64,000 nucleotides of DNA from Deferribacterales bacterium (GTDB lineage: Bacteria > Chrysiogenota > Deferribacteres > Deferribacterales > Geovibrionaceae): contig JBFWLW010000002.1 of assembly GCA_050251945.1 (NCBI GenBank), positions 64,001 to 128,000 of the forward strand. Direction: 5' to 3'. A program made the position numbers and the translations under genes. How positions within the stretch are numbered: the stretch's first letter is position 1; each line of letters opens with the position of its first letter. This document shows, piece by piece, positions 1 to 64,000 of this stretch. The notes beneath the pieces are model-generated. The model searched no databases and had not been told where the DNA came from. It saw only the letters and a program-made list of their open reading frames with translations.

Positions 1-1191
1 CCGCTGAAGTTTCAGGCTAACACTCTGGGCGTGCTGGCTGTGGACAAGTTCAGTTCGCGCATGAACAGCGTCACAACAGAGGTCGAGATACTCAAGATGA
101 TCGCAAACCTCATCGCATCCTTTCTGTATAAAAACGAATTTTTCGAGAACGAACTCTCAATGGTTCAGGATGAAAAAATACGCATAGAGGCGGAAAACCT
201 GAGCCTCATTAACGAAATAAAATCAAAATACAGCTTTAAAGGTCTTGCGGGAACAAGCAAGCTCATGGAAAAAGTATTCGATAAAATAACAATGGTAACA
301 AACACCTCCGCATCCGTGCTTATCCGCGGCGAAAGCGGAACTGGAAAAGAGGTTGTCGCCAAAACCGTACACTATAACAGCGACAGAAGCTCAAAGCCTT
401 TTGTGGCGGTGAACTGCGCCGCGATACCTTCAGACCTTATAGAGAGCGAGCTTTTCGGATACGCAAAGGGTGCTTTTGCGGGGGCATCTGCCGAGAAAAA
501 AGGGAAATTTGAGCAGGCGGAGGGCGGAACAGTATTTCTGGACGAAGTGGGCGACATGCCCATGGAGGCACAGAGCAAGCTTCTGCGTGTTTTGCAGGAC
601 AAAACCATCGAAAAGCTCGGAACCGTTGAAAGCACAAAGGTTGACGTGCGGATACTGGCGGCTACAAATAAAAATCTGGAAGAGGCTGTTCAGGCAGGTA
701 AATTCCGTCTCGACCTGTATTACAGACTGAACGTATTCACCATAGACCTTCCCCCTCTGCGCAAGCGGAAAGAGGATATTCCGGTCATCTGCGAGGTGAT
801 CCTCGGAAAGCTCAACACATCATACGGCAAAAACTACACTCTGGACGCGAGCACAGTGGCGGCGTTGTCCCACTGCAACTGGCCCGGAAACATCCGCGAA
901 CTTGAGAACTGCCTCGAACGCGCCGCGCTGACAGCAGGCGACGGACTCATAAAAACCGAACATATCTCCTGCTCACGGGGCGATTTCTGCCTTTCACACG
1001 TCATCGGCGAAGAATGTCCCGAAGGGGGCGAACCCATTGCTGACGAAGGCAATTCAGACAAGACTCAGCTTCTCCTCGCCCTGCAGAAAGCAGGATGGGT
1101 TCAGGCGAAAGCCGCCCGCATGCTGAACATGACCGTCCGTCAGGTCAACTACCGCATCGCCAAATACGGCATCGAAGTCAAAAAGATATAG
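1..1191 (+). CDS. nifA: NifA-like sigma54-dependent transcriptional activator (GAF tail, AAA+, HTH); 5' end outside window
   Basis: Frame open from base 1; Walker A GESGTGKE, ELFGY.KGAF(A)GA, Walker B FLDEVG, RLDLYYRL, WPGNIREL; Cys-containing linker; NifA-typical C-terminus GWVQAKAARMLNMTVRQVNYRI. Symbol tentative. Confidence 0.75.
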   Translation, partial: PLKFQANTLGVLAVDKFSSRMNSVTTEVEILKMIANLIASFLYKNEFFENELSMVQDEKIRIEAENLSLINEIKSKYSFKGLAGTSKLMEKVFDKITMVTNTSASVLIRGESGTGKEVVAKTVHYNSDRSSKPFVAVNCAAIPSDLIESELFGYAKGAFAGASAEKKGKFEQAEGGTVFLDEVGDMPMEAQSKLLRVLQDKTIEKLGTVESTKVDVRILAATNKNLEEAVQAGKFRLDLYYRLNVFTIDLPPLRKRKEDIPVICEVILGKLNTSYGKNYTLDASTVAALSHCNWPGNIRELENCLERAALTAGDGLIKTEHISCSRGDFCLSHVIGEECPEGGEPIADEGNSDKTQLLLALQKAGWVQAKAARMLNMTVRQVNYRIAKYGIEVKKI

Positions 1192-1202
1192 ACCGCGCGT
1201 TA

Positions 1203-2510
1203 TCACTGCTCTTTAAGCGACATCGCGAATCTGTTCATAAAAGGACGTACCAGATATTCCATAAACGTCCGTTCGCCCGTCTTTATGATAACCTCCACAG
1301 GCATCCCAGCCTGCAATCTGTTCACCGAACCTAATTTTACAAGCTCTTTCTCCGGTATGCGTATCTGGCAGATATAATATGACCTGCCGGAATTCTGCTC
1401 AAGGAAAACGTCGGGAGAGATCATAATGACCTCGCCGAACAGCGAAGGGGTTTTGTGGATATCCAGTGCCGATATGCGCACCTCCGACTGTAACCCCGCC
1501 CGCACGGAATCTATGTCTCTGGGGGATATTTCCGCCTGAACGATAAGTGCCTCGTGCATGGGCGCAATGTCCATTATCTTCTGCCCGGGTGTAATTACGC
1601 TGCCTGCGTTATGCACGGCAAGACCGAGGACAATGCCCTCTTCCGGAGCCTTTATTATCATGGATTCATGGTTGATGAGCGCGGCGTTGTATTCTTCCTT
1701 AAGTCCTGCGATGCGCTTCTGGACGTCCGTAAGTGCGGTTTCGACGTCTTTACTGAACTCGCTGTCCACCTGAAGCATTTTAAGGTCGAGTTCGGAAAGA
1801 TTACGTCTGGTGCGTTCAATGGTGGCAAGCTCTTCACTGCGCGTTGCCTCCATCCCCTGCAGATTCTGCTGGAGTTCTATCATCTTGTTTTTAGGATAAT
1901 AGCCTTCGTCTGCGATGGTTCTGACGGATTCTATCTCTTTTTCAAGCAGAGCCACCTGCCTTTTTCTGGATGCGGCAAGCTGTTCCATCTGTGCAACATA
2001 GTCTATAACGCCATGTTTCTGGTTCATCAGAATCCGCTTTTCGTTCATGACCGAATCTCTGCGTTTTCTGAAAAGGTCATTCTGGGTTCTGATCATATCA
2101 ATGACCTCAGGGTCTGACGCCGCGTCTTTAAGCACCTTCGGATATTCTATTGATGATCTGCCCAGCCTTTCCGCCGTCAGTCTGGACTCAAGTGCGAGGT
2201 TGGTGTAATAGTCCGAACGAACGCCGCTCAGTTTCGCATTTGTAACGGAATCGTCCAGTTTCATGAGAACCTGTCCGGATTTCACGCTGCTGCCCTCTTT
2301 CACCAATATTTCCTGAACAGTTCCGCCGTAAAGGTGTTGAACTGTCTTGCGTTTATCGACAAAAGCAAGAGTACCCGGCGCAACCACCCCCTGACTAAGC
2401 GGGGCTGTGAACGCCCACATGCCGAAAAATCCAAGCCCGATGATAAGCACCGCAAGCCCTATATAGATAAATCTTCTGGAATCTTTTCTTATATTATTGT
2501 CAATATTCAT
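1203..2510 (-). CDS. Type I secretion membrane fusion protein (HlyD/PrtE/AprE family)
   Basis: N-terminal TM helix, KTVQHLYGGTV lipoyl-like motif, long coiled coil, C-terminal LQAGMPVEVIIKTGERTFMEYLVRP. Confidence 0.95.
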   Translation of the reverse strand: MNIDNNIRKDSRRFIYIGLAVLIIGLGFFGMWAFTAPLSQGVVAPGTLAFVDKRKTVQHLYGGTVQEILVKEGSSVKSGQVLMKLDDSVTNAKLSGVRSDYYTNLALESRLTAERLGRSSIEYPKVLKDAASDPEVIDMIRTQNDLFRKRRDSVMNEKRILMNQKHGVIDYVAQMEQLAASRKRQVALLEKEIESVRTIADEGYYPKNKMIELQQNLQGMEATRSEELATIERTRRNLSELDLKMLQVDSEFSKDVETALTDVQKRIAGLKEEYNAALINHESMIIKAPEEGIVLGLAVHNAGSVITPGQKIMDIAPMHEALIVQAEISPRDIDSVRAGLQSEVRISALDIHKTPSLFGEVIMISPDVFLEQNSGRSYYICQIRIPEKELVKLGSVNRLQAGMPVEVIIKTGERTFMEYLVRPFMNRFAMSLKEQ

Positions 2511-2521
2511 GTTTATCCGCC

Positions 2522-4252
2522 TTAGACTGCTTTTGTATGCATAACTTTCGCCTGCATACCGCTGCGCACTGTGTCCATTATCTCCTGCTTTGGTCCGTAC
2601 ATCTGGATAGTTCCGCTGTTAAGCACCATTATCTTATCCGCTACGGAGAGCACAGGCGTTCTGTGTGTGATAACGAATATGGTCTTGTTCATGGCTTTCA
2701 GTCTTTTCAAAGCCTCCACAAGCGCCATTTCACCCGGTTCATCAAGGTTTGAGTTCGGTTCGTCCAGAACCAGAAGAACCGGATCGTCATAAACCGCTCT
2801 GGCAAGTGCGATGCGCTGGCGCTGTCCGCCGGAAAGCACTGTTCCACCCTCGCCGATATAGGTTTCATACCCTTCGGGAAGTGCCAGTATCATCTCGTGT
2901 ACGCCAGCCATTTTTGCCGCAGCGACTATCTTTTCAGGATCCAGTTCGCCGAAACGGGCAATATTCTGGGCAACCGTACCTTCGAGAAGCTCAATATCCT
3001 GCGGCAGATAACCGATATATTTGCCCATCTCGCTCTTATCCCATTTTGATACATCAGCGCCGCCGAGCCGCATATCGCCGACAACAGGCTGCCATATGCC
3101 CACCAGAACCCTCGCCAGCGAAGATTTACCCGAAGCGCTGGGTCCCAGAACAGCCACAAGGTCGCCCGCGGGAGTTTCAAAGTTTATGTTTTTAAGTACC
3201 TGTATGTTCGCACCGGGAGGCGTCGCTATGATGCCTTTCGCGGAAACCGCGCCTGCAGGTCTGGGCAGTTTCATCTTTTCACCCGTCTCAGGGAAACTGT
3301 CGAAAAGTTCGCCCAGCTTGTGGTATGAGTTCCTTGCGGAAACAAAGCCCTTCCACGACGAAGTTATCATCTCAACGGGTGCAAGCGCCCTGCCCATAAG
3401 TATTGAGCCGGCTATCATGGCGCCTGCCGTCAGATCCATGTTTATAACGTAATAAGCACCGACGGCATAGACCATCGACTGTGCGGATATCCTTATGAAC
3501 CTCGTCAGCGCGTTTATTCCCGCCGCGCGTTCACTTGCCACACTCTGCAGCTTCATAAAGGCAAGATGCTTCGGAAGCCATTGTCTGCGGACGTTCTCAA
3601 GCATCCCCATAGAGTCTATGACCTCCGCGTTGCGGAAGTTTGTCGTGGCAAACATGGTAGCCCTGCGGAAATTTATATTGGCCTCTTCAATGGGTTTCTT
3701 ACTCATATATTCTGTCAGAACTGTCAGAAGTATAAGCAGTATCGCCGCGCACGTGGCGAGAACACCAAGCGCAGGATGTAAAAGATAAATAACTATCAGA
3801 TATATAGGCGACCACGGAGCGTCAAGGAACGCGAAAAGCCCGTGTCCTGTCAGAAACTGTCTGACAGCAGTGACATCCTGAAAAATCTGTGAAGCCGCAC
3901 CCGAACCGCTTTTAAGCGCGTTTTCAAAAGCCACCGCAAACGCTCTGCCGGAAAGGGTTTCATCCATGCGGTTTCCCGCAACTATCATTATCTGCGAACG
4001 CACCCATTCCATCGCCGCAAGCACAACGAACATAAACAGTGTAATGAGGGTTATGACAAGGAGCGTCTCCTTGTTGCGGCTGGTGAGGACGCGGTCATAT
4101 ATCTGCAGCATATAGATCGACGGGACGAGCATCAGCATGTTTATCACGAAGCTGAAACCCGCAAGCGCAATGAATGTGCGTTTGAAACCCATCAGTATGT
4201 TTTTCAGTTCTCCAGCGGGAATCCCGCCCGGCATATGCCTTTTGTTGTTCAT
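2522..4252 (-). CDS. Type I secretion ABC transporter, PrtD/AprD/RsaD type (no C39-like domain)
   Basis: INMLMLVPSIYMLQIYDRVL start motif, Walker A GPSASGKS, LSGGQRQR, LDEPNSNLD; start placed at ATG 4252 overlapping the TolC stop (TGATG). Confidence 0.95.
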   Translation of the reverse strand: MNNKRHMPGGIPAGELKNILMGFKRTFIALAGFSFVINMLMLVPSIYMLQIYDRVLTSRNKETLLVITLITLFMFVVLAAMEWVRSQIMIVAGNRMDETLSGRAFAVAFENALKSGSGAASQIFQDVTAVRQFLTGHGLFAFLDAPWSPIYLIVIYLLHPALGVLATCAAILLILLTVLTEYMSKKPIEEANINFRRATMFATTNFRNAEVIDSMGMLENVRRQWLPKHLAFMKLQSVASERAAGINALTRFIRISAQSMVYAVGAYYVINMDLTAGAMIAGSILMGRALAPVEMITSSWKGFVSARNSYHKLGELFDSFPETGEKMKLPRPAGAVSAKGIIATPPGANIQVLKNINFETPAGDLVAVLGPSASGKSSLARVLVGIWQPVVGDMRLGGADVSKWDKSEMGKYIGYLPQDIELLEGTVAQNIARFGELDPEKIVAAAKMAGVHEMILALPEGYETYIGEGGTVLSGGQRQRIALARAVYDDPVLLVLDEPNSNLDEPGEMALVEALKRLKAMNKTIFVITHRTPVLSVADKIMVLNSGTIQMYGPKQEIMDTVRSGMQAKVMHTKAV

Positions 4253-5556
4253 CAGTTCACCTTGCATTCAGAGTTTATGAGCGATTCCAGAAAATCCACA
4301 TCTGCGGGCATAAGCACGCCCGCATAGTATTTAAGGTCAATATATCCTGTAAAGTATTCATATTTTGCCTGCAAAAGCCTTGAGAGGGCATCGAACATGT
4401 TGTTCTGGGCATTTATGACATCCACAAGGGTGACAACGCCAGCCGCCATGCTCTTTTTGTTCGATTCATAGGCGAGAGTGTTTGATGCTGCCGTCCTTTC
4501 CAGAGCAGCTATCTTCGCCTTGCTGCCCAGAAGGGACGTATATTTTTCAGATACGTTCTTTTTCATCTCGTTCACGGCAGTGTTCATGTCGCTTACGGAC
4601 TGATAGAATCTTTCTTTATTTTCCATAACTTTGGCGGATGTGTAGCCGCCGTTGAATATCGGCACGGACAACTGAGCGCCTACGCTTTTATAAATAGTTT
4701 CGGTGCTTTTGATGTTGCTGACCTGATCGGATCTCCTGTAGGTTGCGATAAGATTAAGCGTGGGGATATGCTGGGTTCTGGCTATTTTCACGCTTTCGTC
4801 AGCATATCTGCTCTGTGCCTTGTAATATTTAACTTCACTGCTGTTCTGCATGGCGGTTCCGATCCAGCTTTCGAGGTTGCCTATGTCGTGGTCGGCATAG
4901 CTGAACCCCTGACCCAGACAGCGGATGCCCTCTATCTTTCCGGAGATGGATTCCAGTTCCACCATATTGTTCAGATATGCGTTCTCCGCGTTTACAATGT
5001 CATATTCAGCAGTGTCAAGATTCGCCTGCGCTTCGTGTACGTTCGTAACGGCGGCTATACCTGCGCGGTACATCTTTTCCGCCTGAACGAGCTGTTCCTG
5101 CGCACCCTGTTTTTTAGATTTCATCAGGTCAATGTTATCCTTGGCAAACAAAACGTTCATGTATGCAGTCACCACCCGCACAATGAGATTTGACTCGGCG
5201 GATTTCAGCTTCGCACCGGATGATTGGAGCGTATATTTACTCTGTCCGTGCTGCAGATATTTGCCCATATCAAAAACGGGCTGAACCAGATTCACCGTAA
5301 GTTCTTTTGTATCGTAATCCCCGTATCTGTCCGTGTCATATTTCAGCGCCGTATACTGACCCGAAAGGTTCGGCAAAAGCCCGGCTCTCGTCTGTTTCCG
5401 CACCGCCTCGGCAGATTTCTGATAGTGCTGCGCGGACTGGAGGATACTGTCGTTTTCAAGGGCGCGGTCATACGCCTCCTTTATTCCTGTGTCCGCATAG
5501 GCAAAACCCGCCGAAAGTACGGACGACACTACCAAACCGGCAATTAACCTCTTCAT
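4252..5556 (-). CDS. TolC-family outer membrane channel of the T1SS
   Basis: Signal peptide (AYA|D), two OEP repeats (LVQPVFD, LSVPIFNGG), adjacent to ABC and MFP genes. Confidence 0.92.
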   Translation of the reverse strand: MKRLIAGLVVSSVLSAGFAYADTGIKEAYDRALENDSILQSAQHYQKSAEAVRKQTRAGLLPNLSGQYTALKYDTDRYGDYDTKELTVNLVQPVFDMGKYLQHGQSKYTLQSSGAKLKSAESNLIVRVVTAYMNVLFAKDNIDLMKSKKQGAQEQLVQAEKMYRAGIAAVTNVHEAQANLDTAEYDIVNAENAYLNNMVELESISGKIEGIRCLGQGFSYADHDIGNLESWIGTAMQNSSEVKYYKAQSRYADESVKIARTQHIPTLNLIATYRRSDQVSNIKSTETIYKSVGAQLSVPIFNGGYTSAKVMENKERFYQSVSDMNTAVNEMKKNVSEKYTSLLGSKAKIAALERTAASNTLAYESNKKSMAAGVVTLVDVINAQNNMFDALSRLLQAKYEYFTGYIDLKYYAGVLMPADVDFLESLINSECKVN

Positions 5557-5561
5557 AACCG

Positions 5562-8219
5562 TTACCCCTCTGTTATATCCAATTTATTTCTGAGCATTTC
5601 TGCGCTTTCAAACCATGTCAGATATTCTATTCCGCCGCTGTCAGGGTGTTCGCCGCGGTCGTAAAGCCCAAGCCACCGTTTAACACTCTCTGCAAGTCCC
5701 GAAGCCGTAAGACCTTCAAAATAGAAGGCATTGCCGCCCGCAACCTCACGGAATACAGGAATGTCCCTCAACAGAAGGGGTATCCCTCTCTGCGCCGCCT
5801 CTATCAGCGGCAGTCCGAACCCTTCCCCGAAGCTTGCCGAAAGGAGACATACCGAAGCTCCGTACAGGCTGTTCAAATATTCATCACTGGCATTCTCTAT
5901 CCAGAAAATGCCACTGCCGAAGTGTCTGCTGTTGCGTATGGCGCGTACCGCCTCGTCCGCCATCCAGCCGAACCGTCCTGCAATTACAAGCCTGACATCC
6001 GCTCCACCGTCCAGAAGCACATCGAACGCCTTCACCGCCTGATAATGCCCTTTGCGCGGTTCCACAGTCCCGACCATCAGAAAAGTTTTTACAGCCCTGC
6101 ATCCTTCTGTAAAGCTTCCGGCATCGTCCGGCAGACCGCCTGTGGGTACCGAAGCCTCAATGTCGGCACCGAGATGAAACCAGTCCGCCTTTGCGGATGC
6201 ATCCGGCACATTCAAAACCAGCCATTCTTCAAGCTCGTCCGCCACTGCCTTTGATATGCAGAAAAGTTTTTCCGCAGATTTTCCAATGGCACATAACCAG
6301 TCCGCGTGCGTCCCAGCCGCATGATGCGGAAAGAACTGGGGAAATTTCAGAGGCAGAAGGTCGTACACGATAAAATGAATCCTCGCACCCCTCTCCCGCC
6401 ATTCCATAAAAAGCCCGTCGCGGTAAGCCTCATAAACTTTGACCGAATCAAAATCCGCACCCAGAAAAATATCGTTCTGGTTGGGTTCTATTATATCCCC
6501 CGCCTCATCAATATCCGTAAGTTCCCTGAGGCAGGGTTTTTCATCAAATTCATCCATTAGCTTCAAAAGATATTCCGGCGCCTTTCTGTAGCATCTGCGA
6601 CCGCCCGCCGAGGAGATGTAAACAGGCACAACTTTGTATGCGGACACAAAATCCAGCGCAAACGAACGCAAAAGCGAACGAACCACCCGCTGAATCCCTG
6701 TTCTGTGGTCTGTGTGCCAGATAACCGAGATATCAAAGTATATATTATTACGTCCGACAGCGCTCCGGCAGTGCATCACCGCCTTTGAAAGCTGTTCAAG
6801 CGCCGCGTCGTCCATAGTTTTTATCTTCTGCTCCGCCTTCTTAAGAAACTCTTCAAAGTGCGTGTCCGTGTCCTGCGTATACAGGCTCTCAAGTTCACCG
6901 CAGATCAGCCTGCCCACAGCGGACGGGGTCAACCCTGCCGCATGGTTTCTGCCTTTTTCACCCAGCCGTTGACGAAGCTGTCTGTCCCCTTTCAGAAGAA
7001 GCACGGCATTTGCAAGCTCGTCATCGGAAAATTCTGCATTGAGCATGAAAACGCTGTCATCAGGCAGTCCGCTCATGGCACCGCCGCCGCCCACTATAGC
7101 GGGTACGCCGTATGCCATGCAGTCCAGAACGGCGCGGGAGGTTTCACCCCTGCCCGCCTTTCTGAGCTGAACGGCAATATCCGCGGCATTCAGATAAAGC
7201 GCGTATGTCCCGTCGTCAACACTGCCCGTAACGCACGCATCCGCCATTTTCTCCGCATACGCAGCTTCCATACATCCGCCCACGAATACGGTCGTAACAT
7301 CCGGTATTCCGTTTAGCACGGACGCGAGCCTGTCACAGTATTTAAGCTCCGTCACATGCCCGAACGAGCACACCAGAAAAGCATCCTGCGCAATGCCCAG
7401 CTTTTCGCGTGCATCCCGCCTGTTAATAAGTTCGGGTAAAGAATGTACCTGCGGAACAACCCGCGTTCTCTCCGAATATTCCTGACCGAAGAACTTCTGC
7501 GACAGATATTTGGCATATTCCGAATGAACAAGCACTCCGACGCTTCCTGCAAAAAACTCCCTGCAGGAAGGCAGTTTCTCCATCGCCGCCTCGTGTCCTT
7601 CCCGTGCAAGAAGATTCAGTCCCGCAAGTCCGTGGGAGAACAGCACCGCCTCCGTATGGAAGTCGGACGCGTGTTCCATATACTGCATCCACGCGGCAAA
7701 ATGCCCGAGGAATATCTCGTGCAGAACGGTGACGCCCGGATAATTCCTCATAAGACGCGGCATGTGCGCGTGATATCCTGAGTTTCCCATCTGATAAAGC
7801 ACACGGTCATAGCGTCTGTAATTCTTTTTAAAATACGAAACGCTTCTGACAGCGCATCCGTCGGGAATATCCGACGCATCGGTCTGGTCTGTGATAAGCT
7901 CAACCCTGTAATGCTCTTTAAGCCCCTCTGCAAGCTCTACCGTATACTTCGCTATACCAGTTTTAAGCGGAGGGAGAGGTGAAACAATCGCCAGCAGTTT
8001 TCCGCCGCCTGCAACATTCACTTTCGGCGTAGTCATCAGTGCTTCCGCGTAATCCGCAAGCTCCGGAACACCTATATCTTTAATGGCGAGAAGTCTGTCC
8101 CACGCGACCTTTCCGCGCAGTTGCTCCCTTATGCCCGCCGGGTCTTTACCGTAATAAAGCACACGGACAGCACTCTCCGTCATATCGGTTTCATCATTCA
8201 GACGGACAAAATCTGTCAT
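5562..8219 (-). CDS. Multidomain glycosyltransferase with two GT4 (GT-B) modules, O-antigen/surface glycan synthesis
   Basis: VSPLPPLKTGIA..Y and GETSRAVLDCMAYGVP in module 1; TGIQRVVR, MVGTVEPRKGH, EGFGLPLIEAA in module 2. Confidence 0.88.
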   Translation of the reverse strand: MTDFVRLNDETDMTESAVRVLYYGKDPAGIREQLRGKVAWDRLLAIKDIGVPELADYAEALMTTPKVNVAGGGKLLAIVSPLPPLKTGIAKYTVELAEGLKEHYRVELITDQTDASDIPDGCAVRSVSYFKKNYRRYDRVLYQMGNSGYHAHMPRLMRNYPGVTVLHEIFLGHFAAWMQYMEHASDFHTEAVLFSHGLAGLNLLAREGHEAAMEKLPSCREFFAGSVGVLVHSEYAKYLSQKFFGQEYSERTRVVPQVHSLPELINRRDAREKLGIAQDAFLVCSFGHVTELKYCDRLASVLNGIPDVTTVFVGGCMEAAYAEKMADACVTGSVDDGTYALYLNAADIAVQLRKAGRGETSRAVLDCMAYGVPAIVGGGGAMSGLPDDSVFMLNAEFSDDELANAVLLLKGDRQLRQRLGEKGRNHAAGLTPSAVGRLICGELESLYTQDTDTHFEEFLKKAEQKIKTMDDAALEQLSKAVMHCRSAVGRNNIYFDISVIWHTDHRTGIQRVVRSLLRSFALDFVSAYKVVPVYISSAGGRRCYRKAPEYLLKLMDEFDEKPCLRELTDIDEAGDIIEPNQNDIFLGADFDSVKVYEAYRDGLFMEWRERGARIHFIVYDLLPLKFPQFFPHHAAGTHADWLCAIGKSAEKLFCISKAVADELEEWLVLNVPDASAKADWFHLGADIEASVPTGGLPDDAGSFTEGCRAVKTFLMVGTVEPRKGHYQAVKAFDVLLDGGADVRLVIAGRFGWMADEAVRAIRNSRHFGSGIFWIENASDEYLNSLYGASVCLLSASFGEGFGLPLIEAAQRGIPLLLRDIPVFREVAGGNAFYFEGLTASGLAESVKRWLGLYDRGEHPDSGGIEYLTWFESAEMLRNKLDITEG

Positions 8220-8431
8220 GTGCGCCCGCTTCTTATATCTTTCAGGCGTTTCAGCACACCCCTGCCGTCACGGCTGAGGGAGGGTTTAATGGACGGAATC
8301 CCAAGCCTCAGAAACATCTTTTCCGCGAGAACCTCAGGCACAATGGCGAAAAACACTCTTTTGCCGTACGGTATCCTGAAAATTATGCCGCATATGCGCC
8401 GCACCGCCGCTTTTATCGTCTGTTTATTCAT
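8216..8431 (-). CDS. Small basic hypothetical protein (71 aa), translationally coupled on both sides
   Basis: ATG 8431 overlaps the wzt end (ATGAATAA); stop overlaps GT start (ATGA); fills the gap exactly. Confidence 0.55.
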   Translation of the reverse strand: MNKQTIKAAVRRICGIIFRIPYGKRVFFAIVPEVLAEKMFLRLGIPSIKPSLSRDGRGVLKRLKDIRSGRT

Positions 8432-9641
8432 ATTCTGTCTCAATCTCTGAAGGGACGTAGCTGTGCCCCTCGAAATGCGTTCTGTCAGTGTTTACGGTTT
8501 CAAACATCATGGCGAAATCGCGCCATTCAAAATTGAGGTCAAGATGGGTCATCCCGCCTGAAAGCGCAGTTGAAACAGAATAACTGCCCACGCCGATATC
8601 CGCCCTGAAGCGCACTCTGAAAATCAGTCTGTCGCTCTTCTTAACGTTGAGCGTCTGCCCTGTGAACCATGTGTTAGTGCCGTAAACCGTCTGCCCCAGT
8701 CTGTCTTTCAGCATATAGCCGAACACCAGCCCGTCTATGTCTTCATAAACTTCCGCTCTCACGCGGAGTTCATACTGTCTGCCCACGTGCAGAAGTGTCA
8801 CAGGGGTTCCTTCACTGTCGTATATTTCAACCGAAACACACTTTGCCCCGCCCGTACCGGATACTGTCTGCATCCGTCCGCCTGTTACGGCGGTCTGGCT
8901 CACTGCGGTGCCGCTGCGTTTCGCCATCAGTCCGTTGTAATAGTCCAGAACTTCCGAAGGTCTGCCGTCCATCACCAGCTTTCCGCCGTCCAGAAGCAGT
9001 ACGCGTCCGCAGATGCTCTGCATTGCCTGCCTGTCGTGAGAAACAAGCAGAACAGCAGTCCCATGGTTCAGAAACTCCCTTATCCTGCCGAAACTCTTGT
9101 GCTGAAAATAGGCGTCGCCCACTGACAGCGCCTCGTCCACCATAAGTATGTCAGGACGGAAAGCCGTTGCCGCCGCAAAGGCAAGCCGCGCCTGCATGCC
9201 GCTGGAATATATTCTTACAGGCTTGTCGAAATATCCGCCAAGCTCCGAAAACTCTTCAACAAAACTGACACCCTCTTTTATTGCTCCGGACTGAAAGCCG
9301 CTCATGGCAAGATACTGCGCGGCATTCTGCCTGCCTGTCAGGTCGGGATGAAACCCAAGCCCCAGTTCTATGATGGCAGACACTGTTCCGCTGTACTCGA
9401 TGGTTCCTTCGGTCTGCCGCGTCATGCCCGCTATCATCTTAAGCAATGTGCTTTTTCCGGCGCCGTTGTGTCCCGCTATGCCCACAGCCTCGCCTTTTTC
9501 AATGGTGAAGCTGACACCCTCAAGAACACGGCTGTCAGTATATCCGCCGCCTCCGGTGCCGAACCAAGAAAGCACACGCCGAAGACCGGAACCGTATGTA
9601 CGGTACACTTTTCCGGCATTCTGCACACTGAGCAGGCTCAC
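8424..9641 (-). CDS. wzt: Polysaccharide ABC exporter ATPase with C-terminal carbohydrate-binding (Wzt_C) domain
   Basis: GHNGAGKST, YSSGMQARLAF, DEALSVGDAYFQHK, C-terminal beta domain with GQTVYGTNT. Confidence 0.92.
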   Translation of the reverse strand: MSLLSVQNAGKVYRTYGSGLRRVLSWFGTGGGGYTDSRVLEGVSFTIEKGEAVGIAGHNGAGKSTLLKMIAGMTRQTEGTIEYSGTVSAIIELGLGFHPDLTGRQNAAQYLAMSGFQSGAIKEGVSFVEEFSELGGYFDKPVRIYSSGMQARLAFAAATAFRPDILMVDEALSVGDAYFQHKSFGRIREFLNHGTAVLLVSHDRQAMQSICGRVLLLDGGKLVMDGRPSEVLDYYNGLMAKRSGTAVSQTAVTGGRMQTVSGTGGAKCVSVEIYDSEGTPVTLLHVGRQYELRVRAEVYEDIDGLVFGYMLKDRLGQTVYGTNTWFTGQTLNVKKSDRLIFRVRFRADIGVGSYSVSTALSGGMTHLDLNFEWRDFAMMFETVNTDRTHFEGHSYVPSEIETEYE

Positions 9642-10423
9642 AGCACATCCGCCATCTCAGCCGCCGCTTTTCTGTGAAGCACCAATGAAAAGAATATCAG
9701 AACCAGCCCGAAAACCGCCGTGAACAGGACGGAAAACGGCTCCGGCTGCCTGCCGAAAACAAGCGCATCCTGAAATCCTGTAACAACCGGATACATGGGA
9801 TTGAGTTTCAGAAGATGCCTGTATGCGGCAGGAATAATGCTCTCCATATAAACCACAGGGGTGAGCCAGAACCAGAATTGCAGGACAACCTGCATCATAT
9901 GTTTGATATCTCTGATAAAAACATTAAGTATGCCGAGTATTGCGCCGAAACCGAGACCGAACAGCAAAGCCGCACCGTAGAGCGGAACAAGCCATAAGAC
10001 ATTCAAGGTGAGCGGTTGACCGATAAATGCGAACACTATGCCGACTGCCGCGATGAAAAGTACAGCGTTTATCAATGACGTCCCCACGGCTATCAGCGGC
10101 AGGGCGGCAGAGGGAAACGAAACTTTTTTGATGATGCCTGCGTTGTCGGTAAATACGTTAACACAGCCGAGGACAACGTCGGAGAAAAACGCCCAGCCGA
10201 GCGTTCCCGCAAGCAGATACGCCGCATATGAAACGCCGGAATTGCCCTTAGGGGAAAGAACGGAGGACAGGACAAGCGCATAGACCGCCGACTGGCAAAG
10301 GGGAGCTACCACGCCCCAAAGACCGCCGAGCCTGCTTCTGGCAAACTTCACCCGAAATCCCGTAATGACAGACCCTATTATAAAATATCTGAAACGCCAT
10401 ATCTGAAAAAAAGTATCTTTCAT
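9638..10423 (-). CDS. wzm: Polysaccharide ABC exporter permease
   Basis: ABC-2 permease motifs (KFARSRLGGLW, IIKKVSFP, RDIKHMM, FWLTPVVY, LNPM); start placed at ATG 10423 (MKDTFFQIW). Confidence 0.92.
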   Translation of the reverse strand: MKDTFFQIWRFRYFIIGSVITGFRVKFARSRLGGLWGVVAPLCQSAVYALVLSSVLSPKGNSGVSYAAYLLAGTLGWAFFSDVVLGCVNVFTDNAGIIKKVSFPSAALPLIAVGTSLINAVLFIAAVGIVFAFIGQPLTLNVLWLVPLYGAALLFGLGFGAILGILNVFIRDIKHMMQVVLQFWFWLTPVVYMESIIPAAYRHLLKLNPMYPVVTGFQDALVFGRQPEPFSVLFTAVFGLVLIFFSLVLHRKAAAEMADVL

Positions 10424-10462
10424 TTGTTCCCGCAAAGGCAAAAAATATTCAGCAGCGGCGAT

Positions 10463-10499
10463 AAAAAAGCTCCGGCGCATAAGACGCTCCGGAGCTTTT
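10463..10499 (-). terminator. Intrinsic terminator after the giant protein gene
   Basis: AAAAGCTCCGG...CCGGAGCTTTT inverted repeat followed by T-run on the minus strand. Confidence 0.75.
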
Positions 10500-10510
10500 C
10501 GCAATATTAA

Positions 10511-13500
10511 TTAAACTGTGAAATCCCATTCGTTAGGCAGGTTATAGATGCCCTGCATCTCAACTGATGTCACGAAGCTTTCCGCAACCTCCGCTATGGA
10601 GTGTCCACTCTCGACACAGTCTATCCAGTAAGCTTTGCCATCCGCATCGGACGGTCTGTCAAGCAGGGCAACGTAAAGCTGCTCCACCTGATCATCCACA
10701 GACAGGGCTGCAAAGTCAACACCTGTGGCGTCATGATATTCGGCGGATTTCATAAACCATATGGTCATGTCGCCGACAGAAAGATCTTTGTCAACAACCA
10801 CATCCGCCCAGTATTGGAATCCGTTAACCTCCGGCTGTCTGTCGAGTACCTGCTCGTACAGAGAAGCGATGAAGGTGAGTTCGTCACTGTTCTGGATTTC
10901 GTATGTGCCGTCGGCAAACTCTATCGTCTCCGCGTTGAGGATAGTATCAACCTCGGAAGGGTCTGAAACAAGGCTGACATAGGTCAGACCGTTGTCGCGT
11001 GTTATTATGTAATCACTCATACTTCCGCTGTAAACAACCGTGTCGGTTCCGCTTCCGCCGTGGAGAAGGTCGTCTCCGTCGCCGCCTGACATGCGGTCGT
11101 TACCGCTTTCACCGTAGATGATGTCGTCGCCGGCGAGAGAACCGACGATATCGTCGCCTGCACCCGCGTGCAGTTCGTCATCATCCGCGCCGAGCAGAAT
11201 GTCCTGAATTCCGTCTCCTGCATAAACAATGTTCGCGCCGTCGCCGCCGCGCACAGTGATCCCGCTGCCTATTATCACGGCAAACTCGATATTTTGAAGA
11301 TCAAGTTCCGTTCCGGCGGGAAGAGCCGAAGCATCTATGACCACCGCCTCCTTGGGCGTTGCGTCCCCGTCAGACGTGGAAACCGTATTGGACGTGCCGT
11401 TAATGACTATCGCCGAATCGGGAACGTCGCTTCCTGATACTGACAGGACAATCTTATTGACGACCAGAGTGCTTGTGGAATCCGACAAAGAACTGAGGAA
11501 ATCCGCGCCTCCGTCAAGCATAGCCGTTCTTCCGGCATCAGCGTCGGACGCCGTGCTTTCGATATAGAAGATAAGATCGCCGATGGCGTCGTTAAGTGTT
11601 CTGCTGTCCACAGGCGAACGGGTTCCTATGGTGGTGATACCCACACCGACAGGAAGACTTGCGGTTGTTGCCCATTCCGTTCTTGAGCTTTCGCCCCAGA
11701 AAAGCGGTATCTCCGCAGTGCCTGCCGCACCGGTGTCGTTTACTCTTGTATCTTCAACAGGATCAACCGTCAGGGTCTCCGTTGTGACAACGCGTGTGAC
11801 AGTGTTCCCTTCAAGGTCAGTATATGTCTGGGTCTGGCTCACTGTCTCGGTGGTAACGTCTACACCGTCCACCGTTTCCACGGTTTTCACATCTGTAACC
11901 GTCACGGCATTTGTCGTGTCGGCGGTATTTCCTCCGGTCACAGATCCGTTCCAGTCATCAGCAACGGAAAGATTATATGTCGTTCCGCCGGAAGACTGAG
12001 TTCCGCTGTTGTCCAGAACAGCGTTAACAAGCGCTTTGTCGGCAGAGTTCAGAGTTATGGTAAAACTTGTGGCGGATGATACCTCCACATCGGAAGTGGC
12101 TGAAAGGGTGACGTTTCCACCCTCTCCCGTAAACGTGAATTTTGAAACGTCTATGTCGTTGGCAGAGCCTGACTGTTTAACAAAATTCGAGCCTGTTACG
12201 GTGATTACTCCGGTTTCAGCATTATAGGATACCGAGCTTATTGCAGGAGCGGTTAAGCTTTCCACTGTCACCGCATTGCCTGTCAAATCTGCGGCGGCGG
12301 CTCTTGTTCCGTTCCAGCCGTCTGCGGCGGCAATATCAAAAACATCACCGCCAGCGGCAGAAGTTCCGTTGACGTTCAGCAGTCCTTCTACGTTTATCTG
12401 GTCAGTCTGTGTGAGCGTCAGGCTGAAACCTGCCGCCGTTGCGGCAACCGTATAGGTTCCCGCCAGAGTATAGCTGTTTCCGCCCTCTCCGGTGACGCTG
12501 AGTTTTGAAGCGTCTATGATATCGCCTGCAACCAGTCCCGTACCTGTAACGGTGAGAACTCCGGTTTCGGCGTTGTATGACGCGGATGTTACGGCAGGGG
12601 TGTCACCCACGGTAACAGTGGTTGATACGTTCAATGATGCCGTGCTATTTCCGGTAGAGCTGTCGGAAACCTCGGTCAGCGTTACGGTTCTGTCACCGGA
12701 AGTCGGTGTTGTATCGCTGTTTTTATAGCTTGCACCGTCAATCAGCGAACCTAACTGCGTTCCGGTGAGGCTAAGCCCTGTCAAAGTGACAACAGCCGTT
12801 CCGTTCACCACTGAAACACTAGCTGTTCCGCCTGAAACGGTTGCAGTCGTTCCGTTTGTCAGTGCAATGTCCACACCGCCGACAGTTATATATTCTGTTG
12901 TATCCGCCACATTTGTCACTGTAAGTTTAAGACCTGTGAAAGTCTGATCAGTTTCGCCCGCATCAGCCGTTACACTGCTGAACAGGTCTGCGGAGGACGT
13001 TGTGCTTCCGTATGCCACGGCACCATTCACAGCCGTTGCCGTTACTGTAGGCAGAATATTCAGATCAACGGTGATGTCAGTTCCGCTCAAAACAAAGTCG
13101 GACGCTTCAAATTCCCCGTTAAGTTTTATCGTAAGATCAGCACCCGCAATACCGTCCGTGTCGATATAAAGAAGAGTGTCGGTTCCGTCAGCCACCACCT
13201 CGATAGTATTGGCGGCAACGTTAAGACCGTCCCCCGCCTCAACAGTATCGTCGGTGAAGTCGGCTCCGGAGACCCTGACCACATCGTTCCCCTCAAGGTC
13301 GGTTATGGTGTCGGTTCCGTAATCATCAACATTGTACATCACCAGATCGCCGCCTGAGTTAAGCTCCTGCGGCTGATACATATAAACATCAGCTCCGCTT
13401 CCGCCTGTGAGTGTGTCATCGCCGAGACCGCCCACAAGAATGTCATCGCCGCTGCCTGTGCTTATGGTGTCGTTTCCTGCACCGCCGTAAACTATCGAAT

Positions 13501-16500
13501 CCACAATTCCGTTATCGGTAAACGAGTCGTCTCCGCCGAACAGATAATATGAAAGCGCGCCGGATGCAGGAGCTGAAACGCTGGTTACGTTCAGTGTGGT
13601 CGGGTTTTCAACAGGTGTTTCCGTCAGCGGGTCGGAAATGTCATAGCCGTCGTAGAAAGCCACCGTGGCGCCGCTGAGATCGTTACTGCCGACATTCAGC
13701 GTAAAAGCATCATCAGATTCGTTCAAAATGCCGATTTCTGCAGATGAAACGGTGTTGTCAGAAATATTCACTACCGTTCCGTTGTCATAGATATACATAA
13801 TATCTATTCCGTTGAAATTGCCGCCTGCAGCACCGTTCAGGGTGTTGCCCGTTATGGTGGAATCGTCGGCATAAACCAGAAGAATACCGCTTGATGCATA
13901 AGTTGCATGATCGAACGCAAGGTTCTCTATAGTATTGTCGGTTATGGTTGCGGTGGTGCCTGTGCGCAAACCTCCGGAACCTATCTGTATGCCGTTCTGA
14001 CCGCATTCCCCGGCAACGCCCATACCGGTTATCTCGTTGCCGTCAATCGTGATGTTGAGGCTGGGTCCCCATGCAATGATTCCGGTTTTCTGATAATTAT
14101 ATATTTCCGAATTGGTTATGGATACGTTAACAGTTTCTCCGAGAGAGGCTCCGGCTTCGACAAGAATACCGTAGTTTTCGCTGAATCCCCACTGATCCTC
14201 GCTCTCGTCGCTTCGGATATTCATGACCGTCACATTATCTATCTGTACGTTCGAGTCTACTATGGCTATACCGATGAAATCCTTATTGCCGTTGTATTCG
14301 TCAACAACCGCCTGATCACGTCCGTCAACAGTAATGTTCTTTATGACAACTGTACCGTTTGTAGTATCGGTATCGACGTTGATGACGGGCATACGCCATT
14401 TGCCGTTGTTTGTAAGCTGATCGGGAAGAACCTGCTGGAGGTCGGCTGAATCCGGCGATTCTATCACCACGTTTCCGTTCTCACCGTTCAAAGCATCGAT
14501 GGTGACGTTCTTGGTTATGTTGAACTGTCCTCTGTAAACCCCGTCGTGTATGAGGATGGTGTCTCCGTCCTTCGCAATGGCGAGGGCTTCATACAGACTC
14601 ATACCGTCCGCAGTATCGCCGTCGGTGTCGTAATCCGTCTGTGTAACGTGTATCACAGTGCTTGTGACCGTCACTTCAGCTGTGGTTGTGGCAGTGCCGT
14701 CATTAACAGCCACCTCAATGACAGCGTCGCCGTAAGGCGTATCGTTCTCATAGCCTATATGTGCCAGAACGTCGTTCACGTCAGCGGTTGAAGCGTCGCT
14801 GTCAAAACTGACAACAAGCTTGCCGTCGGCTGAAGTATAGCTCCATGTGGCAAACTGAGTGCCGCCGCTTGAAATGGTTCCGGTTGAATCCGAACCCTGC
14901 TCGATGGTTCCTGTGACAGTAAAATTTCCGCCTGAAACAAAAGTGTATACGTCGTTGGCGTTGCCGTCCGCAGCACCGTTGGAATCCACACGCTGCATTG
15001 TTATGCTGCCGCCGTCCCAGTCGCCGGAATCGTTCTCCGTATCGCTTATCGCTGCGTCGGGAACAAGCCCGCTGCCTGCATCTGCGAGACTGACGGAGCT
15101 GTCGGTTCCGGTATCCGCACCGTTAAGGTCTAAAACTGCCGCATCGTTCGTTGTGAAGCCTGTGACCGTAACAGAGTTTGTTGTGTCAGATATATCCCCG
15201 CCTGTCACGGTTCCGTTCCAGTCGTCTGCAGCACTGATATTATAAGTCGTGCTGTCATCAGACGAAGACCCGTTTGCCGTGATAAGGTTAGCTACGCTGT
15301 CCTTATCCGTTGAACTGAGAGTAATTGTAAAAGACGTTGCGGAGGTAATCTCAACGTCTGAAGTGTCTGCAAGAGTATATGTTCCGCCGCCCTCTCCTGT
15401 AAAAGTGAAGGCTGTCGCGTCTATATCGTTAGCCGAACCGGACAGATGCACCAGATTTGTCGCCGTCACTGTAAGAACACCTGTTGAGGCGTCGTATGCC
15501 GTACTCGTTATCGCAGGCGCAGTTATGTTGGAAACCGTGATACCGTTGCCCGTTGAATCGGCATCGGCACCGCTGACCCAGTCTGCTCCGGCGGCAAGAT
15601 TGAACGTTGTCGAATCTGCCGAGGCTGTTCCGTTGTTATTCAGTATACCGTTGACATTCAGTTTGTCGGTGGCGTCAAGCACTACAGTGAAAGAGGTTGC
15701 ACTTGATGCCGTTACTGTATATGAACCGGCAAGCGTATATGTGTTGCCGTCTTCACCAGTGATGGTAAGAACGCTGGTGTCTATAGGGTCGCCGGTATTC
15801 ATTCCGGTTCCTGTAACAACAAGAGTACCTGTTGAAGCGTCATATGTTGCAGACGTGATTAACTGTATCACAACCGAAACAGTTGCAGAAACACCGGAGA
15901 CTGTCGCGGAACTGTTTGTGGCGCCGTCGTCAGTTATCTGTGTGATAGTTATGACTCTGTCGCCGGTTGTCACACTCGCGTCGGTGTTTTTATAACTCAT
16001 TTCATCAATAAGATTTGAAAAAACGCTGTTGGCAAGACTTATGCCGGATACTGTTATTGTGGCTGTACTTCCTGAAACAAACACATTTGCCGTGCCTCCG
16101 GAAACTGATACAGAGTTGCCGTTTGTGAGGGCAACGTCCGTTCCTCCCATGGTCAAATACTCGGAAGAGTCCGAAACGTTAGTCACGGTTATGGTGAACC
16201 CTGTGAATGTCTGACCGCTGTCCTCAGTGCTGGCAACAACAGTGTCAAACAGATCAACACCTGTTGAAGTGCCCTGCGAGAAATTCACCGTTTCGCCCAC
16301 CGCTGAGAGTGTCGGCACATGGTATGTGATTACAGGACTGGATGAAATATTAGTAAGATACATATTGTCAAGCGCAAGCTGCATCGGCATGCCGCCTGCA
16401 TATACATAGAAAGAAGTAATATTCTCAAAACCGCTTATACCGGAAAGATCTATTGTAACGCCGCCGTTATCGTCTCCCGCATAATCGATGACAACAGTAT

Positions 16501-19500
16501 ATTCGGTTCCGTTGCTCGCTATTATCTTGATCTCCTGACCGCTGTGGTCTACATTGTAATTGTCAAATATAGACAGAGACGACAGGGTAAAATACTTACC
16601 GGATTGAAGAGCCACATCTATACGTGTCGATGCATATTCAGAATCCGAATCACCATCCATCATATCAAATGAAAGAATATCTCCGCTGAATCCGGTGCCA
16701 ATATCTGTTCCGAAGATAACCGACTCTGCTCCTACAGCAAAATCTCCACCTGTTGAAACTATCTCAATGGTTTCACCGTATTTTGTCTGCGTTGCTGTGG
16801 ATGCAACTGTGGCACCTGTATCATCACTGACTGGAGAGGTATTTGACTCAAAATCAAAGTTTATCGTCCATGGTGACTGCTTTATATCAGTTATGTCCAT
16901 GTTATTATAAAGAATGTAATCTTCGCTTATTAATTCAACCATGGTCACGTCATCGGTTGATATTGTGAACGAAGTAAAATTAAACACTCCGTCCTGTCCT
17001 GTGGTGTCAATAATCTGAGTGGCAGTGGAGCCGTCTCCGTATGTAACTATCACCTCTATCTGTGCACATCTGTTGTCCACATAATATTCAAAACCGTTCA
17101 GGTCAAAACTGTATCCTTCTGCATAAAATTTGACGAATGTGGCACTGTCGTTTAATGGGTCTGCGTCCGACGTAACATCATAATCGTAAATGTACAATCC
17201 AGAAAATGATGTTTCATCTATCAACTCAACATAGGCATTTGCAGGGGCATCAAAATTAAAGGTCACACCACTGATAGACTTTGTAAAACCTTGTGAACTT
17301 GATATTATATCTCCGCTTGTCAAGAGATCATCACGTGCCACGGAAACAGTTGAGGCAAGAGAAAGTGATGAGCTGTTATTTGAACTGCCGTCATCAATAA
17401 TCTGTGTGAGCGTTACAACACGATTTGCCGCCGAAATGTTTTCAGAAGTATTTTTATATGTTATACCGTCTACCAGAGTTCCAAATGATGTATTATCCGC
17501 GCCAAGCCCTGTTATTGTGACCGTTGCGGTGCCTCCGGAAATGCTTACGCTCGCTGTGCCGCCGGAAACTGATACAGAGTTGCCGTTTGTAAGGGCAACG
17601 TCTGTTCCGCCTATGGTAAGGTACTCTGCGCTGTCCGTGACGTTGGTCACGGTTATCGTAAATCCTGTGAATGTCTGACCGCTGTCCTGCGTATCTGCCG
17701 TAACACTGCTGAAAAGATCGACAGCACTGCCGCCCTCGGTGAAAGTGGGGGTTTCGCCTGTCGCTGTCAATGTGGGAGCTGTGTCTGCGGCAGGAGCAGT
17801 AATATCAACAAGAGCGATGTTGTCCACTGCAAGTGCCATATTCAGTCCGCCGGCGTATATATAAAAACTTGAGATTCCCTCGAATCCGGAGAGACCTGAC
17901 AGATCTGCATTATAATATCCGTGATCGCCAGTATAACTTATTGGTACTGTATACTCTGTTCCATTATCTGCAATAATCTTAATAGACTGCCCTGAATGCG
18001 CCGCAGCTGATTCATCGTAAATTGTTATTGACTGTAAAGTAAAAACGTATCCGGATTGCAGCGACACATCCACCCTTGTCGATGCCATTGCACTATCATT
18101 ATCAGAGTCAAAAACATCATAAAACAAAAAATTACCTGAAAGGTTTGCAGAATTATATGATTCATTAACCTGATCCGTGACCTGAAAATCCCCGCCAGTT
18201 GATACAATCTGTATAACTTCACCATCCTTAGTCTGTGTCACTGTTGCAGTCCCGCTGGAAAGGCTATTGTCAGATGGAGGATTAGTGTTTGCCTCAAAAT
18301 CGAATGTAATATCAATCGGTCCGGTCACATTTATTGTTGCGGAGATATTGGGTGCGGCTGTGTTGTTCGAACTGCCGTTGTCTTTAATCTGAGTTATCGT
18401 TACGACACGGTCGCCATATGTTGCCGTCGCGTCAGTGTTTTTGTAGCTCATGCCGTCTATAAGAGACGCCATGGCTGCTTCGGTTGCCGTCAGTCCCGTA
18501 ACAATTATCGTCGCTGTCGAACCTGACATTGAAACGGAAGCAGAGCCGCTTGAAAGTGCCGTAGTGCCGTTTGCAAGCGCTACGTCAACACCGCCAATGG
18601 TAAGGGTTTCAGTTGTGTCGCTGACGTTTGTAACAGTAAGCGTGAAGCCTGTGAAACTCTGTCCGTCGTCAACAGTGTCTGCGGTTACTGCGCTGAAAAG
18701 GTCAACGGCTGATGCCTGCGCCTCGTCATACGTAGGAGTGCCGCCCGTCGCCGTCAGCGTGGGAGCTGTATATGATGGTGCCGCTGTTGTTGAGGCATCC
18801 GAAATCGTCAGATTAACAAGGTTGAACTGAATTTGAGGCGTACCTGTTAACCATGTGTAGTACACGCGGATTTCATCAATGATAACGCCGCTGAATGCAG
18901 AGAAATCAAGATTGTAGTCCGCTTCATATACTGAGACACTACCATGGTGATCTGTATCTGCTACCTGAACCCCATTGGCGTACCCAACCACATGCACATC
19001 TGTGAAATCAGTATTTAAATTATCAAAATCTCCTAACACAGCATCATTCAGTTTGAAACTGCCGGTACCGTTAATACTGATTTTTATATAAGAAGTCCCG
19101 GTGGAAGCAGCATCATTTTCGTTTATATAAGCACCATATTCATCAGCCGAAACAAGGCTGTCCTGTCCGTTTCCGTCGTACGCAGTAATCAGGAAAAAGC
19201 CATCTGCGGTAACAAATGTACCTGCGGTCTGCTCCGTTGCGCCTGCGAACGTATATTCTCCATCGGCAGGTACGGCAAGGACACTATCGTAGCCGCTTGC
19301 AGCAAGTGCGTCCGTCTCGACAGTTCCCTGTGCAAACTCCAACACCCAGTCGCCGCCTTTGTCTGCGGAGCCTGTAATATCATCAGACGCCGCAACATCT
19401 GCGCCAGTCGCCTCAGCAAGAGTTGCTATCAGCGTTTTCCCGCTTTCTCCCGCTGCAACTTCGCACCCGTAAACAAGGATGTCTCCGTCTTCTGAAAGTG

Positions 19501-19774
19501 AAGCGCCTATCTGACCGAGCAAATCCGAATATTCACTAATGTTATCGTTGGTAAGCTGAACAAGCCCGAGATCGATCAGCCCGCTGTCACCGTGGGACAT
19601 GATATGTATGGCACTCAGATCCTGATAACCATCCAATATACCCGCCATCTGCGCCAGCGCATTCGACGAAGCATCAATTATATAAACTGTGGAGGAATCC
19701 CCTATTTCACTCACTAGTGCTTCATAATCTGAGACATTGTTAAGAACAAATGTAATTTGGCTTGATGCTGACAT
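10511..19774 (-). CDS. Giant (3087 aa) T1SS-secreted RTX/repeat surface protein: DUF4347-like N-terminus, beta-sandwich repeats, parallel beta-helix, two RTX blocks, DUF4214-like C-terminus
   Basis: No Sec signal; acidic Thr/Ser/Gly-rich; GGxGxDxL nonapeptides; N-terminal IHIMSHGDSG/LVYGCEVA/ADVAASDDITG motifs; C-terminal LYEQVLDRQPEVNGFQYW and LYVALLDRPSDADGKAYW; T1SS genes downstream. Confidence 0.88.
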   Translation of the reverse strand: MSASSQITFVLNNVSDYEALVSEIGDSSTVYIIDASSNALAQMAGILDGYQDLSAIHIMSHGDSGLIDLGLVQLTNDNISEYSDLLGQIGASLSEDGDILVYGCEVAAGESGKTLIATLAEATGADVAASDDITGSADKGGDWVLEFAQGTVETDALAASGYDSVLAVPADGEYTFAGATEQTAGTFVTADGFFLITAYDGNGQDSLVSADEYGAYINENDAASTGTSYIKISINGTGSFKLNDAVLGDFDNLNTDFTDVHVVGYANGVQVADTDHHGSVSVYEADYNLDFSAFSGVIIDEIRVYYTWLTGTPQIQFNLVNLTISDASTTAAPSYTAPTLTATGGTPTYDEAQASAVDLFSAVTADTVDDGQSFTGFTLTVTNVSDTTETLTIGGVDVALANGTTALSSGSASVSMSGSTATIIVTGLTATEAAMASLIDGMSYKNTDATATYGDRVVTITQIKDNGSSNNTAAPNISATINVTGPIDITFDFEANTNPPSDNSLSSGTATVTQTKDGEVIQIVSTGGDFQVTDQVNESYNSANLSGNFLFYDVFDSDNDSAMASTRVDVSLQSGYVFTLQSITIYDESAAAHSGQSIKIIADNGTEYTVPISYTGDHGYYNADLSGLSGFEGISSFYIYAGGLNMALAVDNIALVDITAPAADTAPTLTATGETPTFTEGGSAVDLFSSVTADTQDSGQTFTGFTITVTNVTDSAEYLTIGGTDVALTNGNSVSVSGGTASVSISGGTATVTITGLGADNTSFGTLVDGITYKNTSENISAANRVVTLTQIIDDGSSNNSSSLSLASTVSVARDDLLTSGDIISSSQGFTKSISGVTFNFDAPANAYVELIDETSFSGLYIYDYDVTSDADPLNDSATFVKFYAEGYSFDLNGFEYYVDNRCAQIEVIVTYGDGSTATQIIDTTGQDGVFNFTSFTISTDDVTMVELISEDYILYNNMDITDIKQSPWTINFDFESNTSPVSDDTGATVASTATQTKYGETIEIVSTGGDFAVGAESVIFGTDIGTGFSGDILSFDMMDGDSDSEYASTRIDVALQSGKYFTLSSLSIFDNYNVDHSGQEIKIIASNGTEYTVVIDYAGDDNGGVTIDLSGISGFENITSFYVYAGGMPMQLALDNMYLTNISSSPVITYHVPTLSAVGETVNFSQGTSTGVDLFDTVVASTEDSGQTFTGFTITVTNVSDSSEYLTMGGTDVALTNGNSVSVSGGTANVFVSGSTATITVSGISLANSVFSNLIDEMSYKNTDASVTTGDRVITITQITDDGATNSSATVSGVSATVSVVIQLITSATYDASTGTLVVTGTGMNTGDPIDTSVLTITGEDGNTYTLAGSYTVTASSATSFTVVLDATDKLNVNGILNNNGTASADSTTFNLAAGADWVSGADADSTGNGITVSNITAPAITSTAYDASTGVLTVTATNLVHLSGSANDIDATAFTFTGEGGGTYTLADTSDVEITSATSFTITLSSTDKDSVANLITANGSSSDDSTTYNISAADDWNGTVTGGDISDTTNSVTVTGFTTNDAAVLDLNGADTGTDSSVSLADAGSGLVPDAAISDTENDSGDWDGGSITMQRVDSNGAADGNANDVYTFVSGGNFTVTGTIEQGSDSTGTISSGGTQFATWSYTSADGKLVVSFDSDASTADVNDVLAHIGYENDTPYGDAVIEVAVNDGTATTTAEVTVTSTVIHVTQTDYDTDGDTADGMSLYEALAIAKDGDTILIHDGVYRGQFNITKNVTIDALNGENGNVVIESPDSADLQQVLPDQLTNNGKWRMPVINVDTDTTNGTVVIKNITVDGRDQAVVDEYNGNKDFIGIAIVDSNVQIDNVTVMNIRSDESEDQWGFSENYGILVEAGASLGETVNVSITNSEIYNYQKTGIIAWGPSLNITIDGNEITGMGVAGECGQNGIQIGSGGLRTGTTATITDNTIENLAFDHATYASSGILLVYADDSTITGNTLNGAAGGNFNGIDIMYIYDNGTVVNISDNTVSSAEIGILNESDDAFTLNVGSNDLSGATVAFYDGYDISDPLTETPVENPTTLNVTSVSAPASGALSYYLFGGDDSFTDNGIVDSIVYGGAGNDTISTGSGDDILVGGLGDDTLTGGSGADVYMYQPQELNSGGDLVMYNVDDYGTDTITDLEGNDVVRVSGADFTDDTVEAGDGLNVAANTIEVVADGTDTLLYIDTDGIAGADLTIKLNGEFEASDFVLSGTDITVDLNILPTVTATAVNGAVAYGSTTSSADLFSSVTADAGETDQTFTGLKLTVTNVADTTEYITVGGVDIALTNGTTATVSGGTASVSVVNGTAVVTLTGLSLTGTQLGSLIDGASYKNSDTTPTSGDRTVTLTEVSDSSTGNSTASLNVSTTVTVGDTPAVTSASYNAETGVLTVTGTGLVAGDIIDASKLSVTGEGGNSYTLAGTYTVAATAAGFSLTLTQTDQINVEGLLNVNGTSAAGGDVFDIAAADGWNGTRAAAADLTGNAVTVESLTAPAISSVSYNAETGVITVTGSNFVKQSGSANDIDVSKFTFTGEGGNVTLSATSDVEVSSATSFTITLNSADKALVNAVLDNSGTQSSGGTTYNLSVADDWNGSVTGGNTADTTNAVTVTDVKTVETVDGVDVTTETVSQTQTYTDLEGNTVTRVVTTETLTVDPVEDTRVNDTGAAGTAEIPLFWGESSRTEWATTASLPVGVGITTIGTRSPVDSRTLNDAIGDLIFYIESTASDADAGRTAMLDGGADFLSSLSDSTSTLVVNKIVLSVSGSDVPDSAIVINGTSNTVSTSDGDATPKEAVVIDASALPAGTELDLQNIEFAVIIGSGITVRGGDGANIVYAGDGIQDILLGADDDELHAGAGDDIVGSLAGDDIIYGESGNDRMSGGDGDDLLHGGSGTDTVVYSGSMSDYIITRDNGLTYVSLVSDPSEVDTILNAETIEFADGTYEIQNSDELTFIASLYEQVLDRQPEVNGFQYWADVVVDKDLSVGDMTIWFMKSAEYHDATGVDFAALSVDDQVEQLYVALLDRPSDADGKAYWIDCVESGHSIAEVAESFVTSVEMQGIYNLPNEWDFTV

Positions 19775-20226
19775 ACGTCACCTTTAATTAATAATAATTA
19801 TTTTATACTACACTAAACAGCTAAAAATATCACCCATATGTGCAAGATTTATCATCATTTTAATTTCTTTTTACACAATTCGCATAACCTGAAGCATGGA
19901 AAAAACCAAGTCAAATACTGGAATATATTCAAGATTAAGGATAAAAAAATAACTAATATTTTTGTAGCAATCCGGCTCCTGACATTCCGCTTTACGTAAA
20001 CAAAAAGTTTATGTAAGAGTTTTACCCATCCATACTTCAGCTTTATTATCCTGATAATATCATATTTAAACAATACTAATGTATTTATCTTATCATTCAA
20101 TATCGGCACATTATGTATATTTTGATGCCTGAAATTATGTAAACAATTGTAATAATACATAATTCAACCGAACCAACCAATTCTAGTAGGTAGGTGATTT
20201 ATGAGCTTTTTCTTATTTTCATCCAC

Positions 20227-20255
20227 TTGACAGATCCCAGAAATATATGCAAAAT
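20227..20255 (+). promoter_or_regulatory. Putative sigma70 promoter of the divergent GT4 gene
   Basis: TTGACA-17 nt-CAAAAT, 11 nt before ATG 20267. Confidence 0.4.
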
Positions 20256-20266
20256 ATCATACTTTT

Positions 20267-21391
20267 ATGAAAACATGCATAATCAACGCAATTCCTTTAC
20301 TGTCGCCACTTAGCGGAGTCGGAAGATATACGCTGGAATTATGCAGACGTCTTGATACGGCATTTTTAGAAGCCGATTTTACATATTTTTACGGCTACAA
20401 TTCTAAATCACTTCGTTTTCCTGACACATCAGATAATGTGAAAAATACCAAAATGCTTTCAAATGTACTGATCCGAAAAATCGCCAAAAAGATGCTGACA
20501 ACTGCCGCTTCTTTATCACCCAAACGGTACGATCTCTACTGGGAACCAAACAATCTGATTGAAGATTTTTTTAAGGCACGCGCAAGACTATATACTCTCC
20601 ACGACATTTCAGTTATTAAACATCCGCAATGGCATCCTAAAAAGCGCGTGGAGCTTTTCGCTAACCGCCTTCGGCGCAGTATTGAAAAAGCTGACCTTAT
20701 TATCACTGACTCCCGGTTTTCCAACAATGAGATAACGGAATATTTCAACCTGCCGAAGGAGAGCGTCAGAACGATTTATCTGGGGTATGACACCGATCTT
20801 TTTCACAACATTTGCAATAATGAGGTATCTTCCGCTCTTAAAAATAAGTATACAGGCGGGTGCGAGTTTATCCTTTTTTCTGGCAGCCTTGAACCCAGAA
20901 AAAATCTTTCAGGTCTTCTGAAAGCTTACTCATCGCTCCCCTTGGATATCAAAGAGAATTTCAGGCTGCTTCTTGTGGGGGGCACCGGATGGAGCAATGA
21001 GGAGATATTGCAACTGATTAACAATAACTCGCCTTATGTGGTTCACGGCGGATATGTTGATTATTACGAACTCGCAACCCTTTACAGAGCCGCATCTTTA
21101 CTTGCCTATCCTTCGCACTATGAGGGTTTCGGTCTCCCGCCGCTGGAAGCCATGGCGTGCGGATGTCCGACACTGGTCTCACCACGCGCATCATTGCCCG
21201 AAGTATGCGGAGACGCTTCTTTTTATGTCGATCCTGACAGCGTTGAAAGTATACGGGAAGGGCTTATCAAAATACTTACAGACACATCATTCGCACAACG
21301 GCTCTCACAATCCGGTCTTATACAGTGTAAAAAATTCGACTGGAACACGACAGCAGCAGAACATATGAAGTGTATGAGAGAATTGCTGTAG
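20267..21391 (+). CDS. GT4 family glycosyltransferase (mannosyl/rhamnosyltransferase-like)
   Basis: SGVGRY, TLHDIS, GSLEPRKNL, YEGFGLPPLEAMACGCP motifs. Confidence 0.9.
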   Translation: MKTCIINAIPLLSPLSGVGRYTLELCRRLDTAFLEADFTYFYGYNSKSLRFPDTSDNVKNTKMLSNVLIRKIAKKMLTTAASLSPKRYDLYWEPNNLIEDFFKARARLYTLHDISVIKHPQWHPKKRVELFANRLRRSIEKADLIITDSRFSNNEITEYFNLPKESVRTIYLGYDTDLFHNICNNEVSSALKNKYTGGCEFILFSGSLEPRKNLSGLLKAYSSLPLDIKENFRLLLVGGTGWSNEEILQLINNNSPYVVHGGYVDYYELATLYRAASLLAYPSHYEGFGLPPLEAMACGCPTLVSPRASLPEVCGDASFYVDPDSVESIREGLIKILTDTSFAQRLSQSGLIQCKKFDWNTTAAEHMKCMRELL

Positions 21392-21398
21392 CCTGCAA

Positions 21399-21477
21399 AG
21401 ACTGCTTCACCCCTGCAGGTTCGCAGAGACGGGTAGAAATAAACGTCTTCGCGAGGAGCATAGCGGCGAAGCGATCT
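21399..21477. repeat. REP-like palindromic element, copy A
   Basis: AGACTGCTTC..TCGCAGAGAC-spacer-GTCTTCGCGA..CGAAGCGATCT; related copies at 45310 and 61953. Confidence 0.75.
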
Positions 21478-21720
21478 CATTCGTTTTGATTTTGATATTT
21501 ATTCATAAAATGCGTAAATGCTCAAAACCATCTTAAATTTTTTGTTTAGATGCAAGCAGTACAATGAAGAAGTGATGAGAGGGCTGCGAGCATACATAAG
21601 TATGTAAGCAGTTCCGAAGAGAAACTGACGCAGCAGTGCGCAGTGTACGCATAAATACATGAGCAATATTATTGCGAGAACAACGAAGAAATGCGAAGTG
21701 TTATAAAAGACAAAAGAAAT

Positions 21721-21746
21721 AAAAAAAGGGAGCCGAAGCTCCCTTT
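21721..21746 (-). terminator. Intrinsic terminator of the alpha operon (after rplQ)
   Basis: Minus strand AAAGGGAGC-TTCG-GCTCCCTTTTTTT. Confidence 0.9.
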
Positions 21747-21750
21747 ATGA

Positions 21751-22104
21751 TTAGTCTACGAATTCAATTATCGCCATTGAGGCATTGTCGCCCTGACGAA
21801 AACCTGTTTTGATTATTCTTGTATAACCGCCGGGACGCTCTTTAAACTTAGGAGCTATCTCGTCGAAGATCTTATGAACAACCTTGATATTGGGGAGCTT
21901 GCTGAGTGCTGTTCTGCGTGCAGCAAGATCGCCTTTTTTGCCAAGTGTCACCAAAGGCTCGATGAACATACGAAGCTGTTTTGCTCTAGCTACGGTTGTT
22001 TCGATACGGCCGTTGTCCACAAGAGAAGTGGCAAGGTTACGCACCATAGCCTTTCTGTGGGCAGGTTTTCTGCCGAGTTTGTTTCCACTTACGCCGTGAC
22101 GCAT
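21751..22104 (-). CDS. rplQ: 50S ribosomal protein L17
   Basis: [29 protein letters not shown]. Confidence 0.98.
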
Positions 22105-23109
22105 CTATTCTTCCTCCGAATCTGTACTGTTATAACCGATGGCTTCCAGATCCATGCCGAGGGAAAGACCAAGTTCGCAAAGAACTTTTTTGATCTCTTC
22201 CAGTGACTTGCGTCCGAAGTTCTTAGTCTTCAGCATCTCTGCGTCAGTTTTCATGCAGAGTTCTGCAAGTGTTTTTATGTTGGCATTCTTCAGACAGTTG
22301 TAAGCGCGAACGGAAAGTTCCAGTTCCTCGATGCTTTTGTCGAGCAGGTCGAGCAGATGGTCGTTCTGGCTTGCGTCCTCTGAAACAGAATCGTCAACCA
22401 CGGGTTCATCAAAGTTGATGAAAAGGTTCATCTGATCTTTGATGATCTTTGCCGCAAACCCTATTGCGTCCTCAGGATTGATAGACCCGTCAGTTTCGAT
22501 TTCAAGAGTAAGTTTATCGTAATCCGTACTCTGACCGACACGGGCGTCCTCAACGAAGTAGTTCACTTTTTTGATGGGTGTGAAAACCGCATCAACAGCA
22601 AGCATATCAACTTCATCGTTCTCTTTTTCAATCTCTTCGGCAGGCACATAACCGATACCGCGTTTAACAACGAACTCCATATAAAGCTCTTTGTTAGGGT
22701 CGGTCAATGTGCAGATGTGCTGTCCGGGGTCAAGGATCTCAACCATTGTGTCGCCGGTGATGTCACCTGCGGTAACGGGACCCTCTCCTCTTCTTCTGAT
22801 ATACACACGTCTTGTTTCATGCGTGTGCAGTTTCAGTTCCAGCATTTTGATATTCAGAAGGATATCAACGACATCCTCATAAACACCTTCGAGTGCGGCG
22901 AACTCGTTGCTTACACCGTCAATCTTAACAGCGGTGACTGCCGTACCCTCTATAGATGAGAGCATAACACGTCTCAGGGCGTTGCCTACAGTTGTGCCGA
23001 ATCCCTTTTCATAGGGTTCTGCAATGTATACGCCTTTTCTGTCAGTGACTTCGCCCAGAGCTTCAATCTTTCTGGGCTTTATGATTTCATGAAAATTCAT
23101 GATGATCAT
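22105..23109 (-). CDS. rpoA: RNA polymerase alpha subunit
   Basis: [30 protein letters not shown]. Confidence 0.98.
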
Positions 23110-23132
23110 TATGCTAACCTCCGTGTAAAACG

Positions 23133-23759
23133 TTACTTGGAGTAAAGTTCCACTATCAGGTGTTCCTGAATTTCATAACCTATGTCGTCTCTAGCGGGCA
23201 TTCTGAGAACAGATGCCTTATAAGCGCCCTTATCGAGTGTGAGCCACTCAGAAACGCCTCTGCCTTCCGCAGTGTCGACACATTCTTTAATCCTTGTGTT
23301 TTCGCGTGATTTTTCGCGCACGGAAACAATGCTTCCTGCTTTAACGAGGAAGCTGGGGATGTTAACGGGTTTGCCGTCCACAAGGAAATGACCGTGACCA
23401 ACCATTTGTCTTGCTTCTTTACGGCTTCCTGCGAATCCTGCTCTGTAAACAATGTTGTCCAGTCTTCTTTCAAGAAGCTGAAGCAGGTTTTCACCGGTGA
23501 TGCCCTGCATCCTGGTAGCTTTATCGAAGTAGCGGCGGAACTGTTTTTCAAGAACGCCGTACAATCTTTTAACCTTTTGTTTCTCACGCATCTGAGTACC
23601 GTAGTCGCTCAGTTTTTTGCGTGCCTGGCCATGCTGACCGGGAGCGTAAGGTTTTTTCTCAAAACCGCATTTGTCTTTGTAGCAACGCTCGCCTTTGAGA
23701 AAGAGCTTCATGCCCTCTCTGCGGCAAAGCTTGCATACTGCACCTGTATACCTAGCCAA
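23133..23759 (-). CDS. rpsD: 30S ribosomal protein S4
   Basis: [34 protein letters not shown]. Confidence 0.98.
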
Positions 23760-23771
23760 CTTAAGCCTCCG

Positions 23772-24155
23772 TTACACTCTTCTCTTCTTTCTGGGTCTGC
23801 ATCCGTTGTGGGGAACGGGTGTAACGTCCCTGATAACGGTGATTTTCATTCCGGCAGCGGCGATAGCACGGATTGCGCTTTCACGGCCTGCGCCGGGACC
23901 CTTAACGTTAACTTCCACTTCGCGCATACCGTTATCCGCAGCTTTTTTAGCAGCTTGTTCAGCGGCTATCTGTGCTGCGAAAGGGGTGGACTTACGGGAG
24001 TTTTTAAAACCCACGCCGCCGCCCGCTGCCCAGCAAACAGTGTTTCCCTGTGCATCGGTGAATGTTACGATAGTGTTGTTAAAAGTTGACCTGATATGAG
24101 CAACGCCTCTGGGGACGTTTTTTCTCTCTCTTTTTTTAGAGCCTCTTTTAGCCAT
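23772..24155 (-). CDS. rpsK: 30S ribosomal protein S11
   Basis: [30 protein letters not shown]. Confidence 0.98.
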
Positions 24156-24168
24156 CTTCGTTCAATCC

Positions 24169-24537
24169 TTACTTTTTCTTAATGCCGCGCTTACCGGCGA
24201 GACCTTTTCTTGTTCTTGCGTTGCTTCTGGTCTTCTGACCTCTGCAAGGCAGGTGCATCTTGTGTCTCTGGCCGCGATAGCAGCTGATTTCCATAAGTCT
24301 CTTAACGTTCAGGGATATCTCTTTACGGAGATCACCTTCAACCTTAAGATTTTCCTCGATGTACTTTCTGATTTCAGAAATATTCTGTTCAGAAAGGTCG
24401 CCTATCCTTTTGGACAGGTCTACGCCGATTACGCCAAGTATCGTTTTAGCAGTTTCACGGCCTACGCCGTAAATTCCTGTAAGGCCAACCTCGACTTTTT
24501 TGTTGTTGGGAATGTCCACACCAGCAATACGTGCCAC
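24169..24537 (-). CDS. rpsM: 30S ribosomal protein S13
   Basis: [30 protein letters not shown]. Confidence 0.98.
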
Positions 24538-24549
24538 AAAAAGCCTCCT

Positions 24550-24663
24550 TTAACCTTGTCTCTGCTTATGTCTGGGGTTTTCACATATTATGCGTATTAC
24601 CCCTTTACGTTTGATAACTTTACACTTAGCGCATATAGGCTTTACACTAGCCCGAACTTTCAT
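24550..24663 (-). CDS. rpmJ: 50S ribosomal protein L36 (37 aa, not in ORF track)
   Basis: Hand translation [37 protein letters not shown]. Confidence 0.97.
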
Positions 24664-24674
24664 TTTTCACCCCG

Positions 24675-24899
24675 TCATTTCTTATGTCGGTAAGTAATTC
24701 GTCCTCTGGACAGGTCATAAGGGGAAAGTTCCACAGTGACCTTGTCTCCAGGGAGAATTCTGATAAAGTGCATTCTCATTTTGCCTGAGAGATGCGACAG
24801 GATTACGTGCTTGTTTTCCAGCTCAACCTTGAACATAGCGTTCGGGAGAGCTTCAAGCACTGTCCCGCTGGCTTCGATAACGTCTTCTTTTTTTCCCAT
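24675..24899 (-). CDS. infA: Translation initiation factor IF-1
   Basis: [30 protein letters not shown]. Confidence 0.98.
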
Positions 24900-24906
24900 A
24901 TGCCTT

Positions 24907-25650
24907 TTACATGGTTAGTATTTCCGGTCCGCTCGGGGTAATGGCCACAGTGTTTTCATAATGTGCCGCTAAACTGCCGTCTTCTGTAACAGCGGTCCAG
25001 CCGTCTTTGAGGGTTCTAACACTGTAATGTCCTGCAGTAACCATAGGTTCTACAGCGAGGACCATTCCTGCACGCAGCCGCAACCCGCGATTTGGTCGCC
25101 CATAGTTGGGGATCGCCGGTTCTTCGTGCATTTCTCTGCCGATTCCGTGACCGAAAAAATCTCTGACTACTCCGTAACCGTGAGACTCGCAATGTACCTG
25201 CACAGCGTGCGAGATATCGGTAAGTCTTCCGCCGTCTACGGCTTTTTCTATACCTTTAAAGAATGACTCTTTCGTCACTCTTATAAGATCTTCCGCTTCT
25301 TTGGAAATTTTGCCCACCGCGTATGTGCGGGCAGCGTCTCCGTGAAAACCGTTTTTGTATGCTCCAACATCAACACTGATGATGTCGCCCTCGACTATTT
25401 TTCTGTCAGAGGGAATTCCGTGAACCACAACTTCGTTTATTGATGCACAGACAGCACTTGGGTATCCTCTGTATCCCTTAAAAGAGGGCAGAGCATCCCG
25501 AGAGGATATAATATTCTCTGCGAATTTGTCAATATCTAATGTTGAAAGTCCCGGTTTTATGAACTCTTCCAGTTTTTCCAGCACCTCTTTTACGATGGAA
25601 CCGGCAATTCTCATCAGGTCGAGTTCGGCTTTTGACTTAATTACAACCAT
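24907..25650 (-). CDS. map: Methionine aminopeptidase type I
   Basis: [42 protein letters not shown]. Confidence 0.97.
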
Positions 25651-26297
25651 TATCCCAGTATCTTCTTAATAGCCGCAAAAACGTTGTCGGTTGTATCGTC
25701 ACCGCTGAGTTCAAAGAACTTTCCGCTTTTGCCGTAATAGTCTTTCAGCAAAGCGGTGGTTCCGTGGTATACCGCCAGTCTTTTGCGGATTGTTTCCTCT
25801 CTGTCGTCGTCTCTGTGAACAAGAGTTTCGCTGTCGTTGTCACATTGACCGCCGTGTTTGGGAGGATTGAATTTTATATGGTAAGTGGCGCCGCATTTCG
25901 GGCAGACTCTTCTGCCTGTGTTGCGTGTCACAACCACTTCATCATCAACTTCAAGACTGATGATGTGAGTTATCGACGTTTTAAGATCGTTAACAAGCAT
26001 GGCGTCCAGAGCTTCCGCCTGCGCAGTTGTTCTGGGAAAGCCGTCGAGGATAAAACCGTTCTGACAGTCATCCGCCTGAAAACGCTCTTTCATCATATTG
26101 ATTATAAGGCTGTCGGGAACAAGCTGTCCGCCGTCCATATACACCTTTGCTTCTTTGCCAAGAGCAGTACCCGCCTTAACAGCGGCTCTCAGCAGGTCGC
26201 CGGTGGATATCTGCACAACCTTGTAATCTTCTATGATCTTTGCCGACTGTGTGCCTTTACCCGCTCCGGGAGGGCCCAGAAAGATAAGATTGATCAT
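25650..26297 (-). CDS. adk: Adenylate kinase
   Basis: GPPGAGKGTQ, ISTGDLLR, LDGFPRT. Confidence 0.98.
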   Translation of the reverse strand: MINLIFLGPPGAGKGTQSAKIIEDYKVVQISTGDLLRAAVKAGTALGKEAKVYMDGGQLVPDSLIINMMKERFQADDCQNGFILDGFPRTTAQAEALDAMLVNDLKTSITHIISLEVDDEVVVTRNTGRRVCPKCGATYHIKFNPPKHGGQCDNDSETLVHRDDDREETIRKRLAVYHGTTALLKDYYGKSGKFFELSGDDTTDNVFAAIKKILG

Positions 26298-27610
26298 TAC
26301 ATGCCACCTCTGCCTTTGATTCTTCCTTTTTTCAGGAAGCCGTCATAGTTGTTTGTCACCAGAGAAGCCTCAATCTTGGCTATCATATCCATACCGACAC
26401 CGATAACGATCAGAACAGACGTACCTCCGAAATAGAAAGGCACGCTGAAACTGTGGATTATAAACTGCGGCAGGATAGCAACAGCACCGAGGTATATTGC
26501 GCCCACAAAGGTAAGCCTTGAAAGGGTGAAGTCGATAAACTTCGCAGTTTCGGCTCCCGGTCTTTTTCCGGGAATGACGCCGCCGGACTTGTTTATGTTG
26601 TCGGCGATATCATCAGGGTTGAAGATGATGGACGTATAAAAATATGTGAAGAATACGATGAATCCCACTGTCACTATGTAATAAAACACATGGCTGGGTG
26701 AGAACCAATAGCTTATCTTCTGAACCAGCGGATCCTGACTGAAAGTAGCCATGGTGCTGGGGAAGGCAAGTATTGACATCGCGAAGATGATCGGTATAAC
26801 CCCTGCGGGGTTAAGCCTCAGCGGCAGATAGGATGTTGTTGCAGCCGAACTGCCGCTTCCGCCTTTTCTGACATATTGTATGGGTATTCTTCTGTGTGAA
26901 GTTTCCATGAATACTATGGCCGCGGTGACAAGGAAAATGAGTGCCAGCACAAAAATAAGTATGATGAGCTGGAGTTCGCCCGATTTAAGCAGGGTGACCG
27001 AGCGGCTTACCGCAGAGGGGAAACCGGCGATGATACCTGCAAAGATCAGAACGGACATACCGTTACCGAGACCTTTTTCAGTAATCTTCTCTCCCAGCCA
27101 CATAAGGAATATCGTACCGGTTGTCAGCGTGAGAGCGGTGAGCAGTCTGAAACCCATTCCGGGGAACATGACCACAGGCGCTCCGCCGGGGGATGTCATC
27201 CCCTCAAGACCGATGGCGATACCGAGACCCTGTATCATACTGATGATAACGGTTCCATACCTAGTGTATCTGGTTATCTTGTCCCTTCCCTCCTGACCTC
27301 TTTTTTTGAGTTCAGCAAGGTGAGGTACCGCAACCGTCATAAGCTCAAGTATGATTGATGCGGAGATATACGGCATTACACCGAGACCGAAGACTGTCAG
27401 CTTTGACAGCGCCCCGCCCGTGAACATGTCGAAGAAACCGAGAAGGTTTCCGGACTGCTGGGCAAAGAACTGGCTGAGAGCTTCGCCGTCGATGCCGGGT
27501 GTGGGAACGTGTGCTCCCACCCGATATACAAACAGGAAGAAGAGGGTCCAAAGGATCCTCTTCCTGAGTTCTGCTATTGAGAAGATTTCTTCTAATTTTC
27601 TAAACATCAA
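26297..27610 (-). CDS. secY: Preprotein translocase SecY
   Basis: LGVMPYISASII, WLGEKITEKGLGNG, GGTSVLIVIGV; start may be ATG 27607. Confidence 0.98.
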   Translation of the reverse strand: MMFRKLEEIFSIAELRKRILWTLFFLFVYRVGAHVPTPGIDGEALSQFFAQQSGNLLGFFDMFTGGALSKLTVFGLGVMPYISASIILELMTVAVPHLAELKKRGQEGRDKITRYTRYGTVIISMIQGLGIAIGLEGMTSPGGAPVVMFPGMGFRLLTALTLTTGTIFLMWLGEKITEKGLGNGMSVLIFAGIIAGFPSAVSRSVTLLKSGELQLIILIFVLALIFLVTAAIVFMETSHRRIPIQYVRKGGSGSSAATTSYLPLRLNPAGVIPIIFAMSILAFPSTMATFSQDPLVQKISYWFSPSHVFYYIVTVGFIVFFTYFYTSIIFNPDDIADNINKSGGVIPGKRPGAETAKFIDFTLSRLTFVGAIYLGAVAILPQFIIHSFSVPFYFGGTSVLIVIGVGMDMIAKIEASLVTNNYDGFLKKGRIKGRGGM

Positions 27611-28060
27611 TTACCCCAGAACAACGACTTCGCAGCCTGCTTTTTCTGCTTTCTCTTTTGCAGAGCCGGAGATTTTGTCAACCTCGAATTTCAGCTTTTT
27701 GCTGATTTCGCCGTCGCCAAGAACTTTAACTCCGTCCTTATTGCCTTTCACAAGACCTTTCTCTTTAAGAGTGATAGAAGAAACTACCTCTCCTTCAGAG
27801 AATGCGTTGTTGATGGCTTCAAGGTTTACAGTTTCAAAAACAGTTGCAAACTTAGCGTTGTTGAAACCTCTCTTAGGAAGTCTTCTGTTAAGAGGCATCT
27901 GACCGCCTTCAAATCCGGGTCTGATCTTTCCGCCGCTTCTGGCTTTCTGACCTTTTGTACCCTTGCCGGCAGTAGTACCGTGTCCGCTACCGCTGCCTCT
28001 TCCGAGTCTCTTTCTGTCTTTATTGGCACCGGGAGCCGGTCTCAGATCATGAAGTTCCAT
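27611..28060 (-). CDS. rplO: 50S ribosomal protein L15
   Basis: GRGSGSG, GFEGGQMPL.RRLPKRGF. Confidence 0.98.
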   Translation of the reverse strand: MELHDLRPAPGANKDRKRLGRGSGSGHGTTAGKGTKGQKARSGGKIRPGFEGGQMPLNRRLPKRGFNNAKFATVFETVNLEAINNAFSEGEVVSSITLKEKGLVKGNKDGVKVLGDGEISKKLKFEVDKISGSAKEKAEKAGCEVVVLG

Positions 28061-28072
28061 CTTTGTATCCTC

Positions 28073-28576
28073 TTACTTAATGATTTCCTGAATGGTTTTG
28101 CCTCTCATTTCGGCAACCTTGTCCAGGGTTCTTATGTTCTTAAAACCGTCCATAACTGCATAAAGCGAGTTGTAGGGGTTTCTGCTTCTGGTTGATTTGC
28201 AGAGGATGTTCTGAACGCCTGCCAGCTCGAAAAGTGAGCGGGTCACACCACCGGAGATGATACCCGTACCGGCTGCGGCGGGTCTCATAACGATTTCGCT
28301 TGAAACGAAACGTCCGATGACATCGTGGGGGATGGTTCCGTTAACAACGGGAACCTCCACCATACTCTTTTTAGCGTTCTCAAGCGCTTTTTTAATAGCG
28401 TCCGGAACTTCTCTTGCTTTGCCGTGACCTATGCCGACTTTGCCGTTCATGTCACCCACAACAACAAGAGCAGTGAACTTGAATATACGACCGCCTTTAA
28501 CGACTTTCGTAACTCTGCCTATATTAACCACTTTATCTACAAGTTGGTTTTCGCCGTTTACGTTAGCATTGCTCAT
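28073..28576 (-). CDS. rpsE: 30S ribosomal protein S5
   Basis: RVTKVVKGGRIFKF, GKAREVPDAI. Confidence 0.98.
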   Translation of the reverse strand: MSNANVNGENQLVDKVVNIGRVTKVVKGGRIFKFTALVVVGDMNGKVGIGHGKAREVPDAIKKALENAKKSMVEVPVVNGTIPHDVIGRFVSSEIVMRPAAAGTGIISGGVTRSLFELAGVQNILCKSTRSRNPYNSLYAVMDGFKNIRTLDKVAEMRGKTIQEIIK

Positions 28577-28587
28577 AGGTTACCTCC

Positions 28588-28953
28588 TTAGAACTCAAGT
28601 CCGGCTTCGCGGGCGCCTTCAGCAAGCGCCTTGATCCTGCCGTGATAAAGGAAACCGCCTCTGTCAAAGACAACTTTGCTGATTCCTTTTTCGGAAGCTC
28701 TTTTAGCAACCTCTGCGCCGATAGCTTTTGCAACAGTAAGGTTTACACGTCCTTTAAACTGCTCTTTAAGCTCCTTTTCAAGGGAGCTTGCAGCAACTAT
28801 CGTTGTACCTTTATTGTCGTCTATAACCTGAGCATAGATGTATTTGTTGCTTTTGAAAACAGCCAGTCTGGGTCTGATTTCTGAGCCCTGTACCTTTTTT
28901 CTGTTGCGTACATGCCTTCTTGCGCGGGCAGTCGCTCTTGAAAATACAGCCAT
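28588..28953 (-). CDS. rplR: 50S ribosomal protein L18
   Basis: [30 protein letters not shown]. Confidence 0.98.
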
Positions 28954-28964
28954 TTCAACTCCCC

Positions 28965-29504
28965 TTATTTCTTACCGGTCTTGCCGGCTTTTCTGAGTAT
29001 ATACTCGCCTTCGTATCTGATACCTTTACCTTTGTAAGGTTCGGGTGCTCTCAGCTTGCGGATGTTAGCCGCAACCTGTCCAACGAGCTGTTTGTCGATA
29101 CCCATAACGGCGATCTTGGTTTGGCTCTCCGCCTTAAGCTCGATGCCTGCGGGAGGAGTGAACACGACGGGGTGTGAGAAGCCAAGGGACAGATCAAGGT
29201 CTGATCCCTTTTGCGCTACTCTGTAACCCACGCCGACTATATCAAGCTTTTTCACATAACCCTGTGTAACGCCTGTAACCATGTTGCTTATCAGTGTACG
29301 GGTGAGTCCGTGCACAGCTTTGGAGATCTTAGTCTCGTCTTTTCTGTCCACATTCACAACGTTGCCGTCAACAGCTACAACAGCCTTATAGTGGATTTCC
29401 TGCTCAAGCTTGCCTTTGGGGCCCGCGACGCTGACAGTGTTTCTATCAATAGCAACTGTCACGCCTGAGGGAATATCTATAGGTTTTTTACCAATTCTTG
29501 ACAT
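28965..29504 (-). CDS. rplF: 50S ribosomal protein L6
   Basis: [20 protein letters not shown]. Confidence 0.98.
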
Positions 29505-29516
29505 TAACGCTCTCCG

Positions 29517-29915
29517 TTACCATATCTGGCAAATGTACTCACCGCCGACTTTTTCAGCGATGCACTGCTTGACGGTCTTGATACCTCTGGAAGTAGAAAC
29601 AACACCGTTTCCAAGTCCGCCAAGTACAGGTTTGAGGTTCTTAGTGTTCACATACACTCTCTGACCGGGTTTAGATACTCTCTTAAGCCCGCGGATAACG
29701 GACTCGCCGCTATCGTTATATTTAAGGTGAATCACTATATTTTTCTTGTTTCCGTCTGTAACCACACGGAAATTCTTAACGTAACCCTCGTCTTTAAACA
29801 GGGTGGCAACTGCCTCTTTCATTTTAGAGTGAGGCATTACAACCTCCTGATGTTTAACCATAAGAGCGTTACGCACTCTTGTAAGCATATCAGCGATAGG
29901 ATCTGTCATTCCCAT
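29517..29915 (-). CDS. rpsH: 30S ribosomal protein S8
   Basis: TDPIADMLTRVRN, RVSKPG.RVY, VGGE. Confidence 0.98.
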   Translation of the reverse strand: MGMTDPIADMLTRVRNALMVKHQEVVMPHSKMKEAVATLFKDEGYVKNFRVVTDGNKKNIVIHLKYNDSGESVIRGLKRVSKPGQRVYVNTKNLKPVLGGLGNGVVSTSRGIKTVKQCIAEKVGGEYICQIW

Positions 29916-29933
29916 GACTTTAGTCTCCTTATA

Positions 29934-30119
29934 TTACCAGCTGGACTTTCTTACGCCGGGGATTTCTCCCTCAGCCGCGAACTTCCTGAAGCAAAGTCTG
30001 CACATGTTGAACCTACGCATAAAAGAACGAGGTCTTCCGCAGATGGGGCAGCGGTTATATTCCTGTACTTTGAATTTCTTCTTCTGAAATCCGCTGTTGT
30101 ATTTAGCCTTTGTAGCCAC
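29934..30119 (-). CDS. rpsN: 30S ribosomal protein S14 (short zinc-binding type)
   Basis: 61 aa, [27 protein letters not shown]. Confidence 0.97.
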
Positions 30120-30668
30120 TTACGCCTCCGGGTTTTCAAAAGGCATACCGAGCTCTCTAAGAAGCTCTCTTGCCTCTGCATCTGTTTTAGCTGTTGTTGT
30201 GACGATGATGTCAAATCCTCTGATCTTGTCGATCTTGTCATAATCGATCTCAGGGAAGACGATCTGCTCTTTCAGACCCATGGCAAAGTTGCCTCTGCCG
30301 TCGAAAGATTTGGGGTTAACCCCGGAAAAGTCTCTAACCCTTGCAAGAGCGATTCTTGTCAGCCTAAACAGGAAGCCGTATGCAGCGTCGCCTCTGAGAG
30401 TGACTTTACAGCCGATGGGCATCCCCTCTCTCAGTTTGAAGCTGGCGATAGACTTTTTAGCCTTGGTGACGACCGGCTTTTGTCCCGCGATGAGAGTCAT
30501 ATCTCTGACAGCGCTTTCAACGGCTTTGGAGTTCTGAACTGCCTCGCCTACGCCCATGTTAAGAGTGACTTTCTCAACTTTCGGAACCTGCATGACGTTC
30601 TTGTAACCGAACTTCTGAATGAGTTTCGGCACAACCTCTTCTTTATAGATTCTTTTAAGTTCCGCCAT
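30120..30668 (-). CDS. rplE: 50S ribosomal protein L5
   Basis: [33 protein letters not shown]. Confidence 0.98.
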
Positions 30669-30684
30669 TTCTTTTTAGTCTCCG

Positions 30685-31011
30685 TTACTTATCGATTATC
30701 TCGCCACAGGCTCTGCAAAATCTGACTTTTTTGCCTGATTCGAGAACCTTAATTCCAAGCTTTACGCCTTTACTGCATTTTTCGCAGTAGTACATAATGT
30801 TGGATACCGCCAGAGGCATTGTTTTATCAACTATGCCGCCGTCCGGGTTGAACTGGTTAGGCTTTACGTGTTTCTTGGAGACGTTAACGCCTTCGCAAAA
30901 CACTTTTCCGCTATCCCTGTCCATTTTAACGACCTTTGTTTTCTGTCCTTTATCCTTACCGGTGGTAACGATAATCGGGTCGTCTTTCTTAATTTTCAGT
31001 TTAACACTCAT
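30685..31011 (-). CDS. rplX: 50S ribosomal protein L24
   Basis: KIKKDD.I...GKDKG, EGVN..KKHVKP; start set at ATG 31011 by RBS spacing. Confidence 0.96.
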   Translation of the reverse strand: MSVKLKIKKDDPIIVTTGKDKGQKTKVVKMDRDSGKVFCEGVNVSKKHVKPNQFNPDGGIVDKTMPLAVSNIMYYCEKCSKGVKLGIKVLESGKKVRFCRACGEIIDK

Positions 31012-31023
31012 TGACAAACCCTC

Positions 31024-31395
31024 TTAGAGTACTTCGGGAGCCATTGAAACTATTTTCAGATAGCCCTTTCCGCGCAGCTCTCTGGCAACGGGTCCGAAAA
31101 CCCTTGTTGCTATAGGTTCAAGATTGGTTTTACCCAGAAGCACACACGCGTTGTCGTCAAACTTGATGTATGTGCCGTCGGGGCGGCGCTGTTCTTTCGC
31201 TGTGCGAACGATAACGGCTTTCACGACAGAACCTTTTTTGATGTTGCTGTCGGGAGCTGCCGCTTTAACGGTACACACGATGATGTCGCCTATTCTTCCG
31301 TAGCGGATTTTTGATCCGCCGAGGACTTTGATGCAAAGCACTTCCTTAGCTCCGGAGTTGTCAGCAACTCTGAGTCTGGATTCTACCTGTATCAT
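31024..31395 (-). CDS. rplN: 50S ribosomal protein L14
   Basis: [26 protein letters not shown]. Confidence 0.98.
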
Positions 31396-31401
31396 GTTAT
31401 A

Positions 31402-31677
31402 TTACTCCTCGCTTGCGGCTTCGATAGAGTGCTGCAGAACCTTAGACACTCTCCAGCGTTTGTCTTTGCTGATCGGTCTTGTTTCTACGATTTCCACAGT
31501 ATCGCCAACTTTGCATTCATTGTTCTCATCATGAGCTTTGAAACTTTTCGTGCTCTTGATGAACTTCTGGTAGCGGGGGTGGAGTTTCAGGCTTTGGACT
31601 TTAACAACGACTGTTTTGTCCATCTTGTCGCTGACTACCACTCCTTTCCTTACTTTTCTAGCGTTTCTGGCTTCCAT
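31402..31677 (-). CDS. rpsQ: 30S ribosomal protein S17
   Basis: [22 protein letters not shown]. Confidence 0.98.
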
Positions 31678-31874
31678 TATTTGCCCTCAGTGCTTTTCTC
31701 GTTCAGGATGGTCTGAATACGAGCTATGTCTTTTTTAGCCTTTCTGATAAGTGAGGAATCCTCAATATCGCCTGTTGCCAGTTTAAACTTCATTCTGAAG
31801 ATGTTTTCGCTGAGTTCAAGCTCTTTGGCTTTCAGCTCGACGGCGCTCATTTCTCTCAGTTCTGTTGTCTTCAT
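31677..31874 (-). CDS. rpmC: 50S ribosomal protein L29
   Basis: [17 protein letters not shown]; synteny. Confidence 0.96.
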
Positions 31875-32296
31875 TGTGCCGCCTCCACTGTCTCACGTCT
31901 GACAAATTTAGTCTTAACGGGCAGTTTGTGTGAAGCTCTTCTGAACGCCTCTTTTGCCTGTTCTTCTGTAACGCCGCCCACTTCATAAAGTATTGTGCCC
32001 TCTTTAACGGGAGCAACGTAGTGGTCAACGGCACCTTTACCTTTACCCTGTCTGACTTCAAGAGGTTTTGAGGTAACGGGTTTATGAGGGAAGATACGGA
32101 TGATAAGGTTTCCGCCTCTTTTCAGGTATCTGTTGATAGCAATCCTCGCGGATTCTATCTGACGGCTTGTAAGTTTAGCTTTGCCGTCTGCAGCAAGACC
32201 AAAGTCGCCGAAAGCCACATAGTGACCTTTAGACGCAACACCTTTGATGCGGCCTTTGAACTGCTTTCTATATTTCATTCTGTTGGGTGTAAGCAT
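31871..32296 (-). CDS. rplP: 50S ribosomal protein L16
   Basis: [24 protein letters not shown]. Confidence 0.98.
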
Positions 32297-32952
32297 TACT
32301 CACCTGCCTCTGTTCTGCCTCTGTCTTCGAGAACTTCACCTGTGAAGACCCAAACCTTGATACCGATGATACCGTAGGTTGTAAGTGCTTCTGTGGTGCC
32401 GTAGTCGATGTCAGCACGAAGTGTCTGAAGCGGAACGCGTCCTTTGATGTACCATTCTGTTCTTGCCATATCGGCGCCTGCAAGACGACCGGAACAAGCA
32501 ACCCTGATACCGAGAGCGCCTGACTTCATAGCTTGAAGAACGGCTTTTTTCATCGCGCGTCTGAAAGCTACACGTCTCTGAATCTGCATGGCGATGTTTT
32601 CGCCCACGAGCAGAGCGTTGATTTCGGGTTTCTTCACTTCTCTGATAACGAGAAGCACTTCGGAAGCCGTAAATCTTTTCAGTTCTCTTTTAAGTTTATC
32701 AATCTCAGCGCCTTTCTTGCCGATGACGATACCGGGGCGTGAAGTGTTAAGAGTGATGCGCACTCTGTTACCCATACGCTCGATGCCGATTCTGGCAAGA
32801 CCTGCCTGCATAAGCTTCTCTTTGAGGTACTTTCTTATTTTGATGTCCTCAAGAAGCTGTTGTCTGTATTCTTTTTTATTGGCATACCAAGTTGATTTCC
32901 AAGGCTTGTTTATGCCAATTCTGTATCCGTTAGGATTTACTTTTTGTCCCAC
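32296..32952 (-). CDS. rpsC: 30S ribosomal protein S3
   Basis: [33 protein letters not shown] start at 32952. Confidence 0.98.
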
Positions 32953-32964
32953 CAATTACCTCCC

Positions 32965-33297
32965 TTAGTCTGAAAGCACGACAGTAATGTGGCTAGTAGG
33001 TTTGCGGATAAGGGACGCTCTGCCGTATGCTCTGGGGGTAAACCTTTTCATAGCGGGACCTGCATCCACTCTGACCTCTTTGATAATCATGCGGCTTGCA
33101 TCTGTAGCCCCGTGGTTCTCCTCTGCGTTGCTCGCAGCGGATTTAACGGCTTTGTACAGAGCTTCTGCACCTTTGTTAGGGGTAAATTTAAGGATGGTAA
33201 GAGCCTCCTCAACTTTTTTACCTCTTATAAGGTCAGCTACCGGGCGGGTTTTTCTGGTAGAAACTCTCTGAAATCTTGCACGAGCTATAGCTTCCAT
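32965..33297 (-). CDS. rplV: 50S ribosomal protein L22
   Basis: VADLIRGK, PRAYGRA, TSHITV. Confidence 0.98.
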   Translation of the reverse strand: MEAIARARFQRVSTRKTRPVADLIRGKKVEEALTILKFTPNKGAEALYKAVKSAASNAEENHGATDASRMIIKEVRVDAGPAMKRFTPRAYGRASLIRKPTSHITVVLSD

Positions 33298-33298
33298 A

Positions 33299-33580
33299 TT
33301 ACCTACCCTTTACCTTTTTGTCGTCTTTCTTGTGACTTCTGAAAGTTCTGGTGAGTGCGAATTCACCAAGTTTATGGCCAACCATGTTCTCTGTTACGAA
33401 AACAGGGATGAACTTCTGTCCGTTGTGGACCGCAAATGTCAGGCCGACCATCTCAGGAATCACGGTGCTTCTTCTAGACCAAGTCTTAATGACTTTTTTA
33501 TCGCCGCTTTCTTTGGCAGTTATCACCTTTTTCTCAAGGTGGTCGTCAAGGAAAGGACCTTTTTTCAATGACCTAGGCAC
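33299..33580 (-). CDS. rpsS: 30S ribosomal protein S19
   Basis: [24 protein letters not shown]. Confidence 0.98.
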
Positions 33581-33592
33581 TTGTCAATCCTC

Positions 33593-34420
33593 CTACTTCT
33601 TCCTGCGGGAAACTATGTACTTGTTAGAGGGCTTATTCTTGGCTCTTGTTTTGTAACCCTTAGTAGGCACACCCCAGGGAGTCACAGGGTGACGTCCACC
33701 GGAAGTTCTACCTTCACCACCACCATGGGGGTGATCAACAGGGTTCATCGCAACGCCTCGAACAGTAGGTCTAACACCTTTCCAACGAGTTCTTCCCGCT
33801 TTACCGATTTGAATGTTCTCATGCTCGGTGTTGCTTACCTGACCGATAGTGGCTTTGCACTCGGCCTTGATAAGTCTGATCTCACCGGAAGGCATGCGGA
33901 CGTGGCAATAGGTTCCCTCTTTAGCCAGAAGCTGTGCGTATGTTCCTGCGGAACGCGCAAGCTGACCGCCTTTACCGGGCCTCATTTCCACGTTATGGAC
34001 AACTGTACCCACGGGCATGTCTTTCAGCATTTTTGCATTGCCAAGTTTGATGTCCGCATCAGCACCGCTGTGTATTTTGTCTCCAACTTTAAGACCAAGA
34101 GGAGCAAGGATATATCTTTTCTCACCATCAGCATAGAACACAAGAGCGATTCTTGCGCTTCTGTTGGGATCGTACTCGATTGTTTTAACGCTTGCTTCAA
34201 CACTGTCTTTGTTTCTTTTGAAATCTATCAGACGATATTTTCTTTTATTACCGCCGCCTTTATGTCTGACTGTAATGCGGCCGTTGTTTGCACGACCTGC
34301 ATGTTTCGACAGAGGCGCGAGCAGTGACTTTTCAGGCTGATCAGTGGTCACATCCTGGAAGTCGCTGTTGGTTCTGAACCTTACACCGTCTGAAGTCGGT
34401 TTAAACTTCTTGATTCCCAT
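33593..34420 (-). CDS. rplB: 50S ribosomal protein L2
   Basis: [30 protein letters not shown]. Confidence 0.98.
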
Positions 34421-34434
34421 TTAAGATTCCTCTC

Positions 34435-34722
34435 TTACACAAACTCCAGTTTTTCGCCATCAGCCAGAACAACAACGGCTTTTTTCCAGTCGCTTCTTTT
34501 GCCCATTGTGCGTCCGAAACGTTTTGCTTTGCCTTTGTAGTTCATAGTTCTGACATCTTTCACTTTCACGTTGAAAAGTTTTTCAATAGCCTCTTTGATC
34601 ATCTTTTTAGATGCTCTGGCGTCAGTTGCGAAAGTTACTTGATTAAGGTTCTCTTTCATCTCAACGGCCTTCTCTGTTATGAGGGGCTTTTTGATTACGT
34701 TGTACATTGAGAGTAAGCTCAT
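34435..34722 (-). CDS. rplW: 50S ribosomal protein L23
   Basis: IKKPLITEK, KEAIEKLFNVKV, WKKAVV; ATG 34722 overlaps rplD stop. Confidence 0.96.
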   Translation of the reverse strand: MSLLSMYNVIKKPLITEKAVEMKENLNQVTFATDARASKKMIKEAIEKLFNVKVKDVRTMNYKGKAKRFGRTMGKRSDWKKAVVVLADGEKLEFV

Positions 34723-35345
34723 ACGAGAACCTCCTGAATACGTCCGATTGCATCCTGACAAAGCAGGATAGTGCGGGCGTTCATAACGTCGTATACGTTC
34801 AGACCGTTAACATCGAGAAGGTCAACGTAGGGCAGGTTGCGGAAAGCTCTTTCAGCTTTCTCGTCGAGTCCTGCATAAACTACGAGAACTTTTCTGTCGG
34901 CAGAGAAATTCTTAAGGATTTCAACCGCTTCTTTGGTCTTGCCGTTTGCAACGCTCAGTGCATCAATAATGTGCAGTGAACCCGCTTCGGATTTTGCCCT
35001 GATTGCAGATTTAAGAGCATTCTTAACCTTTTTCTTGGGCATAGTGTAAGCATAGTCTCTGGGATGGGGACCAAATGCTATAGCTCCGCCTCTCCAGAGG
35101 GGAGACTTTTTAGAACCGGATCTGGCACGGCCTGTACCTTTCTGTCTCCAAGGCTTTGCGCCTCGGCCGCCGTCCATTCTGGCTCTGTTGAGAGTGGAAT
35201 GCGTGCCTGCTCTTTTTGAGGCAAGCTGCATGATTACCACCTCATGCATGAGGGCAGGTTTTACAGGATACGACATAATTTCGTCGCTCAGATCAACCTG
35301 ACCTATTTTTTCGTTTTTCACGTTCTTCACGTCAAAAGTAGCCAT
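34719..35345 (-). CDS. rplD: 50S ribosomal protein L4
   Basis: KPWRQKGTGRARSGS, GG.IAFGP. Confidence 0.98.
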   Translation of the reverse strand: MATFDVKNVKNEKIGQVDLSDEIMSYPVKPALMHEVVIMQLASKRAGTHSTLNRARMDGGRGAKPWRQKGTGRARSGSKKSPLWRGGAIAFGPHPRDYAYTMPKKKVKNALKSAIRAKSEAGSLHIIDALSVANGKTKEAVEILKNFSADRKVLVVYAGLDEKAERAFRNLPYVDLLDVNGLNVYDVMNARTILLCQDAIGRIQEVLV

Positions 35346-35357
35346 TAGTTCCTCAGA

Positions 35358-35996
35358 TTACTTTTTAGCCTTAACTGCTTGTTTGATGTAGACGACTCCG
35401 TCTTCATAGCCGGGTATCGCACCTTTAATAAGCAGCAGGTTTGTTTCAGGTATTATTTTCACCACTTGCAGGTTCTGTACGGAAACGGTTTTTCCGCCCA
35501 TTCTGCCGGGCATCTTTCTTCCCTTTGCTGTTTCGCCGGGAAATTCGCACATCCCTATCGAGCCGGGTACGTTGTGGAAGTGTGAACCGTGGGTCTTGGG
35601 ACCACCCGCAAATCCATATCTTTTAACAACACCCTGAAAGCCCTTACCAATGGATGTTCCCTGAACATCAATGAGATCGCCTTCCTCAAAGATTGTGACA
35701 TTGACCTGCTCGCCGACAGCTTTTTCCGAGCCGGATTCAGTTCTGAATTCCTTCAGATACTTGTGGGGCGCAACGCCCTGTTTTTTGAAATATCCGGTCA
35801 TGGGTTTGTTTACTTTGCCGTCTTTAACGATTTCTTCAAAACCCAGCTGAATGGCACAGTACCCGTCTTTCTCTTTGCTTCTCACTTCGGTGACAACACA
35901 GGGGCCAGCTTGCACAACGGTGACAGGCACTACGGTTCCGTCTTCTTTAAAGACCTGTGTCATACCCACTTTTTTGCCGATAATTGCTTTTGCCAT
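35358..35996 (-). CDS. rplC: 50S ribosomal protein L3
   Basis: [27 protein letters not shown]. Confidence 0.98.
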
Positions 35997-36014
35997 TTTC
36001 GTCTTTTCCTACTC

Positions 36015-36323
36015 TTAGAGTTTTATTTCTACGTCAACGCCTGCGGAAAGTTCCAGTTTCATAAGGGCATCAATAGTTTGAGGGTTGTGCTCAAAAATGT
36101 CGATGAGCCTTTTATGAGTCCTTATTTCATACTGGTCTCTCGCGTCCTTGTTAACGTGTGGGGACTTGAGGATAGTAAACTTTTCAATCGAAGTAGGCAG
36201 CGGGATGGGTCCCACTACCTCTGCGCCTGTACGTTTCGCAGTGTTGACGATGTCTTTCACTGCTTTATCCAGAATTCTGTAATCGAAAGCTTTAAGCTTT
36301 ATTCTTATCTTCTGATTTTCCAT
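36015..36323 (-). CDS. rpsJ: 30S ribosomal protein S10
   Basis: [25 protein letters not shown]. Confidence 0.98.
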
Positions 36324-36334
36324 TAGTTCGCCTA

Positions 36335-37525
36335 TTACTCGGAGATCTCAACAACCACGCCTGCACCTACGGTACGTCCGCCCTCACGAATTGCGAAGCG
36401 AAGACCGGGATCCATTGCGATGGGTGTGATAAGTTCAACATCACAGGAGATGTTATCGCCGGGCATTACCATCTCTACGCCTTCGGCAAGAGTGATGATA
36501 CCTGTTACGTCTGTTGTTCTGAAGTAGAACTGAGGTCTGTATCCGCTGAAGAAAGGTGTGTGACGTCCGCCTTCCTCTTTTGTCAGGATGTATGCTTCAG
36601 CTTTGAACTTCTTATGGGGAGTGATTGCGTTCGGTTTGGAAAGTACCTGTCCGCGCTCAACGTCATCCTTTTTGATACCGCGGACAAGAATACCCACGTT
36701 ATCGCCTGCTACACCTTCATCAAGAAGTTTACGGAACATTTCTATTCCAGTTACTATTGTTTTCTGGGTGTCACGGATTCCGACTATCTGTACTTCATCG
36801 CCCACTTTTACTTTACCGCGCTCGATCCTGCCTGTTACAACTGTTCCGCGGCCGGATATTGAGAACACGTCCTCGATAGGCATGATGAAGTCTTTATCTA
36901 TGTCACGCTGAGGTTCTGCGATATAGTCGTCAAGTGCCTGTACAAGGTCAAGAATAGGCTGTGACCATTTGGGGTTGTCACCGTCTTCAAGTGCTTTAAG
37001 TGCTGAACCTTTGATGATAGGAGTATCATCGCCGGGGAACTCATAAGCTGAAAGAAGGTCTCTTATTTCAAGTTCAACGAGTTCGATAAGTTCCTCGTCG
37101 TCTACCATATCTATTTTGTTCATGAACACTACTATGTAAGGTACGCCTACCTGACGGGCGAGCAGGATGTGCTCACGGGTCTGGGGCATGGGACCGTCAG
37201 CGGCTGAAACAACAAGGATTGCTCCGTCCATCTGTGCGGCACCGGTGATCATGTTCTTTACGTAGTCCGCGTGACCCGGGCAGTCAACGTGAGCATAGTG
37301 ACGTTTCTCGGATTCATACTCTACGTGGGCTGTCGCGATGGTAATACCTCTTTCTCTCTCTTCCGGAGCCTTGTCGATGTTACCGTAGTCTACGAACTGT
37401 GCGAATCCTTTTTTAGAAAGGATGTTCGTGATTGCTGCTGTCAGGGATGTTTTACCGTGGTCAACGTGGCCGATTGTTCCGACGTTGACGTGCGGTTTCG
37501 TTCTTTCAAATTTAGACTTGGCCAT
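36335..37525 (-). CDS. tuf: Elongation factor Tu (str-operon copy)
   Basis: [31 protein letters not shown]. Confidence 0.99.
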
Positions 37526-37552
37526 TTAAGTCCTCCTAAAACTTTTAACTTC

Positions 37553-39631
37553 TTATTTTGAATGAGTTTTAACTATTTCGTCAGCGATGTTGTTGGGAAC
37601 CTGCTCATAGTGGTCAAACTGCATTGTAGAGGTTGCTCTACCCTGAGTTATTGATCTGAGCTGAGTTGTATACCCGAACATCTCTTTCAGAGGCACCATA
37701 CATTTGATAACCTGTGCGCCGCCTCTGATATCCATACCCTCAACCTTGCCGCGTCTTGAGTTAAGGTCGCCCATAACGTCGCCGGTGTACTCATCGGGAC
37801 AAACGACTTCAACCTTCATGATAGGTTCGAGGATAACGGGACCTGCTTTTTTGGAAAGCTCTTTGAAGGCCATGGATGCCGCGATTTTGAACGCCATCTC
37901 GTTTGAATCCACGTCGTGGTATGAACCGTCGAAGAGGACTGCTTTAAGGTCTTCAAGGGGATAGCCTGCAAGGCATCCTGTTTCCATAGCTTCTCCGATA
38001 CCTTTTTCGATAGCGGGAATATATTCTCTCGGAATTGAACCGCCCACGATCTTGTTCTCGAAGACAAAGCCTGTACCGGGTTCCTGAGGATGCAGTTCGA
38101 TGCAGACGTGGCCGTACTGACCGCGACCGCCGGACTGTTTAATGTACTTGCCCTCTCCGGAAACAGACTTGGTAATGGCCTCGCGGTAAGCAACCTGAGG
38201 ATTACCGACGTTAGCTTCAACTTTGAATTCTCTCATCATCCTGTCGACGATGATTTCAAGGTGAAGCTCACCCATACCGGCGATGATTGTCTGACCGGTT
38301 TCCTCGTCAACGCGTACTCTGAAAGAGGGGTCTTCCTGAGCAAGTTTCTGAAGAGCCACGGACAGTTTATCCTGGTCGGTTTTAGTTTTAGGCTCAACGG
38401 CAACTGAAAGAACCGGCTCGGGGAATTCCATAGCCTCAAGGATGATCGGTTTGCTTTCGTCGCAGAGAGTATCGCCTGTGATGGTATATTTAAGCCCTAC
38501 GGTAGCGCATATATCGCCGGAGCAGATAGCTTTAATCTCTTCACGTTTGTCTGCATGCATCTTAAGCAGACGTCCGATCCTCTCTTTTTTGCCTTTTGTA
38601 GAGTTGACAACATAGTTGCCTGCTTCAAGCATACCTGAGTAAACTCTGAAATATGTGAGCTGCCCCATGTAGGGGTCTGTCATAATTTTAAATGCAAGAG
38701 CGGAGAAGGGTGCGTTGTCGTCTGCGGCTCTCTCTTCCTCAGCGCCCGTATCAGGGTTAACACCTTTGATAGGCGGGATGTCCATAGGAGAGGGAAGATA
38801 CGCGACAACAGCGTCAAGCATAGGCTGAACACCTTTGTTCTTGAACGCAGTACCACAGATAACCGGGATGAAATCAATAGCGATAACGCCTTTGCGCAGT
38901 GCCGCTTTAACTTCTTCCTCAGTAAATTCTTCGCCGTCAAAATATCTGTTCATCATCTCTTCATCAGATTCACAGATCATTTCAAGCATTTTAACTCTGT
39001 ATTCTTCTGCCTGTGCAAGGAGGTCAGCGGGAATTTCCTCTTCGCGGAAAGTTGCGCCGAGTTCCTCACCGTTCCAGACGAACGCTTTCATTTTAACAAG
39101 GTCAACGATACCTTCAAATTTATCTTCGGCACCGATAGGAAGCTGGATAGGCAGCGGTCTTGCTTTCAGTCTGCTCTCAATCTGAGAAACGACGTTGAAG
39201 AAATCCGCACCTGTTCTGTCCATCTTGTTAATGAATGCGATTCTGGGAACATGGTATTTGTCTGCCTGTCTCCAAACTGTTTCGGACTGGGGCTCAACAC
39301 CGCCAACCGCACAGAAGACAGCAACCGCACCGTCGAGAACCTTAAGAGAACGTTCAACTTCAATAGTGAAGTCAACGTGTCCGGGGGTGTCGATGATGTT
39401 TATCACGTGGTCTTTCCACATGCACTGAGTAGTAGCGGACGTGATGGTGATACCACGCTCACGTTCCTGTTCCATCCAGTCCATAGTAGCGGCGCCGTCG
39501 TGAACTTCGCCGATTTTATAGTTAACACCGGTGTAAAAGAGAACCCTCTCAGTTGTGGTCGTTTTACCGGCATCGATGTGCGCCATGATACCGATATTTC
39601 TCTGCATATTCAGAGGAGCTTTTCTAGCCAC
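37553..39631 (-). CDS. fusA: Elongation factor G
   Basis: [34 protein letters not shown]. Confidence 0.99.
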
Positions 39632-39643
39632 AGTGAGCCTCCG

Positions 39644-40120
<477 letters not shown>

Positions 40121-40130
40121 TCACCTTGCC

Positions 40131-40502
40131 TTATTTAGGTCTTTTCGCGCCGTATTTGGAGCGGCTTTTCTTTCTGTTCTTAACGCCTTCTGCGTCCAGA
40201 GCCCCGCGGATAATCTTATAACGAACACCGGGAAGGTCTTTTACCCTGCCACCTCTAACAAGAACAACGGAGTGTTCCTGAAGGTTGTGACCGATACCGG
40301 GGATGTAAGCCGTAACTTCAATCCCTGAAGTGAGTCTCACCCTTGCAACTTTTCTAAGAGCCGAGTTAGGCTTCTTAGGCGTAGTTGTGTAAACCCTTGT
40401 ACAAACGCCTCTTTTCTGAGGGTTTCCCTGAAGGGCGGGCGACTTGGTCTTTTCGACCGGTTTTTTTCTGCCTTTTCTTACCAACTGATTCAGTGTAGGC
40501 AA
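40131..40502 (-). CDS. rpsL: 30S ribosomal protein S12 (TTG start)
   Basis: [29 protein letters not shown]. Confidence 0.98.
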
Positions 40503-40599
40503 CGTCGCACCTCCGTAAATATTGCTTCGCGTTTACATCGGCTTCCTGAGGCGATCTTCGGGCGCAACAGGACGCACCAATATCAGGCGAAGAGCAAAT

Positions 40600-40628
40600 A
40601 ACATAGCAATGCACAGTGATAAAGTCAA
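40600..40628 (-). promoter_or_regulatory. sigma70 promoter of the str operon
   Basis: Minus strand TTGACT-17 nt-TATGTT with TG extended -10, ~100 nt upstream of rpsL. Confidence 0.65.
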
Positions 40629-40717
40629 GAATAATATTTGATGAAAGCTGTGCCGAAACAGGGAAAGGCAACCCGCGGACAAAAAATCTGTTGATTGCAT
40701 GTGAAATAATGCGCAGT

Positions 40718-42253
40718 TTAAGATTTCTTAAATTCTATACCAAGTTTTCTCATTTTATTTCTGAGAGTGCTGGGATTCATTCCGAGTTTTTCCGCAGCTC
40801 CGTCATCTCCGCTTATTTTCCATCTGGCTTGCTTAAGTGCCGTAAGAATATGTTTCTTTACTGTACTGTCAAGACATTCCGAACTTTCAGGAAATGAGGC
40901 GCAGGGGTCGTTTTCTATTACGCAGTCAAATTTCAGATGCTTCCCTTTGTTGATGATAAGCTCGCGTTCTATTATGTTCTCCATTTCGCGGACGTTGCCT
41001 GGCCAGTCATACCGCTTAATTCTTTCCGCAACGTAATTAGGAACCTTTGGAATATCTTTTATTCCAAAAGCGTTGCATTTCTTTTCGACAAGATATCTGA
41101 CGAACTCAGGTATGTCCTCTCTCCTCTTTCTCAGCGGCGGTATCTCTATGGGAAATACATTCAGACGCCAATACAAATCTTCACGAAAACGCCCGTCCTT
41201 GACCATTTCCCTGAGATTTCTGTTTGTTGCTGCGATTATGCGCACATCAACTTTTGTTGTTTTTCCGTTACCAAGTCTCTCTATCTCGCCGAACTGAATG
41301 GCACGAAGCAGCTTAACCTGCGACGCAAGCGGCAGTTCTCCGATCTCATCAAAAAACAGAGTACCCTTATGCGCAAGATGGAATCGACCGTTCTTAACAG
41401 TGTCCGCACCGGTGAAGGCGCCCTTTTCATGACCAAAAAGTTCGTTATCCACAAGAGATTCGGGAATGGAACCGCAATTGACCTTTATAAATGGTTCATC
41501 CTTTCTCAATGAATTAATATGTATATAATTTGCTATAACATCTTTTCCGACACCCGTCTCTCCGGTCAAAAGAACCGTACTGGGAAACTTTGCGATGCTG
41601 GAAGCCATTTCAACAACCTTTTTCAATCCGCCGTTTGCACCGACCAGAAATGCATTTTTCTCAACATTCTTATTTATAAACTCAATAAGATCGTGGCTTC
41701 TTCCAATAAGTCTGACATTATCTTCAATCAGTTTATTATAGACCAGAGCACTGAAAAAGAATTTTGAAACTGAATTGACAAGACACTTCAACAGTTTTTT
41801 ATGATGATCATTATATACATTGTCCTCAAAAGCTCTTATGACAAGCGCGCCGATTACTTTTGAAGAACCCTTTATCTGCAAAACAATGTCCGAGTTGCCT
41901 TTAAGCCCGATAAAATCAAGATACTCGCTCGGAAGGGGGGAATTATAATAACTCATATAGAAAACGTCTTCATCTCCGACACAAATATCTTTCTCACTCA
42001 GACTGGAAGGCATATCAGTTGCGACATTTGACTTCAGCAGAACACCACGCTCAACCTGACTGATGTTATACATCTGATTCGTGGCTTCCACGTAACATGC
42101 CATCTTGATGTAATCAATAGGCATATATTCACGAAGAAGTTTGTATAAATTCATCAGAAAATCATCCACATTGCTACTATTAAAGCAGATATGGGCGGCT
42201 TTATCTGCAAAACCGTCTAGATACAGCATAATAAAAAGTACCTCATAATTCAC
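40718..42253 (-). CDS. sigma54-dependent transcriptional activator (GAF-like input, AAA+, Fis-type HTH; FhlA/HyfR-like)
   Basis: [21 protein letters not shown] (intact), [46 protein letters not shown]; start may be ATG 42229. Confidence 0.93.
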
Positions 42254-42397
42254 TGTCTTAAATAAGAATTATTTACATATGTAGCGATCTGTCAACATTT
42301 TAAATATGTTTTTCTTGCGGATATATCTTAGCCACTAACCTTTTGAATACCATGCAGCAATATGTTCTTCATGTGATGTTGGGCACATACAGCAATT

Positions 42398-42434
42398 TGC
42401 CGAATACGACAGCATTAATCGCCAAATACGGCGA
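42398..42434. promoter_or_regulatory. Tandem palindromic enhancer-like (UAS) sites, copy 1
   Basis: TGCCGAATACGACA and TCGCCAAATACGGCGA, centres 22 bp apart, conserved in copy 2. Confidence 0.65.
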
Positions 42435-42484
42435 AAACGACTCCGTGTAATATTTTTTATTAATAATATCAATAGCATATCGTT

Positions 42485-42500
42485 TGGCACATCTGTTGCT
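42485..42500 (+). promoter_or_regulatory. sigma54 -24/-12 promoter of cytochrome gene 1
   Basis: TGGCAC-ATCTG-TTGCT, consensus match with correct spacing. Confidence 0.85.
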
Positions 42501-42584
42501 CATATGCTTAGGAATGTATCTGATTAAAGCGATTTAATGCTTGGTAGGAAAAAGAAAAATTTTAAAAGTATCATTTGAAAGTTC

Positions 42585-42680
42585 GCACAGGAAGCCGGGG
42601 ATGCAAAAGCCGTTAGCCTCCAAATTATCGGTTTTGACATCTGCCTTTCACTTTCACACAAAAGTGATGGCTTCCGGTGC
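42585..42680 (+). ncRNA. Candidate structured cis-regulatory leader RNA, copy 1
   Basis: Three stems by eye (P1 42585-96/42669-80, P2 42600-12/42629-41, P3 42648-54/42661-67); loop TTAGCCTCC is anti-SD; 89/96 identical to copy 2. Confidence 0.6.
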
Positions 42681-42818
42681 TTTCTTTGAAGTGCAACAAC
42701 TATTTTACTGTATGGCAACAAACTCCTGCTAACTGACAACAGCACATAAAATTTTCAGGAGGCTAATTTTATTTATCTTGTGCCTGTCTCTGCGGAGTTA
42801 TTTATAGGAGGCTAATTT

Positions 42819-45227
42819 ATGTTGAAGCGATTCTTATTTGTTTTATTGTTCGCTCTCACCTGTGCTTTTATGCTTGCAGGATGCGGACAGGATGGTTCTG
42901 ACGGTGCTGACGGCACGAGCGCAGACACTGCAGCTATAATAGCGGAACTGCAGCAGCAGCTTGCAGACGGAACAATCACTATTGCCGAATACGAGGCCGC
43001 AATAGCTGAACTGCAGGCTGCGATTGAAGCAGCAGGAAAAATTTCATCTGTTGAATCCTGCGATACATGCCACGCAGAAGGCTCAGTTTATGAGCCCGGT
43101 CATAGCGGAAAACTGGCATCTTCCGGAACTCTTGTCGATTATACTAACGATTGGACAACCACTCTTGACAGTGTCACGATGGATGGTACAGCAAACACGG
43201 CTACAATTCTGTTCACTGTTACCAGCACAGGCGATGCTTTTTCAACCTCTGGTATAGGTGTTCTTCTTAACGTCTACGACTCAACTACAAATAGATGGTC
43301 GCAAATTGCTGATGCAGCAGGCGCCAGCGGAACAAGTACAACAATTACTGCAACAGGAACTGAAAACCAGTATCAGGCAGTAGTTACAGATACTGACATA
43401 ACAACAACCAGTGTTGCTGACGACACATTTATGATCCGTATTGCATATGCAAGCGGGGAAAATTCTTTTGCAATTGTCAGAATAGTGAAAAACAGTACTA
43501 TTTACGCAATGGATTCTGATGAAAACCCGAGAAACCTGTATAGCGATAACAGTTCAGACCCCAGCTGTGCAAAATGCCACGGCAAAGGCGAGTTTGAATT
43601 TGTTTCAGGTTCTCATGCTCACAATCCTTACACTATGCCCTATGTGACAGTTGACGGCGATGCTTGTCAGATATGCCACATCGGCGCAAGCACAACTGCT
43701 AAAAACCCCACAACTTTTGCAAGTAACTTCAAATCTGCGCTTGTTACCAAGATACACGGTATTCACGCGGCAGACGGAGCATACAGCTATACAAGCAGCT
43801 ATGAAGTTGATGCACCCAGCAATATGTCAGACTGCTCAGTATGCCACACAACTGACACTCAGCTTGCAAACGCTGTAGATAATACTAACTTCACATTTGA
43901 TCTCTGCGCCACATGCCACGGAGACAGTGTTTGGGACAGCGACCCTATAGTTGACGCATTTGATGCAGGAACACTTCCCAGTTTCCATAAAAACTATACA
44001 AGTGCAACCGATTGCCAGACAAGCTGCCACGACGGCGCGTCAGGTGCCGCAGCTACGGTCACACTTGAAACTATCCACTCAGAAAACACTCATAATATGG
44101 AAGTTTCACTGGGTAAAGATATTGCATATGTCATCGACTCTGTAAGCGTTTCCGGCAGCACCGGTACTATAAAATGGCAGGCGACTAAGTCAGGAGTTGC
44201 TCAGAATGTTCTCAGCACTTCGACTTCTGCGCCGGTTTTCAACAACATCAATTCCGAAAGCAGAGGCGGTAAATCTTACACTCCCGTATTCCGCTTCGGT
44301 TTTTACACCGGTGATGATATTACCAATCAGGGTAACTCAACTCAGGGCGGGCAGCCTACCCTGTCTGTAGCTATAAATGCGACAACAACTGTTGCGAGCT
44401 CAGATACCGGCTACTATGAAACAACCTTTACAATTCCGTCTACAGTGACCGCAGAAAACGGGGTTGTGATTCTTGAAGGCGTTCCTGTAGTTTGGGCGAC
44501 TGTAAACAACACCAGCACAGCATTTCTTGCTATAGTGGATTCTGTTTCTAAAAACTTCAAAGTCTCCGACGGCTCTGATATAGATGCACGTCGTGAGGTT
44601 GTTGATATGGAACTTTGCAAAAGCTGTCACACCGACATTCTCGGTCACGGGCACAGCAGGGTCAACAGCATAGAAACATGCGTACTCTGCCACAACCCTA
44701 ACGCCACTGATGCCTCGCCAAGAACTTCACTTGCCGCTCTTGGCTATGACACATCTGCAGACGGAAAAACCCAGCAGTCTTACGACTTGAAAGTCATGAT
44801 CCACAACATCCACTCAACGACTTTCACTGGCACTCCTTACTTTGTATACCGTTCAAGAGGCATTTACGCATTCTATAACGGAGATGATTCCACGCTGCCT
44901 TCTGATTTCGGCACAACCGGAGACGGAAGCACTAGCTGGAATAAGGTTAAGATACAATATCCCAGATCAATTGCATCATGTGACGCATGCCACATTAATG
45001 ACAGTCAGTTCGGCGCTGATCAGTCAAAGGCAATTCCTGTGACTGTTGATCAGGGCGATGATCTGACAACTCATGATGATGACACGGTTATCGGACCCAA
45101 TGCTGCAGCTTGTACAAGCTGTCACAAAGGAAGTATTTCGGATACCGTATCGACAACATCTCACACCAGAACTTTCGGGTATTACGTTAAGATGATTAAG
45201 GAAGAAATACTCGCTCTTATAAGCTGA
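42819..45227 (+). CDS. Decaheme c-type cytochrome lipoprotein, MtrC/OmcA-like (9 CxxCH + 1 CxxxCH)
   Basis: Lipobox LAGC (Cys22), GQDGSDGADG linker, heme motifs counted by eye, RREVVD..CKSCH and MIHNIH motifs typical of the OmcA/MtrC family. Confidence 0.88.
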   Translation: MLKRFLFVLLFALTCAFMLAGCGQDGSDGADGTSADTAAIIAELQQQLADGTITIAEYEAAIAELQAAIEAAGKISSVESCDTCHAEGSVYEPGHSGKLASSGTLVDYTNDWTTTLDSVTMDGTANTATILFTVTSTGDAFSTSGIGVLLNVYDSTTNRWSQIADAAGASGTSTTITATGTENQYQAVVTDTDITTTSVADDTFMIRIAYASGENSFAIVRIVKNSTIYAMDSDENPRNLYSDNSSDPSCAKCHGKGEFEFVSGSHAHNPYTMPYVTVDGDACQICHIGASTTAKNPTTFASNFKSALVTKIHGIHAADGAYSYTSSYEVDAPSNMSDCSVCHTTDTQLANAVDNTNFTFDLCATCHGDSVWDSDPIVDAFDAGTLPSFHKNYTSATDCQTSCHDGASGAAATVTLETIHSENTHNMEVSLGKDIAYVIDSVSVSGSTGTIKWQATKSGVAQNVLSTSTSAPVFNNINSESRGGKSYTPVFRFGFYTGDDITNQGNSTQGGQPTLSVAINATTTVASSDTGYYETTFTIPSTVTAENGVVILEGVPVVWATVNNTSTAFLAIVDSVSKNFKVSDGSDIDARREVVDMELCKSCHTDILGHGHSRVNSIETCVLCHNPNATDASPRTSLAALGYDTSADGKTQQSYDLKVMIHNIHSTTFTGTPYFVYRSRGIYAFYNGDDSTLPSDFGTTGDGSTSWNKVKIQYPRSIASCDACHINDSQFGADQSKAIPVTVDQGDDLTTHDDDTVIGPNAAACTSCHKGSISDTVSTTSHTRTFGYYVKMIKEEILALIS

Positions 45228-45272
45228 TATTTCGGATTTGATAATCACACACGGGGCGCTTTACGGCGCCCC

Positions 45273-45412
45273 CAGGTTGTTGACAAACTACAGATTCATA
45301 CAAACCCATTAGACTGCTTCGGGCTAAAGCCCTCGCAGAGACAGGTTTTTCTTTCCGTCTTTGCGAGCGAAGCGAAGCAATCTAGTCTTTTCTCCTCTTT
45401 GTCATCAGTCTG
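45273..45412. mobile_element. 140-bp MITE-like element with 15-bp imperfect TIRs and 20-bp target duplication
   Basis: CAGGTTGTTGACAAA...TTTGTCATCAGTCTG (12/15 complementary), flanked by identical GGGGCGCTTTACGGCGCCCC at 45253-45272 and 45413-45432. Confidence 0.7.
45310..45384. repeat. REP-like palindromic element, copy B (inside the MITE)
   Basis: TAGACTGCTTCG..CTCGCAGAGAC-spacer-GTCTTTGCGAG..CGAAGCAATCTA. Confidence 0.75.
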
Positions 45413-45438
45413 GGGGCGCTTTACGGCGCCCCTTTTTT
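45413..45438 (+). terminator. Intrinsic terminator of cytochrome gene 1
   Basis: GGGGCGC-TTTACG-GCGCCCC followed by TTTTTT. Confidence 0.85.
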
Positions 45439-45586
45439 ATATGAAATTAACAGAAGAGCAAACAGGTCCTATAGGTAAGCTGAGAAAAGCGAAAAACAGA
45501 AACTGCAAATTCGGTTTATAACTTCCTGATAATGCTTTTTTACCGAAAGATACGAAATATAAATCTATTGAACGTATGCAGCAATT

Positions 45587-45623
45587 TGCCAAATACGGCA
45601 GTATTAATCACCAAATATGGTGA
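45587..45623. promoter_or_regulatory. Tandem palindromic enhancer-like (UAS) sites, copy 2
   Basis: TGCCAAATACGGCA and TCACCAAATATGGTGA, centres 22 bp apart, same distance to -24 as copy 1. Confidence 0.65.
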
Positions 45624-45673
45624 AAACAACTCTGTTTAAAATTTTTCATTAATAATATCAATAATATACTATC

Positions 45674-45689
45674 AGGCACATCTATTGCT
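45674..45689 (+). promoter_or_regulatory. sigma54 -24/-12 promoter of cytochrome gene 2
   Basis: AGGCAC-ATCTA-TTGCT, aligned with the copy 1 promoter. Confidence 0.8.
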
Positions 45690-45772
45690 CTATGTTCGAG
45701 AATATATCTGATTAAAACGATTAAGTGCGTGGTAAGAAAAAATAATATTTAAAACCCCTCAACTGAAAGTTT

Positions 45773-45868
45773 GCACGGGAAGCCGGAGATGCAAAAGCCG
45801 TTAGCCTCCAAATTATCGGTTTTAACATCTTATTCTCACTTTCACACAAAAGTGATGGCTTCCGGTGC
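45773..45868 (+). ncRNA. Candidate structured cis-regulatory leader RNA, copy 2
   Basis: Same 96-nt three-stem fold; anti-SD loop 45801-45809; followed by TTTTTT. Confidence 0.6.
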
Positions 45869-46007
45869 TTTTTTGAAACTCTATCAAGTATTTTTCCATA
45901 TGGCAACAAACTCTTGCCAATGATGAGACCGCAGGAAATTTTCAGGAGGCTAATTTATTGATCCTGTGCGTTTTTCACAAGCAGAGTTATATATAGGAGG
46001 CTAATTT

Positions 46008-48266
46008 ATGTTGAAGCGATTCTTATTTGTTTTATTGTTCGCTTTCACCTGTGCTTTTGTGCTTACAGGATGCGGACAGGATGGTTCTGACGGTGCTGAC
46101 GGCACAAGCGCAGATACTGAGGCTATAATAGCTGAACTGCAAGCGCAGCTTGCTAGCGGTGAAATCACTATCCAGGAATATGAAGATGCCATAGCGGATC
46201 TCCAATCTCAACTCAACTCTTCAAAAATTTCTCAGGTTGAATCCTGCTCCGTGTGCCACGATTCATCTGATATACATGAAGTTTCTGTGGGTCTTTACCA
46301 AGCAGCAAGTGTTTCTCTTACAATTAACTCGGCCACGCAAGCCACTTTAACGTTTAAGGCTGCTAAAGACGGTGTAAATAGGACTGACACAATCGGGCTT
46401 AGGCATGGATCTTTGTATTTCTATGACTCCGCCAACAGCGGATACAACAGATACGGTATAGATTCTTATGTTACAACTACCGGACCTGATTCAGACGGAA
46501 CTTACACATCCGTGATAGACATATCCGCAGATACAACACTCACAAGCAAGATTGATCTCACGAGTACTGATGTCAGGTATTGGCTTTCATACGGCAACAG
46601 CGGCGCAACCAATACAAACAATTTTGAAGTTGTTGAAGACTATCCTGAATCTCCTAACCCTTCAATAACAGATGCAAGCTGTCTCGGTTGCCACTCTGAT
46701 TTTATCTGGCAATACGGTACAAACAAAGCGACAAATTCGTATCACCACGGATCAACACCGCAAGGTGCCGAATCATGCATAGTTTGTCATTCCAGATATG
46801 ACAGCAACAGCGGCACAACTTTTATGCAATACGTACACGGCATACATAGCTCCGGCGAAGGTACAAATGGATATAAAACAATCAACTCCAAGCAGTTTAG
46901 TGTTCACTATCCTCAATCGCTTGCAAACTGTGTGACTTGTCATAATTCCGATGAAAGTCTTGAAGACGCTACGGCTGACTCGCAGTTTACTTACACTGTA
47001 TGTATGACATGTCATGAAAGCTGGGATTCTTTCGATAACCTGCCTTCTGCGATTGATCACACAGGATATACATCAGCTACAACCTGTACCACATGCCACA
47101 GCACAAGTGCAGCTATTGCACCTACTTTTGCAGAACTTCACACAGGTGTTGAAAAAGCAAGAACCTACAATATAGTTTATTTCACTCCCGAAATAACTGT
47201 TGATACTACAAACAGCAAGATATCTGTTGTTTGGGGTGCATTTGAAGATGCTGACGGTGATGGCGTATATACTTCAGGTACAGACACAGTACTCGATGTA
47301 ACCCAGACATCCGATTCCGCAGCACCGATATTTATGCAAAGCTATACAGACAGAGTTGTCGACGGTATTGCAAAATCTGAAGGTGTAAGAATACTTGTCG
47401 GTTACTACGGATTTGGAACAGATGATGTTGTAGCTTACAGCAGCTATGCTAAATCTGCTCTTACGACAACCGATTCAGCAACATCAGGTTACACTACCTA
47501 CAGCTCTTCAACAGGCAAAGCGACAACCACTATAGCTCTCAGCACGTCTAATATCAGTAGTTATGAGTCTACAAAAGGTATCGTAGGTATCATCGGTATT
47601 CCGTGGGTTAACGGTGAAAACGCATACGTTACAAGCGTTACGAAAGAGTTCAATATGGACGGAACAGCTGTTACTGCACGTACAGCTGTCATTAATAATG
47701 ACAATTGCGACGCATGTCACACAAGCGTAGCTCCCGCAGGCGCCAACGGTATCGCAATCCACCTGAATGAAGACTCTTCAGGCGCACACGGACACACTGC
47801 TATCGGCAGCGTTGATGCCTGTAGAATTTGCCACAACTCAAGCTCTGCAGCAGGTCACTATGCACAGCAGTCAAGGTCAATCGACTCTTACCTTCACGCT
47901 ATCCACGCTGAACAGCCTACACTTGCATCATATGACTCACTGACAATCAAATATCCTAACTATATTAAAGATTGCTCAGTATGCCACGATGACGGTACAT
48001 ACGAAGCACCTGATCAGACTAAAGCAGTTGGTGGTGTTGTTAGCGGAAGTGAACAGTCTGACGGGACTCTTTTGTCTTCCGATCAGGTTGTTACCGGTCC
48101 TGGTGCAGTTGCCTGTGGCTCATGTCACAAAGCACTCGCCATTGCTGACGATGACTCCGCGACTGTAACTTCTATCAATGCACATACAGGTTCTTTCGGA
48201 TACAGAGTATCTGTTTCCTCTATGCCTTATCTGGAAGTACTTCAGGCTGTTTTTGCCTTGTTTTAA
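46008..48266 (+). CDS. Decaheme c-type cytochrome lipoprotein, MtrC/OmcA-like (10 CxxCH)
   Basis: Lipobox LTGC (Cys22), ten CxxCH counted by eye, VHGIH / LHAIH and YP...CxxCH motifs. Confidence 0.88.
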   Translation: MLKRFLFVLLFAFTCAFVLTGCGQDGSDGADGTSADTEAIIAELQAQLASGEITIQEYEDAIADLQSQLNSSKISQVESCSVCHDSSDIHEVSVGLYQAASVSLTINSATQATLTFKAAKDGVNRTDTIGLRHGSLYFYDSANSGYNRYGIDSYVTTTGPDSDGTYTSVIDISADTTLTSKIDLTSTDVRYWLSYGNSGATNTNNFEVVEDYPESPNPSITDASCLGCHSDFIWQYGTNKATNSYHHGSTPQGAESCIVCHSRYDSNSGTTFMQYVHGIHSSGEGTNGYKTINSKQFSVHYPQSLANCVTCHNSDESLEDATADSQFTYTVCMTCHESWDSFDNLPSAIDHTGYTSATTCTTCHSTSAAIAPTFAELHTGVEKARTYNIVYFTPEITVDTTNSKISVVWGAFEDADGDGVYTSGTDTVLDVTQTSDSAAPIFMQSYTDRVVDGIAKSEGVRILVGYYGFGTDDVVAYSSYAKSALTTTDSATSGYTTYSSSTGKATTTIALSTSNISSYESTKGIVGIIGIPWVNGENAYVTSVTKEFNMDGTAVTARTAVINNDNCDACHTSVAPAGANGIAIHLNEDSSGAHGHTAIGSVDACRICHNSSSAAGHYAQQSRSIDSYLHAIHAEQPTLASYDSLTIKYPNYIKDCSVCHDDGTYEAPDQTKAVGGVVSGSEQSDGTLLSSDQVVTGPGAVACGSCHKALAIADDDSATVTSINAHTGSFGYRVSVSSMPYLEVLQAVFALF

Positions 48267-48286
48267 GCAATAATAACCTGGCATAT

Positions 48287-48312
48287 AAGGGGCTTTCTGA
48301 GCCCCTTTTTTT
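48287..48312 (+). terminator. Intrinsic terminator of cytochrome gene 2
   Basis: AAGGGGCT-TTCTG-AGCCCCTTTTTTT. Confidence 0.85.
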
Positions 48313-48444
48313 ATCTTTCCAATAGTATATTTCACACCTGATTCAAAACTATTGAACTCAATAAACTATTAATGATAAATCAGATTAACAAAATATGAGA
48401 TTGTCCTGAGAATTTTATGAATCCACAAAAGAGCTTTGACCTCG

Positions 48445-48473
48445 AAAAAAAAGGGCGGTCTGAAACCGCCCTT
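48445..48473 (-). terminator. Intrinsic terminator after rpoC
   Basis: Minus strand AAGGGCGGT-TTCAG-ACCGCCCTTTTTTTT. Confidence 0.88.
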
Positions 48474-48482
48474 ATCGTGTGA

Positions 48483-52547
<4,065 letters not shown>

Positions 52548-52550
52548 ATG

Positions 52551-55500
52551 TTATGAGTCCTCCGTAGTGTCTTCTTCTTTTACAGCATCCTCTGGAAGTT
52601 CGATTACACCGTCTTCGTTGGATGTCAGCAGTTCTATGTCAAGTGCCAGACCCTGAAGTTCTTTGATAAGAACGTTAAAGGATTCCGGCATGCTCGGGCT
52701 GAATGAGAAGTTTCCGTTAACGATGGCTTCGTATACTGTCGTACGTCCCTCAACGTCATCGGATTTGACTGTAAGCATTTCCTGAAGGATATGCGCGGCA
52801 CCGTATGCCTCAAGCGCCCAAACCTCCATCTCTCCAAGTCTCTGTCCGCCGAACTGAGCTTTACCGCCCAGAGGCTGCTGAGTAACCAGAGAGTAGGGAC
52901 CTGTTGAACGTGCATGGAGCTTCGTATCAACAAGGTGGTGCAGCTTAAGGAAGTACATAATACCTACGGTAACTTCCTGCTCGAATTTCTCACCTGTTCT
53001 GCCGTCGTAAAGATTGGTCTGACCGTCGGTCTGGAAACCCGCCTCTGTCAGCATCTCTTTGATATCCTGTTCGCGTGCGCCGTCGAAAACTTCGGTCGCA
53101 ACCTTAATACCGAGCGCGCGTGCAGCCCAGCCAAGGTGAACCTCAAGAATCTGACCGACGTTCATACGCGAAGGAACCGACAGGGGGTTCAGAACGATGT
53201 CAACCGGTGTTCCGTCGGGCAGGTAGGGCATGTCCTGGATAGGAAGGATTCGTGAAACGACACCCTTGTTACCGTGACGACCAGCCATTTTGTCACCGAC
53301 AGACAGTTTTCTTTTGATAGCAACATATACTTTTACGGATTTCAGAACGCCTGCCGGAAGTTCGTCGCCCTTCTCAACTTTGCGTTTCTTATCCTTATAA
53401 TAATCGTCCGACTCTTTTACCTTCTCGAAGTAGATGGCGTTTATCTTCTTAACTTTTGCGTCAAGATCTCTTGCCTCTGCAACGTCGAGCTGGATAAGAT
53501 CCGTATAGGGAAGTCTGCAAAGAACTTCCTCCGACAGAACCGTGCCGGACGGAATGCTTGCTGTTGGCGAAGAGTATTCGCTTTTCAGCGCAAGCCCGAT
53601 GAAGAGTTCCGCAATCTTTTCGTTCCTTGATTTCTCAAGAGCCTTCAGTTCACGTTCGTAATCCTTCTGGATAGTGATGTACTCTTCTTTCTCAATCTGC
53701 TCTGTTCTGTAGTCTTTGTCTATGCCCCTTCTTGTCATCACCTGTACGTCAACAACAGTACCGTAGATGCTCGGGGGAACTCTGAGCGATGCGTCTTTAA
53801 CGTCGCCCGCTTTTTCACCGAAAATTGCGCGAAGGAGTTTCTCTTCGGGTGTCGCCTGAGTTTCACCTTTGGGAGTAACCTTACCCACGAGGATATCGCG
53901 GGGTTTAACCCTTGCGCCGATGCGGATGATACCTGATTCGTCAAGATCTTTCAGAGCCTCGTCGGATACGTTGGGAATATCAGCGGTTATCTCTTCAGGT
54001 CCCAGCTTGGTATCTCTCGCCTCAATTTCGAACTCCTCGATGTGGATAGACGTGTATCTGTCCTCACGAACAACCCTTTCGGATATAAGAATGGAGTCCT
54101 CATAGTTGTAACCCATCCAGGGCATGAACGCGAGAACCATGTTCTGACCGAGAGCCAGTTCACCGTTATCGGTTGCGGGTCCGCCTGCAAGGAAAGACCC
54201 CACATGAACTCTTTCCCCGGGTTTTACGATGGGTTTAAAGTTGATGCATGTATCCTGATTGGATCTTCTGTATTTAACAAGTTCATATACATCCAGACCG
54301 AAGTCCTCGCCATCTGTGTAGCGGATGCATATTTTTGATGAATCAATGTATTCAACAACGCCTGCTCTCTTGGCGGTAATGACCGCACCGGAGTCAACGG
54401 CAACTTTCTGCTCCAGACCTGTACCCACGATAGGGGAGTCGGTACGGATAAGCGGAACAGCCTGACGCTGCATGTTTGAACCCATAAGTGCACGGTTCGC
54501 ATCATCGTGCTCAAGGAACGGGATAAGTGCTGCGGACACTGAAACGATCTGCTTGGGTGAGATATCCATGAACTGAATAGTCTCTTTGGGAGTAAGCAGA
54601 GGTTCGCCAAGGTGCCTTGCAGCAGCGAAATCTTTTACAAACGAACCGTCCTCATTAAGAGGCGCGTTCGCCTGTGCGATGTAGTAATCCTCTTCCTCAA
54701 TAGCCGACATGTAAACAACCTGATCTGTAACGACGCAGTTGTTGACCTTTCTGTAAGGAGTTTCGATGAAACCGAACTCGTTAACTTTCGCATAGGTCGT
54801 CAGCGATGTGATAAGACCGATGTTGGGACCTTCAGGTGTCTCAATGGGGCAGATACGTCCGTAGTGAGACGTGTGAACGTCACGAACCTCAAAGCCAGCC
54901 CTGTCTCGGTTAAGACCGCCGGGACCGAGTGCGGAGAGTCTTCTTTTGTGAGTGATCTCGCTCAGGGGGTTTGTCTGATCCATGAACTGGGAAAGCTGAT
55001 AGCTTCCGAAGAACTCTTTAATGGATGCAGACAGAGGTTTGGCGTTCAGAAGATCCTGAGGTGTCAGGTCTTCAACATCCTGAATACTCATCCTTTCCTT
55101 AACAGTCTTTTCCATTCTGGAAAGACCGATACGGATGTGGTTCTGGAGCTGTTCGCCTGCCGCTCTTACACGTCTGTGACCAAGGTGGTCGATGTCGTCC
55201 ACACGGTCAAGACCTTTACGGATGTTTTCCAGAACGCGGATTGTCTCAACTATATCTTCTTTAGTAAGCGTAGTCGTATCAAGGTTAACGGAGAGACCAA
55301 GTCTCTTGTTGATCTTGAGCCTGCCCACTTTCGACAGGTCATATCTCTTCGGATTGAAGAACAGGTTGTCGAAAAGAGTTCTGGCGGTGTCCTCTGTCGC
55401 GGGTTCGCCGGGACGGAGTTTTTTGTATATGTCGATAAGCGCTTCTTCCTGAGTTTTCACTTTGTCAGCAGCGAGGATATCCCTCATAACGCTGTCGGCG

Positions 55501-56546
55501 GTGAGCCTGTCTATGAAAAGCACTTTAAAGTTCTGTACGTTAGCTTCCTTGATCTTGTCGAAAAGCTCAAGCGAAACCTGAGTGTTGGCTTCGATAAGAA
55601 CTTCGCCGAAGCTGTCAAACACATCTTCCGCAAAGAAAGTATGTTCGATATCTTCAAAAGTTATAGGCAGTTTTGAAATGCCGGCTTTCGAGATACGCTT
55701 TCTGGAAGCTTTAGTTATCTTGTGCCCCGCTTTGACGATAACGTTGCCCTCTTCATCAAGGATATCCAGACTGTTGCGCAGTCCGAGAATGATATCCTCG
55801 TTGAATTCCTTGAACATGTTCTCGCCTTCAAAGAATATGTTTTCTTTGGTGTAGTACATGTTAAGGACATCATGTTCGGTGTATCCCAGTGCTTTCAGAA
55901 GAACTGTCGACGGGATCTTACGTTTTTTGTCAATGCGGACGTACATGATATTCTTCGAGTCGAAGTCGAAATCTATCCATGAACCCCTGTAAGGGATTAT
56001 TCTCGCGCTGAAAAGGTGTTTCTCGATAACGCCTTTGGAAGACGTAAGGTCTTCAAAGAAGATACCGGGAGAACGGTGGAGCTGATTTACGATAACCCTT
56101 TCCACTCCGTTGATAACAAAAGTACCGCGGTCTGTCATAAGAGGAATATCGCAAAGATAGACCTCCGATTCCTTGGCAGAAACAACTGATTTCTCACCTG
56201 TTTCCTCGTTGACATCATAAGTTACCAGCCTGACTTTGATTTTCAGCGGGGCAGCATATGTTGTACTTCTGTCAATTGCCTCAGAGGGTGTGTATTTCTG
56301 CTTCTCTATTGTATAGCTGATATACTCCAGCACGGCGGTCTCGTTAAAGTCCGTGATGGGGAATATCTCTCTGAAGACCTCTTCCAGTCCTTTATGTTTA
56401 CGGCTATCGGGCTGAGCTTCGGCCTGCAGAAACTCTACATATGAGTCTCTCTGCACCTCAATGAGATCCGGTATATCAATAACCTTATTGATTCGGGAAA
56501 AGTTGCGTCTCTCGGTGGGTTTGCTGGTCAAATTCATTCGTTTCAC
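52551..56546 (-). CDS. rpoB: RNA polymerase beta subunit
   Basis: [36 protein letters not shown]; start may be ATG 56537. Confidence 0.99.
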
Positions 56547-56566
56547 CTTCCGGTAAATTATTAACG

Positions 56567-56596
56567 AAAGAGGGGGGAGCAGTGCTCCCCCTTTTT
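56567..56596 (-). terminator. Terminator/attenuator hairpin between rplL and rpoB
   Basis: GGGGGAGC-ACT-GCTCCCCC stem with short U-rich tail on the minus strand. Confidence 0.65.
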
Positions 56597-56632
56597 AGGA
56601 TTGCTTGTTTAACAGTAACTTAGAAGAAGTTG

Positions 56633-57010
56633 TTACTTAACTTCTACAGTTGCGCCTGCTTCTTCAAGTTTAGCTTTGATAGAAGCTGCTTCCTCTTTAG
56701 TTACACCCTCTTTAACGGGTTTCGGAGCTTCATCAACAACAGCCTTAGCCTCTTTCAGTCCAAGACCGGTAAGCTCTCTAACAACTTTGATAACCTGAAC
56801 TTTTTTGTCTCCGCCCGCAGTAATTACTACTGTGAACTCTGTTTGCTCTTCAACAGCTTCTGCTGCTGCAGCGGGAGCTGCAACCATAGCTGCTACGGGA
56901 GCTGCGGCAGACACGCCGAATTTTTCTTCGAGCTCTTTTACGAAATCAGCAAGCTCGATAACAGTCATTTTCTCGATAAATTCAATTACTTGATCCTTAG
57001 TTACAGACAT
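56633..57010 (-). CDS. rplL: 50S ribosomal protein L7/L12
   Basis: [19 protein letters not shown]. Confidence 0.98.
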
Positions 57011-57022
57011 CTGTGTCCTCCA

Positions 57023-57541
57023 TTAATTCTGTTTTTTATCTTTCACAGCGTTCAGAACGTTCAGCAGGCTTCTAGGTATGTTAGCAAGAAGCGAAACGAA
57101 GTTGACGACAGGTGCATTCATAGAACCAAGCATTTTGGCGAGCAGTTCTTCACGGCTCGGCAGGTCTGCCAGACGGTTCACATCATCTGCTGTGAGCCTG
57201 CTACCTTCAAGGTAACCGGCTTTGATATTAAACTTATCATAGGACTTAGCGAATTTCTTGAATTCTTTGGCGACAGCGGCAACGTCGCCTTTTACGATTG
57301 CGCAAGTAGTGGGCTCTTTCAGATATTCATCCAGAGCGGTAATGTCATTGTCGTGAAGGGCAATTTTCAGAAGCGTGTTCTTGACTACTTTGAAATCACT
57401 TCCCTGTGATTTGATAGCCGCGCGGATTGCGGTTATCTGAGGGAAGGTAAGCCCTTTATAGTTTGCCAAGAACAGCGCATCAGCACTTTTAACCTGTTCG
57501 GCAAGTGCATTAACCAATTGTTCTTTATCAGCTCTTTTCAC
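57023..57541 (-). CDS. rplJ: 50S ribosomal protein L10
   Basis: KVVKNTL, LADLPSREELLA. Confidence 0.97.
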   Translation of the reverse strand: MKRADKEQLVNALAEQVKSADALFLANYKGLTFPQITAIRAAIKSQGSDFKVVKNTLLKIALHDNDITALDEYLKEPTTCAIVKGDVAAVAKEFKKFAKSYDKFNIKAGYLEGSRLTADDVNRLADLPSREELLAKMLGSMNAPVVNFVSLLANIPRSLLNVLNAVKDKKQN

Positions 57542-57574
57542 GCTGTTCCTCCGTTTCCGGTTGTCTATTGCAAC

Positions 57575-57632
57575 CGATTTCCGCAGGATTTATCACGCCC
57601 TATTGCAGACGCAACCTGCTTCTTTAACCGAA
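57575..57632 (-). promoter_or_regulatory. Probable L10 leader (autogenous control RNA)
   Basis: rplA-rplJ spacer; minus strand GAAGCAGG...TAAATCCTGCGGA stem resembling L10_leader. Confidence 0.55.
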
Positions 57633-57644
57633 TAATTTCCGTTC

Positions 57645-58343
57645 TTACAGTTCGTTGACCAGTTTGTGATGGTCAACTTTTACGCCGGGTCCCATTGTAG
57701 CAGAAAGGGTTATGCCCCTGACGTAGTGTCCTTTTGCTGAGGACGGCTTAAGCTTGAGAAGTGTGTCAAGCAAAGCCTTAATGTTTTGTTCGAGTTTGTC
57801 ATTGTCGAAGCTTTTTTTGCCGACAGTGGTGTGAATGATACCGACTTTATCCACACGGAATTCAATCATACCGGCTTTCAGTTCCTTCACAACTTTTGCC
57901 ACATCTGCCGTTACAGTTCCGACTTTAGGGTTAGGCATAAGGCCTCTGGGTCCGAGAACCCGTCCCAGTTTACCTACCTGAACCATCATGTCGGGGGTTG
58001 CCACTACTTTGTCGAAATCAGTCCATCCGCCTTGGACCTTGCTGATAAGTTCGTCGTCACCTGCGAAATCAGCGCCTGCATCAAGCGCTTCTTTCTGTTT
58101 TTCGCCTTTACAGAATACAAGAACCTTTACATCTTTTCCTGTACCGTTGGGAAGACTTACGGAACCGCGAACCATCTGGTCAGCGTGCTTGGGGTTAACA
58201 CCAAGATTCACAGCTATGTCGATGGATTCGTCGAATTTTGCGAAAGCGGCTTCCTTAGCGAGAGCAATAGCCTCTCCCAGATCGTAAGATTTTTCTGCGT
58301 CAATCTTACCTGAGGCAGTCTGGTACTGTTTTCCTCTAGCCAT
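57645..58343 (-). CDS. rplA: 50S ribosomal protein L1
   Basis: [30 protein letters not shown]. Confidence 0.98.
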
Positions 58344-58360
58344 GTTTCACCTCAAAAATA

Positions 58361-58786
58361 TTAGTCTTTTACTTTGACACCCATGCTGCGCGCTGAACCT
58401 GCAACGATTTTCATTGCCTGCTCAATGTCAGTGGTGTTCAGGTCGGGCATTTTTGCCTCTGCAACCTTTTTGAGCTGTTCCTGTGTCAGTGTTCCTGCTA
58501 CGTCTTTTTTAACGTTGTTCGCACCGCTTTTGATTCCCAGCTCTTTTTTGATCATATCCGTTACGGGGGGAGTCTTTGTCACGAAAGTGAAGCTTCTGTC
58601 CTCGTAAACGGTGATGACCACGGGAATTGTCCAGTCGCCCATGTTCTGGGTTTTAGCGTTGAATGCTTTACAGAATTCCATGATGTTCACGCCTCTCTGA
58701 CCGAGAGCGGGACCAACGGGGGGCGAGGGGTTAGCCTTGCCGGCAGGAATCTGCAGCTTTACGCTTCCTGTTACTTTCTTGGCCAT
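58361..58786 (-). CDS. rplK: 50S ribosomal protein L11
   Basis: [22 protein letters not shown]. Confidence 0.98.
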
Positions 58787-58808
58787 TTATAAACCTCCGA
58801 ATTAGGCC

Positions 58809-59333
58809 TCAGCCTATCCGCTTAACCTGAAGATAATCAAGTTCGACAGGTGTTTGTCTTCCGAAAATACTGACGATGACTCTGACTTTCTCTTTATCAG
58901 GGTTAACATCTTCCACTGTTCCTGTAAACCCGAGGAAGGGTCCGTCCACAACCTCAACCTTATCGCCGTCAACATATCTTGAAGCGATTCTGGGAGCTTG
59001 TGATTTGGCGAGATCTATCATCGCCTTGACGTCCTGTTCGGGAATCGGAACCGGATTGATGCCGCCGACAAAGCCGGTCACCTTGGGGATGCTTTTGACA
59101 ACATGCCAGTTGGATGTGGTCATCTCCATGTGAACGAGTATGTAACCGGGGAAGGTCTTCTTTTTGCTTATTTTCTTTTTGCCTTTCTTCAGCTCTACAA
59201 CATCTTCTGTGGGGATGAGGACGTCGTCTATCTGTTCGGACAGATTCTCGTTCTTCACCTTTTCCTCAAGAAGAGTAACAACACGCTTCTCGAAGCCTGA
59301 ATATGTGTGTACTACATACCACTGTTTTGCCAT
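58809..59333 (-). CDS. nusG: Transcription antitermination factor NusG
   Basis: [21 protein letters not shown] motif [16 protein letters not shown]; start set at ATG 59333. Confidence 0.97.
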
Positions 59334-59343
59334 TTTGATGTAC

Positions 59344-59523
59344 CTAGTATAAGAACTGAGTAAGTTTGGCGAGTCCGAAGTCAACGACACCCATGAACAC
59401 TGACAGAACTACGCATATAGCTATGACAACGCCTGTGGTGCCGATGGTTGCTTCTCTTGTCGCCCATACAACCTTTTTCAGCTCTTCTTTAACTTCGTTA
59501 TAAAACTCAGTTACTTTGATCAT
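59344..59523 (-). CDS. secE: Preprotein translocase SecE (59 aa, not in ORF track)
   Basis: Hand translation MIKVTEFYNEVKEELKKVVWATREATIGTTGVVIAICVVLSVFMGVVDFGLAKLTQFLY; between tRNA-Trp and nusG. Confidence 0.93.
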   Translation of the reverse strand: MIKVTEFYNEVKEELKKVVWATREATIGTTGVVIAICVVLSVFMGVVDFGLAKLTQFLY

Positions 59524-59552
59524 GTTTTAAAGCTCTTTTTTCCAATTTTTTA

Positions 59553-59628
59553 TGGCAGGCCAGAGAAGACTCGAACTTCCAACCCCCGGTTTTGGAGACC
59601 GGTGCTCTGCCAATTGAGCTACTAGCCT
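59553..59628 (-). tRNA. tRNA-Trp (CCA)
   Basis: Cloverleaf, anticodon loop CTCCAAA, GTTCGAG, encoded 3' CCA. Confidence 0.96.
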
Positions 59629-59651
59629 GCAATTCTTTTAAGCGTTTGTGC

Positions 59652-59801
59652 TTACTTTGTTTCTTTGTGAAGTGTGTGCTTGCGGTCGCGAGGACAATAC
59701 TTCATGAATTCCAGCTTGCCGGTAGTTGTTTTCTTATTCTTTGTGGTAGAATAATTTCTTTCTTTGCACTCGGTGCAAGCAAGTATTACTTTCTCTCTCA
59801 T
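59652..59801 (-). CDS. rpmG: 50S ribosomal protein L33
   Basis: [33 protein letters not shown]. Confidence 0.96.
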
Positions 59802-59805
59802 TATA

Positions 59806-60996
59806 TTACTCCGAGATTTCGACAACCACGCCTGCACCTACGGTACGTCCGCCCTCACGAATTGCGAAGCGAAGACCGGGATCCATTGCGATGGGTGTGA
59901 TAAGTTCAACATCACAGGAGATGTTATCGCCGGGCATTACCATCTCTACGCCTTCGGCAAGAGTGATGATACCTGTTACGTCTGTTGTTCTGAAGTAGAA
60001 CTGAGGTCTGTATCCGCTGAAGAAAGGTGTGTGACGTCCGCCTTCCTCTTTTGTCAGGATGTATGCTTCAGCTTTGAACTTCTTATGGGGAGTGATTGCG
60101 TTCGGTTTGGAAAGTACCTGTCCGCGCTCAACGTCATCCTTTTTGATACCGCGGACAAGAATACCCACGTTATCGCCTGCTACACCTTCATCAAGAAGTT
60201 TACGGAACATTTCTATTCCAGTTACTATTGTTTTCTGGGTGTCACGGATTCCGACTATCTGTACTTCATCGCCCACTTTTACTTTACCGCGCTCGATCCT
60301 GCCTGTTACAACTGTTCCGCGGCCGGATATTGAGAACACGTCCTCGATAGGCATGATGAAGTCTTTATCTATGTCACGCTGAGGTTCTGCGATATAGTCG
60401 TCAAGTGCCTGTACAAGGTCAAGAATAGGCTGTGACCATTTGGGGTTGTCACCGTCTTCAAGTGCTTTAAGTGCTGAACCTTTGATGATAGGAGTATCAT
60501 CGCCGGGGAACTCATAAGCTGAAAGAAGGTCTCTTATTTCAAGTTCAACGAGTTCGATAAGTTCCTCGTCGTCTACCATATCTATTTTGTTCATGAACAC
60601 TACTATGTAAGGTACGCCTACCTGACGGGCGAGCAGGATGTGCTCACGGGTCTGGGGCATGGGACCGTCAGCGGCTGAAACAACAAGGATTGCTCCGTCC
60701 ATCTGTGCGGCACCGGTGATCATGTTCTTTACGTAGTCCGCGTGACCCGGGCAGTCAACGTGAGCATAGTGACGTTTCTCGGATTCATACTCTACGTGGG
60801 CTGTCGCGATGGTAATACCTCTTTCTCTCTCTTCCGGAGCCTTGTCGATGTTACCGTAGTCTACGAACTGTGCGAATCCTTTTTTAGAAAGGATGTTCGT
60901 GATTGCTGCTGTCAGGGATGTTTTACCGTGGTCAACGTGGCCGATTGTTCCGACGTTGACGTGCGGTTTCGTTCTTTCAAATTTAGACTTAGCCAT
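59806..60996 (-). CDS. tuf: Elongation factor Tu (tRNA-operon copy)
   Basis: Same 396-aa protein as 36335-37525; start ATG 60996. Confidence 0.99.
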
Positions 60997-61026
60997 TGTT
61001 AATCTGTCCTCCTGAAAAGAAGATAA

Positions 61027-61100
61027 AGCCCACGACCGGACTCGAACCGGTGATCTCGTCCTTACCAAGGACGTGCTCTAGCCACCTGAGCCACGTGGGC
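61027..61100 (-). tRNA. tRNA-Thr (GGT)
   Basis: GCCCACG acceptor, anticodon loop TTGGTAA, GTTCGAG. Confidence 0.95.
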
Positions 61101-61167
61101 ATATAAAAAAAAACAGACGTAACGGTATCGTCCGTCTTTTATACAGCTTGTTTTCTGAGAAAAAAAA

Positions 61168-61241
61168 AGCGGGCAACGGGATTCGAACCCGCGACCCTCA
61201 GCTTGGAAGGCTGATGCTCTAGCCAACTGAGCTACACCCGC
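61168..61241 (-). tRNA. tRNA-Gly (TCC)
   Basis: GCGGGTG acceptor, anticodon loop CTTCCAA, GTTCGAA. Confidence 0.95.
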
Positions 61242-61258
61242 ATTTTTTCGTCAAAAAG

Positions 61259-61341
61259 TGGGGAGAGAAGGATTCGAACCTTCGAAGTCGTTCGACAACA
61301 GATTTACAGTCTGCCCCCTTTGGCCGCTTGGGTATCTCCCC
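61259..61341 (-). tRNA. tRNA-Tyr (GTA)
   Basis: Anticodon loop CTGTAAA, long variable arm, GTTCGAA. Confidence 0.95.
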
Positions 61342-61387
61342 TCACGTGGCAGCGAGAGCTGCACACAGAGTCCGTGAAACAAAAAAA

Positions 61388-61460
<73 letters not shown>

Positions 61461-61480
61461 TTACCGTGAAACGGAGGTGA

Positions 61481-61509
61481 ATATTATCTTTTAACGTTAT
61501 AGATGTCAA
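61481..61509 (-). promoter_or_regulatory. sigma70 promoter of the Thr-Tyr-Gly-Thr-tuf operon
   Basis: Minus strand TTGACA-17 nt-TAATAT with upstream A/T tracts. Confidence 0.8.
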
Positions 61510-61587
61510 GAGTTTTGTTGAAAAAAATTAAAGTTTTTTAAATTGATCTGAAACGCCGTAACAACAGGACTTTAAATGAATTATACA

Positions 61588-61938
61588 CTATCCGGCGGAA
61601 TGTTCCATAGCTTTTTTTATAAGCACCCGCACTCCCTCGCCCTGAAGAGCATAGAAGACCTGTTTCCCTGATTTCTTCCATGTAACGAGTTTTGAGTTGC
61701 GAAGGATGCGAAGCTGGTGCGACACGGCGGATTGTGAAACACCTGCCAGTTCCGCTATATCCGCAACGCACAGTTCCGAGAGTGAAAGCGCGTAAAGAAT
61801 CTTCACCCGGGTGTGATCGCTCAATATCTTAAAGATGTCGGACATGTTCAAGGTAACGGATTCGGGAGGCATCCTATCCTTCATATTGGGGAGCATATCC
61901 TCCACGGGTTCCGCCAGTTGAAAAATGTCGTCAGTCAT
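61588..61938 (-). CDS. ArsR/SmtB family transcriptional repressor
   Basis: FKILSD.TRVKIL, ELCVADIA, SQSAVSHQLRILR, GKQVFYAL. Confidence 0.93.
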   Translation of the reverse strand: MTDDIFQLAEPVEDMLPNMKDRMPPESVTLNMSDIFKILSDHTRVKILYALSLSELCVADIAELAGVSQSAVSHQLRILRNSKLVTWKKSGKQVFYALQGEGVRVLIKKAMEHSAG

Positions 61939-61952
61939 ATTAACCTCAAAAG

Positions 61953-62027
61953 AGACTGCCGCGCCGGCAAGCCTCCTCGCAGAGACAAGTGCGTGTCTTC
62001 GCGAGGAACAACGTGACGAAGCGATCT
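61953..62027. repeat. REP-like palindromic element, copy C
   Basis: AGACTGC..CCTCGCAGAGAC-spacer-GTCTTCGCGAGG..CGAAGCGATCT. Confidence 0.7.
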
Positions 62028-62036
62028 AACTTCAAA

Positions 62037-62092
62037 ATACATGAGCGGTTATTCAGGTGTGTATAATAGTATTACATGTGTTATACTGTCAA
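62037..62092 (-). promoter_or_regulatory. arsR promoter with SmtB/CzrA-type operator
   Basis: Minus strand TTGACA-18 nt-TATTAT immediately followed by the imperfect palindrome ATACATGAGCGGTTATTCAGGTGTGT (62037-62062). Confidence 0.65.
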
Positions 62093-62195
62093 TATTTACA
62101 TTGCATATTGACATAAGCGAATAATACATCATAATGGTAAGTTCTTAATTGTTTTTGCATCACATAATCAGTCAATAATTTATGGAGATATATAT

Positions 62196-62510
62196 ATGAA
62201 CATTCAGCAAATGATGAAGCAAGCTCAGAAAATGCAGAAAAAAATGGAAGAGGCGCAGGCGGAAGCGGCTCAGGAAGTTGTGGAAGCCACGTCCGGCGGC
62301 GGTATGATAACCGTTAAGGTGAACGGAAAACAGGAAATCATCAGCATCGCAATCGAAAAGGACGTTGTTGACCCGGAAGATGTTGAAATGCTGCAAGACC
62401 TTATCCTTGCCGCTGTTAACGAGGGACTTAAAAAATCTCAGGAAGTTGTTCAGCAGAAGATGTCTGCCGTAACGGGCAACCTCGGGATCAATTTCCCCGG
62501 CATGTTCTAA
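62196..62510 (+). CDS. ybaB: YbaB/EbfC nucleoid-associated protein
   Basis: MMKQAQKMQ, SGGGM, DPEDVEMLQDLILAAVN; precedes recR. Confidence 0.96.
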   Translation: MNIQQMMKQAQKMQKKMEEAQAEAAQEVVEATSGGGMITVKVNGKQEIISIAIEKDVVDPEDVEMLQDLILAAVNEGLKKSQEVVQQKMSAVTGNLGINFPGMF

Positions 62511-62525
62511 ACATCCATATAATAT

Positions 62526-63125
62526 ATGAAGAACAGGATCTTTGAGCGCTGCGTGGGCGAGTTTTCAAGACTGCCCGGCATCGGAAGGAAGACTGCCGTG
62601 CGTCTTGCACTTCACCTTCTGAAATCCGACGCCCAGCTTGTCAAAAACCTTGCAGAGAGCATGATAGAGCTTAAGGAGAAGACCGTATTCTGCAAAATAT
62701 GCGGAAATCTCTCCGAAGAGCCGATATGTCACATCTGCCACGACAGCTACCGCCAGAACGGTCAGCTTTGCGTTGTTGAAGAGGCAAAGGACATCTTTGT
62801 ACTTGAGAATACAGGTTTTTTCCACGGACGCTACCATGTTCTGGGGGGGCGCATCTCTCCTCTGGACGGTATCGGACCGCAGGATCTCACCATAGACAGG
62901 CTCATTGAACGCATAACTCAGGAAAATATCACAGAGGTCATAATCGCCACCAACCCTGACATCGAAGGGGAAACAACGGCAATATACCTTTCAAAGATCC
63001 TAAAAAACAAAAACGTCCGTGTAACGAAAATTGCAAGCGGCGTTCCCATCGGAACAAATCTTGAATACACGGATGAGCTGACGCTGTTCAAAGCAATGGA
63101 ACAGCGCACTGAAATCCATGAATAA
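62526..63125 (+). CDS. recR: Recombination mediator RecR
   Basis: LPGIGRKTA.RLA, C4 zinc finger, YHVLGGRISPLDGIGP, Toprim ATNPDIEGETTA. Confidence 0.97.
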   Translation: MKNRIFERCVGEFSRLPGIGRKTAVRLALHLLKSDAQLVKNLAESMIELKEKTVFCKICGNLSEEPICHICHDSYRQNGQLCVVEEAKDIFVLENTGFFHGRYHVLGGRISPLDGIGPQDLTIDRLIERITQENITEVIIATNPDIEGETTAIYLSKILKNKNVRVTKIASGVPIGTNLEYTDELTLFKAMEQRTEIHE

Positions 63126-63142
63126 AAACGGAATAAACATAC

Positions 63143-64000
63143 ATGTCCAAAGAAATAATTGTAAACTCCACGCTCAGCGAGGCTCGTGTGGCGGTTCTGG
63201 AGAACGGAAACCCTGCCGAGATACTTATCGAACGTGCGCACAGCAAGAACGTTGCTGGAAATATATATAAAGGACGGGTCATAAAAGTTCTGCCCGGCAT
63301 ACAGTCGGCATTCGTTGACATCGGACTTTCAAAAGCGGCATTTCTGCCCGCAGCAGACGTCTATGTCGAAAACGGAGAGCGCGTAAGCTTTCTGGAGGCT
63401 ATGGACGGAATGCAGGACGAGGCGGAGGTGGACACCATCGCGCCGGAACCGAAAGAAATCCCGCCTATCGAACAGCTTCTCAAAGAGGGTCAGGAGATCG
63501 TCGTTCAGGTGGCGAAAGAATCCATCGGACAAAAAGGCGCACGCCTGACAACTCACCTGACGGTTCCCGGACGCTATATCGTTCTTATGCCCGGATACGA
63601 ACACGTCGGAGTATCACGTAAAATTGAAGAGGAAGAGGAACGGGAACGCCTGCGCCTGATCCTTAAAGATATGAAGAAAGAGGGTATGGGACTGATAGCC
63701 CGTACAGTCTCCGCAGGGCACGACCATGAAGAGATAGTGGCGGATCTCGACTACCTTGAGCGCCTCTGGTCGAAGATTATGGATAATATGGCGGCTTCAA
63801 AAGCGCCGTGTATGATATACGAGGATCACGGACTTATCTTCCGCATCCTTCGCGATACTGCAACAGCGGATGTCAGCCGTATCATTATTGACAATAAGGC
63901 GGACTACCTCAAGATAAAATCGTTCCTTCGCGAATACATGCCGGACATGAACATCGAAGTGACGCTTTACACAAACGACATCCCCATATTCGACTATTAC
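63143..64000 (+). CDS. rng: Ribonuclease G/E family protein, 5' part (runs off window)
   Basis: Hand translation MSKEIIVN..RVAVLENG, GNIYKGRVIKVLPGIQSAFVDIG, VQVAKESIGQKGARLTT. Confidence 0.92.
   Translation, partial: MSKEIIVNSTLSEARVAVLENGNPAEILIERAHSKNVAGNIYKGRVIKVLPGIQSAFVDIGLSKAAFLPAADVYVENGERVSFLEAMDGMQDEAEVDTIAPEPKEIPPIEQLLKEGQEIVVQVAKESIGQKGARLTTHLTVPGRYIVLMPGYEHVGVSRKIEEEEERERLRLILKDMKKEGMGLIARTVSAGHDHEEIVADLDYLERLWSKIMDNMAASKAPCMIYEDHGLIFRILRDTATADVSRIIIDNKADYLKIKSFLREYMPDMNIEVTLYTNDIPIFDYY

What the first reader, a model, noticed from the sequence alone, without database searches (positions are those of the whole stretch)
42585..42680. Candidate new cis-regulatory RNA: three-way junction with an anti-Shine-Dalgarno loop, upstream of both cytochromes
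Seen: the sigma54 promoters imply ~300-nt 5' UTRs. A 96-nt core is 89/96 identical between copies (42585-42680, 45773-45868), more conserved than its flanks. By eye it folds as P1 GCAC(A/G)GGAAGCC/GGCTTCCGGTGC enclosing P2 GATGCAAAAGCCG/CGGTTTT(G/A)ACATC and P3 TCACTTT/AAAGTGA. Four of seven differences fall in the P2-P3 linker, one at the P1 mismatch, one converts G-U to A-U, and one weakens P2. The invariant P2 loop TTAGCCTCC is the exact complement of GGAGGCTAA, the RBS (42807-15; 45996-46004). P1 is followed by a U-tract (TTTCTTT / TTTTTT). Inference: a riboswitch-like or protein-bound switch controlling translation by long-range pairing and possibly termination. I do not recognise it as a known family; c-di-GMP/cGAMP riboswitches on Geobacter cytochrome genes are a functional precedent only.
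Basis: partly seen in the sequence, partly recalled or inferred. Interest (0 to 1): 0.88.

Follow-up and report, generated by a model that had tools for sequence, protein, structure and literature searches.

The report
Candidate small RNA targeting sibling cytochromes
The folded RNA is real, but related copies also sit behind cytochrome genes and match the ribosome-binding site of a different cytochrome gene, so it is more likely a small regulatory RNA by which these surface electron-transfer genes turn each other down than a riboswitch.

Summary
The 96-nt element is real: 89/96 identical, folding z -4.5 and -6.2, no Rfam match. It lies in 308-nt sigma54 leaders of two OmcA/MtrC-like genes of a Seleniivibrio-like bacterium. 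A covariance model found three more copies in 68 genomes of the phylum, all beside omcA paralogues. One is a 5' copy. Two are diverged and lie 3' of the gene, beyond its terminator, one facing a convergent gene. Stems change with compensation while the loop UAGCCUCC and a 3' U-tract stay. The loop's complement occurs at 5 of 2651 gene starts, four being all four omcA paralogues. The 3' copies pair 14 nt perfectly with the ribosome-binding site of a different paralogue, the head of a large multiheme cluster, but only 8 nt with their own gene. Best reading (0.6): a new family of UTR-associated base-pairing small RNAs that cross-repress OmcA/MtrC paralogues, working like NarS. A cis role remains possible for the window's copies (9 nt to their own site, 10 nt to another paralogue). 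A riboswitch is unlikely. No expression data were found, and there are only five copies in three genomes.

The parts
40718..42253 (-). Divergent sigma54-dependent activator (AAA+ and HTH_8 domains), likely driver of both promoters (inferred)
42398..42432 (.). Two imperfect palindromes 22 bp apart, likely enhancer sites (copy 1; role inferred)
   Evidence: also in copy 2, one site in G004
42467..42479 (+). IHF-like site (consensus recalled); weak
   Evidence: found in 2 of 3 leaders
42485..42500 (+). sigma54 -24/-12 promoter, copy 1
   Evidence: kept in G004
42585..42680 (+). Structured RNA, copy 1: P1 42585-96/42669-80, P2 42599-612/42629-42, loop 42613-28, P3 42648-54/42661-67
42613..42622 (+). 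Anti-RBS seed TTAGCCTCCA; TAGCCTCC is invariant in 5 of 5 copies
42681..42687 (+). U-rich tail after P1 (present in 5 of 5 copies); candidate 3' end
   Evidence: not called as a compact terminator
42758..42766 (+). Upstream second GGAGGCTAA (decoy site, or SD of a possible short upstream ORF 42771-42815 with an ATT start)
42807..42815 (+). RBS of cytochrome gene 1
42819..45227 (+). OmcA/MtrC-like cytochrome 1, 802 aa, 9 CxxCH, with a lipoprotein-type N-terminus (read from the sequence)
   Evidence: TIGR03507 180 bits, below its cut-off of 209
45587..45621 (.). Enhancer-like palindromes, copy 2
45674..45689 (+). sigma54 -24/-12 promoter, copy 2
45773..45868 (+). Structured RNA, copy 2 (seed 45801-45810; U-tract 45869-45874)
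45945..45953 (+). Upstream second GGAGGCTAA, copy 2
45996..46004 (+). RBS of cytochrome gene 2
46008..48266 (+). OmcA/MtrC-like cytochrome 2, 752 aa, 10 CxxCH
   Evidence: TIGR03507 171 bits, below cut-off

Best explanation
The element is the body of a small base-pairing RNA tied to OmcA/MtrC-type cytochrome genes. Shown: a three-way fold closed by a 12-15 bp P1 and followed by U, an exposed anti-RBS loop, and loop complementarity that singles out the omcA paralogues. Inferred: in the window it is made from the sigma54 promoter as a roughly 175-nt RNA that ends at the U-tract, or is cut out of the leader, while read-through gives the cytochrome mRNA. At the other loci it comes from read-through of the gene's terminator. 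Inferred: the loop, probably helped by Hfq, pairs over the Shine-Dalgarno of omcA mRNAs and blocks translation, so switching on an accessory surface cytochrome turns down its paralogues. The 3' copies aim at the head gene of the main multiheme cluster (14 nt). The window's copies fit the C4 paralogue best (10 nt) but also their own and the cluster-head site (9 nt), so they may act family-wide, feedback on their own gene included.
For: Five copies in 3 of 68 genomes, every one next to an omcA paralogue. Two lie 3' of the gene, beyond a called terminator; in G006 the next gene is convergent. Both-side changes at 9 of 31 pairs on a model-fitted alignment of 4 copies (94.9% of cells paired; 42-48% when slid), and at 7 of 31 on a plain MAFFT alignment of 5. 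The one-sided changes involve G-U pairs on the + strand. The loop octamer's complement GGAGGCTA is at 5 of 2651 predicted starts, including 4 of 4 omcA paralogues. The C4 copy's longest perfect match among 2651 starts is the C8 paralogue, 14 nt, next best 10. Allowing 1 mismatch, that 14-mer occurs exactly twice in G000 and twice in G006, once as RBS and once, complemented, in the element. The 14-mer is kept in both genomes although its stem partners differ. Net pairing energy after opening costs: -16.0 (C4 copy to C8) against -7.5 (own gene); in G006, -13.5 against -3.5; window copy -12.3 to C4, -11.0 to C8, -8.0 and -10.3 to its own genes. A nested cis helix costs 8-13 kcal/mol over the minimum fold. 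Hfq is present in 4 of 4 genomes tested and an RNase E/G family gene in G000.
Against: No transcript evidence. Only five copies, in effect two subfamilies, so covariation counts rest on few events and the alignment leans to the structure. P3 is poorly supported in the 3' copies, and the G006 copy's minimum fold buries part of the seed. By raw duplex energy the C8 site ranks 3 of 2651 for the C4 copy; for the window copies the omcA sites rank 5, 14, 15 and 24. The four omcA RBSs are homologous, so they count as about one event (5 of 469 GGAGG starts). The 14-nt target site also exists in G002 and G004, which have no 3' copy. G004 has a 5' copy but no C4-type paralogue was found there. No promoter was found for the 3' copies, and P1 plus U is not a compact terminator.
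Confidence: 0.6

Rival explanations
1. In the window the RNA acts mainly in cis. The loop pairs as a pseudoknot with its own RBS or with the upstream duplicate site, or P1 plus U attenuates transcription, under control of a protein or another RNA. The 3' copies are a separate, trans-acting offshoot.
For: Three of five copies lie in the leader, 130-190 nt upstream of two 9-nt complementary sites. The upstream site keeps its full 9-mer in 3 of 3 leaders with the element and loses it in the 1 related leader without (G006 C5). G004 lacks the C4-type paralogue.
Against: The window loop mismatches its own site at the tenth base but matches the C4 paralogue. Its own sites are less accessible. The downstream leader has no significant fold in 4 of 4 cases, so there is no sign of an expression platform. 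The leader comparison rests on one contrast among close relatives.
Confidence: 0.22
2. A ligand-binding riboswitch, as the first reader proposed (cyclic dinucleotide, heme, metal).
For: Three-way junction in a long leader of surface-cytochrome genes; the outer P1 is invariant in sequence. cGAMP riboswitches on Geobacter electron-transfer genes are a precedent (search listing only).
Against: No Rfam match. Two of five copies are 3' of the gene. The P2-P3 linker and P3 vary freely; conserved unpaired bases are mostly the anti-RBS loop.
Confidence: 0.05
3. A stability or termination structure with no pairing role; the loop is a leftover inverted copy of an RBS.
For: Few copies. A plain hairpin terminator with the same outer stem exists in G002. 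The G006 copy's tail overlaps the end of a convergent gene.
Against: The loop is invariant while stems covary. The 14-nt match to a gene on another contig is kept in two species.
Confidence: 0.09
4. A DNA-level feature: loop and RBS are short inverted repeats for inversion or for exchange among paralogues.
For: Genes sharing RBS and signal peptide have mature domains in different clades, which suggests exchange.
Against: The repeats are only 8-9 bp in cis. G-U-type changes and the one-sided U-tail point to RNA. No strand-changing joint is listed among relatives' contigs (weak, contigs drop rare forms).
Confidence: 0.04

Closest known systems
NarS of Salmonella/E. coli (PMC7038943; abstract, outline and passages seen)
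   Same: RNA from the 3' end of one anaerobic-respiration gene that covers the Shine-Dalgarno of a functionally related gene; the paper reports a perfect 14-bp duplex with nirC, conserved on both sides.
   Different: The NarS seed is single-stranded upstream of a terminator hairpin shared with its mRNA. Here the seed is a loop inside a three-way junction, the RNA lies beyond the gene's own terminator, the target is a paralogue, and the same module also occurs in 5' leaders. No Rfam match to any family.
RhlS of Pseudomonas aeruginosa (PMC6786874; abstract and section headings seen)
   Same: Small RNA from a 5' UTR, with termination in the leader, acting on its own gene and on another gene.
   Different: RhlS raises translation of its own gene and represses an unrelated receptor. 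Here the predicted targets are paralogues, and the effect is untested.
Rli51 of Listeria monocytogenes (PMC11394854; abstract and outline seen)
   Same: Leader RNA released by premature termination, with cis and trans roles.
   Different: Different phylum and sequence; no 3'-located homologues are mentioned in the abstract.
RyhB of Shewanella oneidensis (PMC5826389; abstract and outline seen)
   Same: Hfq-dependent small RNA that lowers c-type cytochrome expression in a metal reducer.
   Different: Stand-alone, Fur-controlled, broad target set; not tied to omcA genes.
c-di-GMP-I / cGAMP (GEMM-I) riboswitches (search listing only)
   Same: Found with electron-transfer genes of metal reducers.
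   Different: No match to the Rfam models, and copies occur 3' of genes.

Membership tests
Any Rfam 15 family | Score at or above the gathering threshold | tested here: not met
   Whole window gave only 5 tRNAs. E-value scans to 10 gave only sub-threshold noise for copy 1 and nothing over the C4 copy itself.
c-di-GMP-I / cGAMP riboswitch | Match to the covariance model | tested here: not met
   The genome-wide RF01051 search found nothing, but its controls were silent too, so that call is uninformative.
Riboswitch (general) | Consistently 5' of the regulated gene | tested here: not met
   3 of 5 copies are 5', 2 of 5 are 3' of the gene.
Riboswitch (general) | Ligand binding and switching | not testable with these tools
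   Needs in-line probing.
UTR-derived base-pairing sRNA (NarS/RhlS kind) | Conserved accessible seed | tested here: met
   TAGCCTCC in 5 of 5 copies; CCUCC opening cost 0.0 in 4 of 5 and 1.4 kcal/mol in G006.
UTR-derived base-pairing sRNA (NarS/RhlS kind) | Conserved complementarity over the SD of another mRNA | tested here: met
   14 nt in 2 of 2 3' copies. For the window copies only 9-10 nt, target not unique.
UTR-derived base-pairing sRNA (NarS/RhlS kind) | Compact intrinsic terminator with U-tail at the 3' end | tested here: inconclusive
   U-rich tail in 5 of 5 copies, but the stem is long-range and the scan calls no terminator there.
UTR-derived base-pairing sRNA (NarS/RhlS kind) | Hfq and RNase E/G encoded | tested here: met
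   Hfq in 4 of 4 genomes; one RNase E/G family frame of 508 aa in G000.
UTR-derived base-pairing sRNA (NarS/RhlS kind) | Discrete transcript, Hfq binding, seed-dependent repression | not testable with these tools
   No RNA holder listed; only contigs could be laid.
5S rRNA derivative | Sequence or model similarity to the organism's 5S rRNA | tested here: not met
   z 0.1-1.5 against G000 and G006 5S; interiors at shuffle level; model R2 does not hit five 5S genes of the genus.

The most novel reading that the evidence does not exclude
One RNA module travels with OmcA/MtrC paralogues and works from either end of its host gene. The 3' half of its loop is retuned to a particular sibling's ribosome-binding site. 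This would wire a hierarchy (window genes repress the C4 paralogue, the C4 locus represses the head gene of the main multiheme cluster) so that the cell displays one surface cytochrome type at a time.
Probability: 0.3. Interest if true: 0.8.

Novelty: new variant of a known kind. Interest (0 to 1): 0.62.

Why it matters
My searches of the held library returned no paper on a base-pairing small RNA aimed at OmcA/MtrC-type paralogues or on such RNA motifs in Deferribacterota (listings only). How metal reducers choose among many surface cytochromes is an open question (own knowledge). This gives a named RNA, a named target and a 14-nt duplex that can be tested in a standard reporter. Homologous RNAs sitting 5' of some genes and 3' of others would also show how UTR-derived small RNAs move. 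The range is narrow: 3 of 7 genomes of one genus.

Tried and rejected
Expression: no RNA holder listed. Four of six runs were laid; all were contigs, three probably DNA, so nothing can be said on starts, ends or levels. Wider homologues: the metagenome pattern scan gave 39 stretches, none scoring under E 0.8 with model R1; the pattern was built on the window subfamily and could not find the 3' type, which remains unsearched in metagenomes. Viral contigs 0; plasmids and phages 0. Weak R2 hits in G014, G002, G008 and G037 lack the loop; the G037 hit is a 5S rRNA. Four other pattern hits did not score. A 15-nt loop match on C14 lies in the sense strand of a coding gene, so it is no target. In the sister genus no second copy complementary to its own omcA RBS was found: one site each in 4 genomes, the RBS itself. 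No element near cluster-head genes or near omcA genes of other genera. A second sigma54 promoter at 42713 was rejected because GG-GC spacing is 12, not 10 (read from the sequence). 5S ancestry rejected. Three look-ups of earlier findings returned nothing. No supplements were read; small-RNA catalogues in supplements could hold this RNA.

Full report
Setting. The locus lies between rpoC and rpsL (gene names read from the translations). It holds a divergent sigma54 activator and two OmcA/MtrC-like cytochrome genes with 9 and 10 CxxCH motifs. The closest named record is from Seleniivibrio woodruffii at 93% protein identity, so the genus is inferred. Each gene has its own sigma54 box and paired enhancer-like palindromes, giving leaders of about 308 nt.

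Observation. The 96-nt cores differ at 7 positions, exactly as described. Both fold as the three-way junction, with z -4.5 and -6.2 and 0 of 200 shuffles as stable; the opposite strand is weaker. Rfam has nothing. Two points were missed. Each leader has two GGAGGCTAA sites. The same 9-mer is the RBS of all four omcA paralogues of this genome and of 10 of 10 omcA-type genes retrieved from the genus, against 0 of 5 genes with a readable RBS from other genera of the family (G011 and G030 starts were not resolved).

Homologues. BLAST over 61 genomes found one more copy, 5' of the orthologous gene in G004. A covariance model of these three found two diverged copies in loci fetched for the proteins: G000:C4:119219-119326 (45 bits) and G006:C3:192176-192284 (19.5 bits, E 0.016). 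A second model built from four copies found nothing further of the kind in 68 genomes of the phylum, with strict filters, or in 16 of the family, with laxer ones. Both new copies lie about 110-140 nt downstream of an omcA stop codon, on the same strand, beyond a called terminator. In G006 the next gene is convergent. In G000 the next same-strand start is about 600 nt away. They cannot be ordinary 5' switches for their cytochrome genes.

Structure. Both new copies fold strongly (z -6.4 and -5.3). On the model-fitted alignment 9 of 31 pairs change on both sides and 94.9% of cells pair, against 42-48% for slid partners. On a plain alignment 7 of 31 pairs do. P1 and the upper P2 carry the credible changes; P3 is not recovered in the minimum folds of the 3' copies as modelled. 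With two subfamilies these counts are few events. What never changes is the outer P1, the loop octamer TAGCCTCC and a U-rich tail.

Targets. I predicted 2651 gene starts by script. The octamer's complement is at 5 of them: the four omcA paralogues and one other gene. As the four are homologous, the fair odds are about 5 in 469 GGAGG-bearing starts. The C4 copy goes further: 14 nt of perfect complement to the RBS of the C8 paralogue, the longest of all starts (next 10), against 8 nt for its own gene. The six extra bases precede GGAGG in 1 of 469 starts. G006 repeats this with its own cluster-head gene, and in each genome the 14-mer occurs only at these two places, even with one mismatch allowed. 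The C8 gene heads a 17-kb run with seven more multiheme genes, one with 28 motifs. Against this: by raw duplex energy two other starts score slightly better than C8, and the same RBS exists in G002 and G004 without a 3' copy. The window's copies match the C4 paralogue over 10 nt (tied best of 2651) and their own and the C8 site over 9 nt; 13 of 2651 starts reach 9. After opening costs the order is C4 -12.3, C8 -11.0, own genes -10.3 and -8.0 kcal/mol. These gaps are too small to assign one target.

Mechanism. Shown: fold, exposed loop, omcA-specific complementarity, position at either end of omcA genes, Hfq and an RNase E/G family gene in the genome. Inferred: a discrete RNA ends at the U-tail; it arises by early termination or cleavage in the sigma54 leader (window) or by read-through of the gene's terminator (C4, G006), no promoter having been found there; and it blocks ribosome binding on sibling omcA mRNAs. 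The 5S rRNA of these genomes is also closed by a long-range helix followed directly by U, which shows that such ends exist here but not that they terminate. A cis role for the window's copies would need a pseudoknot, since a nested helix costs 8-13 kcal/mol. The downstream leader has no significant fold. One hint for cis action is that the upstream duplicate site decays in the one related leader lacking the element.

Comparison. It works most like NarS, which covers the nirC Shine-Dalgarno with a perfect 14-bp duplex (PMC7038943; passages), and, for the 5' copies, like RhlS and Rli51 (PMC6786874, PMC11394854; abstracts and outlines). It is a member of no Rfam family and fails the 5'-position test for riboswitches. 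Membership among Hfq-dependent small RNAs is plausible but the defining experiments cannot be run here. Searches for such an RNA in print returned nothing relevant in their listings; subscription papers and supplements were not seen.

Verdict. A real, undescribed structured RNA. Trans-acting cross-regulator of OmcA/MtrC paralogues 0.6; mainly cis in the window 0.22; inert or terminator 0.09; riboswitch 0.05; DNA-level 0.04. New variant of a known kind; interest 0.62, held down by the narrow range and the lack of expression data.

Noticed in passing
window 42771-42815 and 45957-46004: An open frame of 14-16 codons runs from an ATT or TTG start behind the upstream SD to the TAA inside the true RBS, in frame with the gene, in 4 of 4 related leaders. 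Starts were picked after the fact, so this is weak; it could mean translational coupling.
   Followed up: partly
window 42713-42729 and 45901-45917: Conserved motif GGCAACAAACTC(C/T)TG, recognisable also in G004 and G006 C5; its CTC(C/T)TG could pair with either SD region. Not a sigma54 box; unexplained.
   Followed up: partly
G000:C3:272125-272556: A protein of 182-188 aa with two Hfq domains, besides the ordinary Hfq, in 4 of 4 genomes of the genus tested.
   Followed up: no
L098, L099, L100, L102 (cluster-head omcA genes): These genes share position, RBS and signal peptide, yet their proteins fall in different parts of the tree; the G006 one groups with window gene 1 and the G000 one with another genus. 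Suggests exchange of the mature domain.
   Followed up: partly
window 45253-45432: Two copies of a terminator-like hairpin flank a short stretch on which contigs of many other organisms lie; likely a small mobile palindromic repeat.
   Followed up: no
G000:C8:14694-31524: Large multiheme cluster: omcA-like head gene, cytochrome b, NHL protein, a 1083-aa protein with 28 CxxCH and five further 6-8 heme proteins.
   Followed up: partly
L190:1501-1643 (G037): The terminal stem and U-tail of this 5S rRNA equal the element's invariant outer P1; the genus's own 5S differs. Why outer P1 is fixed in sequence is unexplained.
   Followed up: yes
G000:C1:202870: A small gene that looks like flavodoxin (label recalled, not tested) pairs with the C4 copy's loop as well as C8 does when G-U pairs are allowed, -26.1 kcal/mol; a possible second target.
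   Followed up: no
window 63560-64000 (G000:C2:127560-128369): The genome's only RNase E/G family match lies at the window's end; its frame is 508 aa.
   Followed up: no
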